From positions 864,001 through 928,000 of the forward strand of contig CAXXLX010000001.1 of assembly GCA_963665235.2 (NCBI GenBank): a stretch of DNA of 64,000 nt. The letters run 5' to 3'. The translations under genes and the position numbers were made by a program. Under the pieces are notes generated by a model that was not told the DNA's origin, did no database searches, and saw nothing but the letters and a program-made list of their open reading frames with translations. The stretch is from Candidatus Poribacteria bacterium (GTDB lineage: Bacteria > Poribacteria > WGA-4E > WGA-3G). How positions within the stretch are numbered: position 1 is the stretch's first letter; every line of letters begins with the position of its first letter. Shown here piece by piece: positions 1 through 64,000 of this stretch.

Positions 1-57
1 GCCAAATTAATTAAAACCCGCCTGCAACAACGGCAGCAGGCGTTCGGAGGACGTGAT

Positions 58-3000
58 TCAAAGCTCTCTTTGTAGGAAACGTGCCGTATGTGACTGCTCC
101 ACCGATGCAACCTCTTCGGGTGTGCCCATAGCAACAATCTCTCCGCCGCCTTTGCTGCCCTCCGGCCCTAAGTCAATAACCCAATCTGCCGATTTGATAA
201 TGTCCATGTTGTGTTCTATAGCCACAATCGTATTGCCAGCGTCAACGAGCTTGTTGAGGACGTTAAGTAGCTTCTGAATATCGTCAAAGTGTAGTCCTGT
301 TGTCGGTTCGTCCATGATGTAGAGCGTTGACCCAGTTTGTCTGCGCGAGAGCTCCTTCGCGAGCTTGACCCGCTGCGCCTCACCCCCCGATAGCGTCGGT
401 GCCGATTGTCCCAACTGGACGTAGTCCAAACCGACATCCGCTAACATTTTAAGTGGTCTGCGGATGCGGGAGATATCGCTAAAGAAGTCAAGTGCTTCCT
501 GCACTGTCATCTGTAAAACTTCAGCGATGTTTTTCTGCTTGTATTGGATTTCGAGGGTTTCCGCATTGTATCCTGTGCTATGACATATTTCGCACGGAAT
601 CCATACGTCCGGAAGGAAGTGCATCTCCACACGGGTAAAACGGTGTCCCTCACAGGTAGGACATTGGCCGTAGGAGAGATTAAAACTGAACCGTCCCGGG
701 CTAAATCCGCGCCGTTTTGCCTCCGGTTGTTCCGCAAACAGTTCTCGGATTTTCGTGAAGAGGTCGGTATACGTTGCCGGATTGGAACGGGGTGTTTCTC
801 CAATTGGATTCTGGTCGACGTTGATGAGACGTTGAATTGCGCTGCCTTGGACACGTTCATATTCCGCGGGGCCATAAGAGGACTCCCCTGCTGGTTCATC
901 TCCGATTTTGATAGTGGCTTGGCGTTCGAGCGCAGGACGGAGCGTGCCATCAATAAGTGAGCTTTTCCCACACCCTGAAACCCCTGTAACACACGTCAGT
1001 GTGCCGACCGGAATCTTGATATCAATATCCTTAAGATTATTCGTTTTTGCCCCGAACAGCTCTATCCATTCCCCTGTCCCTTTGCGGCGAACAGGCGGTA
1101 CGGGTATCTGCTTTTCATTAGAGAGATAGGCGCGGGTCAATCCACCTTCCGGTTCCCCCTTGCCTGCGGGGGCATTAGGGGGGTCAGCAACAATAGACGT
1201 TGGGTCGGTAAAGGTATCGGGTGCCCCCGTTGCCACAATTTCGCCGCCTCGCGTGCCAGCCATTGGTCCGAAGTCAATGATATGGTCAGCGGCTAATATG
1301 GTATCCCGGTCGTGTTCAACGACGAGGACACTATTACCGATGTCGCGCAGTGCTTTCATGGCGGAAATCAGTCGTTCCTGGTCGCGCGGGTGTAAACCGA
1401 TGCTCGGTTCATCGAGGATGTAGGTGACCCCGGTGAGCCCTGTGCCGAGTTGGCTTGCGAGACGTATCCTTCGGATTTCACCGCCGGAGAGCGTCGGAGC
1501 CGGGCGGTCCAATCCGATATAACCGAGTCCGATATCTTCAAGGAATCGGAGCCGAATTTGGATATAGCGAATCAGCTCCGCCTCAAACTCAGGGGAGGAA
1601 TATATATGAAGTGATGGATGCGTAGCCCTGGATATCGACACCCCTTTTTCTGCCGGCTGCTCGCTGTCCGCTGTCTGCTGTTTGCTGTCTGCTAATTGCA
1701 ATTCAATTGCCGCTATCCGTGCGTCTAGGAATTCAATAATTTCGGTAATGGACATCGCCATCAATTCAGCGATAGTTTGCCCGGAGAATCTTACACCGCT
1801 TGGGAATTCTGTTAACCGTGTGCCATCGCATATGTGGCATGGTCTTTTGTGATTTCCGGAACCTATGATGCCAAGTCCATCACATGTATTGCACGCGCCC
1901 ACTTTGTTGTTAAACGAGAAGTGCCGCGGTGTGAGTTGTGGATAATTTCTACCACATTCTGAACACATCGCATGCTCACTGAAGAAATGCCGCTCGGGGG
2001 TGCTTCTCCCTTTTTTATGTTCAATAACGGCAAACCCGCCACTTTCTTTAAGTGCTAACTCGATAGCTTCGGTAAAACGGCTTTTCTCTTCACCAATCGC
2101 TTCCACCCGGTCGATGACAATAAAAATTTCATGGCGCATCAGTTTTTGCATTTTGGGGGTTGCATCCAATCGATGGATTTGTCCATTTATTTGCACCCGA
2201 GCGAAACCGTATTTTTGCAACCTACGGAACGCAGCATCATAGTCCTCGTTCGGTTTCAACTTGTGCGGGGTATCCTCCTCTAGGACCACTTCGAAGTGGC
2301 GGTGCACAGCACTTCGTCCGGTTCCGCCTTGTCCCCTCTGACCTACCGTAACATGAAAGTCTGTAATCGGTGCCAGGACATCGACCATTTTTTGTGGGAC
2401 ACGTTCAAAAATCTGATGGACTATTTCCTCAGCCGTTTGTGAGTGGACCTCTACGTTACAGGTGGGGCAGTGAGGCACCCCCCATTTGGCATAAAGCGTG
2501 CGGAGCCCATCGTGAATTTCTGTAATTGTTGCCACTGTAGAACGCGGGTTTTGACTTGGGCTTGCATGCGAAATAGCAATCGCTGGGGACAATCCCTCAA
2601 CCTTTGAGACCTTAGGTTTTTCCATCGTCCCGATAAACTGCCGTGCATACGTGCTTAACGTTTCAATATAGCGGCGTTGTCCTTCAGCGTAAACTGTATC
2701 TAGGGCGAGGGATGTTTTTCCTGAACCGCTCACCCCCGTGAATGCGGTTAACTGTAGGTGTGGAATCTCAATGTCAATGTTTTTGAGATTATTTTCCGTG
2801 GCACCTCGTATAACAATAGACTGTAGGTCTGTTGGAACAACGGTGTTTTGTAGGTCCGGCATCCCATCGGACTCTCCGGATTTCCCGAGGTCGAATTCAC
2901 CGAGCAGGGCTTGTCCGGTGTAGGATTCAGGCACCGCTTTAACTTCCTCCGGGGTGCCCACAGCAACGATAGTGCCGCCCGCTGCGCCACCCTCCGGTCC

Positions 3001-5799
3001 TAAATCGATAAGATAGTCTGCGGAATTGATAACCTCAAGGTTATGTTCAACAACTACCACGGTGTTGCCTTCATCAACGAGCCGGTGCAGAATAGTTAGC
3101 AATTTATTCACGTCGTCAAAATGTAAGCCGGTAGTAGGTTCATCAAGGAGATAGATTGTTTTGCCGGTGCTGCGTTTAGAAAGTTCGCGAGAGAGTTTAA
3201 TCCGTTGCGCTTCCCCACCCGAGAGAGTTGGTGCGGGTTGTCCCAATTTGATGTAATCCAAACCAACGTCGTGGAGAAGTTGTAACCCTTTTGCGACTTT
3301 TGGAATATCGGCGAAATGTGCAAGGGCGGTTTCAATATCCATTTCAAGGACATCAAAAATATTTTTCTCTTTATATTTCACAGTAAGGGTTTCGTCGTTA
3401 TAACGTTTTCCATCACATACTTCACATTCAACCCAGACATCGGAAAGCAGCCCCATATCCACCTTTTTGGCCCCGTTGCCGTTACATGCTTCACATCGTC
3501 CGCCGACAACATTAAAGCTAAACCGGCCGGGTTTGTAGCCGCGCAATTTGGCATCCGGTAAGCCTGCGTAGAACGAACGAATTGCATCAAAGACCTTTGT
3601 ATAGGTCCCTGCATTCGAACGCGGGGTCCGCCCGATGGGTGCCATGTCAATGTTAATAATTTTATCAATGACATCGGAGACAGGGACGTTTTTCTTCGCG
3701 ATGATACCCCGAATTCGGTCGTAGTCGCCGGGGACAGTGTGTGCTTTCATCAGGTCTCGTGCGAGTGCGTTGTAGAGAATATCGTGAATTAGGGAACTTT
3801 TTCCTGAGCCGCTCACGCCAGTCACACAACACAATGTACCGATAGGGATTTTCGGATTAATGGATTTCAGGTTGTTTTGGCGGGCGTTGCAGATTTGGAG
3901 CCACTTGTCGCCTGTCGGTCGGCGCGATTCGGGTTGGACAATTTTCTTGTCACCTCGCAGATATTGGGCGGTGAGTGAATTGCCCTCCTCAAGGATTTGT
4001 GTAGGTGTTCCTATCTCGGTTATTTCGCCACCTCTGATGCCTGCACCGGGGCCGAAATCTACTATCCAATCCGCCATTAACATCGTCGCTTCATCGTGTT
4101 CAACGACGATAACGGTGTTCCCCTGATTGCGTAGATTGACAAGGGTTGTGAGCAAGCCTGCATGGTCGCGTGGGTGTAAACCGATGCTGGGTTCGTCAAG
4201 GACGTAGGTGACATCGCGTAAGCCTGCGCCGACCTGACTGGCGAGGCGGATACGCTGTGTTTCGCCGCCAGAGAGCGTCGGTGCAGCGCGAGACAGGGTA
4301 AGGTATCCGAGCCCGACATTTATGAGAAATCCGAGGCGGCCGCGTACCTCTTTCAGGAGTTCAGATGCGATAAACGTTTCCCGCGCTGGCAGTTCCAATT
4401 TGTTAAAAAAGTCAGCCGCTTCCTCAATAGACATTTCGAGAATGTCGGTTATATTCGCGTCATCTAGCTTCACCCCTCGCACTAAGGGGGCAAGGCGCGT
4501 CCCGTTGCATGCTCGGCAGGGCATTTTGACAAAGAAGTCAGGAAGGTGTCTGTTTTCACTGCGCTCAACATCCCCCCAGAAGTGCTGAGACTCATGGGCG
4601 GGAATTATTCCTTGAAATCTACCTCGAACCCGCTTCAGCCGTCTGTTGTACTTCGTAGGTTGGCTAATCGTCAACACAGCGTCCCCGGTACCGTAAAGGA
4701 CACTGTGCTGTTGCTCTGGCGTTAGTTCTTTCCATGGAGATTCAAGACTGAAGCCCAAGTATGCTGCTAAGGCACGTGCTACACCTCTGTTCCTATAATC
4801 CAGCTTTCCCCACAAGGTTATTGCACCATCAGGAATAGAGAGCGTATCATCGGGCACAATCAATTTCGGTGAGATGCCCATTGTCACCCCTAAGCCTCGG
4901 CACTCCTCACACATCCCGTAGGGACTGTTGAATGAGAAATGACGCGGTTCCGGTACTTCGTAGCTTCGCTGGCATTGTATGCAAGCGTACGCTGTACTGA
5001 ATAGTTCATCATCACCTTCTTGTATGCCAGCATTCGGAGCTTGCCTATTACTATCTGTCTGCGATGTGTCTTCAGCTGTAGAGACGATGTGTACAATAAG
5101 GTTGCCATCTCCTATAGAGAGCGCGGTATCCACTGATTGCGCGACGCGGCTTTCAATGTCTGCTTTGATGATAACTCTATCAATCACAATATCAATGTCG
5201 TGCCGTTGATTCGGATTGAGGTTAACGCTTGCATTGAGTTCATGCACCTCGCCATCAATGCGGGCGCGTATGAATCCTGCGCTACGTGCGTCTGACAGTT
5301 CTTTCCGATGCTCGCCTCTTCGCCCTCTAACGACAGGGGCTAAAATCAGGAGCCGGGTGCGTGGGGGAAAGCTGAGAATCCGGGAAACAATATCTGCCGG
5401 AGTTTGTGAACCGACCTGCTCTCCACATTCTATGCAGTGTAATTGTCCAGCACGTGCAAAGAGCACCCGTAGGTAATCGTAAATTTCGGTTACAGTGGCA
5501 ACCGTTGAACGCGGGTTATGTCCCGTTGACCCTTGACTGATGGCGATAGAGGGGGATAGGCCGATAATTTCGTCTACCTCCGCTTTTCCTAATTGACCCA
5601 AAAATTGTCGCGCATACGCAGACAACGACTCTATATACCGCCGCTGACCTTCGGCATATACGGTATCCATCGCAAGTGAAGATTTGCCAGAGCCGCTAAC
5701 TCCGGTGAAAACAATCAGTTTATTTTTGGGGAGCTTGACATCAATATTTTTTAGATTGTGTTGCCGCGCCCCCTGTACATGAATTGATGCGTCTGTCAT
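58..5799 (-). CDS. uvrA: Excinuclease ABC subunit A, double-length (two tandem UvrA modules)
   Basis: 1913 aa with four Walker A motifs (GVSGSGKSS twice, GVSGSGKTS, GVSGCGKSS), four LSGGE signatures, Zn fingers, and two 'AEGQRRY' N-terminal motifs. Confidence 0.97.
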   Translation of the reverse strand: MTDASIHVQGARQHNLKNIDVKLPKNKLIVFTGVSGSGKSSLAMDTVYAEGQRRYIESLSAYARQFLGQLGKAEVDEIIGLSPSIAISQGSTGHNPRSTVATVTEIYDYLRVLFARAGQLHCIECGEQVGSQTPADIVSRILSFPPRTRLLILAPVVRGRRGEHRKELSDARSAGFIRARIDGEVHELNASVNLNPNQRHDIDIVIDRVIIKADIESRVAQSVDTALSIGDGNLIVHIVSTAEDTSQTDSNRQAPNAGIQEGDDELFSTAYACIQCQRSYEVPEPRHFSFNSPYGMCEECRGLGVTMGISPKLIVPDDTLSIPDGAITLWGKLDYRNRGVARALAAYLGFSLESPWKELTPEQQHSVLYGTGDAVLTISQPTKYNRRLKRVRGRFQGIIPAHESQHFWGDVERSENRHLPDFFVKMPCRACNGTRLAPLVRGVKLDDANITDILEMSIEEAADFFNKLELPARETFIASELLKEVRGRLGFLINVGLGYLTLSRAAPTLSGGETQRIRLASQVGAGLRDVTYVLDEPSIGLHPRDHAGLLTTLVNLRNQGNTVIVVEHDEATMLMADWIVDFGPGAGIRGGEITEIGTPTQILEEGNSLTAQYLRGDKKIVQPESRRPTGDKWLQICNARQNNLKSINPKIPIGTLCCVTGVSGSGKSSLIHDILYNALARDLMKAHTVPGDYDRIRGIIAKKNVPVSDVIDKIINIDMAPIGRTPRSNAGTYTKVFDAIRSFYAGLPDAKLRGYKPGRFSFNVVGGRCEACNGNGAKKVDMGLLSDVWVECEVCDGKRYNDETLTVKYKEKNIFDVLEMDIETALAHFADIPKVAKGLQLLHDVGLDYIKLGQPAPTLSGGEAQRIKLSRELSKRSTGKTIYLLDEPTTGLHFDDVNKLLTILHRLVDEGNTVVVVEHNLEVINSADYLIDLGPEGGAAGGTIVAVGTPEEVKAVPESYTGQALLGEFDLGKSGESDGMPDLQNTVVPTDLQSIVIRGATENNLKNIDIEIPHLQLTAFTGVSGSGKTSLALDTVYAEGQRRYIETLSTYARQFIGTMEKPKVSKVEGLSPAIAISHASPSQNPRSTVATITEIHDGLRTLYAKWGVPHCPTCNVEVHSQTAEEIVHQIFERVPQKMVDVLAPITDFHVTVGQRGQGGTGRSAVHRHFEVVLEEDTPHKLKPNEDYDAAFRRLQKYGFARVQINGQIHRLDATPKMQKLMRHEIFIVIDRVEAIGEEKSRFTEAIELALKESGGFAVIEHKKGRSTPERHFFSEHAMCSECGRNYPQLTPRHFSFNNKVGACNTCDGLGIIGSGNHKRPCHICDGTRLTEFPSGVRFSGQTIAELMAMSITEIIEFLDARIAAIELQLADSKQQTADSEQPAEKGVSISRATHPSLHIYSSPEFEAELIRYIQIRLRFLEDIGLGYIGLDRPAPTLSGGEIRRIRLASQLGTGLTGVTYILDEPSIGLHPRDQERLISAMKALRDIGNSVLVVEHDRDTILAADHIIDFGPMAGTRGGEIVATGAPDTFTDPTSIVADPPNAPAGKGEPEGGLTRAYLSNEKQIPVPPVRRKGTGEWIELFGAKTNNLKDIDIKIPVGTLTCVTGVSGCGKSSLIDGTLRPALERQATIKIGDEPAGESSYGPAEYERVQGSAIQRLINVDQNPIGETPRSNPATYTDLFTKIRELFAEQPEAKRRGFSPGRFSFNLSYGQCPTCEGHRFTRVEMHFLPDVWIPCEICHSTGYNAETLEIQYKQKNIAEVLQMTVQEALDFFSDISRIRRPLKMLADVGLDYVQLGQSAPTLSGGEAQRVKLAKELSRRQTGSTLYIMDEPTTGLHFDDIQKLLNVLNKLVDAGNTIVAIEHNMDIIKSADWVIDLGPEGSKGGGEIVAMGTPEEVASVEQSHTARFLQREL

Positions 5800-5823
5800 T
5801 GAATAGACCCCTCTTTCGGAAAA

Positions 5824-6729
5824 TCAGTGAAACCCACCTAATTCCTTAAGTTTACGTGCGTCCCGCCGCCAATCTGCTTTGACGGTCACGTATAGTTCTA
5901 AGAACACCCGTGAATCCAAAAACTTTTCGATGTCGCTGCGTGCCAATTCACCGATGCGTTTAATCAATTTCCCGCCTTTTCCGATGATAATTTGTTTTTG
6001 CGTCTGCCGTTCTGCATAAACAATCGCCCGAATGTAAATGATTTCCTCCGAATTCCGGCGGAGCCGTTTCTCAAATTCCTCAACGACAACAGCTGATGCA
6101 TACGGGACCTCCCGTTGTGTGATGAGCATAATTTTCTCGCGAATCGTTTCAGCGATAAAAAAACGTTCTGGCAGGTCGCTGAGTTGTTCCTCCGGAAAAT
6201 ATTGGGGACCGGGCGGCAAATAGGCACGAACCTTCTCAAGAAGGAGCGGCACACCGTCGGCAGTTTTTGCAGAAATCGGTATCATATCCGCAAATTCAAA
6301 TTTCTCGCGGTAATCGTCAAACATTGGCAGGAGCGTCGGCTTTGGGACCAAATCCACCTTGTTCAGAACGAGCACGGTCGCGGCAATCTTCGCACGCCGG
6401 AGACGTTCCAAAATTCTCTCCTCAATTCCCTCTTCAGCAGGGCGTGCAACATCAATCACGAAAAGCACTACGTCCGCCCCATGTAAAGCTCCATAAGCCG
6501 TTCGGACCATCTCTGACTGCAAACGGTACTTCGGTGCCATCAAGCCGGGCGTATCCACAAAAATCATCTGATGTGTGTCTGTCGTAAGAATCCCCCGAAT
6601 CTGATTTCGGGTAGTCTGCGGTTTCGGCGTGACTATCGCCAATTTCTGCCCTAAGAGCGTGTTAAGCAGTGTGGATTTCCCAACATTCGGGGCACCGATG
6701 ATGCTAACATATCCAGAATTTTGAATCAT
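5824..6729 (-). CDS. era: GTPase Era
   Basis: GAPNVGKST, KPQTTR, DTPG and NKVD motifs, plus KH domain IIIGKGG; start trimmed to MIQNSG after a GGAGG RBS. Confidence 0.96.
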   Translation of the reverse strand: MIQNSGYVSIIGAPNVGKSTLLNTLLGQKLAIVTPKPQTTRNQIRGILTTDTHQMIFVDTPGLMAPKYRLQSEMVRTAYGALHGADVVLFVIDVARPAEEGIEERILERLRRAKIAATVLVLNKVDLVPKPTLLPMFDDYREKFEFADMIPISAKTADGVPLLLEKVRAYLPPGPQYFPEEQLSDLPERFFIAETIREKIMLITQREVPYASAVVVEEFEKRLRRNSEEIIYIRAIVYAERQTQKQIIIGKGGKLIKRIGELARSDIEKFLDSRVFLELYVTVKADWRRDARKLKELGGFH

Positions 6730-6808
6730 TGAACCTCCGCTCGCCTGCCCCGTTCTTGCAGGCCAAATCAACGCTAACTGTGCAAACGAGATTTTAAACA
6801 TCCATATT

Positions 6809-7090
6809 TTAAACGCTTGTGCCGCCGCCATCCTTTGAGAAATCGCGACCGCACGAAGGGCATGTTGGAATATCCGTTACTACCTTCAATCCGCACCCCG
6901 GACAGATTCGGCCCGGATAGAGCCATTTCCTGCGGTAGCTACGCCCGGATTTATCCGTTTCGGTATAGTTGAAAATGCGAAAAAGGATTACTATAAACAA
7001 AACAAAAAAACCGAAGCAAGCAAAAAACCCGATATATATAACCGCAGTAAAAAAATTATTAAAAAAGTCAAAAAAGGAGAAAGGGTTCAT
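6809..7090 (-). CDS. Small membrane protein with C-terminal double zinc ribbon
   Basis: Phe-rich hydrophobic N-terminus followed by CPGCG...CPSCG; co-oriented between oxidoreductase and era. Confidence 0.65.
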   Translation of the reverse strand: MNPFSFFDFFNNFFTAVIYIGFFACFGFFVLFIVILFRIFNYTETDKSGRSYRRKWLYPGRICPGCGLKVVTDIPTCPSCGRDFSKDGGGTSV

Positions 7091-7135
7091 TTTAATCGGG
7101 TATATGCCTTATCGCAACATGCTACTCCCTTAAAT

Positions 7136-8140
7136 CTACCGTCTCGGTCGCGCTGGCGTTTGGGTTTCTGCGGATTCATATATTAAATCCATAAGCTCAG
7201 ATTGTATAATTCCGTTTATCGGACTGGTGCGCGGTTCCGCCCTGCCCAAGATGGCATCAATGAAATTGTCATCCGGGTTACCTGCCGACATATCCGCCGT
7301 AACCGGTGGTGGGTCTAACGCCTCGCCGCCCTTCCACACACGAATCCAACCGCCGCCCCAGCCGTCGACCTCAATCCTGCCGTTGTCAAAGATTAACGCC
7401 ATGTGGGTGCCCCCGGGACTCGGACAGTTGCCGCTTATTACCATTGACGCGAACACACCGTTCTCAAACTTGATGTTAATGGAGGAGTTGATGTCAACAT
7501 CCGTGTCCATGTTATCGGTATAGGCGTATACCTCTTCGACTTTCGCTTCGACTGTCCAGCAGAGACTATTGAGGAGGTGTGCGCCGCTATCGTACGCCTG
7601 TCCGCCGCCGGAGAGTTTCGGGTCTTGTCGCCATGCCCCGGTTGTGGCACGTCTCCAATTTTGTGTAATATACCCGATGACCAACTCTAGTTTGCCGAAT
7701 TCGCCGCTGCGGATACTCTCTCGGATATAGTAAAAGTTCCCGGAGCACGGCGTATTGTAACCGATTGTGAGTATAAGCCCGGTCTCTTCAACCTTCTCTG
7801 CCAGAGTGTATGCATCTTCAGCGGCGGTGACCATCGGTTTTTCCATCAAAACGTGGCATCCCGCGGATAATGCCTGCATGCCCTGCTCGAAGTGTAACGT
7901 ATGCGGTGTGGAGATAACAACTGCATCCGGTTCTGTTTCTTCGAGCATTTTCGCTATATCCGCATAAGCCCCTGGGCGTGGCGTAAGGTCCGAGAGGTTT
8001 CGGTCAATATAACCGTTAGCGATATCCGTGTTAACATCGCAGGTGCCAACAATTTGGACATCGGGGTTTCCGTTCATCCGTCTCGCGTGGCCGGAGGAGT
8101 TTCCGCCACATCCAATCATAGCAAGCCGAATTTTTGACAT
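7136..8140 (-). CDS. Gfo/Idh/MocA family oxidoreductase
   Basis: IGCG Rossmann start, HVLMEKP, GGG..D.GAH motifs. Confidence 0.92.
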   Translation of the reverse strand: MSKIRLAMIGCGGNSSGHARRMNGNPDVQIVGTCDVNTDIANGYIDRNLSDLTPRPGAYADIAKMLEETEPDAVVISTPHTLHFEQGMQALSAGCHVLMEKPMVTAAEDAYTLAEKVEETGLILTIGYNTPCSGNFYYIRESIRSGEFGKLELVIGYITQNWRRATTGAWRQDPKLSGGGQAYDSGAHLLNSLCWTVEAKVEEVYAYTDNMDTDVDINSSINIKFENGVFASMVISGNCPSPGGTHMALIFDNGRIEVDGWGGGWIRVWKGGEALDPPPVTADMSAGNPDDNFIDAILGRAEPRTSPINGIIQSELMDLIYESAETQTPARPRR

Positions 8141-8163
8141 AATCTATTCCGATGATATTAACC

Positions 8164-8300
8164 TATATATTGAAGAGCAGGCTTGTAGCCTGAAGCCTGT
8201 GTAATACTATGTATTTCACATCTTATACGGTTTGCAAGCTGCTTATAGAAAGCAACCAGGGTTCATCTACCAAAGCACGCAGAAAAATCCCGCGTGCGCC
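8164..8300 (-). ncRNA. Putative omega-RNA scaffold overlapping the tnpB 3' end and right end
   Basis: Position expected for TnpB loci; hairpin caggctt...aagcctg at about 8178-8199; 5' boundary is a guess. Confidence 0.5.
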
Positions 8301-9388
8301 GTTCAAATCTCTGTCCATCTTGAGTCCTGTGCTATCTTTGATAACTTTAGCGCCACCTAAGTTTTTGACAATCTCGCCTGTCCAAGACACAGTTTTTGAC
8401 GTGTAAGCCTCGCAGACATCCAGCACAAGACATCCAGTTTCTTTTGCTTTATGCTTAAGGAACTGTTTGAAACGGTAATGGGAGAGAGTCAACATTTGGC
8501 GGACTGTTCTTTTATGGAGTTTGCGTCCACTTTTACAAGTCTTATGAGAAGTCTCAAAAGTGGGGAGTAAGATAATATCAAAGTTATCGACAAGCCACCG
8601 TGCGACTTTCTTATGCAACTCATCCACAAGGTTTCTAATCCGTTTTCTGATACGATTTGCGGCACGTCTCATGTTCTTCTTTGCCTGTTGCTTAGTTGCT
8701 TTAGAGGCACGGGATAATAGGTCGTCAAGATATGAACAAAGTCGTTGAATACGATTAATTGCATGGTGTCCGAGCCAGCCGAACCCATGCTCATGAAAAT
8801 ATGTGAGGAATGTCCTAACACCGGGGTCAAGTGCGACGACACGTCCGTTTGGTTTTCGCTTCTGTGTCGTCACACTATAACTGACACACAAATAGTAGTG
8901 TGTGCCCTCTTTGACTAAGCGCGAGTCTTTGATATTTTCAGGGAGACGCTCACTGAGCCTAAGTTTTCCTAACTTTGTGTGATATACGCCATTTTCAGAT
9001 ATGGCAGCTTTGGGTATAAAGATACTATCTGAAGGCGTTCGTTTAGATTTAAATGAAACAGATTGAAACTGTCCCGTTTTCTGACATTTCTGCTTTGCTG
9101 CGCGAACAGCAAGGCAAGCATCCCGAATAGCAACTGACTTAATTTGATATGGAACAGGTTTAGCCCAATCGGGTAAATCGTCAAGGATACCTGTCTTAAT
9201 CGCTATCCAGTTCGCTTGGGTGTCCGTGTTGTTCAACAAAGCAACCGTTTTGTTGTAGGTCCAACGCGCTGTGCCTATCCATTGACGCAGCGTCTCACGC
9301 TGTTCGGTTGTCGGATAAACTCTTATCTTCTTTGATTTGGTCACGGTAACTTCGGAGACCATGCAGTCTGCAACTGAAGACATGCAGG
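8223..9388 (-). CDS. tnpB: RNA-guided endonuclease TnpB (pro-Fanzor-like); frame stays open upstream to 9809, start uncertain
   Basis: KKIRVYP...Q...RWTYN N-terminus; RuvC-I VALDPG, shifted RuvC-II CEAYTSKT, RuvC-III DRDLNGARGI. Confidence 0.92.
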
Positions 9389-9882
9389 ATGGCGAGAAGA
9401 TCCGACGTGAGCTCTTCTTCTGGACTGTGTTCTGTTTGGTCAAGAACCACGAGTTCGCCACCGTTTTGTTCAACGAGGTATCGTATAAGGTCGATACCGA
9501 ACCGGGCGAGACGGTCCCGATGGGCAATAATAACTTCGAGCTTATCACCTTGCATAAGCCGGTCCAGTAAGGCTTTAAGTCCTTTTCTTTTGAAGTTAAG
9601 ACCACTTCCGATGTCTCTGATGATTTCTGCTTCGGGGTAGATACTTCGCATATAAGCGACTTGGCGTTCAAGGGCATCTCTTTGGTTTGGGCTGGACACC
9701 CGACAATAGCAAACAGTGGTAACTGATTTTGATTTGCTTTTGATGTATCCGTCAACATCGTAGCGTCTGTGTCCGCCTCCAGTGCGGATAATATCAATCT
9801 TTCCTTCATTTGCTAATCTCCGTAAGTAGTCCGGGGTATAATCCAGTATTTCACTCGCTTTTTTTGCTGATACATAAACCAT
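9295..9882 (-). CDS. tnpA: IS607 transposase TnpA (MerR-like HTH plus serine recombinase)
   Basis: TGGGHRRY HTH, YCRVSS catalytic Ser, DIGSGLNFKRKGL, DRLARFG. Confidence 0.96.
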   Translation of the reverse strand: MVYVSAKKASEILDYTPDYLRRLANEGKIDIIRTGGGHRRYDVDGYIKSKSKSVTTVCYCRVSSPNQRDALERQVAYMRSIYPEAEIIRDIGSGLNFKRKGLKALLDRLMQGDKLEVIIAHRDRLARFGIDLIRYLVEQNGGELVVLDQTEHSPEEELTSDLLAILHVFSCRLHGLRSYRDQIKEDKSLSDNRTA

Positions 9883-9888
9883 AGATAT

Positions 9889-9917
9889 AGTATAACACAT
9901 TTTTACGGAAATGTCAA
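9889..9917 (-). promoter_or_regulatory. sigma70 promoter of tnpA, probably leaderless
   Basis: TTGACA-17-TATACT on the minus strand; the ATG at 9882 lies 7 nt downstream of the -10 box. Confidence 0.7.
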
Positions 9918-10165
9918 GAAAAACATAGGTTTTTTGCTACTGTTAATCAACCTTCGGTTCACCGACTTGGCTCTTACCGTCCCAATATGCAACACGGCTA
10001 TGACTTTAATAGAGCCCCACGGACTTATGTCCCAAATCTAACATGCAAACCCACTAGACAGGAAATAGTATAGCACTTTTGACAGATATTGTCAAGAAAA
10101 AAAACGCTCACAATCAGGGCCATTTAGTTTTACAAATTTACTTTGCAGATGTGGATATATTCCTC

Positions 10166-10276
10166 TGTAGGAGCGTGCTTCGCACGCGATACATTATATC
10201 ACGGACTTTCACGGAAAAATCCCAGTATTTGGGAAACCAGCGCGCCTTCCTATCGCGAGCACAGCTCGCTCCTACA
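10166..10276. repeat. Inverted pair of GTAG-type REP palindromes (REPIN-like)
   Basis: tgtaggagcgtgcttcgcacgcga ... tcgcgagcacagctcgctcctaca. Confidence 0.75.
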
Positions 10277-10371
10277 TAAGAGGGATGTTGAAAAAACGAC
10301 CAAAAATATCGAGAACTAAATCACCCTGCGCTCACAATGTCCTTAATAGCAAAACTCTAATGGATACAGCA

Positions 10372-11172
10372 CTAGGCAGTTTTCGCTAAATCCTCCACGC
10401 TTAACGCGCCTTCACCGAATACGCGCCGAAAGGCTGAGCCGCGGTGAGAACGTGTGTCGCCATGCATATAGCAGACACTAAAAGCGCGCCGCGGAATGTC
10501 TGTCTGGTTCGTTCCGGAACTGTGCAGCAACCAATTATGTAGTAAAACGACTTCGCCTGCTTCCAATTCCAGGGGCAGCGCGGTAGAATTCGCAACAATA
10601 TCGTCTATCTGTTCCTGTGTCAGGAATCCTGAGCCGTGCGATGGATTGATAAGGCTGCTGTGCGAACCGGGGATAATATGCACGCATCCATTCTCAATTG
10701 TTGCCGGGTCTAAAGCGGTATAGATGGTAATTTGTGGGTCGCGGTCAAGGTCTGTCCATCTATCTTGATGCCAGACGAGATAGGTGCCCTCGCGTGCCGG
10801 TTTGTTCATAAACATGGCTCGGAAACACAATATCGGTACACCGTCCCCATAGATTTTTGCACATACCTCCCTGAAAGTCGGTTTCTGGAGATATGCCAAA
10901 AAGTATTCATCCAGCTCGAGGTTCTGGATTTTTCGGTACAACAACGTTGCCCCTTTATGTCCGGCTGACTGGGGGCCGGGCGAATTTTTGCCGGGGGCTC
11001 TGTCAAGTTGCATCATAATTTTGTTATAATCCAGCGGTGCCTTGCCGAGCATGATGTCATCCATTCGCTGCTGAAGTTGTGCGAATTCGGCATCAGTGGC
11101 CACCTGTCCGATGCGAACGTAACCGTTTTCCCAAAAATGTTCCCACTGTTCATCTGTTATATGTTGTTCCAT
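10372..11172 (-). CDS. Phytanoyl-CoA dioxygenase (PhyH) family protein
   Basis: WHQD, ALDPAT.ENGC..IPGSH and distal H(SS)G.N...R motifs; start trimmed to MEQH. Confidence 0.93.
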   Translation of the reverse strand: MEQHITDEQWEHFWENGYVRIGQVATDAEFAQLQQRMDDIMLGKAPLDYNKIMMQLDRAPGKNSPGPQSAGHKGATLLYRKIQNLELDEYFLAYLQKPTFREVCAKIYGDGVPILCFRAMFMNKPAREGTYLVWHQDRWTDLDRDPQITIYTALDPATIENGCVHIIPGSHSSLINPSHGSGFLTQEQIDDIVANSTALPLELEAGEVVLLHNWLLHSSGTNQTDIPRRAFSVCYMHGDTRSHRGSAFRRVFGEGALSVEDLAKTA

Positions 11173-11403
11173 CCCTTTTCTCCGATGTAGTTCTTGGATT
11201 TCAACTGCTATTTGCAAAATTAGCACAGACCTGACACAGCTAGCGGGGCATGTGCAGCATTGCACTATTTTATATAATAGCATAAACGTCCGAAAATTGC
11301 AAAAAATAATTTGGTTATTAACGCAGATTTTGTTAAGGAATAGGAAAGTGTCCTCCGTAACGCGGCTTTATCTTGCAAATTTTTAGTTTTTTCAGAAAAT
11401 AGT

Positions 11404-11432
11404 GCAACCTTGTATCACATAAGATGCGTCTA
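11404..11432 (+). promoter_or_regulatory. Putative ECF sigma promoter (autoregulatory)
   Basis: GCAACC...CGTCTA upstream of the ECF gene; similar GCAACC...CATCTT upstream of the paralog at 25158-25185. Confidence 0.55.
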
Positions 11433-11469
11433 ATTAATCACACGGATAATATAATTCCGGAGGATGCTT

Positions 11470-14400
11470 ATGAAAAACAAAAAAGATGCTGTTTTGCTAC
11501 AACAAAGAACTAATCCAGCGGACATTAGATGGCGATGAAACGGCATTTACTGCCTTAGTCGAAAAATACCAAAAAGGGGTCCACGCCCTCGTGTGGAAAA
11601 AGATTGGCGATTTTCATATCGCACAAGAGATTACGCAAGACACCTTTCTCAGGGCTTACCAGAAACTCAACACCCTGAGAAACCGGACCCTGTTTTCCAG
11701 TTGGCTTTATGTTATCGCCACTCGCTTGTGCCATGAGTGGGGCAGAAAAAAACGTCTGCTGATGGAACCCTTGAATACTCACAATACCAAGGAGGTTGAG
11801 CAGGTGGCATACAACCAATACCTAGCGGAACAACGTGCAGCAGATGCCGATGAGACTCGGCGTGAACTTGTTAAGAAGCTGCTCAAAAAACTGCCAGAAA
11901 GCGAACGCACTGTGATGACGCTCCATTACCTTGGGGAAATGACGTGTGAAGCGATAAGTGAATTTCTCGGAACATCGCCGAACACGGTGAAGAGCCGACT
12001 CCATCGTGCACGCGAACGACTAAAAAAGGAGGAATCTGTGATACACGAAAACCTTAGCAGTTTCAAACTGCCACCGCAATTGATAGAGAATATCATGAAG
12101 AAAATTTCACACCTCAAACCTGTACCCCCTTCAGGGAGTAAACCTGTGGTGCCGTTAGCGGTTTCCGCTGCGTCAGCCATTTTAGTGCTGCTATTGATAG
12201 GGGTCGGTATGCAACACCTACTCCGTTTTCAGCAACCGTATAGCTTCAACGCAACATCGGAACCGACAATTGAAATTGTAGAGACGCAACTCGTCATCGA
12301 CACACCGGCGAAACCCGCGATGCGTACACAGGTCGGCCGGTCGGATGTCTCCGGTAAGGGTAGCGGGGCGGGAAAAAGGTCAGATGTTCCGCTATTCGCG
12401 GCGGCACTCTCCGATGAAGAGGCGACTTCAAAGCCGAAACGGCACTGGGTTCAAACAAAGGGACCAGAAGGGGGTGTAATCAATAGGCTTTTCTCAACAA
12501 CTCGCGGTGATATTTATGCGGGTACATCCACCACATTATATAAACTGGCGGACAACGGAAATTCTTGGAAACTTGTTCGCACTGAAACTGCTACTACCTC
12601 AATAAACCTGTGGAATTGGGCCATGCCAAGTGGTGGCAAACCGATAGTGGAACGCGGGGACACGCTCTACCTCGCCACAGATACAGAGGTCCTGACATCT
12701 ACTGATAGCGGTGAAACTTGGACATCACTCGGAACGCATCCAAAAGGCTACCCTTCGGGAATTGTGGTAACAGACCGTGCTCTTTACCTTGCCCTTATGA
12801 AGGATATGCTCAAGTCGGATGCTACGCTTTCTGAGGGAATATTCCGATCTGAGGATGCTGGCAAATCATGGAAGCCGCTAAAGGACAGTCCTCTTGTAGG
12901 TAGGACAATTCGTGCCATTGCTGCTATTGAAAATACCGTGTTTGTTGGCACCGATGATGGCCTTTACCGCCTCAACGCAGAAGGGTGGAAAAAATTAACC
13001 GTTGGTCAGACAGATTTTGCCGCTGATCAGACAGATGTTAAGGGCGGAAAAATCACTATTCCCTCCTTGGCTGTTGCTGAAAACCGCCTCTACGTCGTAG
13101 CAGGGAAAAAAATCACGAATCAGAAATCTGTCACGACAAGCGACTCATGGTGGTCAGTTTACCGCTCCTCTGATTTAGGTGAATCATGGGAAAATATAGA
13201 GCCTAGGGAAGAAAAATCGAAAGGTGGATTGTCGGTTACGTTTCCGATGTTAGGTAAAAATTCAACACACGAGAATATTCCTTATATGGATATCAAGCTC
13301 GTTGCGGAAAATGAGAAGGTTATCCTTATTATAGATGTTGAGAAGATTTTCTATTCAACGGATACCGGCGAGACCTGGAAAGCCTTAGATATAGCGGGTA
13401 GTTCAAAGTTCAATACCGCGTTTCCTATGCTGATAAAGGATGCAAAAACCTTCTACAGAGGCAGCCAATCGGGTATTTATCGTACAACCGATGGCGGTGA
13501 ATCGTGGCATCCATTTAATACCGGAATTGCAAGCGCGGCCGTTATAAATTTAATCGCGGTTAGTGGCAAACTCTATGGGAGAACAAATGATGGATTTGTA
13601 ACTTCAACGGATGGCGGTGAATCGTGGGAGCCGTTCCGTGTTGATGTTCCAATATCTTCTATGGCTGAATTCAACAATGCGCTCTACTTGAAAGAACTCA
13701 GATAAGATACTCACTATCTTCCGCTTGTCCACGGACAATAATGAACTTACGCCCATTCTCGATATGCCCCAGCTGGGTGAAATCAATAAAGGCAGTCCAT
13801 TAAATTTAGACGTGTTTTCGGATAAGGGCAGGAAAAATATTAAGCAAGGAGCAACCTCCGAGCCGGTAGATGTTGATTTTGACAAATTCAGTAAAGAAGC
13901 AATTAAGGTGTTCCAGGAGCAACAGGAGCAAATGGCAACTGCACTTATACCACTTTTTGGAAGCTTCGCAGTTAGCAGTAATACCTACTATGTGGAATAT
14001 GGGCAGAAACTTTTCAGATGGAAATCCGGGACGACCGAATGGTACAACACAGGGTTAATAGATGAAACTGAAATTGTGTTTCCATTTAATATTGTTGGTC
14101 CTTTTGGCTATCCGACAGACCTTTCCACCTTAATGGAATTTCAAAATTCTCTCGGTTTCAAACTTGCGGTGTCCGGGAAGACTATTTATGTCGGCAGGCG
14201 GGATGGACATATCTTCCAATCGTTTGATGAGGGGAACACTTGGAACGATGTCACGGCAAATTTACCCTTTTCTGTTAAGCAGTTCTACACAATTGACTTC
14301 GCAGGGGCGACCGTTTACGTCGCAACGGACAAAGGGGTTGTGTATTCAAAAACCGATGGCACCGATTGGCATACGACTACCGATGCAGAAGGCGCACCGA

Positions 14401-14672
14401 TTGGCATTAAACAGCTTACGGTGGATGGCACAACGGTATATGGCGTAGGGCTCTATGGCGTAGAAGGGCAGCATGTGTATCAATTGAAGGAAAACTCAGA
14501 GACGTGGGAACAGATTACCCCGGAAATTCCTTCACCAATTGCCTCGCTTGTCGTTATGGATAACACGGTTTACGTTGGAACGCTTGCTCATAGTGTGCTT
14601 CGGTTCACACTTGACGAAAAAAACCAAAGAATGCCACACGCGCATTCAAAATCAAAAAAAGGAGATGGATAA
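11470..14672 (+). pseudogene. ECF sigma factor / TM helix / BNR beta-propeller fusion, split into ORFs 11486-13705 and 13725-14672 (frameshift or assembly error)
   Basis: sigma2 (AQEITQDTFLRAY, WLY.IA) and sigma4 (TVKSRLHRAR), TM segment, S.D.G.TW repeats; both halves are colinear with the intact paralog at 25223-28309. Confidence 0.85.
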
Positions 14673-14673
14673 G

Positions 14674-15444
14674 ATGTTTAAGGAACTTCTCACTAATAAA
14701 TGGATACTTGGCGGATTCGGTTGTCTACTGATTTTCGCTACCGGGTGCTTTTTGTGGCTTCAAAACGAACTGGCGAATATTCGACAGCAAGAGACACAAC
14801 ACAACGTTGAAATCCAGCAGCTGAAGGAATCACCGGCTGAAGAACTACCAACAGAACAAACCGCCACCGCGCAACCGACCACATCGGTGAAAAAGAACGT
14901 TGTCTCCGAAGACACTGCTGACGAGACCACCGATACCATGGGTGCAGGACAATCTAGTACACAAACCGATGCTGATACACTGCTAGAGAGCTCTCCAAAG
15001 GAAATTGCTGATGGGGAAGAGCAGGCACCAGAAACCCTCTCCGCTGAAGAACTCAGGAAACAGGAGGGAGCGAAGAGGTTTAAGGCAATTTTTGCAGAGC
15101 TAAATGCATTGAGTGAAACACAGGGAGGACACTTAGACCATGCCAGCAGTCCTGAAGCAAAGCAGGAGGCACAAAGTCTCATGCTGGAAATGTTCAATTT
15201 AATAGAGGAAGGGGCAGAAGATGTCCCGCCAGCCCTACGTTTCTTCATGAATCTCATGCGGGGGGCATTCACGCTCACGAACGCGAAAGGGGAAATCATT
15301 GTCTCCGAATATGCCAAAATGGCGGAGGACATGGAAGCCGCAGGTATGGGGAACATGGCACACGGTATACGCCTCATCACACAGCAGGCAATTGAACGGG
15401 GTGACGAGGTGATTAAACCGGAGGATATAGGGCATCCCAAATAA
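14674..15444 (+). CDS. Hypothetical protein with N-terminal membrane anchor and acidic linker
   Basis: GGAG-containing upstream sequence, MFKELLTNKWILGG plus TM segment, long open frame. Confidence 0.75.
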   Translation: MFKELLTNKWILGGFGCLLIFATGCFLWLQNELANIRQQETQHNVEIQQLKESPAEELPTEQTATAQPTTSVKKNVVSEDTADETTDTMGAGQSSTQTDADTLLESSPKEIADGEEQAPETLSAEELRKQEGAKRFKAIFAELNALSETQGGHLDHASSPEAKQEAQSLMLEMFNLIEEGAEDVPPALRFFMNLMRGAFTLTNAKGEIIVSEYAKMAEDMEAAGMGNMAHGIRLITQQAIERGDEVIKPEDIGHPK

Positions 15445-15614
15445 GGTCCAAGTCTGCTACAAGAGTGCTCGTAGTAGGGTGATTTATCACCCGTTCAGTC
15501 AGAGGAGTGGGCTGGTTGCCCGAATATTGGAGTGAAACCCCGCTCCTCAATTACCGATTTAAAAATTAATCTTCATTTTCTTTGCTTCAAAAATTGTTTG
15601 CATGTGTCGGATAC

Positions 15615-15797
15615 CTAAGTGTTACTATCAAGGATACGAGCTTGTGTATCCCCGTACCTTGAATCAACTGAAGGTGTACAGATGGATTCCAAGTACGGAT
15701 AAACATGTTGATTTCGGTAGTCGTGGACTATCTGGGTAGCAACGTCGTGATTGACATCAATAGCGAGAACGTGCGGAGTTCCCTCGTCGTTTTGCAT
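15615..15797 (-). CDS. Short hypothetical protein, possibly a truncated gene
   Basis: ATG directly follows the stop of 15799-16149, with an AGGAG RBS upstream. Confidence 0.45.
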   Translation of the reverse strand: MQNDEGTPHVLAIDVNHDVATQIVHDYRNQHVYPYLESICTPSVDSRYGDTQARILDSNT

Positions 15798-15798
15798 A

Positions 15799-16149
15799 TT
15801 AACGGTCTCCTCTAATATGTTCTATTACGAGTGCAATCGTACGCAGTTCAATATCAATCAACGTGAGACCGGCAGGCGTTTGCTCTCGTACTTCCTGCAT
15901 AGCGCGTTCTTGGTCCACTATGCCAATGCCTATCATAGCCATTTTAAAATCGGGCTGGTACGCAATGCGTTTTTCTACCAATTCTGCTTCTTGTCCGGCA
16001 GGTACCAACTGTTCAGGCAAACTTTCAGGTGAAAGCGTGACTATTTTTTGGTCCGTAAATTCTCGTAAACTTAGCCAACGTCCATCGGGGGTTATGGATA
16101 CAGGCATTTCCCACTGTTCCTTGGGAACTATAGGGGTTTTATCTGCCAT
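15799..16149 (-). CDS. Hypothetical protein
   Basis: 116 aa ORF with strong AAGGAGG RBS. Confidence 0.75.
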   Translation of the reverse strand: MADKTPIVPKEQWEMPVSITPDGRWLSLREFTDQKIVTLSPESLPEQLVPAGQEAELVEKRIAYQPDFKMAMIGIGIVDQERAMQEVREQTPAGLTLIDIELRTIALVIEHIRGDR

Positions 16150-16330
16150 GATTTCCTCCTTTAAAATTTTCTAAAAGAAATTATACAGAATTTTTCTAAT
16201 TAAAACAACGAAAAATTATGAAAAGGCGAGACATGAAACCCCGCCTTATAGCTAGCCCCCATAAAAAAGAGGTGTGATAGCATTCGGCAGAAAGCCTACT
16301 AACCATCACACCTTAGATTGTGTTTGTGTA

Positions 16331-16555
16331 TTATACGGGTAGGGCGCGCGCTTTTCCCGTAACTTTCACAATCACAGGAAATCCCTCATAAGTGGGCTCG
16401 TCTTTGAATTGCTGCGCGATGAGGCAATCCGCAGTCTCCACATAAACCCGCAAGGCATCAGCATTTTCATGAAGACCAATGCCGACTCCTACAAAACCTT
16501 CTTCAGACAAGTAACGGGCTGCGAAGTGTTTCTTCGCTTCAAAAATTGTTTGCAT
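16331..16555 (-). CDS. Small protein resembling the N-terminal domain of the adjacent Nal1-like protease
   Basis: FVGVGIG...ALRVYVE...YEGFPV parallels IIGWGIG...VLRVYIR...EFGLPI in 16567-17493; AAGGAG RBS. Confidence 0.75.
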   Translation of the reverse strand: MQTIFEAKKHFAARYLSEEGFVGVGIGLHENADALRVYVETADCLIAQQFKDEPTYEGFPVIVKVTGKARALPV

Positions 16556-16566
16556 GTGTCTACTCC

Positions 16567-17493
16567 TTATTCTCCAACAACGGTTACGCCGTAGTAATCA
16601 AGAACCAAATCTATATGATTCGCAATGGTGAGTCCAGAATCATTCCCAGCAAAGAGCAAGCCAACGGGCTTAAGCCAATCTTTATTTACAATGAGTGAAC
16701 CGGAATCTCCAGAGGCTGAAAAAGGATTCACGTCAATACTCTCGACTACAATTTGATTTTCAAAAAATGCGGACTGACTTCCAAAACCCACCCGTAAATC
16801 TAAACTAATATCTGTGATAACACCAACCGTATGTCCTGTCGTTCTACCGGACTTCCGGACAGTTTCTCCAAGCGAGGCAGAGTAAGTGCGGGATCTCGGA
16901 ACGCCGATGTCAATAATTTCCGGGCTGACGAGCGTTTGGTTGGCATCTCCAACTAGTGCTATGGCGGCATCAATATCGTTGGGCTCCCCCGAAAAATCAA
17001 TTTCGCGGTACGGTTCAAGCGTGGCAATGTTATCCTCTGGAGACGTGCCTCCATCTTCTGTCCCGGGGTGGATTACCGGATCACCTGGAGTTGCGTTATT
17101 ACTGTCGGCCAATACATGGTTATTGCTCAGGATGTAATGGTTCTGCTCTTTCTCAACTAAGCACCCAAGCGTCCCTGCGCCAATGTTCGGATGTCCAACA
17201 GAAACACCACAGAGAACCGGACAATGTCGATCCTGGTTTTGAAAAGCGGTAATTTGACCAACTTCAATGAACTCAATTGGTAGGCCGAACTCTTCTTCAA
17301 TAGTTGGTTCCGGGAATTCTCGGATATAAACACGAAGGACGTTTTCATCAGGCTGAAGTACTTCATCTACGACTTTTGCTCCGATGCCCCAACCGATAAT
17401 ATTCCTTGCACTTGGATCAGCGTCTGAAGGGGTAATGCGGCGGAAATATACTGAGGCTCTATCTTTCGCTTCGCGTTGAATCGAGTTAAGCAT
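16567..17493 (-). CDS. Nal1-like trypsin-fold serine protease
   Basis: GTLGC, LSNNHVLA (His), IDAA (Asp), KSGRTTG, GDSGS (Ser). Confidence 0.88.
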   Translation of the reverse strand: MLNSIQREAKDRASVYFRRITPSDADPSARNIIGWGIGAKVVDEVLQPDENVLRVYIREFPEPTIEEEFGLPIEFIEVGQITAFQNQDRHCPVLCGVSVGHPNIGAGTLGCLVEKEQNHYILSNNHVLADSNNATPGDPVIHPGTEDGGTSPEDNIATLEPYREIDFSGEPNDIDAAIALVGDANQTLVSPEIIDIGVPRSRTYSASLGETVRKSGRTTGHTVGVITDISLDLRVGFGSQSAFFENQIVVESIDVNPFSASGDSGSLIVNKDWLKPVGLLFAGNDSGLTIANHIDLVLDYYGVTVVGE

Positions 17494-17687
17494 GTAAATC
17501 TCCTCTTGTTGGCTTTTTAAAGCCTACTAATGATTATACAGAATTTTTCCAATTAAAACAACAAAAAATTTAAAACATTAATTTACGAAAAGGCGAGGCA
17601 GAAAACCCCGCCTATAAACAAATAACAACCTTAAAACCTCCACCTGCCAAAGCAGATTGGAAACGTAAGAGGTAAAGACGTAAAGAT

Positions 17688-19199
17688 TTAAGGGGTTACA
17701 GCCCTCGCACAACGAAAACCGAAGCGGTTGCTCGAGTTCGACGGCGTATTGTAGGCGCGAAAGGCGACCCGCACGCCCCGTTCTGTATCGCCCCAGGAGC
17801 CACCACGCAAAACGCGGGAACTTTTAACACCTTTATAATTATTTATTAACCATTCAACACTATTTGCACCCGACAACGGATTCCGAGCTGGCGAAACCGA
17901 ATAGAAACCTCCGTTATACTCGTCTAAGCACCACTCCCACACATTCCCTGCCATATCGAATAAACCGTAACCATTTGCAGTATACTTACCTACTGCAGTG
18001 GTATCCTTAATATGATTATTGTAATTTGCCTTGGTGGAATTTATGGTGTTACCCCACGGGTATTTTAGACCGGCTAAACCGCCACGTGCAGCTTTTTCCC
18101 ACTCCGCTTCTGTCGGCAGACGTTTGCCCTTCCACGCCGCATAAGCCATCGCACCATACCAACTCACGTATGTCACAGGGTGATTTTCATACCCGGTTTT
18201 CGCACGATACTTACCAGATGCCAGCTCAATACGAGAACGATCTTGACCAATGCGATACCAGGTGATACCACCCTCAGCGTGTTTGCCTTTCGCATTCAGG
18301 AACGCTGCATATTGGGCATTGGTAACCTCATATTTATCCATGTAAAATGCATCTACATAGACAGAATGCACCGGTTTTTCATTGCTCCGGGCCTGTGCAT
18401 CGTTGCCTCCCATCCGAAATTCGCCAGCAGGGATTAGTGCCATGCCTGCATACGGGTCAGTGGTCGGTGGCGTGGTGGTTCCGCCGTCGTCTGGCGGCGT
18501 GGTGGTTCCGCCATCGTCTGGTGGCGTGGTCCCCCCACTATTTGTTGTCTTCCCGAGGTCGCGTGCGACTAACACAAGGTCCTGCACGTTCACTCTGTTA
18601 TCACTGTTCAGATCTGTCGAGAGAGTACCTGTCTTCCCGAGATCGCGCGCAACTAAGACGAGGTCTTGCACGTTCACTCTACCATCTCTATTGATATCTG
18701 TCGGAAGTAATTTTCTGACAACAACGTTGGCGTTCCGTTTCGTGACTGGCAAGGCGTTGCCATCCTTGTCGGTGAGGACAACATCAGCGAGTTGGAGTGT
18801 GGACTCTTTCACCGCAACCACTTGGAATTTGAGCGTTGCTAAGGTGCCACTACTGGCAGTTACGGCTCCTGATAACGAGGTCGCCGCAAATATGATGCGT
18901 CCACTGGACACCTTCGCCGGGGCAACAAACGCACCTGTCGGAAGATACGTGCTGTTCGTGATTTCAACGTATTGCAGGGCAGTTGTATCATACCGTATTG
19001 TTAAGTCGTAGCCGGCGACACGGGTGCCGTTGGCTATTTTAATCGTAACTGTCATCTGCTGTCCCACGGCGGGGGAAACCACTTCTGCGGGGTTTATGGA
19101 GACCACGGCTTGCCCATAACTTAGTGCCGTGATGCCAAAACAGAGGACTGTTATTAAGCAGGCGTAAAGCAGCTGCTTCTGAAATAGTTTTTTCATCAA
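17688..19199 (-). CDS. Secreted cohesin + dockerin + FGE-sulfatase (SUMF1) domain protein
   Basis: Signal peptide, cohesin-like beta domain, duplicated D.N.D..VNVQDLVLV dockerin motif, TPP linker, RLPTEAEWEKAARGG / NGYGLFDMAGNVWEW / GFRCAR. Confidence 0.9.
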   Translation of the reverse strand: MMKKLFQKQLLYACLITVLCFGITALSYGQAVVSINPAEVVSPAVGQQMTVTIKIANGTRVAGYDLTIRYDTTALQYVEITNSTYLPTGAFVAPAKVSSGRIIFAATSLSGAVTASSGTLATLKFQVVAVKESTLQLADVVLTDKDGNALPVTKRNANVVVRKLLPTDINRDGRVNVQDLVLVARDLGKTGTLSTDLNSDNRVNVQDLVLVARDLGKTTNSGGTTPPDDGGTTTPPDDGGTTTPPTTDPYAGMALIPAGEFRMGGNDAQARSNEKPVHSVYVDAFYMDKYEVTNAQYAAFLNAKGKHAEGGITWYRIGQDRSRIELASGKYRAKTGYENHPVTYVSWYGAMAYAAWKGKRLPTEAEWEKAARGGLAGLKYPWGNTINSTKANYNNHIKDTTAVGKYTANGYGLFDMAGNVWEWCLDEYNGGFYSVSPARNPLSGANSVEWLINNYKGVKSSRVLRGGSWGDTERGVRVAFRAYNTPSNSSNRFGFRCARAVTP

Positions 19200-19210
19200 A
19201 ATAACTCCTT

Positions 19211-20023
19211 TTATTTCAGGATTAGCATTTTTCCGGTGGCGGCGAAGTCGCCCGCGGTGAGGGTATAGAAGTATAAACCGCTGGCAACGCGTTCACCGAT
19301 GTCGTTCCTGCCATCCCAATATGCTGCACGGGTCTTATGCTGATACACACCCGCAGGTTGATGTCCTAATGCCAATGTTCGAACTAACTGCCCATCTGAA
19401 CTAAAGATGGTCAACGTTACATCCGCTGGCGTAGCCAATTGATACGGTATCCATGTCTCCGGGTTGAACGGGTTCGGATAGTTCGGCATAAGCGATGTGT
19501 GGTTAGCGGGCATCGGGATTGTGAGCTCGGCGCGGTTGACGTTGTTTTGTATAAATCTCACACCCATCACCTCCGCATCCGCGTCTGCTAAGATAACTTC
19601 TGTCAGGTGAAGACTGCGAAAGGGGTTCGGTTTTAGCACTTCAAACGTCATTGTGGCAAGGGTGCCGAGGGTTTTTGTGGCAGTGCCGCCAAGTGCAGCA
19701 ACGACAAAGGTGGTCTGCTCAGCTTCTAGTAACGGCACAGCGAAAACTTCTGAATTGAGATAACCGGCATCTGCAGCAGAGACATATCGCACTACCGTCG
19801 GATCGAATGCTACAGCCACCTGATAGCCGGCCATGCCTTTGCCGCCAGCGATGTTCACTTCCACAGTGAAGGATTTACCGACTTGCGGCACTGCAATCGT
19901 TGCCGGTTGTAAAGAGATAATCGCTTGCCCGTAACTTATCGCTGTGAAACCGAAGCAACAGGCAAGAATGAGTAAGGCGAAAGTAATTTTTCCGCTAAAA
20001 GATTTGAAAGATTGGGTTTTCAT
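19211..20023 (-). CDS. Secreted cohesin protein with FlgD-Ig / secretion-type C-terminal domain
   Basis: Signal peptide, cohesin-like domain, NYPNPFNPETWIPYQL...WDGRN..GE.VASG.YFY. Confidence 0.85.
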   Translation of the reverse strand: MKTQSFKSFSGKITFALLILACCFGFTAISYGQAIISLQPATIAVPQVGKSFTVEVNIAGGKGMAGYQVAVAFDPTVVRYVSAADAGYLNSEVFAVPLLEAEQTTFVVAALGGTATKTLGTLATMTFEVLKPNPFRSLHLTEVILADADAEVMGVRFIQNNVNRAELTIPMPANHTSLMPNYPNPFNPETWIPYQLATPADVTLTIFSSDGQLVRTLALGHQPAGVYQHKTRAAYWDGRNDIGERVASGLYFYTLTAGDFAATGKMLILK

Positions 20024-20087
20024 GAAAGAAACTCCTTCGTTAGTTGTTGGTGGGGTTTATCACCCCGATGTGTAGCATAAACTTTCA

Positions 20088-21253
20088 GACTAATGCGTTG
20101 ACATATCACCCCTACGGGGTTCAAGACGAGGTTCACGATGTTTTCTATAAATATAGCGTCCATACTGGACTGAAGAAACACGCGATTTTCTATAAATATA
20201 GCGTCCATACGGGAGGAGCGACATATTGTGATGCCCAACCAAACTAATGCGTTGACATATCACCCCTACGGGGTTCAAGACGAGGTTCACGATGTTTTCT
20301 ATAAATATAGCGTCCATACTGGACTGAAGAAACACGCGATTTTCTATAAATATAGCGTCCATACGGGAGGAGCGACATATTGTGATGCCCAACCAAACTA
20401 ATGCGTTGACATATCACCCCTACGGGGTTCAAGAGGGTGTTCATACGATTTTCTATAAATATAGCGTCCATACTGGACTGAAGAAACACGCGATTTTCTA
20501 TAAATATAGCGTCCATACTGGACTGAAGAAATAGGAACGACATATTGTGACGCACAAACTGATGTGTTGACATATCACCCCTACGGGGTTCAAGAGGGTG
20601 TTCACGCGATTTTCTATAAATATAGCGTCCATACTGGACTGAAGAAATAGGAACGACATATTGTGATGCCCAAACTAATGCGTTGACATATCACCCCTAC
20701 GGGGTTCAAGACGAGGTTCACGATGTTTTCTATAAATATAGCGTCCATACTGGACTGAAGAAATAGGAGCGACCTGTTGTGATGCCCAAACTGATGTGTT
20801 CACATATCACCCCTACGGGGTTCAAGAGGGTGTTCACACGCTTTTCTATAAATATAGCGTCCATACTGGACTAAAGAAATAGGAGCGACCTGTTGTGATG
20901 CCCAAACTGATGTGTTCACATATCACCCCTACGGGGTTCAAGAGGGTGTTCACGCGGGTTTCTATAAATATAGCGTCCATACTGGACTGAAGAAATAGGA
21001 GCGACATATTGTGATGCCCAAACTGATGTGTTCACATATCACCCCTACGGGATTCAAGACTATGTTCACACGCTTTTCTATAAACATAGCGTCCCTGAGG
21101 AGCGGGAAACCGTTTGCCCGAATACTGGGACTGAAGAAATAGGAGCGACCTGTTGTGACGCACAAACTGATGTGTTCACATATCACCCCTACGGGGTTCA
21201 AGAGGGTGTTCACGCGGGTTTCTATAAATATAGCGTCCATACTGGACTGAAGA
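20088..21253. repeat. Tandem array of nine composite palindromic units (116-161 bp period)
   Basis: acatatcacccctacgggg/a at about 20101, 20255, 20409, 20570, 20686, 20802, 20918, 21034 and 21178, each with ttctataaatatagcgtccatactggactg. Confidence 0.95.
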
Positions 21254-21262
21254 CACCCATAC

Positions 21263-21865
21263 TTAAGGTGCGTTGAGCTGCCCATTTACAGGTGTGAACG
21301 TTAACGCTTGCCCATTTGCATCTGTGAGGACAACTTCACCCAACGTAAGCGTGGAGGCTTTCGCGGTCAGCACCTCAAACGTCATGGTTGCAAGTGTGCC
21401 GCTCTCTTCGGTTACTGCGCCAGAGAGTGAAACCGCACTTAGGTAAACACTGTTCGCCGTAACTTGCGCGGGTGCTACGAATGCACCTGCCGGCAGATAA
21501 TCCGCATTTGCGCTTGAAACATATTGCAGGGCAGTCGGGTCGAAAATTAGTGTCACATCATAACCGCTGACATCGGCGGCACCGGTAATCTCGATACGTA
21601 CCTGCAGCTGTTGACCGGCTGCGGGGGACGTTGTTTGTGCGGGCACCGCTGTGACGACCATGCCTTGAATCGGTTCCGGTTCTGGCTCAGGTTCCGGTTT
21701 AGCGGGTTCAGTGGGTTCTGGCACCGGTTCAGTGGATGGTGTATCGGTGCCTCCATTAACCACGTTGTCAATTTGATTTGGCACCTGCTCGTCGCAGCCG
21801 TTAATACCAACTGCCAAGCAGGTGACAAGCATAACTATTGCTAAGAGATGAAAATATTTTTTCAT
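21263..21865 (-). CDS. Probable lipoprotein with PE-rich linker and cohesin domain
   Basis: Lipobox-like INGC, EPEPEP linker, cohesin domain closely similar to that of 17688-19199. Confidence 0.85.
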   Translation of the reverse strand: MKKYFHLLAIVMLVTCLAVGINGCDEQVPNQIDNVVNGGTDTPSTEPVPEPTEPAKPEPEPEPEPIQGMVVTAVPAQTTSPAAGQQLQVRIEITGAADVSGYDVTLIFDPTALQYVSSANADYLPAGAFVAPAQVTANSVYLSAVSLSGAVTEESGTLATMTFEVLTAKASTLTLGEVVLTDANGQALTFTPVNGQLNAP

Positions 21866-22385
21866 AAAATCTCCTTTGTTTGTTAAGGACTTATGCAGCG
21901 CGTTGATAAGTCCCTACGATCATCGGATTTAGAGAGTTAACGGGGCGAGGGGACCTCGCCCCTACGACGCTATCTGTTTCTGATAGGGTAGGGGCGGGGT
22001 TTCCCCGCCATATTGGCGGCAGTGCTTACTACGTCTGCCACCGTTTGCTAAATTTGCGTCCGTCCTGATAAATTAGGACAGTTGTACGGACATCTGTGCG
22101 TTCGTCTGAATCTCGGATTTTCGCGGATTTATCGGATTGCGCGGATTTTAAGAGGTGTCCACAAACCCACAAAACAGAGGAAAACAACTTGCTTTCGCCA
22201 ATGTCAATAAACCGCGAAATCTGTGAAGTCCCTAAATGCCATACGCGCATTTGGCCGTTGATTCGCCGCACCATCACACGTCTGTCCGAACAAGGATTCA
22301 CGGGGTTATAGGATTTTCAAAATCATTCTGATTGTGATTCGCAATCCTGTTGATTTGCTAATCCTGAAAATTCTGGCTCGGAAAT

Positions 22386-23105
22386 TTATTGCCCCCAACC
22401 GTTAGGATCCACCGTATTAAAACGGCGTATCTCTGTTCTGTCACCTCTGAACTGGACGTATTCATCAGCATAAATTTTAAACCGGCACAGATCAATCTGC
22501 GTAACTTCTGAAGCAGGGGTGACATTCTCAATCACTCCGCCCTTTTCTAGCGCACCAGCAGCAAGTTCGGAGCAGAAAAAAGCCCCAAAGTCCTCCTCAT
22601 TCCGGGTTATACCCCATGAGTCAAGTCCATCTATCCATGCCCGGATCAACGTTACCAGGGAATCATAGGGAGCCCCTTCGCTATCGATCAAGAAGTCAAA
22701 AAAAGCTTGGAAATTTTCTTGTAGCCTAGATTGAGATTCAGAACTCAAAGGCAACCACCATACTTCGCCGTCATAATTTTCATTTATATCGCTGAGCTTG
22801 GTGAATTTCACACCGGACTCGGTTGCCTCAGCGACTTGTTTTAAAATACGTCCCTGAGATTCCCCATCTCTCTGTAACCTAGTCTCAATAACAACTCCAA
22901 CATGCGACACATTACTTTTTGTAGCCCTCTTTATTATCTCTGAGTGGGCCTTTTTTCCCGAAAAAGCAATTATATCGCCGGGTTGTATTCTGTCTCTGAT
23001 ATTGCTGTATTTATCTTGTCTTAATGGCACTTTTGCCTCCTTTAGAAGAAATTTCCTCGTATAGTTCCTATTAGAAACACTACGCAAGATCCAAATTAAA
23101 AGCAT
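22386..23105 (-). CDS. Permuted NlpC/P60 (YiiX/YebB-like) papain-fold protein; start uncertain
   Basis: QPGDIIAFSG, SHVG (His) before FCSEL (Cys). Confidence 0.8.
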   Translation of the reverse strand: MLLIWILRSVSNRNYTRKFLLKEAKVPLRQDKYSNIRDRIQPGDIIAFSGKKAHSEIIKRATKSNVSHVGVVIETRLQRDGESQGRILKQVAEATESGVKFTKLSDINENYDGEVWWLPLSSESQSRLQENFQAFFDFLIDSEGAPYDSLVTLIRAWIDGLDSWGITRNEEDFGAFFCSELAAGALEKGGVIENVTPASEVTQIDLCRFKIYADEYVQFRGDRTEIRRFNTVDPNGWGQ

Positions 23106-24032
23106 CTACCAACACCCAGTCACAATCCCATGCAACTGCTGTGCTGATAGGAATAACAAGCATCGGGCAAACCCAATGCAACAAAAAAAGCCCGCGACGA
23201 AACATTTCGTACAAGACGAAACTCGCGCGAGCACAAATAGAGTCCCGCAATAAGTGCTGGGACTGTTAAATTTCTAATAATAGTTAATTTATAATTAACA
23301 TTTAGAAGGGGGGGGTAATTATCGTTAATTTGATATTAACAATATATTCTGACGCTGAACAAACGCAAGCACGACAAGGATCTGCACTGCCGGCACAGTA
23401 GCTGTACGGCACTGCTAAAATCGGTTTTGGGATGCTAAAATTGTGGTGCATTTTCTGCATCTTTTTCACCTGCATTTGCTCCTAAGGTTCGGAAAATTGC
23501 ACAGGTTGCATTTTCCCTACTATGTGTTATCCAACATGAACTTGATACCATAGTACTAAAGTTTGGACAATGTGTCTGCGTTTGCTGAGAGGGACAGAGA
23601 TGTATTCATCTATTATCTATTACCGCGTCCGGGCGGTACATCGTACCTCTCCCGATTTATAACAGACGGTGCCCGTGTTTGAAAGCATAGCATCAGACCG
23701 AAGTAAGCACGGTTTGCTACCCCTGATGCGACCGGGTGCCAGAAAACGAGCAGAATCTGTCAGACATTTTCCAAACTTTCACTTTATCACTTTAATAATT
23801 ATACACAAAATTGCATTTTTTGTCAACTTTTTTTTGAAAAAAATGATAAATATGTCCGTAAACATCTTTTTTTGCAATGTGTTCGGCGAAAATCGTTGAT
23901 TTTTTTCCGTTCACATATTTCAGTGTATGATATTTCACGAAAAAAGTCAATTAATTTTTGATATTTCGCCAGAGGTATTCAGAATGGACAATCGCGTGCG
24001 AAGCACGTTCCTACAGAAGAGTTCCTAACAAC

Positions 24033-25055
24033 GGGTGTGTAAAGTTTTTGTACACCTGTTTGTAGTAGGGCGATTCATTGCCTGTCGTGTAGGAATCGTT
24101 TCGCTATTCGTCCAGCGTTTATAGTCCAGCATATACTTATTGGCACATTTTGTAGCACAAACTTCCCAGTTTGTGCACAGGCGGACACAAACTAAATGAA
24201 GATTAAAAAATTGATTCGGTAATTGCCCGACCCTAGACATCTGCTCTAATGTTTCTCTTGTGTGTGGTCTGTTATCTTGTTGTCCGAATCACGGAAGGCG
24301 CGGAGGACGCGGAGAACGCGGCAAAAGAGGGGTTTGTGTTTTCTATAAAGATATCGCCCCGCTGGGGCTATTTTTTGTTTTGTTTGTGTTTTCTATAAAG
24401 ATACCGCCCCGCTGGGGCTGCGCTTTTATCCATAGGTTGTGTTTTGTTTGTGTTTTCTATAAAGATACCGCCCCGCTGGGGCTGCGCTTTTATCCATAGG
24501 TTGTGTTTTGTTTGTGTTTTTATATAAAGTTTTCTATAAAGATCGCCCCGCTGGGGCTGCGCTTTTATCCATAGGTTGTGTTTTGTTTGTATTTTCTATA
24601 AAGATATCGCCCCGCTGGGGCTGCGCTTTTATCCATAGGTTGTGTTTTGTTTGTGTTTTCTATAAAGATATCGCCCCGCTGGGGCTATTTTTTGTTTTGT
24701 TTGTGTTTTCTATAAAGATACCGCCCCGCTGGGGCTGCGCTTGGCTCATGTAAAAAATAAGTGCAAATGAACTTTTTAACCTTGTGCTTTCGAGAAATCC
24801 CAGGGACTATATTAGTCAAACCCCGCTTTTTCCGAGTTCTCGGTGTTCTCTGTGTCCTCGGCGATTTGCGGCGTATTCGCCCAAACGCGACGGGCATTCA
24901 GACAAAAAAACGCTAAAACTCTAATCACAAAACTTCGATTGTTACACATCTTAAAATCCGCGAAATCCGATAAATCCGCGATAATCCGCGATTCAGACAA
25001 CACACATGCGAAATCCATCCTTCCCTCTATCATAGTACAAAAACTTTACGCACCC
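24033..25055. mobile_element. Non-autonomous MITE with IS256-like 21-bp TIRs and repeat cargo
   Basis: gggtgtgtaaagtttttgtac ... gtacaaaaactttacgcaccc (one mismatch), flanked by direct repeat TAACAAC on both sides. Confidence 0.8.
24335..24741. repeat. REP-like array, seven copies of ttctataaagata(t/c)cgccccgctggggct
   Basis: Directly visible; same motif recurs at 31875-32100, 41315-41390 and 51008-51040. Confidence 0.93.
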
Positions 25056-25222
25056 TAACAACTAATAACGGGCCTGATTGACGGTTGTCCCCCCTTATGC
25101 TAAAATAAAATCACCAACAGCAGGTTCACAACCCGACCTAATTTTTTCCGCCAATATGCAACCTTTTAAGCCGAAACTGCATCTTTAATTTTAAAGAGAT
25201 TACTGCCGTTTGGAGACACACA

Positions 25223-28200
25223 ATGAAGAAATATGACGATATAGAACTCATTCAACGCACACTCGAAGGCGATACGCAGGCATTCGCTGCGCTTGTGGAA
25301 AAATATCAGGAGCAGATACATGCACTCGCTTGGCGAAAAATTGGCGATTTTCATATCGCACAAGAGATTACACAGGACGCTTTTATCTCCGCCTATCAGA
25401 AGCTGGATACGCTCACACACCACAACCGGTTCGCAGGGTGGCTCTATGTCATTACAAATAACCTCTGCAACATGTGGCACAGAAAGAGAAGACCGCAACC
25501 CGAATCGCTTGAAAAGCTTGAAACAACTGACCCGGTTGAGTTGGAGGAGGCATATTATTCCGAATATATGTCTCGCCAACGCGAAGAAGCCGCAGCGCAA
25601 AAGAGACGCATTGCTGTTCAAAAGCTGCTCGATACACTCCAAGAAAGTGAACGCACTGTCATGACGCTTCACTACCTCGCCGGGTTGTCTTGTGAAGAGA
25701 TCAGTAAGTTCCTCGGTGTATCACCGAACACGGTGAAAAGCCGACTCCATCGCGCACGCGAACGACTAAAGAAGGAGGAAGCTGTGTTACACGAAAACCT
25801 TAGCAGTTTCAAACTGCCACCGCAATTGATAGAGAATATCATGAAGAAAATTTCACGCCCAACTGCTCCCCCCGCGGGAAATAAACCCTTGGTGCCGTTA
25901 GCGGTTTCCGCTGCGTCATCCATTTTAGTGCTGCTATTGATAGGGAGCGGCATGCAGCACCTACTCCGTTTTCAGCAACCGTATAGCTTCAACGCAACAT
26001 CGGAACCGAAGGTTGAGATAATTAATGCCAAATCTAATCTGCCGCTACTCTCAAAACCGGCAGTGCGGAATCGAGCCGGGTACTCAGATGTTTCTGGGAA
26101 CAGCAACGGCACTAAACAGAAACCGAACGCGCCCCTATTCGCTGCAGCAATGGCGGATGAAATCGAGATTTCAAACCCAAAAACACGGTGGGTTCAGACG
26201 AAAGGGCCAGAAGGCGGTGCAGTCGCTACCCTCTTCGAAACAACCCGTGGTGATATCTACGCAGCGACACAGAACAGCCTCTATAGATTGACAGATGATA
26301 GGTTAGCGTGGAAACACATTAGCAACATCAAGGGCCCCTCACACACGTCAATAGCGCAGAGAAGGGGATGGTGGCCTGTGGCAGAAAGGCAGGGGACGGT
26401 TTATATCGCTACCGATACAGGGATATTGGGTTCTACAGATAGAGGCGAAACGTGGGAAACGCTCTGTCCGCGTATAAAGGGACGGCTTGTTGACATGGTG
26501 GTAACTGATGGAATGCCAGAAACACAAAACGATATAACAATCTACCTCGCTTATACAAACGGGGTATTCCGATGGAGTAATGCTGACAAATCGTGGACCC
26601 CGCTGCCGGAAGGGATGACAGCTAACGAAATTCGTGCAATCGCTGCAATTGAAAACAGTGTCTTCGCGGGAACCAATAATGGCCTCTATCGCCTCAATGC
26701 TGACACGTGGGAGCAGGTGTCGATAGCACAGGAAAATGCCCAAGAAAAAACGGTTGGTGATATCCAGGGATTAGCAGTCGCAGAAAATAGGTTATACGTC
26801 TTAAGCGGCTGGAATTTAGAGGATAAATGGACTTTAGAGAGTAAAGATCCTAAAGGGGATTGGGTAGTAGGAGAAGGAGGTTGGATAGGATTAACAAATG
26901 CTACAGGTCCTCCTTTTTCGCTTTATTGCTCGACCGACCGAGGCGATACGTGGAAGTCTATAACGCCGAAACAGATTAACACTGGTATTAGTGAAATCAT
27001 GTGGGGAACGGATCCTGGAAGCTGGATTCCATTAGTACCGCGACATGAAACCAGCAGATATCAATTTCGCCCTGCAACACCGTACCCAAAGATTTTTGCG
27101 TTTGCGGCAGGGGAAAATGTCACGGTAATAACCAGCAATAAGACCTTTCGCTCCAGTGATGCAGGTGCAACTTGGACCCCTCTAAGTGCTATAGGAGATA
27201 TTATTGATTCCGTCGTGATGTTGAACGCAAACACCTTCTACAGAGACGGAACCTACGGAATTTATCGGACAACCGATGGCGGCAAGTCATGGCATCCATT
27301 CAATACCGGCCTTGTGAACACACATGTGAAAAAGGTCATTGCTGATAGCGGAATTCTTTACGCTAACACACAGAGTGGACTCGTACGTTCAACTGACAGC
27401 GGCGAATCTTGGGCAGCTGTTCCTGGCGATACAGGTTATCTTACACGTATTGCGGTATTTGATGGGGTACTCTATGCACGGTCTAATCAAAATATGGCAC
27501 CCCAACTTTTTTACTACTTATTCGCCGAAGACAATAGTCTCGCTGGCATTCCCGATGTCCCTATTTTAGAAAATAGAGACCCACTTGGTGCTATTTTAGA
27601 AAATAGAAATGTAAGAGCACGTAGAGGAATTCTTAAGGAAAATCGTGATGAGGTGCTCTTTCTTATACCACACAACAAGGGATTTTTCCTCTCTTCGCAG
27701 CTTGGAAGCTTCGCCGTTAGCGACACCGCACACTACATGGAATACGACAAAAAACTCTTTAGGTGGAATATCGGCGCACCGGATTGGTACGACACAGGCC
27801 TAGAGGATAGGGGTGAATTTTCTTTTTCTAAAAACGGATTACAGTTTGAGGCACATTTAGGTTTCAAACTCGCTGTTTCGGGGAAAACCGTTTATGTCGG
27901 CAAACGGGATGGACATCTCATGCAGTCGTTCGATGAAGGAACGAGATGGAACGATGTCACAGCAGACCTGCCGTTTTCTATCAACCATTTTAAGGCAATA
28001 GTTTTCGCTGAAAACTTCGTCTATGTGGCAACCGATAAAGGCGTAGTGCTGTCAGGCAACGGCACTGACTGGCACACACTCACCGATGCTGAAGGAACAC
28101 CGCTTGTTATGAGTAGATTGGCAACAGATGACACAACGGTTTACGGCGAAGCCGAACAGAAAATATATCAACTGAACAAGGACAGCGGCACATGGCAACA

Positions 28201-28309
28201 GGTCACACCGGAAATCCCATATCCGGTTTTCTCGTTTGATGTCGATGGGAATACGCTCTATGTCGGAACTAACGGCCATGGCGTGCTCCGCTTCTCGCTT
28301 GACGAATAG
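25223..28309 (+). CDS. ECF sigma factor / TM helix / BNR beta-propeller fusion
   Basis: sigma2 and sigma4 motifs, hydrophobic segment LAVSAASSILVLLLIG, many STD.G.TW Asp-box repeats. Confidence 0.92.
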   Translation: MKKYDDIELIQRTLEGDTQAFAALVEKYQEQIHALAWRKIGDFHIAQEITQDAFISAYQKLDTLTHHNRFAGWLYVITNNLCNMWHRKRRPQPESLEKLETTDPVELEEAYYSEYMSRQREEAAAQKRRIAVQKLLDTLQESERTVMTLHYLAGLSCEEISKFLGVSPNTVKSRLHRARERLKKEEAVLHENLSSFKLPPQLIENIMKKISRPTAPPAGNKPLVPLAVSAASSILVLLLIGSGMQHLLRFQQPYSFNATSEPKVEIINAKSNLPLLSKPAVRNRAGYSDVSGNSNGTKQKPNAPLFAAAMADEIEISNPKTRWVQTKGPEGGAVATLFETTRGDIYAATQNSLYRLTDDRLAWKHISNIKGPSHTSIAQRRGWWPVAERQGTVYIATDTGILGSTDRGETWETLCPRIKGRLVDMVVTDGMPETQNDITIYLAYTNGVFRWSNADKSWTPLPEGMTANEIRAIAAIENSVFAGTNNGLYRLNADTWEQVSIAQENAQEKTVGDIQGLAVAENRLYVLSGWNLEDKWTLESKDPKGDWVVGEGGWIGLTNATGPPFSLYCSTDRGDTWKSITPKQINTGISEIMWGTDPGSWIPLVPRHETSRYQFRPATPYPKIFAFAAGENVTVITSNKTFRSSDAGATWTPLSAIGDIIDSVVMLNANTFYRDGTYGIYRTTDGGKSWHPFNTGLVNTHVKKVIADSGILYANTQSGLVRSTDSGESWAAVPGDTGYLTRIAVFDGVLYARSNQNMAPQLFYYLFAEDNSLAGIPDVPILENRDPLGAILENRNVRARRGILKENRDEVLFLIPHNKGFFLSSQLGSFAVSDTAHYMEYDKKLFRWNIGAPDWYDTGLEDRGEFSFSKNGLQFEAHLGFKLAVSGKTVYVGKRDGHLMQSFDEGTRWNDVTADLPFSINHFKAIVFAENFVYVATDKGVVLSGNGTDWHTLTDAEGTPLVMSRLATDDTTVYGEAEQKIYQLNKDSGTWQQVTPEIPYPVFSFDVDGNTLYVGTNGHGVLRFSLDE

Positions 28310-28491
28310 CTGGAGGGTGTGTAAAGTTTTTTACGGGCATTCGGGCGTAAGGTTTCCCAATCCTTTAGGTTTGGGATATAAGTTTCCCGCTAAGGGCGTA
28401 ATCCCTGAAAATTAATTTGAGGAATATTGATGACCTTGTGTCATAAATATCCCTCCTTTGACCAAAAACTGTGGTATAATTATACTGACAC

Positions 28492-28551
28492 TTTTGGATA
28501 GGAGTTCTACCCTACACAAACTTTTGGATAGGAGTTCTACCCTACACAAAC
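28492..28551. repeat. 30-bp direct duplication
   Basis: ttttggataggagttctaccctacacaaac twice. Confidence 0.9.
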
Positions 28552-28830
28552 TCAGTGTGGGTCCTATCCCTCACCTGTAGAACGGTGTGTAGTGTTAGTG
28601 TTAGACCACTTAAAAAGTATATCGGGCAGTTAACGCATAATTGCATGAAAGCTTGTATCGTGGCGGGGGTGAAAGTCCGCACGTTGTATCACTGCCCCTC
28701 TCTTAAAATATCGTTTATGATTTCTTCAAAACGAGGCACGTGGGGATAGACAGGACCCTTCTGACCTGATATGCCTGTAGGATTTTTCACCTACAGGGAA
28801 TCGCGTGCGGGTGGAGACGACATAAAAGGA

Positions 28831-29137
28831 TGTCCTCGGTGGGACCGATGTCCTCGGTGGGACCGATGTCCTCGGTGGGACCGATGTCCTCGGTGGGACC
28901 GATGTCCTCGGTGGGACCGATGTCCTCGGTGGGACCGATGTCCTCGGTGGGGACCGATGTCCTCGGTGGGACCGATGTCCTCGGTGGGACCGATGTCCTC
29001 GGTGGGACCGATGTCCTCGGTGGGACCGATGTCCTCGGTGGGACCGATGTCCTCGGTGGGACCGATGTCCTCGGTGGGACCGATGTCCTCGGTGGGGACC
29101 GATGTCCTCGGTGGGACCGATGTCCTCGGTGGGACCT
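28831..29137. repeat. Tandem array of 17 copies of an 18-bp unit (tgtcctcggtgggaccga)
   Basis: Directly visible; two units carry an extra G. Confidence 0.97.
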
Positions 29138-29214
29138 CGGACGTTCGACCTTCGGGAAGAACGCAAACGTCTATGAAGCCGAAGCCCACGCCTTTAGGCG
29201 TTGGGTGCTATCAC

Positions 29215-29987
29215 TACAGGGACAATTGAATATATCTCTCTATACGGTATTGACCCCAACACAAGCAGAAATTTGGGAAGGAATGGTGATTTTCGAAAAG
29301 AGGGAGACATCTCCAGATACACTTCAGAACGAATTCAAATCGCAACGTTGGCAATTGGCAGAAGCAATCCTGGGACTACATACACAACAGCTCGGGCCGC
29401 TCAACGAAATTGCAGAGAAACGTTTGGAAATCGCTACCAAAGGGGTGCTCCAACAATACATTGAAGTGCGAAATCAGGACGACAGCGAAAAGCTTTGGTA
29501 TCTGCTTGACTTATATAGGCTCTGGGTGAAGGTCCTAAAGCAAAATATTCCTCGCGAACAGGCTGCTAAGGAGCTTGAAGCCATGAAGAAAACGTTGGCG
29601 GACGAAAGCTGGACTAACAAACTGTGGGGCGGCGCGGAGCTGTACAACATTACAAATCATCCGCTCTACCAACAGGCGATCAAAGATGTACTTCCTGATG
29701 AGGCATATTCGGAATATGTTGCCTGTCAAACCGAACGCCAGGTTTTCCAAGCACAAGCTGCCCGTGATATGTTAGTGGTATACATGGATACGGTCCTGCT
29801 CTTGAAAGGGACGCAACGGAAACAGTTGGAAACAGCGGCAGCGCAGGTGCCGCTTCTCTCGTTGAGTCTGGAGGGATTGCAAATAATGAATGCTGAACTT
29901 TTGCTAAGGATAGGCCCCGAGATTCTTATGCCTTGGTATCAGGCTGCTCTTGAACAAGACGGATTGGCGAATCCACTTACACAATAG
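29215..29987 (+). pseudogene. 5'-truncated paralog of the gene at 30019-31545
   Basis: LNISLYTVLTPTQAEIW, IPREQAA and HPLYQQ.IK match the C-terminal half of the neighbour; homology starts right at the IS605-type right end. Confidence 0.75.
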
Positions 29988-30018
29988 ATGCAACCCTATT
30001 GTAAAGGAGGTAAAACAG

Positions 30019-31545
30019 ATGCCCCGTTCTATTTTGATACTAATAATCACTATATTCACAAGCGTTGCCTTTGCACAAGAAAACGCGCCGAACGGCGGCA
30101 CCCTCCGTGGCGAAGTTTTTGACACAACCGCAGAACCGAACCCAATCGAAGGGGTTACAGTTAATATTGTTGGGATAGATAAAAAGGTAGTCACAGTCAA
30201 AACGGATGCCAAAGGGCAATATAAATGTGATAACCTCCCCGCAGGCCGCTATCTGATTAATATGAGTAAAAAGGGATACAATGACCGGGTCGGTAGGGCT
30301 GTTACAATCGTTGATGGCGGAGACCACTTCGTTCAGATTAGAATGCACAAAAGGGACAATGCAGTTCCTGTTATCGATAGACCCCTTGGTTATATCATTG
30401 GGAGTATAGGCGAGCGTTACAAATTGGAGGAGTCTTCTATGGGGGCACTCTATCAGTCGCTTCTTGAAGTACTCACTAGGTTGGAACCGGGAAATCTAGA
30501 GGCGAAATTACAAGAAAACAACCTGATGGGGGCAATGGCATTGTTGTCGCACCCTGATAGCAAGGCAGCCTTCGCGAAGCATCTAACCGAAACGCAACTT
30601 CACGATTATATAGAGTTCATCGAGAATCGACAACAGCGAGCATGGCAAACGGTCGCTCACTTCCTAACGGCGTTCCTCGACCAAACCCTCAGTCTGAATT
30701 CCAAGCAGCGCGAAGATGTGCTCAAATTGCTACTTGACACAATAGCGCATTCGCCGAAACTGGACCTAGACTCTATGTTTAGGGGCCCCAACTTACAGCG
30801 CGAAGCTGTGGATTTGCTACCTGATGATTTGAAAATATCTCTACAGACGATATTGACTCCAACTCAGGTAAAAATTTGGCACGGATTAATTAAACTGATA
30901 AATCCTAAAAGGGATTTGGTTGACGAATCTGAACTGTCAGAGATGATAGACGCGCTATTAACAGCACATACCGAACAACAGCTAGGAACGCTCAGTGAAC
31001 GGGAAAATCAACGTTTGCGGGTAGCCATCAAAGGAGTAATCCAACAAGCTATTGAAACGCAAAAGCCGGACATCGAGGAAAAAATCAACTATATTGATGC
31101 CTCATTTACGCTCCTAGCTGGACTCATAAGGCAAGATGTTCCTCGCGAACAGGCTGCTGAACAGCTCGAACTCCTGAAGAAAAAGTTCACGGATGAAATG
31201 GTTATGAGTAAACGATGGCGTGGGCCTGAACTGCCCGACCTTACGAGTCATCCGCTTTACCAACAGACAATCAAAGAGGTGCTATCTGAAGAGGCTTATC
31301 GACAATATACCGAACGTCAAACCGAACGACAAGTTTTCCAGACGCAGGCTTCGCAGGCAATGCTTGTGACCTCCTTAGACGCGGCGCTGCTCTTGAAGGA
31401 GACACACCGAAAACAGTTAGAAACAACTACAGCACAGCTGACGCTTCTCGCGTTGAGCGCGGAGGGGCTTCACATGATGACTACCGAAATGGTCATAACG
31501 ATGAACCCCGAGATACTGAGGCTTTTAAGGCTGTATAATGATTAA
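30019..31545 (+). CDS. Secreted protein with carboxypeptidase-regulatory-like N-terminal domain and helical C-terminus
   Basis: AAGGAGG RBS, signal peptide, G.V.D...PIEGVTV...TDAKGQY..NLPAGRY...KKGY. Confidence 0.8.
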   Translation: MPRSILILIITIFTSVAFAQENAPNGGTLRGEVFDTTAEPNPIEGVTVNIVGIDKKVVTVKTDAKGQYKCDNLPAGRYLINMSKKGYNDRVGRAVTIVDGGDHFVQIRMHKRDNAVPVIDRPLGYIIGSIGERYKLEESSMGALYQSLLEVLTRLEPGNLEAKLQENNLMGAMALLSHPDSKAAFAKHLTETQLHDYIEFIENRQQRAWQTVAHFLTAFLDQTLSLNSKQREDVLKLLLDTIAHSPKLDLDSMFRGPNLQREAVDLLPDDLKISLQTILTPTQVKIWHGLIKLINPKRDLVDESELSEMIDALLTAHTEQQLGTLSERENQRLRVAIKGVIQQAIETQKPDIEEKINYIDASFTLLAGLIRQDVPREQAAEQLELLKKKFTDEMVMSKRWRGPELPDLTSHPLYQQTIKEVLSEEAYRQYTERQTERQVFQTQASQAMLVTSLDAALLLKETHRKQLETTTAQLTLLALSAEGLHMMTTEMVITMNPEILRLLRLYND

Positions 31546-31691
31546 TAGAAACAAAATACAGAATCAGGTGTCAGGTTTCTTGTCGAATGCATGTATCACT
31601 ATGATGAGGTAAACAAATGCCCCGTTCTATTTTAGTAATAATAATCACTATTATTCTATCATTACCGCTTGTTAGAAATGAAACGGAGAAC

Positions 31692-32365
31692 GACACAAAC
31701 TAAATGAAGATTAAAAAATTGATTCGGTAATTGCCCGACCCTAGACATCTGCTCTAATGTTTCTCTTGTGTGTGGTCTGTTATCTTGTTGTCTAAATCAC
31801 GGAAGGCGCGGAGGACGCGGAGTATACGGTGCGAAACACTCCAAGTTTTGTGATTATAGGTTAGGATGTTGTTCTTTCTATAAACATGCCGCCCCGCTGG
31901 GGCTAGGTTGTGGTGTGGTTGCGTTTGCTATAAACATATCGCCCCGCTGGGGCTATTTTTTGTTTTGTTTGTGTTTTCTATAAAGATACCGCCCCGCTGG
32001 GGCTAGGTTGTGGTGTGGTTGCGTTTTCTATAAAGATACCGCCCCGCTGGGGAAACCGCGCTTTTGTCCATCGGAGTCTACCGCCCCGCTGGGGCTGCGC
32101 TTTTTTTCTATTTTTCTCGTATTTGTATTTGTGTGTGCAACAGTGAGAAAAATCAGAAATGCTTTGCGAATCGGGCATCAGGCGCACAGATAGTGTCCAA
32201 ACCATAGGACTATATTAGTCAAACCCCTCTTTTTCCGAGTTCTCCGTGTCCTCTGTGTCCTCCGCGATTTGCGGTGTACTCGCCCAAATGCGCCGTGCAT
32301 TCAGACAGTACACAAGCGAGATCCACTCTTCCATCCTTCCCCTCTTCCACCCTTCCACCTTTCCT
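31692..32365. repeat. Second copy of the composite intergenic cassette also found at about 24186-25025, with five CCCCGCTGGGG repeats
   Basis: About 130 bp near-identical to 24186-24315, and ggactatattagtcaaacccc...gcattcagaca shared with 24804-24905. Confidence 0.85.
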
Positions 32366-32380
32366 CTGTCATTACGGAAT

Positions 32381-32409
32381 TTGACAAAAAACCTTTAACC
32401 TGTTAAAAT
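32381..32409 (+). promoter_or_regulatory. sigma70 promoter
   Basis: TTGACA-17-TAAAAT upstream of 32442. Confidence 0.65.
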
Positions 32410-32441
32410 ATTGCACAAGTCCACGCTAAAAAACAAAAACT

Positions 32442-33497
32442 ATGAAGAAAAACAGAGATAGAATTTCCCTACTCGTATCTTTTGCGGTGCATATTGCCGT
32501 GATATTGGCAGTGTCGCCGTTTATAGTGAAGTATTACAACGACTCGAACGACACTATTTCCGCCGAGTTTATCAAGGCTGAACCGCGTCCACAAGTGAAA
32601 CGGCAAGTGTTAAATCGACATTTGCTACGGATTTTACCTGTCGAACCTGCGGCGGAATCTGCGCCATCGCTTGCCTCCCCGACTTACGCACCAGAGGTGC
32701 AAGCTCCTAAAGCCCCTGTTCACGCGGACCTGGTCCCGACGGTCGTCACGCATGTCAGTATACCGGAGTCAGCCGCACCTTCACTACCGAACGCTAGTTT
32801 TGGGGAGGATATGAGCGGGGGCGGTCCGGTCGTCATTCCAGGGCTTCAGGGGAGAGGCCGCGGTCATACACCCGGGACCGGTCTAAGAGGGAGCGGCAAA
32901 GGTGAAGGCAGCGGTGTCGGCAAGGGATTGGCTAGCCTCGTGAAAGTAGCAGACCTCGGTGCCGTGGGTGATTTGGGGAAGAGCCCCGGGCTCGGTATTT
33001 TCAACACTGACGTTGTGCCGGGACACGGATTAATCGGGCAGGTCTATGTGCCTGGTACTCCCATCACAAAGATGCCGGTTTTTGAACGTTTGACACCCGT
33101 TTATACATTTCTTACGGCGAACTTGGATGTCCCTACGAGAAATTATAACAGCGGTTTTCCTACACCGGAGAAGCAGACTGTCGTTGAAAACTTCGCAATT
33201 CGCTTCCGTGGAAAATTAGCTGTCGGTAAACCCGGCACCTATATCTTCGAACTTTACTCCGATGATGGTGCGAAGTTATACATCAACAAGAAATTGGTTA
33301 TCAATAACGATGGGGTCCATCCGGCGCAAAGTAGACGGGGAAAATTTGCACTTCAAGCAGGTATGCACCCTGTCGAAATTCACTATTTCCAGGGGCCCCG
33401 GTTCCAAATTGCATTGCGATGGTTCTACAAACCGCCAAACGGAGCTATGCAGATTGTGCCGTCTCGCGTTATTTTTCACCCTGGTGCCGCCAATTGA
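32442..33497 (+). CDS. Membrane-anchored PA14-domain protein
   Basis: N-terminal TM, Pro/Gly linker, F.L.SDDGAKLYIN..VINNDG.H...H.VEIHYFQG. Confidence 0.85.
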   Translation: MKKNRDRISLLVSFAVHIAVILAVSPFIVKYYNDSNDTISAEFIKAEPRPQVKRQVLNRHLLRILPVEPAAESAPSLASPTYAPEVQAPKAPVHADLVPTVVTHVSIPESAAPSLPNASFGEDMSGGGPVVIPGLQGRGRGHTPGTGLRGSGKGEGSGVGKGLASLVKVADLGAVGDLGKSPGLGIFNTDVVPGHGLIGQVYVPGTPITKMPVFERLTPVYTFLTANLDVPTRNYNSGFPTPEKQTVVENFAIRFRGKLAVGKPGTYIFELYSDDGAKLYINKKLVINNDGVHPAQSRRGKFALQAGMHPVEIHYFQGPRFQIALRWFYKPPNGAMQIVPSRVIFHPGAAN

Positions 33498-33606
33498 GGA
33501 GGCTGCAAAGGCCCAATTAGGAGTCGCTCCTACAATGGAGGAACAGAACATGAATTGCGCGTCGGATTGTGCTGATGAATCCAACGTGTTTGCCACAAGA
33601 GAGAAG

Positions 33607-34341
33607 ATGCGAACTTTTTTGATTACCTCCACTATTTTTTTTACGATGTCCCTCCCGGCGACACTGCTGAATTCGGCGGAAAGACACCAACATGAGTTTA
33701 CCTTCGTTCGGCTCAAATATCGCGGGGAACTCACGCGTCTCAGTAGCTGGCGGGTAGATTGGCCGGCTTCCGACCGTAATTTTCTTTTTCAACTCCGCAA
33801 ACACACAAACGTCGATGCCGCCCCCCGTGAAAAAATTATTGAGGTCGGGTCAGAGGAACTCTTCGACTATGCATTCGCTTATATGTTGGAGGTCGGCAGT
33901 CTGCGGCTCAGCAAAGCGGAGGCAGCAAATCTACGCGAATACCTCTTACGCGGCGGGTTCATTTTTGTCGACGACTTCCACGGCCAACGCGAATGGCGAT
34001 GGTTCTATAGAGAACTGAAAAAAATTTTTCCACATCGAGAACCGGTGGATATTCCTATATCACATCCAATTTTTCACTGCTTCTTTAAAATTGACAAGCT
34101 GATTCAGATTCCCGGGCTCCGCTCCCTCTTTAGTGGACGGACTTACGAACGTGTAGATGGGCATCCTGCTTACTGTCGCGGTGTATATGATGACAAAGGG
34201 CGGCTGATGATGATGATCAATTTTAATACGGACTTAGGCGATGCATGGGAACACGCCGCAGAGGATTTCTACCCGCATAAATATTCCAATATGGCACTGA
34301 AAATGGGCATTAATGCCGTTATCTACTCGCTTACCCATTAA
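33607..34341 (+). CDS. DUF4159 domain protein
   Basis: FVRLKY, DWP.SDRN, LREYLLRGGFIFVDDF, NTDLGDAWE; start uncertain. Confidence 0.85.
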   Translation: MRTFLITSTIFFTMSLPATLLNSAERHQHEFTFVRLKYRGELTRLSSWRVDWPASDRNFLFQLRKHTNVDAAPREKIIEVGSEELFDYAFAYMLEVGSLRLSKAEAANLREYLLRGGFIFVDDFHGQREWRWFYRELKKIFPHREPVDIPISHPIFHCFFKIDKLIQIPGLRSLFSGRTYERVDGHPAYCRGVYDDKGRLMMMINFNTDLGDAWEHAAEDFYPHKYSNMALKMGINAVIYSLTH

Positions 34342-34400
34342 TGGCTACTGAGCTTTGGACAATCAATTTTAGGGGGGCGTAAAGTTTATCAAAGGAATAG

Positions 34401-34668
34401 GTGGAAGGATGGAAGATTGGAAGAATGGAAGGATGGAAGCGGGGAAGGATGGAAGGATGGAAGATTGGAGGGATGGAAGATTGGAAGATGGAAGGATGGA
34501 AGATTGGAAGAATGGAAGGATGGAAGATTGGAGGGATGGAAGATTGGAGGGATGGAAGATTGGAAGGATGGAAGGATGGAAGATTGGAGGGATGGAAGCG
34601 CGGAAGATTGGAGGGATGGAAGATTGGAAGAATGGAAGGATGGAAGCGGGGAAGGATGGAAGATTGGA
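34401..34668. repeat. Purine-rich 8-bp tandem repeat (GGAAGGAT/GGAAGATT)
   Basis: Directly visible; shorter copies at about 32330, 49660 and 50813. Confidence 0.95.
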
Positions 34669-34912
34669 TTTCGCGTGTGTTGTCTGAATCGCGGAAAACA
34701 CAGAGAACACAGAGAACGCGGAAAAAGAGGTTTCTTGCTAACATGTGTGCATTTTTCGTCTGAATCGCGGATTAGCACAGAGAATGCAGCGGACGCGGAT
34801 TTTAAATCGATTAGTCATTGGCAAGAGGAAGAGGGTTTTGACGCGCGGCAGAGACAGGCTTAGCATCACAAACTTCTTGCTAACAGCCAACAGCCAACAG
34901 CCAGAAGAGAGA

Positions 34913-36394
34913 CTACCGTCTACGTTTTGGCGTGGTGCAAATATCACACACCAATTTTTCTAGTATGCATATTGCCTCTAACGGTTTTGCCTCCTTGACA
35001 GGCGAGACGATTTTCAACCTGCCCTGTTCCAAAATATAGGTTGCATCGAACGTCCCGGTGCCCGGTTTCAATTGGAGGTCGGCTTCTAAGATTTTCTCTA
35101 GGGCATTCATTAACTCGTCAGCAGTGAAAGCGTGGAGCGTTTGAAAAAGTTTGTAGGCGACATAAGGATTCTTCTTCAGAATATTATACGTGGCGGATTT
35201 CGGTAAAAGGTCTGCTAGCTCGTCAGCGAGCGGTTGAAAAACATTTTTGGTAAAATCAGGGAACGACATCCTCCCTCCGATCGGTTTCCCGTTTCTTTGC
35301 GAAATGAGTTTGGCTTGGAGGGCAAACCGAAATTGACTCGCTATTGCAGCATTAAGCACGATAGGCTCCTGCCCTCCTGCTAAGACCTCGTGAAGGCTTT
35401 TCAATGCGCGCCCGGTTGCCCGTTTCGCAATAGCATCCGTAAGGTCGAAGATGTTATCAAACGTGGTTTGCGTCACCATGTTTCGGACATCCTGTTCATC
35501 AATTTGATGTTTATCGCCAACGAAATCGATGATTTTGTTAATAGCTTCCGCAATTGTCCGCATATCGCCGCCGGTACGATTTCGGAGCAACGCGAAAGCT
35601 CGGGGGGAAATCTTTTTCTGATGTGTCTCAAACTTTTCTACCACTTTTTTATAAAGTGGGTCACGGTTGATTGAATTCCCTGCTTCCAAAGGTGCAAAAG
35701 TGACATATCTCCCGACCTCTTGGATAGCTTTCGCGAGCGGATGTTTTTCGCTCACGTCCCCTTTTACCGTGAAGATAAGCACCCCTGTTTTCGGTAAACT
35801 GCCTTGCAGCCATTCCAACAAGCGTGCAGCATCGTCAGCCCCACCCTTATCTTGGCTGCTAGACTGAGAGGTACCCTCCAATTGTGTGGCGAGTTTAGGC
35901 AAACGTTTAAAGAACGTTCGCGCCTCTTCGGTCAGTGCGTCCCCCATGTCGTCGGACATATCTTGCAGGGCAGTGTTGAAATCGGGATGTTCATTTGCAA
36001 TCTGTAACGTAGAGACCCCTATGAGTTTTGCGATACTCGTGACACACTTTTTAACGTCCTCGGTTTCATGCCGCATTGCAGTGCGGATGACCGTTGCGGG
36101 GGAGGTGCCCCGTCTTCGTGTTTGGGCAAACAGTGGGGAATCGCTGACGACGACAACCCGCCGTTCGGACATGAGCGGATACACCTCAACATGGCTGAGT
36201 ATGTCTCTGACCGATACATTCGCCCCATCTAAGTAGGTTAAGTTGAAATCGCGAGCATCGGGCGGCAAGAGGGTTTCTATCATCTGCTTGAGGGTGCCTT
36301 CAATGAGAAAACTCTCCTCGCCACAGAGTAGGTAAACGGGAAAAACCTTATTCCCTTGTACTTCGCGAAGGATGTTCGGTTGTTTTTGTTTCAT
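34913..36394 (-). CDS. holA: DNA polymerase III delta subunit, with internal insertion
   Basis: PVYLLCGEESFL, DFN...LDG, P.MSERRVVVV, IFDLTDAI, ADLQLK. Confidence 0.9.
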   Translation of the reverse strand: MKQKQPNILREVQGNKVFPVYLLCGEESFLIEGTLKQMIETLLPPDARDFNLTYLDGANVSVRDILSHVEVYPLMSERRVVVVSDSPLFAQTRRRGTSPATVIRTAMRHETEDVKKCVTSIAKLIGVSTLQIANEHPDFNTALQDMSDDMGDALTEEARTFFKRLPKLATQLEGTSQSSSQDKGGADDAARLLEWLQGSLPKTGVLIFTVKGDVSEKHPLAKAIQEVGRYVTFAPLEAGNSINRDPLYKKVVEKFETHQKKISPRAFALLRNRTGGDMRTIAEAINKIIDFVGDKHQIDEQDVRNMVTQTTFDNIFDLTDAIAKRATGRALKSLHEVLAGGQEPIVLNAAIASQFRFALQAKLISQRNGKPIGGRMSFPDFTKNVFQPLADELADLLPKSATYNILKKNPYVAYKLFQTLHAFTADELMNALEKILEADLQLKPGTGTFDATYILEQGRLKIVSPVKEAKPLEAICILEKLVCDICTTPKRRR

Positions 36395-36610
36395 GGTGGC
36401 TATTGGAAACCATTGGCTGTTGGCTGTTGGCTATTGGTTGATAACCGTTGTCGGGATATCTGTAGCCTCTTCCTCTTCTGTAGAAGCGTGCTGTGCACGC
36501 GATACATTATATCTTCTGTAGGAGCGTGCTGTGCACGCGATACATAATACCATTTTTATTAATTATTCTATCATTACCGGTTGTTTAGAAATGAAACGGA
36601 GAACGGAAGA

Positions 36611-37487
36611 CCCAAACTGGAAGTTTATGCTACAAGAATCGCACAAACTGGAAGTTTATGCTACAAGAATCGCCCAAACTGGAAGTTTATGCTACAAGAA
36701 CAAGAATCGCACAAACTGGAAGTTTATGCTACAAGAATCGCACAAACTGGAAGTTTATGCTACAAGAACAAGAATCGCACAAACTGGAAGTTTATGCTAC
36801 AAGAAACAAACTGGAAGTTTATGCTTCGCACAAACTGGAAGTTTATTCGCCCAAACTGGAAGTTTATGCTACAAGAACCGCACAAACTGGAAGTTTATGC
36901 TACAAGAATCGCACAAACTGGAAGTTTATGCTAAGTTTATGCTACAAGAATCGCCCAAACTGGAAGTTTATGCTACAAGAACCGCACAAACTAAAAGTTT
37001 ATGCTACAAGAATCGCACAAACTAAAAGTTTATGCTACGAATCGCCCAAACTGGAAGTTTATGCTACAAACTGGAAGTTTATACAAGAATCGCCAAACTG
37101 GAAGTTTATGCTACAAGAACCGCACAAACTAAAAATACAAGAATCGCACAAACTGGAAGTTTATGCTACAAGAACCGCACAAACTAAAAGTTTATGCTAC
37201 AAGAATCGCACAAACTAAAAGTTTATGCTACAAGAATCGCACAAACTGGAAGTTTATGCTACAAGAACCGCACAAACTGGAAGTTTATGCTACAAGAATC
37301 GCACAAACTGGAAGTTTATGCTACAAGAATCGCACAAACTGGAAGTTTATGCTACAAGAATCGCCCAAACTGGAAGTTTATGCTACAAGAACGCGCACTA
37401 AAAACTGGAAGTTTATGCTACAAGAATCGCACAAACTGGAAGTTTATGCTACAAGAACCGCACAAACTGGAAGTTTATGCTACAAGA
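36611..37487. repeat. Degenerate tandem array of a 31-bp GTAG-type REP unit, roughly 25-28 copies
   Basis: gcacaaactggaagtttatgctacaagaatc; reverse complement GTAGCATAAACTTCCAGTTTGTGC; flanked by tgtaggagcgtgctgtgcacgcga REPs at about 36517 and 37525. Confidence 0.95.
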
Positions 37488-37562
37488 AAGAGACATTTTC
37501 AATTAGAAATGGTATAATATTTTCTGTAGGAGCGTGCTGTGCACGCGATACCTCCTACCGTT

Positions 37563-39962
37563 CTATAACGGCCGAATGATGATTTTTACCTTCGTGCCTT
37601 TAGGCGGCACCAAATCGGTGTTGGCACGATAGGTGCGGTCATCTGTTCCCCCAGGCAACGCGTGATTGAAAAGTGAGTCCGGGTCACGATAAACAGCGAT
37701 AACGTTATGAAACTTTTGCGCGGTCAGTTGGTTGTTGATAAGTCTACCGCCGCTAAAAATCCACGGTGTTTTTTGCATCGGTTGTTCCGTGAAGGCATTC
37801 CATACTAATTCTTCCGCCCGGTGTAGGACGACTTCATCTTGGCGTTTCCATTGCACCCAAATTTCAGCAGTATCGCCCTTCGGTTCACGCGGGTCGCCTT
37901 GTGCCGTGAGATGATTCATACCGGGCTCCATTTCAAGCAGACCGAGGGCGACAAATATCTGCATAGGTTCGGCATCAATCATCAAAAGACTTTCGTAAGT
38001 TTTGCCAAGGTTTCCACATGCAAAAAATTCGAGGATAGTCTCTTCACTTGTAGCGTTAATTTCACCGGGGAAGGTAATTTCGCGTTTATTTGTGTCGCAA
38101 ACGACATTGCCCAATTGGTAGATGCCTTCCCCAATTTTGCGGATGCTAGCAAGTTCGGCATCTGTTGCCGCTGTCGATTTTGAATGAACGGTAAGGGGTA
38201 CCGAAGCGGTATTGTCGCTTTCATCCGCGTCTTCAAAGTCAACCTGCACGCTAATCTCCATCTCCCCCTCTTCCGGGGGTGCCCAATCTACGGAGACAGT
38301 TGATTCATCCAGAGTGGATGTCCACAAAACCTGTGTTGTTTTAATTGCTACGTCATCCGCATAGAAGGTGACGTTCAGTATATTCTCGAAGGGGGTTCCG
38401 GTATTTCTGAGGGTTGCGCTGAGCCGCGTTGCTTCCCCGGCACGGGGTGCGGGGGGTGAAAACCGTAGGCTCTGCGGGACCACGCCGATATTCGGTTCCG
38501 ATGGCCCGACAAGGGCATGGCTGAGTGTCATGACAGCGAAACAGGTCGCCAAAAAATCGCCATCTGCCCCACGCCATCTGCCGTCCGGCTCCTGCTCCGC
38601 AACCATCATCCCGGATATTTCATTATACCAGTCATACCCTGCGAGTGTCGCTAGCTGGGGCGGAATGTCACAGAAACGTTGCAGCGAGAGAAGATAGTAA
38701 TACAACCACGAATTTGAGCCCGGGTTCCGGGTAAGTGACCAATATTTCTTAATCCAGTCCATCCCCTTCTGCACCTGCGCGTCTTCAACGGGGACACCAC
38801 AGGCACGAAGTGCCCACAGTCCTGTAGCTGTCATACTTCCGTACACCCCGATTGCCCAAGGTGACCCTTGGTCTACGAGGTTATAGAGCCAGCCACCTGT
38901 TTCAGTCTGATTTCGGCGAATCCAATTTTCAGCGCGAGTCCAGGTATCCTGCGGGATAGTCAAGCCTGCACGTTTTCCTACGTAAAGGGCATAGATAACC
39001 ATGTTCATGTGCGCGCCATCAGCGCTGTAACCGTAGCCCCAACCCCCATAATCTCTTGCATCGGAGAATTCGCTCCCTTCGCTAACAGGCAACTGCTTTT
39101 CCACCAACTGATTCACAGCAAATTGAGCACGCGCCCGATAGTCCGGATTCCCTGCTGCTACCAAAACCGGCACAATCACTGCATACCGATAGACCGCGAA
39201 CTCGTTCCAATCCTCTGACAGCAAGTAGTCTAACCCTTTTTGTACCGTTGGATGCGTTTCGGTATACCCAGCAGCAAACAACGCTTGTAAGGCTAAAGCC
39301 GTCTCTTGTACACTATCGTCCCCGAAATTCCATGCGGGGCCCGGCACAAAATCTCTTGCCAACCCTTTCAGGCTTGAACCACAGCGAACGCAGGTTAAAA
39401 TCAGTTGATTTTCAAGACCACATTGCAAACAGGTACGGCTATGTTTGCCCTGTTGCGTCTCCAGCCAGGCAATACCTTTGTCCACTGATACCTGAATTTG
39501 TTCTGCTGTGACCGCATCGAACGTCCGCGCCGTGGCGACTATTGCTGCATGGGCAATGTTGTTCCGATCTCCAGATTCCTGAATATGTTTATCGCCAGAT
39601 GGGTTCACAACTGCATAAATTTCGGTCTTACCCGCCGGCGGCCGCCACTGTGCTTTGACCTGCTTTGTTTTTCCGGGCTCCAATTCCATAATAACATCTT
39701 TACATAGAATTTGGAGCGGTTGCGTTGCAGGCTCTCCCTCGTAAAGGTCAACGACCAAATCTTGATTCATCGTGGGCGATATGTCCCCAACGTTTTTTAC
39801 TGTAATCCAGATGGTAATCTCTTCACCTTCAACAGGGGTTTGATTAGAGAAGGTAATGCTATTGGCATCCAGCTGGAAATCGGGAAGTTGCCCAAAAGCA
39901 CTCCCGAAAAATAGGGCAAAAACAGAAAATATGCCGATTGCGAAAACGTAGTATCTACGCAT
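37563..39962 (-). CDS. Secreted multidomain protein: CARDB + prenyltransferase/squalene-oxidase-like alpha barrel + CARDB + YdjY-like domain
   Basis: Signal peptide, V.NVG and VVNP...E...NN CARDB motifs, GGWGY / GGWLY / Q..DG.W repeats, LEFFAC...GKTYES and W.FSG. Confidence 0.78.
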   Translation of the reverse strand: MRRYYVFAIGIFSVFALFFGSAFGQLPDFQLDANSITFSNQTPVEGEEITIWITVKNVGDISPTMNQDLVVDLYEGEPATQPLQILCKDVIMELEPGKTKQVKAQWRPPAGKTEIYAVVNPSGDKHIQESGDRNNIAHAAIVATARTFDAVTAEQIQVSVDKGIAWLETQQGKHSRTCLQCGLENQLILTCVRCGSSLKGLARDFVPGPAWNFGDDSVQETALALQALFAAGYTETHPTVQKGLDYLLSEDWNEFAVYRYAVIVPVLVAAGNPDYRARAQFAVNQLVEKQLPVSEGSEFSDARDYGGWGYGYSADGAHMNMVIYALYVGKRAGLTIPQDTWTRAENWIRRNQTETGGWLYNLVDQGSPWAIGVYGSMTATGLWALRACGVPVEDAQVQKGMDWIKKYWSLTRNPGSNSWLYYYLLSLQRFCDIPPQLATLAGYDWYNEISGMMVAEQEPDGRWRGADGDFLATCFAVMTLSHALVGPSEPNIGVVPQSLRFSPPAPRAGEATRLSATLRNTGTPFENILNVTFYADDVAIKTTQVLWTSTLDESTVSVDWAPPEEGEMEISVQVDFEDADESDNTASVPLTVHSKSTAATDAELASIRKIGEGIYQLGNVVCDTNKREITFPGEINATSEETILEFFACGNLGKTYESLLMIDAEPMQIFVALGLLEMEPGMNHLTAQGDPREPKGDTAEIWVQWKRQDEVVLHRAEELVWNAFTEQPMQKTPWIFSGGRLINNQLTAQKFHNVIAVYRDPDSLFNHALPGGTDDRTYRANTDLVPPKGTKVKIIIRPL

Positions 39963-39997
39963 AATAATGCCCTCCTATATGCTCCCGGCAATGCCGG

Positions 39998-40960
39998 CTA
40001 TTTTCCTTCCCAATACCCAATTGAGACGCTTGAAGGTTGCGGAATATCGTTTTTGAACAACCGTTTTCCTGCAGATGTCCACTTACTGACCTGTCCCTGG
40101 TATGTATCGCCAAGCAGGTCAGCGACCCAAATTCCACCGTCTGCGGGGGAAAGTCGTATTGCAACAATTGCCATACCGCCTGCAAATTCTTTGAGCTTCT
40201 TACCAGTTGGCGATAGGTTAACGAGCATACTGTTATTCGCAGCAACCCAGACACTGCCATCTTTCGGATTGACGCTTGGCGATACAGGATTTTTCAGCTC
40301 GGTCACTCTTGCCAATTCTTCACCGTTCGGAGAGAGTCGAACGAGGAGATTATTCTGACTATCAGCTACCCAGGCGTTGCCTTGATAATCCACCGTCACA
40401 CCGCCTTTCGGTTCTTTCATCGGCGGGGCGGTTGCAATCTGGTTTCCGTTTGCATCGTAACGGCCGATCGGACCGCGGGCATCCGTTATCCAGCAGCTCC
40501 CATCCTTCGGATTGACAGCAACATTGAATCTTCCGGTTTCTACATTGGGCGGACCGCCTGTCGGAACCACCTGCGCGAGAATTTGGGTGCCATCGCTGGA
40601 TATTTTCCACACGCCATTCAGACCTGCTACCCAGATAGTGCCATCTGCTGGATTAACAGAAATCATGTTGGGGCGTTCAATCGTTGGGGCTTGTGTAAAC
40701 GACTCTGCAGCCGCCGGATCGTACCGGAAAACAGCGTTTGATGCAGAAATAGCAATCCATGCGACACCGTTGGTCGGGTTGACCTCCGCATCGCTCGCTT
40801 GTGTTAAATTCGGAATAACCGTCGGGTCGGCACTACCGTTCGCATTGAGTCTGTAGACGGTATCGCCGCTACTTATGACCCAACACTCACCGTTATACTG
40901 CCCGTAGCTAGTTGCAACACACATGACAGATAATATCAGTATCCAAAATATTTTTTTCAT
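39998..40960 (-). CDS. Secreted NHL/Vgb-like beta-propeller protein
   Basis: Signal peptide and repeated VNP.DG..W(V/I) blades. Confidence 0.82.
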   Translation of the reverse strand: MKKIFWILILSVMCVATSYGQYNGECWVISSGDTVYRLNANGSADPTVIPNLTQASDAEVNPTNGVAWIAISASNAVFRYDPAAAESFTQAPTIERPNMISVNPADGTIWVAGLNGVWKISSDGTQILAQVVPTGGPPNVETGRFNVAVNPKDGSCWITDARGPIGRYDANGNQIATAPPMKEPKGGVTVDYQGNAWVADSQNNLLVRLSPNGEELARVTELKNPVSPSVNPKDGSVWVAANNSMLVNLSPTGKKLKEFAGGMAIVAIRLSPADGGIWVADLLGDTYQGQVSKWTSAGKRLFKNDIPQPSSVSIGYWEGK

Positions 40961-41054
40961 TTCTTCTCCTCTAACATATTTTAAGATAAAATCCACTGTT
41001 TTTTTAAGTGTAGCATATTTTCAGATATTTTTCAAGACTTTACCATTTTATTTT

Positions 41055-41083
41055 TTGACATTTCTGTAGAAATCTTGTATACT
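41055..41083 (+). promoter_or_regulatory. sigma70 promoter facing the metal-efflux operon
   Basis: TTGACA-17-TATACT. Confidence 0.65.
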
Positions 41084-41091
41084 TAAAAATA

Positions 41092-41513
41092 CTAAACTTT
41101 GGACAATTTTAGAGTTTCGATTTGCGTTGTTGTCTGAATGCACGTCGCATTTGGGCGAGTGCGCCGCAAATCGCGGATTATCGCGGATTACACAGATTAC
41201 GCGGATTTTAAGGTGTGTATGCGTCAAGGTTTTGTGATTAAGTGATGTTGCGTTTTTTTGTCTGAATCACGGAAGGCACAGAGGACGCGGAAAGAAGCGG
41301 GGTTTGGCTAAAATCTATAAAGATACCGCCCCGCTGGGGCTATTTTTTGTTTTGTTTGTGTTTTCTATAAAGATACCGCCCCGCTGGGGAAACCGCGCTT
41401 TGGCGCATCGGAGTCTATTTTCTACTGTTTGTATTTGTGTGAGGCACTTAGAGAAAAATCAGAAATGCTTTGAAAATCGGGCATCAGGCTCACAGAAATT
41501 GTCCAAACTATAG
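41092..41513. mobile_element. MITE with TA-flanked TIRs (IS630/Tc1-like) and repeat cargo
   Basis: TA-ctaaactttggacaattt ... aaattgtccaaactatag-TA; solo ends at about 23555, 32193 and 50762. Confidence 0.72.
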
Positions 41514-41557
41514 TAAAAATAGGATGCAGAATCTATCCATTTTCTATTATCAACGTT

Positions 41558-41976
41558 CCGCGACAAAACCCAATCCTTTAGGTTTGGGATGTAGTCGCGG
41601 CTAAAAACTCTGATTAACATTAAACCTTTTTGCGAATCTTTCGTCTAATAGATTAGAGTGTACGGTTGCTATAGAGGGCAGTTACGCGCCTCATTGATTA
41701 GACTTCCTATAGTGTAAAGCTCTAATGTCGTAGTCAGAAAGCGTAGCGCGACAGTCGTTAGTAGGGAAAGACAGGTAATGCTGAAACCCGTTTGAACAAT
41801 ACGACTCAAAACAAATTTCACAAGGACACTTCGGTGTCGCAGTCAGGGTAGTGTCTGTTGCAGTAGGCTTCTGTCCCTGGAGAACCGCTATAGGTTTTCT
41901 AAACAAGGTCGTTGATCGCACGAAAGCTTTCGCATAACTTTGCGGAAGCCCAAGTCTTTAGACTTGGGTCTATCAC
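41558..41976 (+). mobile_element. Non-autonomous IS200/IS605-derived element with structured non-coding interior
   Basis: Left hairpin ccgcgac-aaaa-cccaatcctttaggtttggg-atgta-gtcgcgg; right end gaagcccaagtctttagacttgggtctatcac. Confidence 0.78.
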
Positions 41977-41998
41977 TCTCACTGTGAGTTGAACCGTC

Positions 41999-42424
41999 AT
42001 GAAATTTCTTTTGAAAAAACATGTCAATATCCTTCTGATATGCCTACTTATCTATTTCGCCGTAATTCCGATGCAGCTATCCAATTATGTTTTGTGCATC
42101 GGTGAGGATGGGCATATTGAAGTTGAAGCTGCAACCCATGGTCGCTGCTGCCCCGACGCGCGTGCTGCGCATACGGAAATTGCGACAGAGCAAGACCACT
42201 GTGGAGCATGCGTTGACCTCCCTATCTTTTCCTCCTTAAATACCGAACAATACGTCGTCTCTTCGGAACACGCGGCGGCACACGACTCCGTTTGCACATC
42301 AGCTGTGCTCATCACACACCAGCCCGGTGTTTCTCCGACTTTACCCGTTACACCCCTTTTGACGCGCCCCGCGTTCATTAACCCGAAACTCATTTCCCTT
42401 CGGACCGTTATTCTCCTCATTTAG
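41999..42424 (+). CDS. Small Cys/His-rich putative metal-binding protein leading the RND operon
   Basis: VLCIGEDGH.E.E, CC, HCGACVDLP, C-terminal LRTVILLI. Confidence 0.8.
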   Translation: MKFLLKKHVNILLICLLIYFAVIPMQLSNYVLCIGEDGHIEVEAATHGRCCPDARAAHTEIATEQDHCGACVDLPIFSSLNTEQYVVSSEHAAAHDSVCTSAVLITHQPGVSPTLPVTPLLTRPAFINPKLISLRTVILLI

Positions 42425-42544
42425 TTTTCTAGTAGTCTTCAGTTATCAGTTAAAAGAAACCTTTGATGAATCAAATATCTTTTACCCGAACCCTGATAAC
42501 TGCTAACCGATAACTATAAAACTAACAAAGGAGTTTAACATCTC

Positions 42545-43813
42545 ATGAAAATCAGATTGAATATCATCTGCGCGATAGTGGGGTTATGCCTTGTTTTACC
42601 AATAACCGCTGTCGCTGCAGAACATGAAGAAATTAATCTTGAGGGTGCAATCCAGACGGCTTTGCGCGAAAACCTGAGTATGCGCGTGATTCGTGAAAAA
42701 GTGAAGGTTGCACAAGCCCAAATCGATGGCATTGCCCTGCTTGGTAACCCCGAATTGGAAACCGAGTTTGTCGGCGGGGCAGAAGGTGAACAAATCCTTG
42801 AATTGACAAAGTCTTTTCAGCTCGGCGGCCAACGGAGGCACCGGCAACGTATTGCCAAAACGCACCTTGAAAAGGTAAATGCTGAACTTGCCGAAGCCTC
42901 GCGCCTGCTTACGAAATCGGTAAAACTCACCTTTTATGCCCTAGTACTTGCCCAAGAAAAGCTCAAGTTAGCCAAAACACTCATTCAACACAACGAGCAG
43001 ATGCGTGACATTGCACAGCTCCAATTTGAAGCAGGCGATATTTCAGTGACGCAGGTCAATTTGGCGAACATTCAGTTGCAATCGGCACGGCGCGAAGCAG
43101 CAACATTAGAAAGCGAATTGGCACTGGCACAGCTTGAACTCAACGGTTTAATGGGTACCCCTCTTGAAGCCAAGCCTATCGCTGTTGGGGGGCTGCCTGA
43201 AAACATAGGAGCAGGCACGCTGAAAAAATTGACATTGCAAACCTTGACGAAACACGCTATAGCACACCGTGCCGACCTGAAAACACGGCACCTCAATGCA
43301 CAATTGACAGAGAGCGAACATCGCCTTGCAAAAGCGGTAAACATTCCGGACCTAGGGATTGGTGCGATTGCAGAACGCAGTGCCGGTGAGTATGCATTCG
43401 GTGTAAAGTTTTCAATACCGTTGCCAATTTTCGATCGGAATCGTGCCGACATTCATGCTGCAAAGGCACAGCAGCAGGTGGACGCAACCGAAATTCGCAG
43501 GACCGAGCGGCAAATTACACATGAAGTTATGGCGGCACTCCTTTCACTGAAGACCGCACAAAAAACGCGCACGTTTTATGAAGGCGATACGCTGAAGTTG
43601 CTCAATGAAAACCTTACGCTGACGCGCACCGCTTACGAACTAGGCGAAGCAGGTCTCTTAGAGGTTATATTGATGCAAAACGAATTTAGCAGAACGCAAT
43701 TTGCCTATCTGAACACGCTATCAACATACTGTAAGGCAGTGGCAGAGCTTGAAGCTGCTGTGGGTACATCTATTCACGCTCCGGCGCTTGCTCCTACCAA
43801 TGCGGAGGACTAA
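42545..43813 (+). CDS. TolC/CzcC family outer membrane efflux protein
   Basis: Signal peptide, NPEL, SIPLPIFDRN, AYELGE motifs. Confidence 0.92.
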   Translation: MKIRLNIICAIVGLCLVLPITAVAAEHEEINLEGAIQTALRENLSMRVIREKVKVAQAQIDGIALLGNPELETEFVGGAEGEQILELTKSFQLGGQRRHRQRIAKTHLEKVNAELAEASRLLTKSVKLTFYALVLAQEKLKLAKTLIQHNEQMRDIAQLQFEAGDISVTQVNLANIQLQSARREAATLESELALAQLELNGLMGTPLEAKPIAVGGLPENIGAGTLKKLTLQTLTKHAIAHRADLKTRHLNAQLTESEHRLAKAVNIPDLGIGAIAERSAGEYAFGVKFSIPLPIFDRNRADIHAAKAQQQVDATEIRRTERQITHEVMAALLSLKTAQKTRTFYEGDTLKLLNENLTLTRTAYELGEAGLLEVILMQNEFSRTQFAYLNTLSTYCKAVAELEAAVGTSIHAPALAPTNAED

Positions 43814-43815
43814 AA

Positions 43816-46261
43816 ATGTTACGTTATTTTTACAAAAAAAATGTAGGTCAGAACTACAGATATGCCATTGGGCTTGCTATTTCTGTTATAGCAATAGCCG
43901 GGCTGGCCTCACTGACCCTCATTTTCACAACCACCTGGGCTGAGGATACGCCTATCGATGAGGGCGAGGATGCCCCGCAGACACACGGAAATGTAAAAAA
44001 TACAGGGATGGTGACGCTGACCGATAAGGCAAAAGTGAACATCGATTTGAAAACTGACGAGGCGGATATTCGCGCTATTGAAAAGGTTACACAGGTTACA
44101 GGTAACGTCATCGCGCACCCCGGGCGACAAGCACGCGTCACGCCCAGAATAGGCGGTATCGTCCAACGCATCTACTTCCAAATGGGAGATTCGCTCAAAG
44201 CGGGGGATGTACTATTGGAATTGGAGAGCACGGCGTTGCAAATGCTACAGATTGACCTGATTGAAGCGGTGGCACAACAGAAATCTTTAGAGAATAAATT
44301 GACGAAATTGACAGAGGTTTTCGCAAAGCAGATTCGTCGAGAATTACAAACTCGGCAAATTGATTACCTTCAATCGGTTGATGAACGCAAGGCACAGAAA
44401 ACGGCTCTGGACAAACATAAAACCTTGGCTATTGCGAAAACAACTTCCGCCTTAGAACAGATGCGTGCTGCACTTGCCACAGCGCACGTTGACCTCCGCC
44501 TGTTGGAAACAACGCTCAAGCGGACGAAATCCCTGACAGCGCAACGTATTTCCGCACAAAAGGAGTTGGTGGCGCAACAGGCAGCGTATACGAAAGCGAA
44601 AAACGCTTTCGCTGAGGCAAGACAGCAATTTCATCTCATCGGGGTTAGTGACGAGACGCTAGAAAAGATTCTGCACGACGGCGGCGAAACCCCTATCCTT
44701 TCACTTATAGGGCGGGTTGAAGGGACGGTCGCGAGCGAAGCTCGCTCCTACAGAAGGGACGGTCGCGAGCGAAGCTCGCTCCTACAGAGGAGAACCGGCA
44801 CAGGTCGCGAGCGAAGCTCGCTCCTACAGAGGAGAACCGGCACAGGTCGCGAGCGAAGCTCGCTCCTACAGAGGAGAACCGGCACAGGTCGCGAGCGAAG
44901 CTCGCTCCTACAGAGGAGAACCGGCACAGGTCGCGAGCGAAGCTCGCTCCTACAGAGGAGAACCGGCACAGGTCGCGAGCGAAGCTCGCTCCTACAGAGG
45001 AGAACCGGCACAGGTCGCGAGCGAAGCTCGCTCCTACAGAGGAGAACCGGCACAGGTCGCGAGCGAAGCTCGCTCCTACAGAGGAGAACCGGCACAGGTC
45101 GCGAGCGAAGCTCGCTCCTACAGAGGAGAACCGGCACAGGTCGCGAGCGAAGCTCGCTCCTACAGAGGAGAACCGGCACAGGTCGCGAGCGAAGCTCGCT
45201 CCTACAGAGGAGAACCGGCACAGGTCGCGAGCGAAGCTCGCTCCTACAGAGGAGAGGACGAGCAGCTCGAGAACTCCGATGCACCGCACCCCGCCTTGCA
45301 GTACGTCACGCTTATTGATGAGGCGACCGATTTGGTCGATGCGGAAGCCGCATACAGAACCGCTATTATCAAGGTTGATGCTAACAGGCAGCGGGCATTG
45401 GCATCAGGTCTTACGGAAGTGCTTCTAAAAAACCTTGTGCACACTGGCAAAATTAAGTCTTTTGAGGATGTGCCGCACAGAAAACTGATTGACAATTACC
45501 TTGCTGTTGTGGAAAGCACGGAGGCGTTAGAGGGGCTGCTCCAAATAGAGGAAGCTATTCGGAGTGCGGACATAACCTTGAACAAGATTCAGCAACAACT
45601 TCAGGTGTCCGGACTCACACAAGCAGCTATAGAAAAAATTATGCAAACGGCACAACCGATTAAAACGTTCTATATCACAGCTCCCGCCGCTGGAAAAATC
45701 GTCCAGCAACAGGTAACCCTCGGGGCTACCGTTGAAAAAAACGATACGCTCTTCTCACTCTTGGATACAAGCACAGTGTGGATTGAAGGCGACGCTTACG
45801 AAGACACGTTACCACTTATTTCGGTTGGGAGCGAAGTCCGCATTCGCGTGCCAGCGTATCCGGAGGAGACGTTCATAGGCAAGATTTCAAAAATTTCATC
45901 GGTTATGAACCCGGAGAAACGGACAGCTCACTTCTACACAGAGGTCAGCAATCCTGACGACAAGCTGAAACCGGGTATGTTTGCTGAACAGACAGTTGTC
46001 ATTGAAAGATTAGACGACGTTTTGACGGTGCCCTTGCGTGCACTACTCATAGAGGGGACCACACAGTTTGTTTTCGTTGAAATAGGCAACACGTACATCA
46101 AACATGAAGTTGAGGTGGGGGCAAAGGATGACCGGTACGTTGAAATCAAAGACGGTTTATTGGCAGGTGAACGTGTCGTTGTCCAGGGCGGATATCAACT
46201 GATGCAAACCGCAGCAGGTACATCAGACGTTATTGACCCCCATGCAGGACATAATCATTAA
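43816..46261 (+). CDS. RND periplasmic adaptor (CzcB/CusB-like) with internal REP array; frameshifted at about 44720-44760
   Basis: N-half lipoyl motif (PRIGGIV...GD.LKAGDVL) in ORF 43816-45318; C-half (APAAG, LKPGMFA, GL.AGERVV, DPHAGHNH) in ORF 44717-46261. Confidence 0.88.
44728..45248. repeat. 13 GTAG-type REP copies inside a CDS (42-bp period, first spacing 34 bp)
   Basis: gtcgcgagcgaagctcgctcctacagaggagaaccggcacag. Confidence 0.97.
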
Positions 46262-46287
46262 GCTGACCGCGATAAGGAGAAAAAGGA

Positions 46288-49200
46288 ATGTGGTCAAAAA
46301 TAACGGAGGGCTCACTCCGGAATAGACTTCTTGTGATTTGCGGTATCATTGCTGCAAGTATTATCGGGTTCAGGATGTTTCAATCCGCCCCGATCGACGT
46401 GTATCCTGACATAAATCCGCCCCGGATTACCGTGCTAACAGAGGCACACGGTTGGTCCCCGGAGGAGATGGAAACCCTCGTCACATTGCCGATTGAAAGC
46501 GCTATGAACGGTGCCCCGGATGTCACACGTGTTAGGTCTTCGTCAGCGATAGGTTTATCGTTGATTTTTGTTGAGTTTGAATGGGGTATGGATATTTTTC
46601 TCGCGCGGCAGATGGTCTCGGAACGGCTTCAACTCGTTGCACCAAATTTGCCGGAGGGGGTTGACGCGCCGATTATCTTACCTACCTCTTCCCTGCTCGG
46701 GGAGATTGTGGAATACGCGCTCGTTGATGAAAGAGCAGAAAACGGCAACGAAGATGGCCCCAAACCGCTCGGGCCGATGGAGATGCGCGACCTAGCGGAT
46801 TGGGTCGTTCGATATCGACTTCAGTCTCAGGAGGGGTATCGCTAATGTGATAAACATTGGCGGGTATGTGAAGCAATTTCAGGTCTTCGTCAACCCCGAA
46901 CGTTTGATCAGCTACGGCATTTCACTAGAGGATGTCGCTCATGCCCTGCGCGCAGAAACACCATCGTTCAAAAAGCAATGAGAACGCGGCAGGCGGTTTT
47001 CTTATTAAGGATAGTCGTGAATTGATGATTCGGGGGTTAGGCAGAATTGCCACGGTCGCCGACATTGAAAACGTCGTCATCGATGTACGCGGTATGAGCA
47101 CGCCTATCCTTGTGAAAGACATCGCCACGGTGAAAATCGGGTCGCTTCCCGAAATTCGGCGCGGAGCGGGAAGCCTCAACGGAAAAGAGACTGTCTTAGG
47201 GAAGGTCGTCAAGCAACCGGGTATCAATACCCTAAGCCTCAGCGATAAAGTGGTTTCGGAGTTGGACGCATTGGAGAAGACGCTACCGGAGGGTGTAAAG
47301 GTTAAAGTTGAGTATGCCCAAGCCGAGCTGATTCGCCGCGCTGTGGATACTGTCAAAGATGCCTTACGCGAGGGGGCAATTCTCGTCGTTATCGTGCTGG
47401 TTATTTTTCTTTTCAACATTCGCACTGCGTTGATTACACTTACCGCTATCCCGCTATCCCTGATTATTGCAGTCATTGTGCTCCTTTGGCAAGGGGGCAC
47501 TCTCAACATCATGACACTTGCTGGCTTAGCAATTGCTGTCGGGATGGTGGTTGACGATGCAATCGTCTATGTAGAAAACATCTTTCGGCGATTGCAGGAG
47601 TATTTTCATCGCCGTGAAGTAGCTCGGATTGAACAAACAGAAATCCAACAACATGAAACACCCATGCAGGTGGTAACACGGGCAAGCGATGAAATGCGTG
47701 TCTCGATCGTTTTTGCAACGTTGATTATCATCCTCGTTTTTCTGCCGTTGTTCAGCCTCAGCGGTATTGAGGGCAGAATGTTTCGACCCCTCGGCTGGAC
47801 TGTTGTTATTTCTATGGCGGCATCGCTGTTCGTTGCCTTAACAGTCGTGCCGGTTTTAAGCGACCTGCTGCTTGCACGGGTCAGAGATATACCGTTGCGA
47901 ACTGAACAGTATGAAAAGCGTGGTGTATTTACAGGGATTAAACGTCTTTACAACGGTTTCCGCAATATGGTGGTACGCTGGCGGATGTTTGTTGTCGCAT
48001 TGGCACCCGATTCCGACACGGAGACAGCCTTGACGTTGCAGCCTGTCGTTATGTGGATTAAACGCGCCTATCGTCCTATTCTCTCGGTAGCGATACGATT
48101 ACGTTGGGTAGTCGTAATAATTGCACTACTGTTAGTGGTCATAACGGTCGCAGCCCTTCCCTATTTGGGACGCGAATTTTTGCCTGTCATGGATGAAGCC
48201 ACATTCACTATCAGCGTCTTTTCACCTCCGGGCACCTCGCTCGGAGAATCCACACGTATCGGCCGTGAGATGGAAAGACGGTTGCTAGAAATTCCCGAAG
48301 TGACCAGCGTTAGCAGCCGGACCGGACGTGCGGAAGCCGATGAACATGCACATGATGTCAACACACACGATATCGTCGTAAACTTCATTCCGCCCGATGT
48401 CCGCGAAAAAACACGCGAAGAGCTACTTGCCGAAGTCCGTCAACTGCTCTCCCCCGAAAACTTTCCGGGGGTGGTTGTCTCCGTCGGGCAGCCCATTCAA
48501 CACCGCTTGGACTACCTTTTGTCGGGGGTCAGCGCGCAAGTTGCCTTGAAACTCTTTGGGCCGGACCTCGACACACTCCGTCAGAAAGCGGAAGAGATTA
48601 AAACTGTCATGGCCGGAATTGAGGGGGTAGCCGATTTGCAGGTTGAACAACAGGTCCAGATTGAACAGCTTCAGATTCAGGTTAAACGCCTTGAAGCGGC
48701 ACGACACGGTTTGCGCGTTGAAGACATAACACACTTTGCAGAAGCGGCTTTTAAAGGGGAGACAGTCAGCCAAATTATCCAGGGACAACGCCAATATAAC
48801 CTCGTCATTCGGTTTGACCCAACCCTTGTTAGTAGTGTTGAATCTATCGGTAGTCTGAAACTCCGAACGCCTTCAGGGACGTTCGTTCCACTAGAACAGG
48901 TTGCCGATGTCAGCATCGGTTACGGTCCAAATACTATCAATCGGGAGAACGTCTCTCGGCGGATTGTAGTTCAGTGTAATGTTCAGGACCGGGACCTCGG
49001 CAATTTTATTGCCGAAGTTCAACAGGAAATACGCGCACATATTGACCTGCCCGAATCCTATTTCCTGAAATACGAGGGGCAGTTTGAAAGTCAACAGAGT
49101 GCCCAAAAACGGATTTTAATTCAGAGCGGTTTCGTGCTTGTCGGAATATGTCTTCTGTTGTATCTCGCGATGGGGTCAATACGGCTTTCCATCCTAGTCA

Positions 49201-49619
49201 TGTTGAACTTGCCGCTCGCGTTAATCGGTGGTATTATCAGTGTATTCTTGACCGGTGGCGTGTTGAGTATTCCATCCATGGTGGGGTTCATACTACTGTT
49301 CGGCATTGCTGTGCGAAACGGCATCATCTTGGTTTCACATATTAATACACTTCGTTCAGAAGGAATGCCGCTCTATGACGCTGTGATGAAGGGCGCAGCG
49401 GAGCGTATTAGTCCTGTGCTAATGACAGCACTAACGACAGGCTTAGGGATGTTGCCACTGGCACTCGCCCACGGTTCCGGGGCGGAATTGCAGAAACCGC
49501 TTGCAATCGTTATCAGTGGTGGAATGATTACTGCAACGCTCTTAACACTGCTCGTCTTGCCCGCGTTGTACTATATTGTTGAAAAACGGGGGCCAGATGA
49601 AAACCTCGTGGAATCGTAA
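46288..49619 (+). CDS. CusA/CzcA family heavy-metal RND permease, with two apparent frameshifts at about 46835 and 46960
   Basis: IDVYPDI, GMVVDDAIV.VEN and R.SPVLMTAL motifs; the gap between the two ORFs encodes GGYVKQFQVFVNPERL in the third frame. Confidence 0.92.
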
Positions 49620-49628
49620 AACGTTTAT

Positions 49629-49886
49629 GGGTGTGTAAAGTTTTAGTCATAATGATAGATGGAAGGATGGAAGAGTGGAAGGATGGAAGAGTGGAAGGAT
49701 GGAAGGATGGATTTCGCGTGTGTGTTGTCAGAATCGCGGATTGCACAGAGGACACGAAAGGCGCGGATTTTAAGACGAGTGGGCATCACGGAATGGGCAA
49801 TGAATTGCCCTACTATAGGAGCGGGAAACCGTTTGCCCGAATACTGAACGGTCTTCGGTTAACTTGTACGAAAACTTTGTGCACTC
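49629..49886. mobile_element. Short degenerate MITE of the IS256-like TIR family
   Basis: gggtgtgtaaagtttt ... aaaactttgtgcactc, flanked by aaacgtttat / aagcgtttat. Confidence 0.6.
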
Positions 49887-49974
49887 AAGCGTTTATCATA
49901 ATTTTGCAATTCTTGCGTAAACATGGTATAATAACAACAGATGTTAAATCTATTATTGAAGCGAGGGAATAACG

Positions 49975-50742
49975 ATGAAACGCGCACACTTCTATAGTAT
50001 CATGTTTGTGGCTCTAGTGCTTATCGTCGGTGTGAGCACGCTAAGTGTCGCAGAAATGAAAAGCTTGAGGCTAGAAATCTCCGATTACGTCAGCAATACG
50101 GATGCCAGAAAAATACGGCGACTGTTGGCACCGTGGGCGGATGCCAAAGATATCAGCTTCCACACGCCTGTTGACAAAAAAGGTAGAAAACGACTTTTCG
50201 CAACCGTTGTCGAAGTCAAACCGAGACGAGGCGTTTCTAAATACAGCGAAACGCATGCATTTGATGTCTATGACATTATGCGACAGCTAAAGGATTCCCG
50301 GTTCCGAGGAAGACACGGACTTGGACAGGTCCGTATTCTTAAAACGGAGGCAACGATTCAAGGGACCGTGTTTACATACCCTGGCCTTTCACGCAGCCAT
50401 ATCAATGGGGTACCCGGATGGGCACTTTGGGGACGTGAAACGTCTCAACTGCTCCACGCCCTCCAAGCTGAGGGAAGCGGCCAAAAATTTGTTTTCACCG
50501 AATCTCCCGAATTCGATCGGTTGCGAATGGATATTGCAAAAGGCAATAATAAAACCGTTGAAGTGAAGGGCAGAGTTGTTGGATTTGACGGCCCCTACCC
50601 GATTGTATCGGTTACCAGCTACAAATTGGCACCCCGCGTTAACAGGATGGGTGCACCCGCGCAGGAACAGCCGAGGCTGCCGAACGAAAAACGTGATACG
50701 GAACAGAAACCGAAATACGACTATATTGAAGAGGACCGATAG
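49975..50742 (+). CDS. Hypothetical exported protein
   Basis: Signal peptide, GAGG RBS, 255 aa open frame. Confidence 0.75.
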   Translation: MKRAHFYSIMFVALVLIVGVSTLSVAEMKSLRLEISDYVSNTDARKIRRLLAPWADAKDISFHTPVDKKGRKRLFATVVEVKPRRGVSKYSETHAFDVYDIMRQLKDSRFRGRHGLGQVRILKTEATIQGTVFTYPGLSRSHINGVPGWALWGRETSQLLHALQAEGSGQKFVFTESPEFDRLRMDIAKGNNKTVEVKGRVVGFDGPYPIVSVTSYKLAPRVNRMGAPAQEQPRLPNEKRDTEQKPKYDYIEEDR

Positions 50743-51095
50743 GGCAGTGATTTAACTGTACACTAAACTTTGGACAATTTTAGGGGTGTCCGGTTTTTGT
50801 CAAAGGGATAAATGGAAGGGTGGAAGGGTGGAAGGGTGGATTTCGCGTGTGTTATCTGAATCGCGGATTACACAGATCTCGCGGATTTTAAATTGGCAAT
50901 TAGCAGGCGATTGGCAAGAGCAAGAGGGGTTTGACGCGCGGCAGAGATATGCTTAGCATCACAACCTTCTTGCTAAAAGCCATAAGCCAATAGCCAACAG
51001 CCAACATGCTATAAACATACCGCCCCGCTGGGGCTGCGCTTTCGCACATCCTATTCTATTTTTCTATTATAGGACTTACGCAAATACAGGGCCTT

Positions 51096-52067
51096 ATGGA
51101 AAAATACGTCAACAAAATCATTCACGGCGATTGTATAGAAATTATGCAGGCGATTCCGCCAAACAGCATTGACGTGACATTTGCCGACCCGCCCTTCAAC
51201 CTGAAAAAGAGATACGGGACTTACAAAGACGAAAAGGAGACTGACGACTATCTCAATTGGTGTAAGCAATGGCTCATGGAAATGGTGAGAATCACTAAAC
51301 CGAGCGGCTCCATTTTTGTTCACAATATCCCCAAATGGTTACTCCATTATGCAGGTTACCTAAACGAAGTCGCAGATTTTCGGCATTGGATTGCATGGGA
51401 TGCCCCAACCGCTCCGATGGGTAAAACCTTGCAACCGTCGCATTACGGCATCCTGTTCTACGCGAAAAATCAGCAGGAAAACAAATTTTACGAAATCCGC
51501 TATCCGCATAAACGGTGCCGAAAATGTGGATATCTATTGAAGGACTACGGCGGGAAAAAGAAAATTTTGCATCCCTTTGGCCCCCTCGTTTCCGATGTCT
51601 GGTCGGATATTCATCGCATCCGTCATAATAAACATCGGGACCCGCATCCGTGTCAACTCCCTATTCACCTCTTAGAACGTCTCATTTTAATGAGCACAGA
51701 CGAAGGGGATATAATTTTGGATCCGTTTATGGGAACCGGCACAACAGCCGTTGCGGCAGCAAGATTAGGAAGAAAAGTTATAGGTATAGATTTGGACCCC
51801 CAATATGTAGAAATCACACAGCGGAAGTTAGCACAGGAGGTCCCAAATTCTAAGATTGGCGATATATGGGTGAGCTTCCACCGCGGTGAAATCATCACAA
51901 TTGCTGACAAAGATTGGGAGTCGCTGAAGGCACATTTTGTGATTCCAGAAGACATTCGGCGTATCGATTTTGAAAAAATTAAAACCGGCGGGGCAGTAGT
52001 AGCAACGACACCTCAAACGCCACAACTCCACTTAGGCATCCAAGAGGAAAAATGCGATTGTTATTAG
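51096..52067 (+). CDS. Site-specific DNA methyltransferase (N4-C/N6-A, beta class)
   Basis: DPPF motif IV precedes HPCQ.P and DPFMGTGTT motif I. Confidence 0.93.
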   Translation: MEKYVNKIIHGDCIEIMQAIPPNSIDVTFADPPFNLKKRYGTYKDEKETDDYLNWCKQWLMEMVRITKPSGSIFVHNIPKWLLHYAGYLNEVADFRHWIAWDAPTAPMGKTLQPSHYGILFYAKNQQENKFYEIRYPHKRCRKCGYLLKDYGGKKKILHPFGPLVSDVWSDIHRIRHNKHRDPHPCQLPIHLLERLILMSTDEGDIILDPFMGTGTTAVAAARLGRKVIGIDLDPQYVEITQRKLAQEVPNSKIGDIWVSFHRGEIITIADKDWESLKAHFVIPEDIRRIDFEKIKTGGAVVATTPQTPQLHLGIQEEKCDCY

Positions 52068-52119
52068 GTAACATTCTTACACCATCCCGCTTAGAATTAA
52101 GCGTGCCCACAGGAATAAG

Positions 52120-53265
52120 CTAAAAACCACCCGTGTTGAATAAAACAACCTGCTCAGCAGGGTCAACCGTGCCATCCGTGACGAGTTGTTCAAGCGCGGC
52201 GACATTCGCTGCGCCTTCCGGACAGGTTAAAATACCTTCAGTTGTTGGCAGCAGCTGCATCGCTTCGCGGATAGCAGTGTCTGAAACAGTAATCGCTGCG
52301 CCGCCGCTCTCCCGAATTGCGGATAAAATGAGAAAATCGCCAATTGCTTGCGGTACGCGTAACCCACTGGCGATAGTTTGCGCGTCTTGCCAGGGGGCTG
52401 CAGCCGATTTACCCTCCTGCCACGCCTTGACAATCGGGGCACACCCTTCAGCCTGTACAGCGATGAACCGCGGTCTTTTCTTACCAATCCAACCGAGTGC
52501 TTCCAATTCCGCAAACCCTTTCCACATACCGACAATACCGGTCCCGCCTCCGGTGGGATAGATAATCACATCAGGCAATTGCCATCCGAACTGCTCAGCG
52601 AGTTCAAATCCCATCGTCTTTTTGCCCTCAACGCGGTAGGGCTCTTTTAGCGTTGAAACATCGAACCAGCCTGCTGCTTCTTTCCGTTCAGCGACAATTC
52701 TGCCTGCATCCGTAATTAAGCCATCAACCAGCGTAACGTTCGCACCTGCAAGCTGACACGTTTCCCGATTAAAGGCGGGTGCATCCTTCGGCATAAAGAT
52801 ATGTGCAGTGATACCGGCACAAGCGGCATAAACAGACAGTGCTGTTGCTGCATTGCCAGCAGAGGGTATCGCTAATTCGGTAATACCGAGTGCTTTCGCT
52901 TTAGAAACCGCCATCGCCAAGCCTCGCGCCTTGAAAGACCCGGTCGGCAAACGCGATTCGTCCTTTACCCACAGATTTGTCAGTCCGAACCGCGCGCCTA
53001 ACGTTTTCGCCTCAAGGAGCGGTGTCATTGTCTCACCGAGGGAAACAATGTGTGCGGAATCTTGAATAGGCAAGAGTTCGCTATAACGCCAGAGTGTCGG
53101 CGGTCTTGAGGCGATATGTTCCGGTGTCCATGTGCCAGCCAATTGTTCAAGCGCGTAGCGGGCAAACAGAGGTTTCCCACAGGAAGGACAGATGTTCTGG
53201 GGTACCGTGTGCGGATAGATGTTGCTGCAGCTGCTGCATTGTAGGTGTTGTATAGTGCTATTCAT
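52120..53265 (-). CDS. thrC: Threonine synthase
   Basis: N-terminal Zn ribbon, LGE..TPL, PTGSFKARG, EGKKTMG.E, YPTGGG. Confidence 0.9.
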   Translation of the reverse strand: MNSTIQHLQCSSCSNIYPHTVPQNICPSCGKPLFARYALEQLAGTWTPEHIASRPPTLWRYSELLPIQDSAHIVSLGETMTPLLEAKTLGARFGLTNLWVKDESRLPTGSFKARGLAMAVSKAKALGITELAIPSAGNAATALSVYAACAGITAHIFMPKDAPAFNRETCQLAGANVTLVDGLITDAGRIVAERKEAAGWFDVSTLKEPYRVEGKKTMGFELAEQFGWQLPDVIIYPTGGGTGIVGMWKGFAELEALGWIGKKRPRFIAVQAEGCAPIVKAWQEGKSAAAPWQDAQTIASGLRVPQAIGDFLILSAIRESGGAAITVSDTAIREAMQLLPTTEGILTCPEGAANVAALEQLVTDGTVDPAEQVVLFNTGGF

Positions 53266-53276
53266 ATCGGTGTATC

Positions 53277-54200
53277 CTAAACCAGCAATTTGAGGAGCAC
53301 AGCCTTCATGCTATGCAGGCGGTTTTCGGATTGCTGAAAGATAAGGGAGCGTGGGTCGTCGAGCAATTCGCCTGCAATTTCATACCCGCGATGTGCGGGC
53401 AGACAGTGCATAATCCGGCATGCATGTCCGTTGAGCAGCTCGGGATTCAGTTGATACGGCATCATCATTTTCAAGCGGCGTTCCCGTTCCGCTACAAAAT
53501 CGGGGTCGGTGAAGAACTCCATATCTACCCATGTATCTGTATAGACGACGTCGCTTTGGGCAATTGCGTTCTCCAGCGCGGACGCGCTATCAGTGGGCAC
53601 CTTTTTATAGGTCCCGTTGCGTTCCGCTTCAGCCCATAATTCTTCATCAACAGCAGCAGGGTTTACCTCCGGTGCGATGACGGTCACCTCAAGTCCGACC
53701 TTCATCCCGGCAGCAATCAGGGAGTTGCAGACGTTGTTGTGAACGCCGATAAAACAGAGCGTAATTCCTGCCAATTTACCGAAGTGTTCCTGTATCGTCA
53801 TCAGGTCGCCTATGGCTTGCGTTGGATGATACCTATCGCAACACCCGTTAATCATCGGCACCGTTGAGGCTGTTGCCGCATCGCGCATGTCCTTATGCTT
53901 CAGGAAACGAGCTAAGATAACATCGACGTAAGCCGCCAGCACGCGAATTTCGTCACCGAGGTCGGCTAAACCGAAGTTAGTAGTTCGCCAGTCTAGGTAG
54001 TAGGGGTGCCCGCCAAGCTGCGTGATACCGATTTCCCCTGCACATCGTGTGCGCGTAGAGGTCTTTTGGAAAAGCAGGGCGAGACTCTGTCCGCCTACAG
54101 CATGTCTATATTTTTCAGGATAGTTCTTTATTTTGAGACTGTTTTCAACTGTATCCAGAATATCCGTTTCTGACCAGTCTTTTAGTGTAATTAGGTGCAT
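53277..54200 (-). CDS. argF: Ornithine carbamoyltransferase
   Basis: KTSTRT, HPTQ, NNVCNS, YTDTW..M, HCLP; start trimmed to MHLITL. Confidence 0.92.
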   Translation of the reverse strand: MHLITLKDWSETDILDTVENSLKIKNYPEKYRHAVGGQSLALLFQKTSTRTRCAGEIGITQLGGHPYYLDWRTTNFGLADLGDEIRVLAAYVDVILARFLKHKDMRDAATASTVPMINGCCDRYHPTQAIGDLMTIQEHFGKLAGITLCFIGVHNNVCNSLIAAGMKVGLEVTVIAPEVNPAAVDEELWAEAERNGTYKKVPTDSASALENAIAQSDVVYTDTWVDMEFFTDPDFVAERERRLKMMMPYQLNPELLNGHACRIMHCLPAHRGYEIAGELLDDPRSLIFQQSENRLHSMKAVLLKLLV

Positions 54201-54273
54201 AATCATCTCCAGAGCAAGCGGATTTTTTTTGTGAGGGTACACGGCCACCGCCGGCATTGAATAGAAAACGATA

Positions 54274-54302
54274 ATTGTAACACATTTTCGAACGGATGTC
54301 AA
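54274..54302 (-). promoter_or_regulatory. sigma70 promoter of argF-thrC
   Basis: TTGACA-17-TACAAT on the minus strand. Confidence 0.65.
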
Positions 54303-54554
54303 TTTTTTTCTTATCCGAGCACAGGGCCATTTAGTCTTTTTACTACTTCTGCGGGGGAAACGGGCAGGAAAATAGACGTAACTCTTAGAACCAATTTCGG
54401 AATTAAAGATGGAAATGCTATAAACATACTGCCCTTAAGGAGCGGGGGGAATGCGTAAGTCCTATTTAGACGATGAACAGTATTTCCGGTAAATTCCAAT
54501 CTTTATAAAATCCTGCCTAAAAATGAACGCGCTGACTTTCAAAGAAAAAAATCC

Positions 54555-54583
54555 TTGACATGAAACCTAAATTATATTATAAT
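54555..54583 (+). promoter_or_regulatory. Consensus sigma70 promoter of dapF-dapA
   Basis: TTGACA-17-TATAAT. Confidence 0.8.
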
Positions 54584-54616
54584 GAATGTAAGAAAACTAC
54601 ACTATGGAATATAAAA

Positions 54617-55485
54617 ATGAATAAAATACCCTTTATGAAACTCAGTGGGGCAGGCAACGACTTCGTCATCATCAATAATTTGAACCGAAACGTTGATAGC
54701 ACCGATAAAGATTTTGTGAACTTCGTGACAAAAGTATGCCAACGCCGCATGTCGGTCGGTGCCGACGGTATTCTACTGGTTGAGCCCGCAGCGGATGTGG
54801 ATTTTCGGATGCGCTATTTCAATGCCGATGGCGGCGAGGTGGAAACCTGCGGTAACGGTGCACGGTGCATCTCTAAATTCGCTTACCTGAATGGCCTCGT
54901 CACGGAACAGATGCGATTTCTAACTAACGCTGGTGTCTATGAATCCGAGATAGTCGGTGAGAACGTAAAGTACGCATGAGCGACCCAACGGACATTCGGA
55001 TTAATGTGCCGTTAAAGTACGCATGAGCGACCCAACGACATTCGGATTAATTAGCTTAGGACGGTGTGCATACCGTCGGTTTCGCAAATAGTGGCGTGCC
55101 GCACGTCGTTTTCTTTGTAGACGACCTGGAAGCAACAGATGTCTTTGACCTGGGGCAGCAGACCCGTTATCACAATGACTTCAAACCTGTAGGTACCAAC
55201 GCCAATTTCATCAGCATCCATTCAGCGGAACTACTCGATATTCGGACGTACGAACGCGGTGTTGAAGATGAGACACTCGCCTGCGGCACCGGTTCCATTG
55301 CTTCGGCTATTGTATCCGCAACGTTAGGGAAGGTTACATCACCTGTCTCTGTTAGAACCGCAAGCGGTGTTGTCCTGAAAATCCATTTTGAGTTGGAGAA
55401 CAACGCAGCGAAAAACGTTTATCTAGAAGGCGATGCCCGTGTTATCTACGCAGGCGAACTTACTGCAGAAGCATGGGATTACTAG
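54617..55485 (+). CDS. dapF: Diaminopimelate epimerase, interrupted by a roughly 40-bp duplication with indels at 54966-55051
   Basis: GAGNDF, GADG, FNADG.E.ETCGNG.RC in the first half; GVPH, YERGVE.ETLACGTG in the second half. Confidence 0.93.
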
Positions 55486-55536
55486 AAGTAGCAGGCACAC
55501 GCCGTTGTGCCGTAGCCATCAAGGAGGATTTACTAC

Positions 55537-56412
55537 ATGTTTCAAGGCTCTTATGTTGCACTTGTCACACCCTTTAAGGACGATGAATCGCTTGACGAAG
55601 CGAAACTTAAAGAACTAATTCATTTTCAGCTTGAAGGCGGCACACACGGCATTGTTCCGTGTGGAACGACAGGCGAATCACCTGCCCTTTCAGAGGTTGA
55701 ACACGACCGCGTCATAGAAATTACCGTTGAAACGGTAGATGGACAGGTGCCTGTAATTGCTGGCACGGGTTCCAATTCGACAACCCGTACGCTTCGCGCA
55801 ACGCAACACGCCAAAGCGGCAGGGGCAGACGCTGCATTGATTGTCACCCCCTATTACAACAAACCTACGCAGGAGGGGCTCTACGCGCATTACATGAAAA
55901 TCGCCGATACGGTTGACATTCCAATCGTTGTTTATAACGTTCCGGGGCGTTGCGGCACTGATATCCTCTCGCCAACTATTGCGCGCCTCGCCGAACATCC
56001 GAACATCGTCGCGCTCAAGGAGGCGACAGGCGAACTCAAACGCGCAAGTGAAGTTGTTAATCTATGTCCCGATGACTTCGTTGTGCTGTCCGGTGATGAT
56101 GTCAACACGTTACCTATTCTTGCTGTCGGTGGAAAAGGGGTTATCTCGGTTGTCGCTAACGTTGCACCTTCCGATGTTGCGGAAATGTGTAACGCTTTTC
56201 ACGGCGGAAATCTGGAACTTGCCAGAAAACTCCACTATAAAACGTTGCCGTTGGCAATTAACCTATTTATTGAAACGAACCCTATCCCGGCGAAATCAGC
56301 ACTGATGTTGATGGGCAGACTTAACGGAAAATTGCGGCTCCCGCTTGCACCGATATCCCCTGCGAACCTTGAAGTCTTGCGTGGGACGCTCACAGAAACA
56401 GGATTGATTTAG
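55537..56412 (+). CDS. dapA: 4-hydroxy-tetrahydrodipicolinate synthase
   Basis: ALVTPF, GTTGES, PYYNKP, YNVPGR, KEA, ETNPIP. Confidence 0.97.
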   Translation: MFQGSYVALVTPFKDDESLDEAKLKELIHFQLEGGTHGIVPCGTTGESPALSEVEHDRVIEITVETVDGQVPVIAGTGSNSTTRTLRATQHAKAAGADAALIVTPYYNKPTQEGLYAHYMKIADTVDIPIVVYNVPGRCGTDILSPTIARLAEHPNIVALKEATGELKRASEVVNLCPDDFVVLSGDDVNTLPILAVGGKGVISVVANVAPSDVAEMCNAFHGGNLELARKLHYKTLPLAINLFIETNPIPAKSALMLMGRLNGKLRLPLAPISPANLEVLRGTLTETGLI

Positions 56413-56422
56413 CACCCAGAAA

Positions 56423-56452
56423 AGAGGTACCCGAGCGAATTCGGGGACCTCT
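56423..56452. terminator. Hairpin between convergent dapA and patatin genes
   Basis: agaggtacccga-gcgaat-tcggggacctct. Confidence 0.5.
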
Positions 56453-57369
56453 TATCCTGCATAACGTGTAAAATGCTTAAGTGCTTCAGTCCGTTCAGCA
56501 AAATCGCGCGATGCCAGGGCCTTCAGGTTTTCCAACTGCCGGGTGGAGTCTAGTTCCCAAAAGTCTATGGTAGGGTTAATCCGCAGATAGTTCTCTTTCA
56601 GCAGGAGTGCCGCTATATTTGCGGCGGTCTGAGATTGTAACGTCATTACGTAAGAAATTAGCTTTGCCCCGCCCCATCCTGTGAGAAAACCCCAGCTCCG
56701 CCTATTGCGATACATGTTCGTCGAATGTCCCGTGCCGATAGATAAAATTCGGAGCTGTGTTTCCGTTTTCCCGAACTTTGTGTGTGCCTCCGTAAAAGCA
56801 GCAATAGATGGGTTATTTGCCCATAATCCGCCATCTGCCAACAATAGGGTAGTGCCAACAGGTTTTGTCGCGAAAAATGTAGGCGCAGCACAGGAGGCTA
56901 AGATAGCGTCATGCAAATTCACGTCTCTATCTGAAGCGGGTGGGCCTCCGACTTTTTCTATATAACCTGAGCGGAAAATGTGCGATTCACTCGTCGTTAT
57001 CTCCGAACTTGTTATCATCAAGGGGGTTGCGATTTCGGATAGCGGTGTTGCCGGTATATGTTTCGCTATAATCTGTGCAAGTTTTTTGTTTGAATACTTG
57101 CTGAAAAACAACGGATTGCGGTACCACCTTTTCTGAAATATGTTGGGAGCCTCAATTTCAAAGAGTTCCACTATTTCTGTCATAGGGATGTCGGAAACAG
57201 CTGCCCCTGCTACAATTGAGCCCGTGCTGGTGCCAGCAATGAGCTCAAAGCAGTCTTTGATACGGGTCCCAAACGTCTGTTCTATCTGGGCAAGGAGTTG
57301 AGCGGTGTAGATGCCGCGGGTGCCGCCGCCATCTAGGGCGAGGATGCGGAAGATGTCGGTGTTTTGCAT
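56452..57369 (-). CDS. Patatin-like phospholipase (CapV-like)
   Basis: LDGGGTRG, GTSTG, AAPTFF, DGGLWANNP, SIGTG. Confidence 0.92.
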   Translation of the reverse strand: MQNTDIFRILALDGGGTRGIYTAQLLAQIEQTFGTRIKDCFELIAGTSTGSIVAGAAVSDIPMTEIVELFEIEAPNIFQKRWYRNPLFFSKYSNKKLAQIIAKHIPATPLSEIATPLMITSSEITTSESHIFRSGYIEKVGGPPASDRDVNLHDAILASCAAPTFFATKPVGTTLLLADGGLWANNPSIAAFTEAHTKFGKTETQLRILSIGTGHSTNMYRNRRSWGFLTGWGGAKLISYVMTLQSQTAANIAALLLKENYLRINPTIDFWELDSTRQLENLKALASRDFAERTEALKHFTRYAG

Positions 57370-57386
57370 TGGGTGCCTCTCTGAGG

Positions 57387-58382
57387 TTATGCGTCATCCT
57401 CGTCTTCGGGCAGTTCCCAGTCGGCGGGATCGAGCACTTTGATACGCGGTCGGAAGACTTTATCAAACAACTCCAGCTTTGATGCAAACCATTCGTGCTG
57501 ATTGGGCCAATCAGTTTCATCTGCGGGGTCGGTGTCCTCCTTATATAAGGAAATCCTGCTCCTTTTATACTCGGGTAATTCGTTCCATTCAAGTGGTTCA
57601 CCAAATTCCTTATGAAACGCCTCTTGTTGTTCTTTTAGCAAGTAGAAGTGTGCTGTGGCATCCGGTCCCCACATTTGGAGGCGAATACTGATATTTCTTT
57701 TTTGAATACCCAGCCAGGCTACTATATTAAATTTACCTTTCCCAACACTAAAAGGCATCCAACTTCGAGGCCTTGGGCTGTGTGGCGAAAGTGAACTCTC
57801 ATGGACGCGCAAATGTTCAACGAATTCCATCCAGAATTTCTCCTGCTGTAGTTTTGTTTCAGAGAGGTCTTTGCTCACTGCACGTTCCGTAACATGACTC
57901 ACTGTCCGGTTCCAATTATTTGGTTTGGAGACGATCTCAAATTGCGGGGCGCGGTCAGAATCCCCAATTTGCCATACCTTAACCTCTATCCCAAAGTACT
58001 GAAAACGTTCATCTGTCATCTCATTTTGTCGGTCAAGTGCAGCCCGGTGCTCATCCCGGAATTCTTTGGCAATCCAGATAACCGTGTGGACATCCAAGCC
58101 TGCTGCATAAGTTAGGATTTGCCCAAGATGCTTGTGGTCTGTCTCCTCCAATTGATTTTCAATGAGCACGCGAGTGTCATTTTCTGAATTCCTGCATAAA
58201 ATGTCGGCCTGGAAGTCCCCAACTTTTGTCTCTTTTGCTTCAAGTTCAAGTTCTATGCCTAGCGTCTCGGCGAGAAGGGTTAGGTTTTCTTCCTCTGCCA
58301 ACCAAGGTGTGAAGTCTGCGGCTTCGTTGGGCCAAATATCGCGTAGTTCAATGGGTTTAAGACGGGAAAGTTCCTCCTGCAT
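57387..58382 (-). CDS. DUF4268 domain protein with N-terminal PD-(D/E)xK-like nuclease fold
   Basis: LRDIWPNEAADFTPWL, ADIL, IENQL, H.HLGQ.LTY; C-terminal DUF4268-like LEW.EL...SRI. Confidence 0.85.
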   Translation of the reverse strand: MQEELSRLKPIELRDIWPNEAADFTPWLAEEENLTLLAETLGIELELEAKETKVGDFQADILCRNSENDTRVLIENQLEETDHKHLGQILTYAAGLDVHTVIWIAKEFRDEHRAALDRQNEMTDERFQYFGIEVKVWQIGDSDRAPQFEIVSKPNNWNRTVSHVTERAVSKDLSETKLQQEKFWMEFVEHLRVHESSLSPHSPRPRSWMPFSVGKGKFNIVAWLGIQKRNISIRLQMWGPDATAHFYLLKEQQEAFHKEFGEPLEWNELPEYKRSRISLYKEDTDPADETDWPNQHEWFASKLELFDKVFRPRIKVLDPADWELPEDEDDA

Positions 58383-58502
58383 TAGGTGTTATCTCCTATT
58401 ATTTGTTAGTTGTTCGCATTTGTCGCAATAGTGAATTCTGGGGCGTAAGGCGAATCTGCAATTTGGATGTCGCGTAAGGGAACGCTGCGAGAGCCATGGA
58501 AT

Positions 58503-59411
58503 TCATTCATCAGCGCGTTCCTCCCACTCTAATTCGTTGAGTGCTTGAACTTCCACTGCTACTTGTTCTTCAAGCTTCTTATTCCCCGCTGCGCGTGCAA
58601 GTTTGAGGGCTATCTCAAAATCCTCACGGGCTTTCTTGTTTCGGTTGAGGCGCTGTTCCAATTTGCCTCGTTCGACATAAGCCTCTCCGTTCTCTGGCAT
58701 GAGTCGAATTGTCTCGCTAAAGTCCGCAATCGCCGCTTCGTACTGACGGAGTGAGCTTTTTGACATTGCCCGGTTCCAGTAGGGAATGCCGCTTTTCGGA
58801 TAGAGCCGAATGGTTTCGTCAAAGTCTTCAACGGCACTTTCATGTTTTCTAAGCATCATTTTCGCAAGTCCTCTGTTATGATAACCTTCCGCAAGTTCCG
58901 GGTTTAGACGGAGTGCCTCATCATGATCTATGAGTGCCTCCTCATTTTTGCCAAGTTTCGTCTGGGCAAGCCCCCGGTTCGTATATGCCTCAGCATCCGA
59001 TGGATTGAGACGGATTGCCTCATCAAAGTCCGCAATTGCTGCTGTGTGCTGATTCAGTGCGTCTTTGATTTTCCCGCGCTGTGTATAGGCTTCCGCATAA
59101 ACAGGATTCAGCTGTATCGCTGTGTCGTAAGCCGCTAGTGCCTTCTTTTTCTTGTCTTGTTCCCGTAGGAGCATGCCGATAGAGAACCACGCGTGCGCAG
59201 CGACTTCGGTATCAATCGCCTCGACGATATTTGCAAGCGAACGCCATTTTTCAAGGGCTGCTTCGGTTTTTCCCTCTTTTTGCAAAAGGCGCGCATCCGC
59301 AATTGCCGTATCTATTACGAAAGCCGTCGGCAGTGTTTGATAGGTTTGCGTCGTCTCCTCAACTTGCTGTGTGCCTTGTTCGGGGTTCGGTTTGATAAGT
59401 TCTTCACTCAC
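58503..59411 (-). CDS. Tetratricopeptide repeat protein
   Basis: Repeated AY..RG / A.ADFDEAIRLNP motifs. Confidence 0.92.
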   Translation of the reverse strand: MSEELIKPNPEQGTQQVEETTQTYQTLPTAFVIDTAIADARLLQKEGKTEAALEKWRSLANIVEAIDTEVAAHAWFSIGMLLREQDKKKKALAAYDTAIQLNPVYAEAYTQRGKIKDALNQHTAAIADFDEAIRLNPSDAEAYTNRGLAQTKLGKNEEALIDHDEALRLNPELAEGYHNRGLAKMMLRKHESAVEDFDETIRLYPKSGIPYWNRAMSKSSLRQYEAAIADFSETIRLMPENGEAYVERGKLEQRLNRNKKAREDFEIALKLARAAGNKKLEEQVAVEVQALNELEWEERADE

Positions 59412-59438
59412 GGTTTATACCTCCTTTTATTTGTTTGT

Positions 59439-59900
59439 TTAGTTGTTCGCATTTGTCACGATAGTGAATTCTGGGGCGTAAGGCGAATCGGCAATTTGAA
59501 TAACCCTAATCTCTAGCCCGAAAAACTGAAGGGCAGCCGGTGTATTTTTGTTCAGCCAATTGAGGGTTTCACGGTGTTCAGACCGCAGCTCCGTTGCAAT
59601 CCAGATGATGGTAGCAGCATCTAGGCCTGCGGCATAAGTCAGAACTTTGCCGAGATGCAGATGGTTTGACTTTTCAAGTTGATTTTCGATAACGACGCGT
59701 GAGCCGTCTCTCTTGTTCTGACATACGATGTCGGCTCGGAAAGCCCCGACGCGTTTCTCTATTGCTTCAAGTTCTAGCGTCATGTTCAGCGGTTTTTCAA
59801 GAAAGACTAAATTTTCTGCTAACCAGGGCGTAAAATCCCGTGCTTCATGCGGCCAGATAGTGCGCAGCTCAATGTTTCTACGGAAGGTGAATTCCTGCAT
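59439..59900 (-). CDS. Stand-alone N-terminal nuclease-like domain of the DUF4268 family
   Basis: Colinear with the first roughly 155 aa of 57387-58382. Confidence 0.85.
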   Translation of the reverse strand: MQEFTFRRNIELRTIWPHEARDFTPWLAENLVFLEKPLNMTLELEAIEKRVGAFRADIVCQNKRDGSRVVIENQLEKSNHLHLGKVLTYAAGLDAATIIWIATELRSEHRETLNWLNKNTPAALQFFGLEIRVIQIADSPYAPEFTIVTNANN

Positions 59901-60799
59901 TAGTTGTTGTCGTCCTCCGATTTGTCAAGTGATCGAAGCCAACCTTCAACATAAGCTTGTTGCTGCTCATCGCCGGCTGCGCGTGCAAGTTTCAGAGAGA
60001 TTTCTAAATCCGTTCTTGCTTCTGCATCCTGTCCTCGGCGGCTTTTATACAGGGCTCGCTGGGCATAGGGATGCGCGAATTCCGGATCTCTTCGTATTGC
60101 TTCTTCACAGTCAGCAAGTGCTGACTCATATTGAAGCAGCCTGTCCTTTGACCCTGCCCGGTTCCAGTAAGGAATAGCACTTTCCGGATAGAGCCGAATG
60201 GTTTCGTCAAAGTCTTCAACGGCACTTTCATGTTTTCCAAGCATCATCTTGGCAAGTCCTCTGTTATGATAGCCTTCCACAAGTTCTGGGTTTAGACGGA
60301 GTGCCTCGTCGTGATCTATGAGTGCCTCCTCATTTTTGCCAAGTTTCGTCTGTGCAAGCCCCCGGTTCGTGTATGCCTCAGCATCCGATGGATTGAGTCG
60401 GATTGCCTCATCAAAGTCCGCAATCGCTGCTGTGTGTTGATTTAGGGCATCTTTGATTTTCCCGCGCTGTGTATAGGCATCCGCATAAACAGGATTTAGC
60501 TGTATCGCTGTGTCGTAAGCCGCTAGTGCCTTCTTTTTCTTGTCTTGCTCCTGCAAGAGCGTGCCGATAGAGAACCACGCGTGCGCAGCGACTTCGGTAT
60601 CAATCGCCTCGACGATGTTTGCGAGCGAACGCCATTTTTCAAGGGCTGCTTCGGTTTTTCCCTCTTTTTCCAAAAGACGCGCATCCGCAATTGCGGTATC
60701 TATTACGAAAGCCGTTGGCAGTGTTTGATAGGTTCGCGTCGTCTCCTCAACTTTCTGTGTGCCTTGTTCGGTGTTCGGTTTCATAAGTTTTTTACTCAA
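59900..60799 (-). CDS. Tetratricopeptide repeat protein (recent paralog of 58503-59411)
   Basis: Near-identical first roughly 215 aa, divergent C-terminal repeats; GGAGG RBS before TTG. Confidence 0.92.
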   Translation of the reverse strand: MSKKLMKPNTEQGTQKVEETTRTYQTLPTAFVIDTAIADARLLEKEGKTEAALEKWRSLANIVEAIDTEVAAHAWFSIGTLLQEQDKKKKALAAYDTAIQLNPVYADAYTQRGKIKDALNQHTAAIADFDEAIRLNPSDAEAYTNRGLAQTKLGKNEEALIDHDEALRLNPELVEGYHNRGLAKMMLGKHESAVEDFDETIRLYPESAIPYWNRAGSKDRLLQYESALADCEEAIRRDPEFAHPYAQRALYKSRRGQDAEARTDLEISLKLARAAGDEQQQAYVEGWLRSLDKSEDDNN

Positions 60800-60870
60800 G
60801 GTTTACACCTCCATCTTTGTATTTTTAACAATATACCACATTTTTTTCTGAAAATCAATGGAATTTTAGC

Positions 60871-60900
60871 TTGACATAGCCTAGCAATTTTTGCTAAAAT
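60871..60900 (+). promoter_or_regulatory. sigma70 promoter
   Basis: TTGACA-18-TAAAAT upstream of the SOD gene. Confidence 0.6.
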
Positions 60901-60931
60901 AGTTTTCAAAATAGGATGATAAGGAGAAGTC

Positions 60932-61657
60932 ATGAACCGTAGAAACTTTTTAATTCAGGGAAGCACTGCCGCAGCAGGTCTGTTCCTTGTGAACACGCCG
61001 CTGCGCGTCTATGCAGCCCAACATGAACACGATGACCATGCCCACGGCTATGCACTGCCGAAGTTGCCTTATGCACACGATGCCCTTGAACCGCATATTG
61101 ACAAGCGCACGATGGAGATCCATCACGGCAAACACCATCAAGGGTATGTCAATAAACTCAATGCGGCACTTGAAGGTGAAAACGATTTGGCACACATGCC
61201 GATCGAGAAGCTCCTTCAGAATATCGAAAAGGTGCCGATGAAAATCCGCCAAGCGGTTATCAACAGCGGCGGTGGACATGCGAATCACACACTCTTTTGG
61301 AACACTATGATTCCCGGCGGTAGAGAGCCATCAGGGAAGGTTGCGGAAGCCATTCAATCCACGTTCGGCTCGCTTGACGCGGGCAGTGAAATGTTCGTCA
61401 AAACGGCGAAAACGCATTTCGGGTCAGGCTGGGCATGGCTTGTCGTTGACGAAAAGAAGAAGCTACAGATTTACGCCACAGCAAATCAGGATAGTCCGTT
61501 GATGAAGGGACATACGCCTATTCTCGGACTTGATGTTTGGGAACATGCCTATTACCTGAAATATCAGAACCGACGCGCCGATTACATTGAGGCATGGGGT
61601 GAAGTTGTCAATTGGAAACAGGTTAACCTCAATTACCTATCAGCGATGAAAGCATAG
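60932..61657 (+). CDS. Fe/Mn superoxide dismutase with Tat signal peptide
   Basis: [35 protein letters not shown]. Confidence 0.96.
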
Positions 61658-61667
61658 AGGGATTAAC

Positions 61668-62798
61668 ATGAAACGTAGAGATTTTTTGCGGCATAGCGGT
61701 ATTACTCTCACCGGTCTGTTGCTCAGTCCTTGGGCGGTTTACGCCTTCCCGGACCGCAAGGGGGAAGTGCTTATTCCATTTACCGAGCAGCCGCCCCCCT
61801 CAAATCGAGTTCTGCTGGATTGGAGCGAATTTGATTCATTTATCACCCCGAACGATAAATTTTTCAACGTCTCACACTACAACAAACCTAAAATTGACCT
61901 CACCACGTGGAAGTTAGAGGTCAGCGGTTTGGTTGAAAACCCCCTGATGTTCACAATTGAGGATATCAAAGCGCGTCCCAAGCGAGATGTCACCTTTACG
62001 TTGGAATGCTCCGGTAATCACGGAGCAGCAGCTTTCACCGGTGCAATTGGTAACGCAAAATGGGGGGGCACACCTCTCGCTCCGATTCTCAAGGAGGCGG
62101 GTATCCAAAAGGACGGTATTGAGGTTATTTTCTTCGGACATGATACCGGTGAAGAGAAGCGGCGCGGTGTCACGATGCGTCAGAACTTTGCCCGAAGTAT
62201 GTCTGTTGAAGATGCACTTGCGGATACTAACCTCCTCTGTTATGAGATGAACGGTGAACCGTTACCACATGGGAACGGTGCGCCGCTACGCTTAATTGCC
62301 CCCGGTTGGTACGGCATCGCCTGTGTCAAGTGGCTCAAACGTATTGAGGTACGCGATACCCGATTTATGGGAAGATTCATGGCGCGGGATTATGTCACAA
62401 TGCGTCAGGAGAAACGCCCGGATGGTGAATCGGTTTGGATGGAAACCTCGGTCGGTAGAACACAGTTGAAATCGTTAGCGGCGAAGGTAACGCGCCTCGA
62501 CGATAAATACCGTATCTACGGAGCTGCCTGGGGTGCCCCTATCCAGAGGGTTGAGGTCAGCATTGATAGTGGCCCTTGGCAAAAGGCGACGATAGACCCC
62601 GAAGAGGATGCCGAATTTGCTTGGAAAATCTGGCATCTCAATTGGGACAACCCACCGAAAGGTGAACACACCATCGTCTCCAGAGCCGTAGATACAGCCG
62701 GAAATATACAACCCGCTGCTGATTCCGACTACATAACAGGGAAACACACCTATTGGGAAAGCAACGGCCAAATTGTGCGTAAAATTCACATTGAATAG
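61668..62798 (+). CDS. Sulfite oxidase family molybdopterin enzyme with Tat signal
   Basis: KRRDFL, LECSGN, MNGEPLP..NG.PLRL..PGWYG..VKWL. Confidence 0.92.
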   Translation: MKRRDFLRHSGITLTGLLLSPWAVYAFPDRKGEVLIPFTEQPPPSNRVLLDWSEFDSFITPNDKFFNVSHYNKPKIDLTTWKLEVSGLVENPLMFTIEDIKARPKRDVTFTLECSGNHGAAAFTGAIGNAKWGGTPLAPILKEAGIQKDGIEVIFFGHDTGEEKRRGVTMRQNFARSMSVEDALADTNLLCYEMNGEPLPHGNGAPLRLIAPGWYGIACVKWLKRIEVRDTRFMGRFMARDYVTMRQEKRPDGESVWMETSVGRTQLKSLAAKVTRLDDKYRIYGAAWGAPIQRVEVSIDSGPWQKATIDPEEDAEFAWKIWHLNWDNPPKGEHTIVSRAVDTAGNIQPAADSDYITGKHTYWESNGQIVRKIHIE

Positions 62799-62809
62799 GA
62801 GCCTCGATT

Positions 62810-63580
62810 TTGATAAATATAACCGATAAACAGAAACAGCAGTACCAAGAGGAAGGCTATTTCATTTTGGAGAACGTTATTCCGGAATCGCTTTTGGAAC
62901 TGCTTCGCAGCGAATGCGGCACATTTATCAGTCAGATGGATGAGCGGATGGAACGGGAAAACACGGATGTACTCGGTCTTAACCATCGGAACAAACGTTA
63001 TTTTGTTTCAAACTGCTTTAGGCAGCAACCAAAACTTCGCGAATTTCTGTTCAGTGAGCTGATGGCGGAGGTCTGTCGTGCTACCTTAGGCGATACCGCT
63101 TATCTTTTCTGGGAACAGTATGTTGTCAAAGGTGCAGAGGCAGGCATGAAGTTCAGTTGGCATCAAGATTCGGGCTACGTCGGTTATCCTGACCACAAAC
63201 CTTATCTTACCTGCTGGTGTGCCCTAGACGATATGTCGGAGGAGAACGGTACAGTATACGTTATGCCGTTTTCACAGATCGGTATCCGCTCGTGGGTGAA
63301 GCATATCCGGGAGGAGGGCAGCAACGATTTAGTGGGTTATTTCGGTCCGGAGAAGGGGGTGCCAGCGATTGTGCCTGCGGGGAGCATTGTGGCATTTACA
63401 AGTATTAATTTTCACAGTAGTGGAACAAATACTACCGATTCAATGCGGCGTGCTTACCTTGCACAGTATTCAGCGGAGCCGCTGCTTTCGCATGATGGAA
63501 GTCGGTTGTGGGGCAGTGCGGAGCCGTTGTTGCGAGATGGAAAGTCTGCTGTGGGTGAGCCCCCACCGAAGATTTCGTAG
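62810..63580 (+). CDS. PhyH family dioxygenase
   Basis: WHQDSGY, ALDD...ENG, FHSSG.N...RR. Confidence 0.92.
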   Translation: MINITDKQKQQYQEEGYFILENVIPESLLELLRSECGTFISQMDERMERENTDVLGLNHRNKRYFVSNCFRQQPKLREFLFSELMAEVCRATLGDTAYLFWEQYVVKGAEAGMKFSWHQDSGYVGYPDHKPYLTCWCALDDMSEENGTVYVMPFSQIGIRSWVKHIREEGSNDLVGYFGPEKGVPAIVPAGSIVAFTSINFHSSGTNTTDSMRRAYLAQYSAEPLLSHDGSRLWGSAEPLLRDGKSAVGEPPPKIS

Positions 63581-63631
63581 CGGCTTGATTAAGGTAAGAA
63601 CGTGCGGTGGAGCAATCTGCCGTACGCATTT

Positions 63632-64000
63632 TTACTCGGCGTTTTCAAGTTCTTGGAGTAGTTCCTCTACTTCGGCTTTGAGGGGCTCATTGCGGATCTG
63701 CTTTAGGAGTTTCAATGCCGTTTGATAATCCGCTTTTGCCTCCTGAATTTGTCCTAAGCCCGCGTATGCAACTCCACGATTCTTGTAGGCAAAAGCGTTA
63801 TCAGATTTGAGACGTATTCCTTCATTACAGTCAGCAAGCGCGGACTCATATTGCCCTAACGCGTTCTTTGCTCTACCTCGATTGCTGTGTGCCGAGTCAA
63901 AATCTGGTTTCAGACGTATCGTCTCATCAAAGTCTGGAATTGCAGACTCAAATTCACCTAACCGTATCTTGGCAAGTCCACGGCCATTGTAAGTAAAGGC
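63632..64000 (-). CDS. TPR protein, 3' part (runs off the window)
   Basis: Own translation AFTYNGRGLAKIRLGEFESAIPDFDETIRLKPD..., stop TAA at 63632-63634. Confidence 0.85.
   Translation of the reverse strand, partial: AFTYNGRGLAKIRLGEFESAIPDFDETIRLKPDFDSAHSNRGRAKNALGQYESALADCNEGIRLKSDNAFAYKNRGVAYAGLGQIQEAKADYQTALKLLKQIRNEPLKAEVEELLQELENAE

What the first reader, a model, noticed from the sequence alone, without database searches (positions are those of the whole stretch)
28347..29214. Protein-free IS605-type element: promoter, large structured RNA and omega-RNA-like tail
Seen: IS200/IS605-style end hairpins, an extended -10 box (TGgTATAAT, 28472-28480), then many complementary pairs: actgacact/agtgttagt, ggatagga/tcctatcc, gttctac/gtagaac and ctacaca/tgtgtag (the last three in non-nested, pseudoknot-like order), gggtcct/aggaccc, gggcagt/actgccc and cctgtagg/cctacagg. 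It ends in gtggagacg...cgtctatgaagccgaagccc...TCAC. Known: TnpB omega-RNAs end at such a right end and take their guide from the flank. Inference: the protein genes have been replaced by an unknown structured RNA that is mobilised in trans and may load a TnpB with guide tacagggacaattgaat.
Basis: partly seen in the sequence, partly recalled or inferred. Interest (0 to 1): 0.75.

Follow-up and report, generated by a model that had tools for sequence, protein, structure and literature searches.

The report
Gene-less transposon carrying capped guide RNA
This is a protein-free jumping element of a sponge-associated bacterium (Poribacteria) that seems to make only a guide RNA for a nuclease encoded elsewhere, and it carries an extra, previously undescribed folded RNA domain at the front of that guide.

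Summary
Window 28335-29214 is one copy of a multi-copy, ORF-less IS200/IS605 (PATE-type) element. It inserts after TTTAC and ends in TCAC. The RNA has three parts. First comes a ~98-nt pseudoknotted 5' domain that starts at the predicted +1 of a conserved sigma-70 promoter. A variable middle domain follows. The last part is homologous to the 3' end and right end of a TnpB element in the same genome, so it is an omega-RNA scaffold.

The 5' domain is strongly supported by covariation: 33 of 36 pairs show two-sided changes and 96.9% of cells are paired. That includes a pseudoknot helix that was not in the search model. It matched in 72 of 112 genomes of the family, up to 35-36 matches per genome. 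In all 55 copies examined it lies in a protein-free element. It is joined to four different omega-RNA/right-end types, each with a cognate tnpB in this genome. No Rfam family matches.

Gene-less elements carrying a stand-alone omega-RNA are already published. The added 5' domain is the new feature, and its role (RNA stabilisation is my guess) is inferred only.

The window copy is atypical: an altered -35 region, a 30-bp duplication, and a 17 x 18-bp array in the omega-RNA loop.

The parts
28330..28334 (+). Target / transposon-adjacent motif TTTAC, directly left of the element
   Evidence: The left flanks of own copies A, B, D and E and of relative L032 all end in TTTAC/TTAC before the conserved left end.
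28335..28413 (+). Left end (LE), with its subterminal hairpin at 28356-28375
   Evidence: Conserved among copies and shared with a tnpB-only element at C1:667478-667535. The hairpin loop resembles that of the right-end hairpin.
28420..28460 (+). An insertion of about 41 bp, found only in copies A and B, that displaces the ancestral -35 box
   Evidence: Comparison with copies C, D, E, G and H, which have TTGACT - 17 nt - TATAAT.
28458..28486 (+). Promoter: TTGACC (28458-63), extended -10 TGGTATAAT (28472-80), alternative -10 TATACT (28481-86)
   Evidence: One search gives TTGACC-17-TATACT with 10 of 12 matches. Across the family, 40 of 54 upstream contexts have at least 5/6 of TATAAT, 33 of 54 have TG at -15/-14, and 38 of 54 have at least 5/6 of TTGACA.
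28487..28610 (+). 5' pseudoknot domain. P1 28487-92 with 28591-96; P2 28526-33 with 28562-69; pseudoknot P3 28534-40 with 28577-83; P4 28541-47 with 28555-61; P5 28572-75 with 28584-87; P6 28597-600 with 28607-10. It holds a 30-bp duplication at 28490-28552.
   Evidence: Covariance model R1. In 55 matches (52 distinct), 33 of 36 pairs have changes on both sides and 96.9% of cells are paired. TRF.
28624..28697 (+). Middle domain: closing stem GGGCAG/CTGCCC and an internal hairpin with loop GGTGAAAG
   Evidence: RNAalifold on 14 full-length RNAs shows covarying pairs in the closing stem and inner hairpins. The domain is absent from own copy E and is different in element types 2-4.
28712..28733 (+). 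Small variable hairpin between the middle domain and the omega-RNA module
   Evidence: Present with different sequence in all full-length type-1 copies.
28735..29214 (+). TnpB omega-RNA-type scaffold. GATAG (28745-49) can pair with CTATC (29208-12), just before the terminal AC.
   Evidence: nhmmer profile positions 286-387 match the tnpB 3' end plus RE at C1:332265-332366 (E = 1.3e-24). Stems covary. One of the 6 pseudoknot pairs switches G-C to C-G in 2 of 14 sequences.
28829..29136 (+). Tandem array of 17 x 18 bp, inside the variable stem-loop of the omega-RNA module
   Evidence: TRF: 17.0 copies, 98% matches. Copies E and F carry a single unit; copies B, C, D and G carry none.
29185..29205 (+). 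Right-end subterminal hairpin
   Evidence: Conserved, with compensatory changes (pairs at columns 490-503 and following). The same hairpin type follows tnpB genes.
29211..29214 (+). Right-end terminus TCAC
   Evidence: All type-1 copies end here; their flanks differ from this point on.
29215..29230 (+). Would-be guide segment, taken from the flank
   Evidence: Inference from the position rule for TnpB omega-RNAs (papers read). No terminator-like site was found in 28200-29500.

Best explanation
Window 28335-29214 is a non-autonomous, ORF-less IS200/IS605 element of the PATE type.

Shown:
- It has left- and right-end hairpins on one strand, inserts after TTTAC and ends in TCAC.
- It occurs in many copies, in this genome and in related Poribacteria.
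- It keeps a promoter homologous to the one that drives tnpB in protein-coding relatives.

Inferred: that promoter makes a composite RNA of about 390 nt (about 730 nt in this copy). The RNA has three parts:
1. A ~98-nt 5' domain whose first helix begins at the predicted +1. It folds into a junction locked by a loop-to-internal-loop pseudoknot.
2. A variable middle domain.
3. A TnpB omega-RNA scaffold that ends at the right end and runs on into the flank. The flank would supply the guide (29215-29230).

Inferred mechanism:
- A Y1 TnpA made elsewhere moves the element.
- A TnpB made elsewhere loads the RNA. For this type the candidate is the 368-aa TnpB at C1:331168-332274.
- That TnpB cuts the empty TTTAC-plus-guide site after excision, so recombination restores the element. 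This is the published homing model.

My best guess for the 5' domain is protection or stabilisation of an orphan guide RNA that is not made next to its protein. A 5' end paired from the first nucleotide, inside a knotted fold, should resist 5'-end-dependent decay. Help with TnpB loading or processing is the second guess.

This particular copy is atypical and may be weakened or dead.
For: Element identity and ends:
- Copies with different flanks are present in the own genome.
- The LE is shared with a tnpB-only element, and the RE is shared with the tnpB element at C1:332.
- The promoter and LE are homologous to those of a 388-aa tnpB element.
- Both candidate TnpBs have OrfB_IS605 plus TNB domains.
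- The genome holds 44 TnpB-domain matches and 13 Y1 TnpA matches.

No coding remnant in the interiors.

RNA structure:
- 14 full-length RNAs give 79 predicted pairs, 32 of them with two-sided changes.
- In the 5' domain, 33 of 36 pairs have two-sided changes and 96.9% of cells are paired. Shuffles give 78.2% (0 of 500 reach the observed value); slid controls give 34-47%.
- The pseudoknot helix, which was not in the model, has 6 of 7 pairs compensatory.

Promoter geometry: P1 starts at the 7th nt after the -10 hexamer in 36 of 54 contexts.

Context and spread:
- In 0 of 55 copies does a tnpB lie between the 5' domain and the RE.
- 46 of 55 have an RE signature 260-424 nt downstream (701 nt in this copy), and 3 more have one by eye.
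- The same domain is joined to four RE/omega types. All four also follow tnpB genes here: 1, 6, 2 and 11 of the 36 tnpB loci examined.
- The model matched in 72 of 112 family genomes.

Literature: stand-alone omega-RNAs and omega-RNA-bearing PATEs acting in trans are published (passages read).
Against: - No direct proof of a transcript. The one RNA-library run holds contigs of related copies (depth 56-233) and none of the left flank. However, some of those contigs also cover the LE and the promoter, so DNA carry-over or read-through is not excluded.
- TnpB binding, TnpA excision and homing are untested.
- Only one intact tnpB in this genome has this copy's RE type. Which TnpA serves that type is unknown.
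- The omega pseudoknot has a compensatory change at only 1 of 6 pairs, in 2 of 14 sequences.
- The stabiliser role of the 5' domain rests on geometry alone.
- This copy has a displaced -35, a 30-nt insertion in the 5' domain and a 306-nt array in the scaffold. Its own fold is no better than shuffles (z = -0.70), against z = -2.36 for a clean copy.
Confidence: 0.6

Rival explanations
1. The 5' and middle domains are an RNA with a job of its own that merely rides in the transposon next to an omega-RNA remnant. Candidates are a ribozyme, a ligand sensor, or a regulatory or decoy RNA. One specific version is a mimic of the omega-RNA core that soaks up or recruits TnpB.
For: - The domain is conserved across genera and across four omega-RNA types.
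- Its strand order (P2, P3, hairpin P4, P2', P3') is a nested double pseudoknot.
- In own-genome copies, P2 plus the preceding hairpin resemble the RE hairpin plus the terminal pseudoknot strand.
- A duplicated heptamer allows alternative pairings of P1 and P6.
Against: - No Rfam family, ribozymes and riboswitches included, matches even at E up to 5-10.
- Few unpaired nucleotides are conserved, so a ligand pocket or active site is not evident.
- The resemblance of P2 to the omega pseudoknot is lost in relatives, where P2 covaries away.
- The domain is nearly always followed by an omega-type module and an RE: 49 of 55 copies.
Confidence: 0.15
2. At these coordinates there is only a dying copy. 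The family may be functional, but this member no longer makes a useful RNA.
For: - The -35 box is displaced by an insertion of about 41 bp that is shared with copy B.
- There is a 30-bp duplication inside the 5' domain and a 17-unit array inside the scaffold.
- Its fold z-score is -0.70.
Against: - The extended -10 box is intact, and TTGACC-17-TATACT is a 10/12 promoter match.
- All helices of the 5' domain can still form: the copy scores 88.5 bits against R1.
- The array sits in a loop that varies among copies.
- The RE and the pseudoknot strand are intact.
Confidence: 0.3
3. The element mainly acts as a portable promoter and leader that drives or rescues the neighbouring gene.
For: - There is a strong outward-reading promoter and no terminator-like site.
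- Several copies are followed at once by a ribosome-binding site and ATG: copies B and F, L045.
- One copy at the start of an sdhB-like gene supplies an in-frame start.
- Two loci lack an RE and abut a gene start.
Against: There is no orientation bias. Of 43 elements with at least 500 nt downstream, the nearest long ORF is on the same strand in 20, on the opposite strand in 19, and absent in 4 (a crude stop-to-stop ORF test).
Confidence: 0.08
4. The conserved fold works in single-stranded DNA during peel-and-paste transposition, not in RNA.
For: The fold lies on the same (top) strand as the TnpA hairpins. Strand asymmetry therefore cannot separate RNA from top-strand DNA.
Against: - The promoter is conserved, with +1 placed at P1, in most copies.
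- G-U pairs are frequent. For example, 17 of 52 sequences have G-U at one P2 pair and 11 and 12 of 52 at two others.
- Protein-coding relatives transpose without this domain.
Confidence: 0.07

Closest known systems
PATEs (palindrome-associated transposable elements) of IS200/IS605 that encode omega-RNAs; stand-alone omega-RNAs of OMEGA systems
   Same: Both are gene-less, have LE and RE hairpins, are multi-copy, and carry an omega-RNA scaffold ending at the RE with the guide taken from the flank. Both depend on TnpA and TnpB made elsewhere. Passages read: Meers et al., bioRxiv 10.1101/2023.03.14.532601; Altae-Tran et al., PNAS 2023, PMC10691335.
   Different: This family adds a conserved ~98-nt pseudoknotted 5' domain and a middle domain (about 230 nt in all) between the promoter and the scaffold. 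The same 5' domain is shared by elements with four different scaffolds and ends. I found no description of such an added domain in the passages read, nor in the listings of four of my searches. Supplements were closed and may hold more.
IS605/IS1341-type tnpB elements of the same genome (for example C1:331168-332366; L079)
   Same: Same LE type, same promoter, same omega-RNA 3' module and same RE.
   Different: In the element studied here, the 5' UTR and the tnpB ORF are replaced by the structured RNA domains. None of the 12 R1 matches in this genome coincides with a tnpB locus listed.
IStrons and IStron-derived PATEs (group I intron plus omega-RNA inside IS605/IS607 ends)
   Same: A large structured RNA sits at the LE side and an omega-RNA at the RE side of one transposon. 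ORF-less derivatives exist (figure legend read).
   Different: No group I intron match in Rfam. The helix order differs from the group I P3-P7 arrangement as I recall it. The RNA starts at its own promoter rather than inside a host transcript.
5'-terminal stabilising stem-loops and exoribonuclease-resistant RNAs (resemblance in how it may work only; recalled, not tested)
   Same: A compact junction-plus-pseudoknot fold at the very 5' end of the RNA it would protect.
   Different: No sequence or family relationship has been shown, and resistance to any RNase is untested.

Membership tests
IS200/IS605 non-autonomous element (PATE) | Subterminal hairpins at both ends on the same strand, with a fixed target motif at the left and a fixed terminus at the right | tested here: met
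   LE hairpin at 28356-28375 and RE hairpin at 29185-29205. TTTAC lies before the LE and TCAC ends the RE in all type-1 copies read.
IS200/IS605 non-autonomous element (PATE) | No protein-coding gene inside | tested here: met
   No conserved ORF. tblastn with 11 TnpA/TnpB proteins found no interior hits in 10 own copies, apart from a 21-codon tnpB tail in copy H. None of 55 copies has tnpB inside.
IS200/IS605 non-autonomous element (PATE) | Multiple copies at different sites, and a Y1 TnpA in the genome | tested here: met
   About 12 copies bear the 5' domain in the own genome. There are 13 PF01797 matches, 12 above the cut-off. Which TnpA serves this end type was not determined.
IS200/IS605 non-autonomous element (PATE) | Excision and insertion by TnpA | not testable with these tools
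   Needs an excision assay or an empty-site polymorphism. The reads were laid only on 27800-28828.
TnpB omega-RNA | Scaffold homologous to the tnpB 3' end plus RE, ending at the transposon boundary | tested here: met
   nhmmer E = 1.3e-24 to C1:332265-332366, directly after a 368-aa TnpB. Weaker matches lie after three further tnpB genes.
TnpB omega-RNA | Pseudoknot between an upstream segment and the nucleotides just before the guide | tested here: inconclusive
   GATAGC/GCTATC can pair. One of the 6 pairs shows G-C to C-G, in 2 of 14 sequences; the other pairs do not vary. A matching CATAG/CTATG change is seen in type-3 copies by eye.
TnpB omega-RNA | Transcribed and bound by TnpB, and guides cleavage next to the TAM | not testable with these tools
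   There is only a weak hint from metatranscriptome contigs of related copies.
Group I intron / IStron | Match to the group I intron model | tested here: not met
   No Intron_gpI match at E up to 10 in the window region, nor at E up to 5 in five clean copies.
Any Rfam family (self-cleaving ribozymes, riboswitches, HEARO and IS605-associated motifs included) | Score at or near the family's gathering threshold | tested here: not met
   0 matches at gathering score in the 64-kb window. At permissive thresholds only sub-threshold hairpin noise appears.

The most novel reading that the evidence does not exclude
The 5' pseudoknot domain is a new functional RNA module that evolved in, or was captured by, gene-less guide-RNA transposons and was then swapped among four TnpB lineages. 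It could be a built-in protective cap against 5'-dependent RNases. It could be a device that competes for, or recruits, TnpB made by other elements. Either way it would turn an omega-RNA remnant into a self-sufficient 'RNA-only' parasite of the TnpA/TnpB machinery.
Probability: 0.3. Interest if true: 0.8.

Novelty: new variant of a known kind. Interest (0 to 1): 0.58.

Why it matters
The PNAS 2023 paper states that the biological role of stand-alone omega-RNAs is unknown (passage read). In this family, selection has clearly acted on such elements. They keep a strong promoter, and they have acquired a conserved, covarying accessory fold that the protein-coding relatives lack.

This gives a concrete handle on what an orphan guide RNA needs in order to survive and compete for a nuclease made in trans. 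If the 5' domain stabilises or loads guide RNAs, it could also be useful as an add-on for TnpB-based editing tools. It is also a new, well-supported RNA motif for Poribacteria, a phylum without cultured members.

Tried and rejected
- Rfam scans found nothing meaningful. This covers the whole window at gathering scores, the region at E up to 10 and five clean copies at E up to 5.
- ARAGORN found no tRNA-like or tmRNA gene in 28200-29400.
- Decayed tnpA/tnpB in the interior is rejected by tblastn.
- A group I intron (IStron) reading is rejected: no Rfam hit, and the RNA has its own promoter.
- An HDV-like ribozyme was considered because of the nested double-pseudoknot order. It is not supported by Rfam.
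- A long-range helix between the end of the 5' domain (CCACU) and GGUGG before the scaffold was predicted by RNAalifold. Its columns hardly vary, and the local hairpin P6 has compensatory changes, so I did not adopt it.
- A mobile-promoter role as the general function is rejected: orientation was 20 same strand versus 19 opposite strand.
The part to its left was laid instead, so the right end, the array and an empty site were not examined. Parts without RNA cover are not evidence.
- 10 of the 80 loci from the 19-mer scan had non-Poribacteria titles. None matched the model at E below 0.01; the two weak ones had E = 0.06 and 0.69. They are taken as chance matches.
- The earlier-findings look-ups by place and by sequence gave nothing relevant.

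Full report
**1. What is in the window**

The stretch 28335-29214 follows TTTAC (28330-28334) and ends in TCAC (29211-29214). In order it contains:
- a left end with a subterminal hairpin (28356-28375);
- an extended -10 box TGGTATAAT (28472-28480);
- a long non-coding interior;
- a right-end hairpin (29185-29205).

No ORF in it is conserved. The long ORFs listed there only read through a repeat array.
- a 30-bp unit repeated 2.1 times (28490-28552);
- an 18-bp unit repeated 17.0 times (28829-29136, 98% matches).

**2. It is a repeated, mobile-looking element**

BLAST and a profile search of the window's own genome (5.3 Mb, 4 contigs) find full or partial copies at about a dozen other places, with unrelated flanks. 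Clean full-length copies are 386-424 nt from the RNA start to the right end. They lack both tandem repeats. The four full-length copies with this copy's left-end type (A, B, D, E) are preceded by TTTAC; copies C and G carry a second left-end type preceded by TTTAC- or TTATC-type motifs. All six end in TCAC.

The genome carries 44 matches to the TnpB TNB domain and 13 to the Y1 transposase domain. The left end is shared with a tnpB-only element (C1:667478-667535). The last ~100 nt are shared with the 3' end and right end of a 368-aa tnpB element (nhmmer E = 1.3e-24 at C1:332265-332366).

A 388-aa tnpB element (L079) has the same left-end type and a TTGACA-17-TGTGGTATAAT promoter. Its 3' module is the one found in the short 'type 3' copies. 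The gene-less elements are therefore derivatives of tnpB elements in which the 5' UTR and the ORF were replaced.

**3. The interior is not decayed coding sequence**

I ran tblastn with 11 TnpA/TnpB proteins of this genome against 10 own copies. It gave only noise. The one exception is the last 21 codons of the 388-aa tnpB in copy H (E about 1e-7).

**4. The RNA structure is real**

An alignment of 14 full-length RNAs (5 own, 9 from four related genera-level groups) gives an RNAalifold consensus of 79 pairs. Of these, 32 keep pairing through changes on both sides.

I modelled the first ~98 nt separately (R1: 98 positions, 29 pairs). I realigned 55 matches (52 distinct) to that model. On that alignment I counted six helices, including a pseudoknot that was not part of the model:

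| Measure | Observed | Control |
|---|---|---|
| Cells paired | 96.9% | shuffles mean 78.2% (0 of 500 reach it); slid partners 33.9-46.6% |
| Pairs with two-sided changes | 33 of 36 | |
| Covariation score | 0.581 | 0.213 |
| Pseudoknot helix, pairs compensatory | 6 of 7 | |
| Pseudoknot helix, cells paired | 97.5% | |

The alignment was fitted to the nested helices, which flatters them. The pseudoknot is free of that bias.

The fold is as follows:
- P1 closes the domain.
- P2 carries an internal loop and the hairpin P4.
- The loop of hairpin P5 pairs with that internal loop (P3).
- A hairpin P6 follows directly. Its 5' strand is a tandem copy of the P1 3' strand heptamer.

Two are not.

**5. 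Promoter and RNA start**

I examined 54 distinct upstream contexts:
- 40 have at least 5 of 6 matches to TATAAT.
- 33 have TG at -15/-14.
- 38 have at least 5 of 6 matches to TTGACA at 16-18 nt spacing.
- In 36, the first paired base of P1 is the 7th base after the -10 hexamer, the usual +1 position.

The RNA would therefore begin inside a helix.

In the window copy (and in copy B) an insertion of about 41 bp has moved the -35 box. The scan instead finds TTGACC-17-TATACT (10 of 12 matches). No terminator-like site lies in 28200-29500.

**6. The 3' third is an omega-RNA scaffold**

Besides the homology above, the stems of this part covary. The segment GATAGC can pair with GCTATC just before the terminal AC. 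At one of these six pairs, two of 14 sequences have switched G-C to C-G. Type-3 copies show CATAG with CTATG by eye. This fits the pseudoknot next to the guide that I recall from TnpB structures, but the support is thin.

**7. Where the 5' domain occurs**

| Search | Result |
|---|---|
| R1, own family | 72 of 112 genomes; by genus 23/40, 47/65, 1/3, 0/1, 0/2; up to 36 and 35 matches in two genomes (36 candidates were scored per genome) |
| R1, order sample | own family 63/103; other families 0/11, 2/29 (weak), 0/7 |
| R1, phylum sample | five further families 0/11 |
| 19-mer scan, one genome per species of bacteria and archaea | 80 loci, 70 titled Candidatus Poribacteria |
| R1 on the 10 loci with other titles | none match at E below 0.01 |

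In what was searched, the domain was found only in Poribacteria, almost all of it in one family.

In the 55 copies examined:
- None has a tnpB between the domain and the right end.
- 46 have a right-end signature 260-424 nt downstream (701 nt in the window copy).
- 3 more have variant right ends by eye.
- 2 are cut by contig ends.
- 3 rows (two loci) lack a right end and abut a gene start.
- 1 is a truncated domain.

The same domain is joined to four different scaffold/right-end types. Each type also follows tnpB genes in this genome: 1, 6, 2 and 11 of the 36 tnpB loci examined. The middle domain differs between types.

**8. Expression**

One metatranscriptomic run holds contigs of related copies at depth 56-233 over parts of the RNA, and none over the left-flanking gene. 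Some contigs also cover the left end and the promoter. The run is kept as contigs, so this is only a weak hint.

**9. What is known**

Meers et al. (bioRxiv 10.1101/2023.03.14.532601; passages read) state that PATEs 'often encode' omega-RNAs that must be used in trans by TnpB from other elements. Altae-Tran et al. (PMC10691335; passages read) state that mobilised stand-alone omega-RNAs work in trans with compatible effectors and that their role is unknown. An IStron-derived PATE is shown in a figure legend of 10.1101/2023.11.20.567912.

No Rfam family matches the 5' domain or any other part. Four of my searches listed no paper on such an added domain. One of them paired 'Poribacteria' with 'TnpB' and returned 0 papers. 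Supplements were closed and could hold relevant element lists. Earlier notes of this scan describe several omega-RNA-only mini-elements of 150-300 nt as a known kind. None of the listed notes mentions an extra 5' domain.

**10. Reading**

Shown:
- a gene-less IS605-type element family with a conserved promoter;
- a covarying pseudoknotted 5' domain;
- a scaffold homologous to a tnpB-linked omega-RNA.

Inferred:
- transcription from P1 through the right end;
- use by TnpB in trans for homing;
- movement by TnpA in trans.

Guess: the 5' domain protects or helps load the orphan guide RNA. The general idea is known. The accessory domain, and its exchange among four guide lineages, are new. I therefore class the finding as a new variant of a known kind.

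The window copy has an altered promoter, a duplication and an array, and may be impaired. Its fold z-score is -0.70, against -2.36 for a clean copy.

Noticed in passing
window 28829-29146; also L192 (C1:1402900-1404600), L193, L194 and about 15 other places in the own genome: The 18-bp array unit is part of a 22-28-nt sequence found unchanged at 18 places in this genome, plus 2 near-copies. It was found in none of 111 other family genomes at up to 2 mismatches. It sits in different contexts, always just before GACGT: 11 copies lie inside IsrB-like (RRXRR domain) ORFs, antisense to the gene; 3 lie in omega-RNA loops; the rest lie elsewhere. One IsrB-like copy has a second insertion where its relatives have none. 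It looks like a tiny, recently spreading hairpin insertion. Its mechanism is unknown.
   Followed up: partly
L011:1491-1830 (own genome C1:2325765-2326100): A divergent copy sits at the very start of an sdhB-like iron-sulfur subunit gene. A ribosome-binding site and an ATG inside the element's right end read in frame into the gene. The insertion appears to supply a new start with about 19 extra residues.
   Followed up: partly
L077 (own C1:1424800-1425650) and own C1:2373664-2374100: Two gene-less elements have the same end types and omega-RNA module. Their interior, however, is different and mutually conserved, and has no 5' pseudoknot domain. This may be another cargo RNA or a decayed gene.
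   Followed up: no
L068/L110 (G012) and L106 (G024): These 5'-domain copies have no recognisable right end and lie directly upstream of a gene start. The G012 copy precedes a lipoprotein gene whose likely orthologue in the own genome is preceded by the L077 element. This may be an old insertion kept as a leader.
   Followed up: partly
window 29215-29987 and 29950-31545: The ORF downstream of the element resembles the C-terminal half of the next ORF. The frame 28830-29987 stays open through the array. It may be a truncated paralogue at the insertion site.
   Followed up: no
window 8286-8480 (-) and five other places in the own genome: Six TnpB-like ORFs of 528-550 aa carry the TNB domain. None of the four right-end signatures lies downstream of them.
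   Followed up: no
own genome, e.g. C1:1400345-1400507: A dispersed repeat of about 160 bp has at least 37 further copies at 88-98% identity.
   Followed up: no
L073:1-160 (own C1:102200-102360) and downstream of the tnpB at C1:2105711: Tandem repeats of a unit of about 40 bp containing GTAGCATAAACTTCCAGTTTGTGC lie next to IS605-type elements.
   Followed up: no

What the first reader, a model, noticed from the sequence alone, without database searches (positions are those of the whole stretch)
41558..41995. Second IS605-ended element carrying a different roughly 330-nt structured RNA behind an ECF-like promoter
Seen: it has the same cccaatcctttaggtttgggat left hairpin and ctatcac terminus as the 28-kb element, but an unrelated interior. 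AAACC...CGTCTAAT (41622-41649) resembles the motif before the ECF gene at 11404. It is followed by stems attagagt/gctctaat, ctatag/ctatag, gtcgta/tacgac, a cUUCGg hairpin (gacacttcggtgtc), caggg/ccctg, aacc/ggtt and cgaaagctttcg. Inference: a family of RNA-cargo transposons with shared ends and distinct ncRNA payloads, perhaps under ECF control. The putative guide tctcactgtgagttgaacc comes from the 5' UTR of the metal-efflux operon.
Basis: partly seen in the sequence, partly recalled or inferred. Interest (0 to 1): 0.75.

Follow-up and report, generated by a model that had tools for sequence, protein, structure and literature searches.

The report
Gene-less transposon carrying TnpB guide RNA
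This is a 425-base, protein-less jumping element of a sponge symbiont that carries its own promoter and a guide-RNA scaffold for the transposon nuclease TnpB, a kind of element already described, though it also keeps an unexplained conserved hairpin that sits inside the nuclease gene of its full-length relatives.

Summary
Window 41552-41976 is an ORF-less IS200/IS605-type mini element (PATE type). It lies 3' of TTATC and ends in TCTATCAC. The genome (a Candidatus Poribacteria MAG, by relatives) holds 5 full copies plus one of a second subtype; homologs were found only in Poribacteria.

The interior is not an unrelated cargo RNA. Its 3' ~140 nt is a diverged TnpB omegaRNA scaffold. A hairpin loop (GGUAG) pairs with the last bases of the element (CUAUC) as a pseudoknot. 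Loop and tail covary together (GACAU/GGCAU with AUGUC), both in ORF-less elements and in the co-resident TnpB elements that share the same ends. A UUUA tetraloop sits at -20..-17, as reported for ISDra2.

A dedicated promoter drives the RNA: sigma-70 consensus in relatives, AAC-N16-CGTC in this genome. No terminator precedes the flank, which supplies the guide.

Most likely TnpA and TnpB act in trans, as already proposed for PATEs and standalone omegaRNAs. Transcription and TnpB binding are inferred, not shown.

One thing is unexplained. The most conserved block of the extra ~185-nt 5' domain matches a hairpin in the RuvC-I codons of tnpB. There it is maintained by synonymous-site covariation: 36 of 36 paired, at least 14 switches.

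The parts
41547..41551 (+). TTATC, the target site and candidate TAM directly 5' of the left end
   Evidence: 32 of 33 LE-like sites in the genome have TTATC 12-14 nt before the CAAAA motif; the exception reads TTTTC. TTATC is invariant in the 9-row alignment and stands at the same place in the 33-copy alignment. The empty site in a sister species reads ...TTAT|GGATC, so the C could instead be the first base of the element.
41552..41600 (+). Left end. Outer stem CCGCGAC (41558-41564) with GTCGCGG (41594-41600), around the TnpA-type hairpin at 41569-41589
   Evidence: The outer stem changes in a compensatory way between copies: CCGCGAC/GTCGCGG against CGGTGTC/GACACCG. The LE and RE hairpins co-vary between copies. 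The same left end flanks TnpA+TnpB and TnpB-only elements.
41622..41649 (+). Promoter: AAACC, a variable 15-nt spacer, then CGTCTAAT (AAC-N16-CGTC, ECF-like)
   Evidence: Both boxes are conserved and the spacer is variable in 5 of 5 copies. At the same position 24 of 33 aligned copies (relatives) have at least 10 of 12 matches to TTGACA-N17-TATAAT. No sigma-70-like site is found in the window copy.
41654..41838 (+). 5' domain of the RNA, with helices P1, P2, P3, P5 and P6. It has no detected sequence counterpart in tnpB elements apart from the hairpin block listed next
   Evidence: 92.9% of cells are paired, 9 pairs changed on both sides, and 0 of 500 shuffles reach the score. P6 shows 6 double changes on each of 4 pairs. 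tblastn with 37 genome TnpBs gives only E above 0.2.
41764..41789 (+). Conserved hairpin GGGAAAGACAGGTAATGCTGAAACCC, which matches the tnpB codons K-T-G-K-A-E upstream of the RuvC-I Asp
   Evidence: This is the most conserved block of the RNA. Local alignment to the interior of the cognate IS605 scores 31, and 0 of 300 shuffles reach it. In tnpB the same hairpin is kept by synonymous covariation: 36 of 36 paired, at least 14 changes on the tree.
41839..41861 (+). P7 hairpin, the equivalent of omegaRNA stem 1. Its loop GGTAG (41847-41851) forms the pseudoknot
   Evidence: The loop 5-mer is complementary to the tail 5-mer in 26 of 27 distinct ORF-less elements, including 3 with GACAT or GGCAT paired to ATGTC. 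TnpB elements have an analogous hairpin.
41866..41921 (+). P8 (41866-41870 with 41906-41910), which encloses an insertion specific to this genome, followed by the invariant GTCGTTGATCGCAC (41908-41921)
   Evidence: P8 and its inner hairpin covary in relatives. GTAGG..GTAAG and CGTTGA..CAC motifs are shared with TnpB 3' ends.
41927..41948 (+). P9 hairpin CTTTCGC/GCGGAAG
   Evidence: 4 of 7 pairs have double changes. The sequence is shared with TnpB elements.
41949..41968 (+). P10, the right-end TnpA hairpin and equivalent of omegaRNA stem 4, with UUUA loop at -20..-17
   Evidence: 6 of 8 pairs have double changes. The loop position was counted. The ISDra2 tetraloop lies at -20..-17 according to passages of PMC10097598.
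41969..41976 (+). Terminal TCTATCAC. CTATC (41970-41974) is the 3' strand of the pseudoknot, and the element ends at 41976
   Evidence: All 5 copies end here and diverge afterwards. Pseudoknot covariation is shown.
41977..41996 (+). Flank that would be read as the guide (TCTCACTGTGAGTTGAACCG), 5' of the ORF at 41999
   Evidence: Assigned by position only. No terminator-like site lies between the promoter and the flank. The guide length is assumed.

Best explanation
Window 41552-41976 is a non-autonomous, ORF-less IS200/IS605 element of the PATE type. Its cargo is a stand-alone TnpB guide RNA (omegaRNA) gene.

Proposed mechanism:
1. A Y1 TnpA encoded by full IS605 copies elsewhere in the genome recognises the shared LE and RE hairpins. 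It moves the element as single-stranded DNA to sites 3' of TTATC.
2. An internal promoter transcribes an RNA of about 320 nt. With no terminator in the way, transcription runs over the right end into the flank.
3. The 3' ~140 nt folds like the omegaRNA of the co-resident TnpB: a stem-1-like hairpin whose loop pairs with the last bases of the element, then P8, P9 and P10 with a UUUA loop.
4. TnpB supplied in trans would load this RNA with the flank as guide.
5. After excision, TnpB would cut the rejoined donor site (TTATC plus flank), so that recombination restores the element.

Shown here: the anatomy, copy number, recent mobility, an empty site for a homologous copy in a sister species, helix covariation, and pseudoknot covariation matched to the cognate TnpB class.

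Inferred: transcription, processing, TnpB binding, cleavage, and any role of the extra 5' domain.
For: Mobility:
- 5 copies sit in different flanks, and two of them are 100% identical over 427 nt.
- A sister species has the two flanks contiguous where G034 carries a homologous 415-nt copy.
- TTATC precedes 32 of 33 left ends.

Partners in the same genome:
- 44 TnpB zinc-ribbon matches and 13 Y1 TnpA matches.
- One IS605 copy with the same ends has an intact TnpA and a TnpB bearing the GFDMGIK, FFEDLN and RDHNAAINI motifs.

omegaRNA identity:
- The last ~80 nt are shared with TnpB 3' ends.
- A covariance model of the 3' domain hits TnpB 3' ends at E from 1e-12 to 1e-5. In 3 of them it aligns P7 to the TnpB hairpin.
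- The loop is complementary to the tail in 26 of 27 ORF-less elements and in 16 of 22 TnpB-type ends, with 2 more at 4 of 5 positions. Both tail classes occur, CTATC and ATGTC.
- In genome G028 the TnpB element and the mini element carry the same variant tail, each with a matching variant loop.
- The pseudoknot and UUUA positions agree with ISDra2 (passages).

Structure: 98.3% of cells are paired, 20 of 39 pairs changed on both sides, and 0 of 500 shuffles reach this.

Promoter: conserved boxes with a variable spacer, and a 12-of-12 sigma-70 match in a relative.

Prior art: PATEs 'often encode omegaRNAs' acted on in trans, and standalone omegaRNAs work in trans.
Against: - There is no direct evidence that the RNA is made. 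Contigs from two metatranscriptome runs of one study cover 41653-41844 only at about 93-96% identity, so they come from related copies. They also extend upstream of the proposed start, so they could be DNA or read-through.
- The 5' ~185 nt has no detected sequence counterpart in tnpB elements apart from one hairpin block, and it is more conserved than a dispensable leader should be.
- 6 of 22 TnpB-type ends were not scored as fully complementary by my script: 2 scored 4 of 5, and 4 were misses (a truncated contig, a non-TnpB sequence, a stem mismatch, and a search window that was too narrow).
- The covariance-model alignment is fitted to the model, so its pair counts lean towards the structure.
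- P10 covariation could reflect TnpA recognition of DNA rather than RNA.
- No Rfam family matches.
- No empty site was found for the window copy itself.
Confidence: 0.8

Rival explanations
1. The RNA is a cargo with a function of its own that does not depend on TnpB, such as a regulatory sRNA or an outward-reading promoter module that drives the downstream efflux operon. On this view the omegaRNA-like 3' end is only what is left of the transposon end.
For: The 5' domain is the most conserved part and has no detected sequence counterpart in tnpB elements. The promoter points into the ORF at 41999 and the OEP and HlyD-like genes, with no terminator between. The same promoter motif stands elsewhere in the genome, away from these elements.
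Against: Conservation and covariation extend through P7-P9, which TnpA does not need. The P7 loop tracks the tail class exactly as in TnpB genes. The copies sit in unrelated flanks.
Confidence: 0.08
2. The element is a decaying deletion remnant (a dead MITE) whose interior is no longer functional.
For: It lacks any ORF, and one block matches tnpB codons, as a deletion derivative would.
Against: Across Poribacteria genomes 20 of 39 pairs of the 3' domain show compensatory changes while 98.3% of cells stay paired. The promoter is kept, or replaced by another type at the same position, in both subtypes of this genome. Two identical copies at different sites indicate a recent move.
Confidence: 0.06
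3. The RNA guides a nuclease-dead TnpB relative (TldR-like) or a sigma-associated TnpB, and serves to regulate genes rather than to keep the transposon in place.
For: Exapted TnpBs, including ones linked to RpoE-type sigma factors, are described (passages of PMC10691335). The promoter in this genome resembles an ECF promoter, and a gene with ECF-sigma domains and a 529-aa TnpB-like gene lie in the window.
Against: The cognate TnpB with the matching tail has all three RuvC motifs. The element is mobile and multi-copy, with a different flank at each copy. The guide matches its own insertion flank, as in the transposon-retention model.
Confidence: 0.04

Closest known systems
PATE-like minimal IS200/IS605 elements that encode omegaRNAs (Geobacillus stearothermophilus; Meers et al. 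preprint PMC10055086, passages read)
   Same: No protein-coding gene. LE and RE hairpins are shared with TnpA/TnpB elements of the same genome. Insertion is next to a TAM-like motif. The guide-RNA scaffold lies at the right end, and TnpA and TnpB must act in trans.
   Different: The host phylum differs (Candidatus Poribacteria). This element has a dedicated consensus promoter. It has an extra, conserved, structured 5' domain of about 185 nt, so the scaffold is not a simple leftover of the tnpB 3' end. I could not see that paper's extended-data figures or supplements, so similar features there cannot be excluded.
Standalone (effector-less) omegaRNAs of OMEGA systems (as summarised in Altae-Tran et al. 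2023, PMC10691335, passages read)
   Same: A mobilised omegaRNA without effector or transposase, in a genome that also holds effector-containing loci; reported there to work in trans.
   Different: The trans activity was shown for other systems and was not tested here. The biological role is described there as unknown.
ISDra2 TnpB omegaRNA (Nakagawa et al. 2023, PMC10097598, passages read)
   Same: The pseudoknot forms between the loop of the 5'-most core stem and the bases just before the guide: -7..-3 here, -6..-2 there. A UUUA tetraloop sits at -20..-17. The guide comes from the flank 3' of the right end.
   Different: There is no sequence similarity. The core is about 138 nt here and 116 nt there. 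In ISDra2 the region 5' of the core is disordered and dispensable; here the 5' region is conserved and covaries. TAM is TTATC here and TTGAT there.
Inhibitory region of AmaTnpB mRNA next to the RuvC-II codons (Nety et al. 2023, PMC10278001, section 12 read)
   Same: A precedent that an internal stretch of tnpB mRNA, outside the omegaRNA, can act on TnpB activity at the RNA level.
   Different: That region lies near RuvC-II and is proposed to pair with the scaffold. The hairpin here lies at the RuvC-I codons, is defined by covariation, and has no demonstrated effect.

Membership tests
Non-autonomous IS200/IS605 element (PATE) | Subterminal hairpins at both ends, shared with TnpA-bearing elements of the same genome | tested here: met
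   The LE and RE hairpins match those of IS605 TnpA+TnpB copies.
Non-autonomous IS200/IS605 element (PATE) | Insertion 3' of a fixed short target, with no target duplication | tested here: met
   TTATC precedes 32 of 33 left ends. The empty site in G118 is contiguous within 1 nt. No direct repeat flanks the copies.
Non-autonomous IS200/IS605 element (PATE) | No protein-coding gene | tested here: met
   tblastn with 37 TnpBs gives E above 0.2. The longest ORF is 76 aa on the minus strand, and a 25-nt insertion in copy c3756k interrupts it.
Non-autonomous IS200/IS605 element (PATE) | Evidence of mobility | tested here: met
   5 copies lie in different flanks and two are identical over 427 nt. 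A filled and an empty orthologous site were found.
TnpB omegaRNA | Scaffold abuts the right end and is transcribed towards the flank, which supplies the guide | tested here: inconclusive
   The position, the promoter orientation and the absence of a terminator fit. The transcript itself is not shown.
TnpB omegaRNA | Pseudoknot between a core hairpin loop and the bases just 5' of the guide | tested here: met
   The loop is complementary to the tail in 26 of 27 ORF-less elements, with two tail classes. The same rule holds in TnpB elements.
TnpB omegaRNA | Similarity to the scaffold encoded at the 3' end of a co-resident tnpB | tested here: met
   The last ~80 nt are shared. The covariance model hits TnpB 3' ends at E from 1e-12 to 1e-5, and P7 is aligned to the TnpB hairpin in L014, L015 and L016.
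TnpB omegaRNA | Binds TnpB and directs TAM-dependent DNA cleavage | not testable with these tools
   This needs biochemistry or genetics.
Rfam RNA families (all 4227 models, including any transposon-associated motifs held there) | A match at the gathering score | tested here: not met
   No match in the window. Only chance-level matches at 41300-42200. No relevant match in two TnpB loci.
ECF-sigma-dependent promoter | AAC at -35 and CGTC at -10, about 16 nt apart | tested here: met
   AAC-N16-CGTC is present in 5 of 5 copies. The consensus itself is recalled, not taken from a call.
ECF-sigma-dependent promoter | Dependence on an ECF sigma factor | not testable with these tools
   The motif before the ECF-domain gene at 11486 has an 18-nt spacing instead of 16. 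Relatives use a sigma-70-type promoter.

The most novel reading that the evidence does not exclude
The conserved hairpin (outer stem, AAGA internal loop, C-N-G/C-N'-G inner stem, GUNANG loop) may be a previously undescribed cis-acting RNA module of this TnpB lineage.

It is embedded in the RuvC-I codons of tnpB, where it is held by synonymous-site covariation. ORF-less derivatives of two different TnpB classes have kept it, with a flipped or replaced outer stem.

If true, the functional RNA of these systems is more than the 3' scaffold. The hairpin could act as a TnpB loading or processing signal, a stabiliser, or a regulator. The extra 5' domain of the mini element would then exist to present it.
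Probability: 0.3. Interest if true: 0.65.

Novelty: new variant of a known kind. Interest (0 to 1): 0.42.

Why it matters
As a guide-RNA-only mini transposon it adds a well-resolved example to a class already described. It comes from a poorly studied sponge-symbiont phylum rich in TnpB: 44 zinc-ribbon matches in a 5.3-Mb genome.

It shows two parallel TnpB and mini-element systems in one genome, kept apart by matching loop and tail pairs. That amounts to a natural specificity code, and swapping those 5 bases would test it.

The more interesting lead is the hairpin inside tnpB. Gene-less descendants keep it, which suggests an RNA-level or single-strand-DNA-level function beyond the known scaffold. 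That could bear on how TnpB ribonucleoproteins are assembled or regulated, and on the design of minimal guide RNAs.

Tried and rejected
**Rfam.** The gathering scan of the window gave no match. The E-value scan of 41300-42200 gave only chance-level hits. The scan of two TnpB loci gave only a neighbouring tmRNA.

**Decayed coding sequence.** tblastn with 37 TnpBs against the copies found nothing at E below 0.2.

**RNAalifold on the MAFFT alignment.** It preferred a long-range helix (5' GUGU.GGUU with GAUC.GCAC) and UUUGA/UCAAA. Both are invariant, so neither can be tested. The first crosses P1 and the second excludes P5, and both P1 and P5 covary. I keep the long-range pairing only as a possibility.

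**First pseudoknot tally script.** It failed because of wrong loop geometry and loose tail patterns. Searches replaced it.

**Expression.** Of the 4 runs laid, two are on record as RNA, and their contigs cover the RNA body. However, they are related copies, they extend upstream of the proposed start, and contigs cannot show starts, ends or levels. No conclusion on transcription was drawn.

**Empty site for the window copy.** No contig joined 41551 to 41977 in the 4 runs laid. An empty site was found only for a homologous copy in another genus.

**Pairing partner for the hairpin's AAGAC.** I looked for one within the scaffold, and none was consistent across sequences (by eye).

**K-turn reading of the hairpin.** It does not fit the consensus as I recall it.

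**Earlier notes of this scan.** There was nothing on this genome's element. Eight notes on other genomes describe similar gene-less omegaRNA elements, all filed as a known kind.

**Literature.** 'Poribacteria' with 'TnpB' returned 0 papers. 'TnpB, synonymous, covariation, RuvC' returned 0 papers. These two searches do not show that the hairpin is unpublished.

Full report
**1. What is there**

The region reads, left to right:
- TTATC (41547-41551)
- a left end with an outer stem and a hairpin (41552-41600)
- AAACC, 15 variable nt, then CGTCTAAT (41622-41649)
- about 320 nt of conserved sequence
- a right-end hairpin (41949-41968)
- TCTATCAC (41969-41976)

The left-hairpin 22-mer occurs twice in the window, at 28356 and 41569, with none expected by chance.

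BLAST against the window's own genome (5.3 Mb, 4 contigs, laid) finds 5 full copies at 90-100% identity in unrelated flanks. Two of them are 100% identical over 427 nt. nhmmer adds a sixth copy of another subtype and a second family of mini elements.

No ORF is conserved. The longest is 76 aa on the minus strand, and a 25-nt insertion in one copy breaks it. tblastn with 37 TnpB proteins of the genome finds nothing at E below 0.2. Rfam has no match.

**2. Relatives**

BLAST of the interior found it in 8 places in 5 of 60 related genomes, apart from the window's own genome. A degenerate pattern scan of one genome per species (185,579 species) found 21 loci, all in Candidatus Poribacteria MAGs. 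Every one is a 400-430-nt element with the same layout.

TTATC stands directly 5' of the left end: it is invariant in the 9-row alignment and sits at the same place in the 33-copy alignment. In the genome, 32 of 33 LE-like sites have it at a fixed distance; the exception reads TTTTC.

In a sister genus, one species (G118) has the two flanks contiguous (...GGATTAT|GGATCTTTAG...). Another species (G034) has ...AATTATC, a 415-nt element, then GGATCTTTAAT at the same site. This is a filled and an empty site. It leaves a 1-nt doubt whether the C belongs to the target or to the element.

**3. Promoter**

In the five copies of this genome the two boxes are conserved while the spacer differs. That is the signature of a promoter.

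At the same position, 24 of 33 aligned copies, all from other genomes, have at least 10 of 12 matches to TTGACA-N17-TATAAT. One has 12 of 12 with a TG extension.

The window copy has no sigma-70-like site and no terminator-like site between the promoter and the flank.

Both subtypes in this genome carry TAAACC...CGTCTAA, so the promoter type appears to have been adapted to this host. It fits the AAC-N16-CGTC form that I recall for ECF sigma factors.

The motif before the ECF-domain gene at 11486 (Pfam) has an 18-nt spacing. Sigma dependence is therefore open.

**4. The RNA is structured, on the plus strand**

RNAalifold on 24 sequences predicted 63 pairs, 18 of them with compensatory changes, and many G-U pairs that would not pair on the other strand.

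A covariance model of the 3' domain (149 positions) realigned 23 distinct sequences:
- 98.3% of cells are paired.
- 20 of 39 pairs changed on both sides.
- 0 of 500 shuffles reach this.
- Slid controls reach at most 54.7% paired.
- The alignment is fitted to the model, so these counts lean towards the structure.

For the 5' domain, on the MAFFT alignment:
- 92.9% of cells are paired.
- 9 pairs changed on both sides.
- 0 of 500 shuffles reach the score.
- One helix (P5) scores only 75%, because six sequences sit one base out of register.

**5. It is a TnpB guide RNA**

The genome has 44 TnpB zinc-ribbon matches and 13 Y1 TnpA matches. Elements with the same LE and RE carry TnpA plus TnpB. One such TnpB has the GFDMGIK, FFEDLN and RDHNAAINI motifs.

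The last ~80 nt of the mini element are shared with these TnpB 3' ends: CAC-AAAxG, then P9, P10 and TCTATCAC.

About 155 nt before their end, right after the RuvC-III codons, the TnpB elements have a hairpin AAGGAAG-GGGTAG-CTTCCTT. Its loop is complementary to the terminal CTATC.

The mini element has the P7 hairpin in the equivalent place, with loop GGTAG or GATAG. The model of the mini RNA hits TnpB 3' ends at E from 1e-12 to 1e-5. In L014, L015 and L016 it aligns P7 onto that hairpin, followed by the shared (T/G)TAGG...GTAAG motif.

The decisive point is a second tail class. Elements that end in ...TATGTCAA(T) have loops GACAT, GGCAT or GGCGT instead. This holds in several kinds of element:
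- a TnpB element of genome G028 (L054)
- the 400-aa TnpB family of this genome
- this genome's second mini family
- the mini elements of G028, G013 and G029

Tally:
- In 26 of 27 distinct ORF-less elements the loop is fully complementary to the tail. The remaining one was not parsed by my pattern.
- Among 22 TnpB-type ends, 16 are fully complementary and 2 match at 4 of 5 positions. The other 4 were missed by the script: a truncated contig, a non-TnpB sequence, a stem mismatch, and a search window that was too narrow.

This is the omegaRNA pseudoknot. In ISDra2, bases -6..-2 pair with the loop of stem 1, and a UUUA tetraloop lies at -20..-17 (passages of PMC10097598). Here CUAUC lies at -7..-3, and the P10 loop UUUA lies at exactly -20..-17 (counted).

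The genome thus holds two parallel systems, each with its own TnpB and its own gene-less guide elements, kept apart by the loop and tail pair.

**6. How it most likely works**

Shown:
- the ends, the target and the mobility
- the promoter signature
- the fold
- the match of the scaffold to a co-resident, apparently intact TnpB

Inferred:
- TnpA in trans moves the element.
- The promoter drives an RNA that runs into the flank.
- TnpB in trans loads it.
- After excision, the rejoined TTATC plus flank is cut and repaired from the sister copy. This is the model of Meers et al..

That preprint states that PATEs 'often encode omegaRNAs' needing TnpB in trans. Altae-Tran et al. 2023 state that standalone omegaRNAs function in trans and that their role is unknown. 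The kind is therefore known. Supplements and figures of these papers were not visible to me.

On expression: contigs of two metatranscriptome runs from one study cover 41653-41844 at about 93-96% identity. They are related copies, they extend upstream of the proposed start, and contigs cannot show starts or levels. I draw no conclusion from them.

**7. What is not explained**

The 5' ~185 nt (P1-P6) is conserved and covaries, unlike the dispensable 5' region of the ISDra2 omegaRNA.

Its most conserved block (41764-41789) matches tnpB codons K-T-G-K-A-E upstream of the RuvC-I Asp in the cognate TnpB:
- The local alignment scores 31, and 0 of 300 shuffles reach it.
- The second mini family matches the version of its own TnpB class at the same place, with 1 of 300 shuffles reaching the score.

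In tnpB this stretch folds as GAACCC-AAGA-CNG-GUAAAG-CN'G-AA-GGGUUC. N and N' are the third positions of the Thr and Ala codons.
- In 36 distinct tnpB segments they form a standard pair in 36 of 36 (A-T 11, G-C 11, G-T 5, C-G 5, T-G 4). If the two sites were independent, 53% would be expected.
- The following Gly codon is GGG in 36 of 36.
- On a tree of 35 of these segments, built with the two sites masked, the pair type changes at least 14 times.
- G-T and T-G pairs mean the structure forms on the sense strand, either as RNA or as the transposed single DNA strand.

The mini elements keep the inner stem and the loops, but their outer stem is flipped: GGGA...UCCC instead of CCC...GGG. In the second family it is replaced by GGTATCC/GGATACC.

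I found no report of this hairpin. One search for 'TnpB, synonymous, covariation, RuvC' returned 0 papers. The nearest precedent is an inhibitory mRNA region near RuvC-II in AmaTnpB (section 12 of PMC10278001). Its function here is unknown.

**8. Verdict**

The finding is real. It is best filed as a guide-RNA-only IS200/IS605 mini element, a known kind. It is a variant of that kind in three ways: its own promoter, a conserved extra 5' domain, and a retained tnpB-internal hairpin.

Earlier notes of this scan on other genomes describe similar gene-less omegaRNA elements and reached the same classification. I did not test them.

Noticed in passing
window 28356-29214: The '28-kb element' shares the 22-nt left hairpin and ends in ...GCTATCAC. 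It lacks the CAAAA/GATGTAG left-end motifs and TTATC, and it holds an array of 18-nt tandem repeats. Partial copies lie elsewhere in the genome (for example C1:185280-185769 at 82%). The omegaRNA model hits its right end only weakly (E 0.19).
   Followed up: partly
G000:C1:2603632-2604097, 1772422-1772886 and 2583952-2584423, plus about six partial copies (for example C1:546351-546613): A second family of ORF-less mini elements, about 470 nt long. It has a TTGACT-N17-TATAAT promoter, loop GGCAT and tail GTATGTCAAT, matched to the 400-aa TnpB family of the genome. The shorter matches share only the first ~260 nt.
   Followed up: partly
L007, L008, L009, L014-L016, L026, L027, L030, L054 and L060-L091 (tnpB genes); L061:1215-1260: A conserved hairpin lies inside the tnpB ORF at the RuvC-I codons. 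It is kept by covariation of the synonymous third positions of Thr and Ala codons (36 of 36 paired, at least 14 changes on the tree). Three TnpB clades of this genome carry the PKTG-type motif.
   Followed up: partly
G000:C1 around 1690630-1690830 (outside the window): A CRISPR-like array with repeat TTTTAATCGAACCAGTTTGGAATAGAAAC. One spacer contains the TAAACCTTTTT...CGTCTAAC promoter motif of the mini elements, but it is not identical to any resident copy.
   Followed up: no
G000:C1:4311714 (outside the window): The same promoter motif stands about 1.9 kb upstream of an ORF whose sequence looks to me like a Ro60/TROVE protein. That is recall, not a test, so a Y-RNA-like gene might lie there.
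   Followed up: no
window 8223-9812 (-) and 11486-13705 (+): A 529-aa TnpB-like ORF (HTH_OrfB, OrfB_IS605 and TNB domains), with six similar copies in the genome. It lies about 1.7 kb from a gene that fuses ECF-sigma domains to BNR/sortilin-type repeats.
   Followed up: no
window 41912-41979 in RNA runs X1 and X2: Contigs from metatranscriptome runs that cover the shared right-end and omegaRNA 3' module have summed depths of about 800-4500, against 3-6 for the neighbouring gene. One is a 314-nt contig at depth 863 whose upstream part reads like a TnpB 3' end. Depths are summed over many related elements and cannot rank expression.
   Followed up: no
window 43816-45318, 34370-34700, 36569-37542 and others: The window is unusually rich in tandem and dispersed short repeats. 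Examples are a 42-nt repeat run (about 12 units) inside the HlyD-like ORF, GGAAGGAT runs, and the dispersed CTATAAAGATACCGCCCCGCTGGGGC units that also lie just upstream of the element at 41315-41398.
   Followed up: no
L007:453-806 (-): A tmRNA gene (Rfam, 183 bits) lies next to a TnpB element with these ends in a related genome.
   Followed up: no
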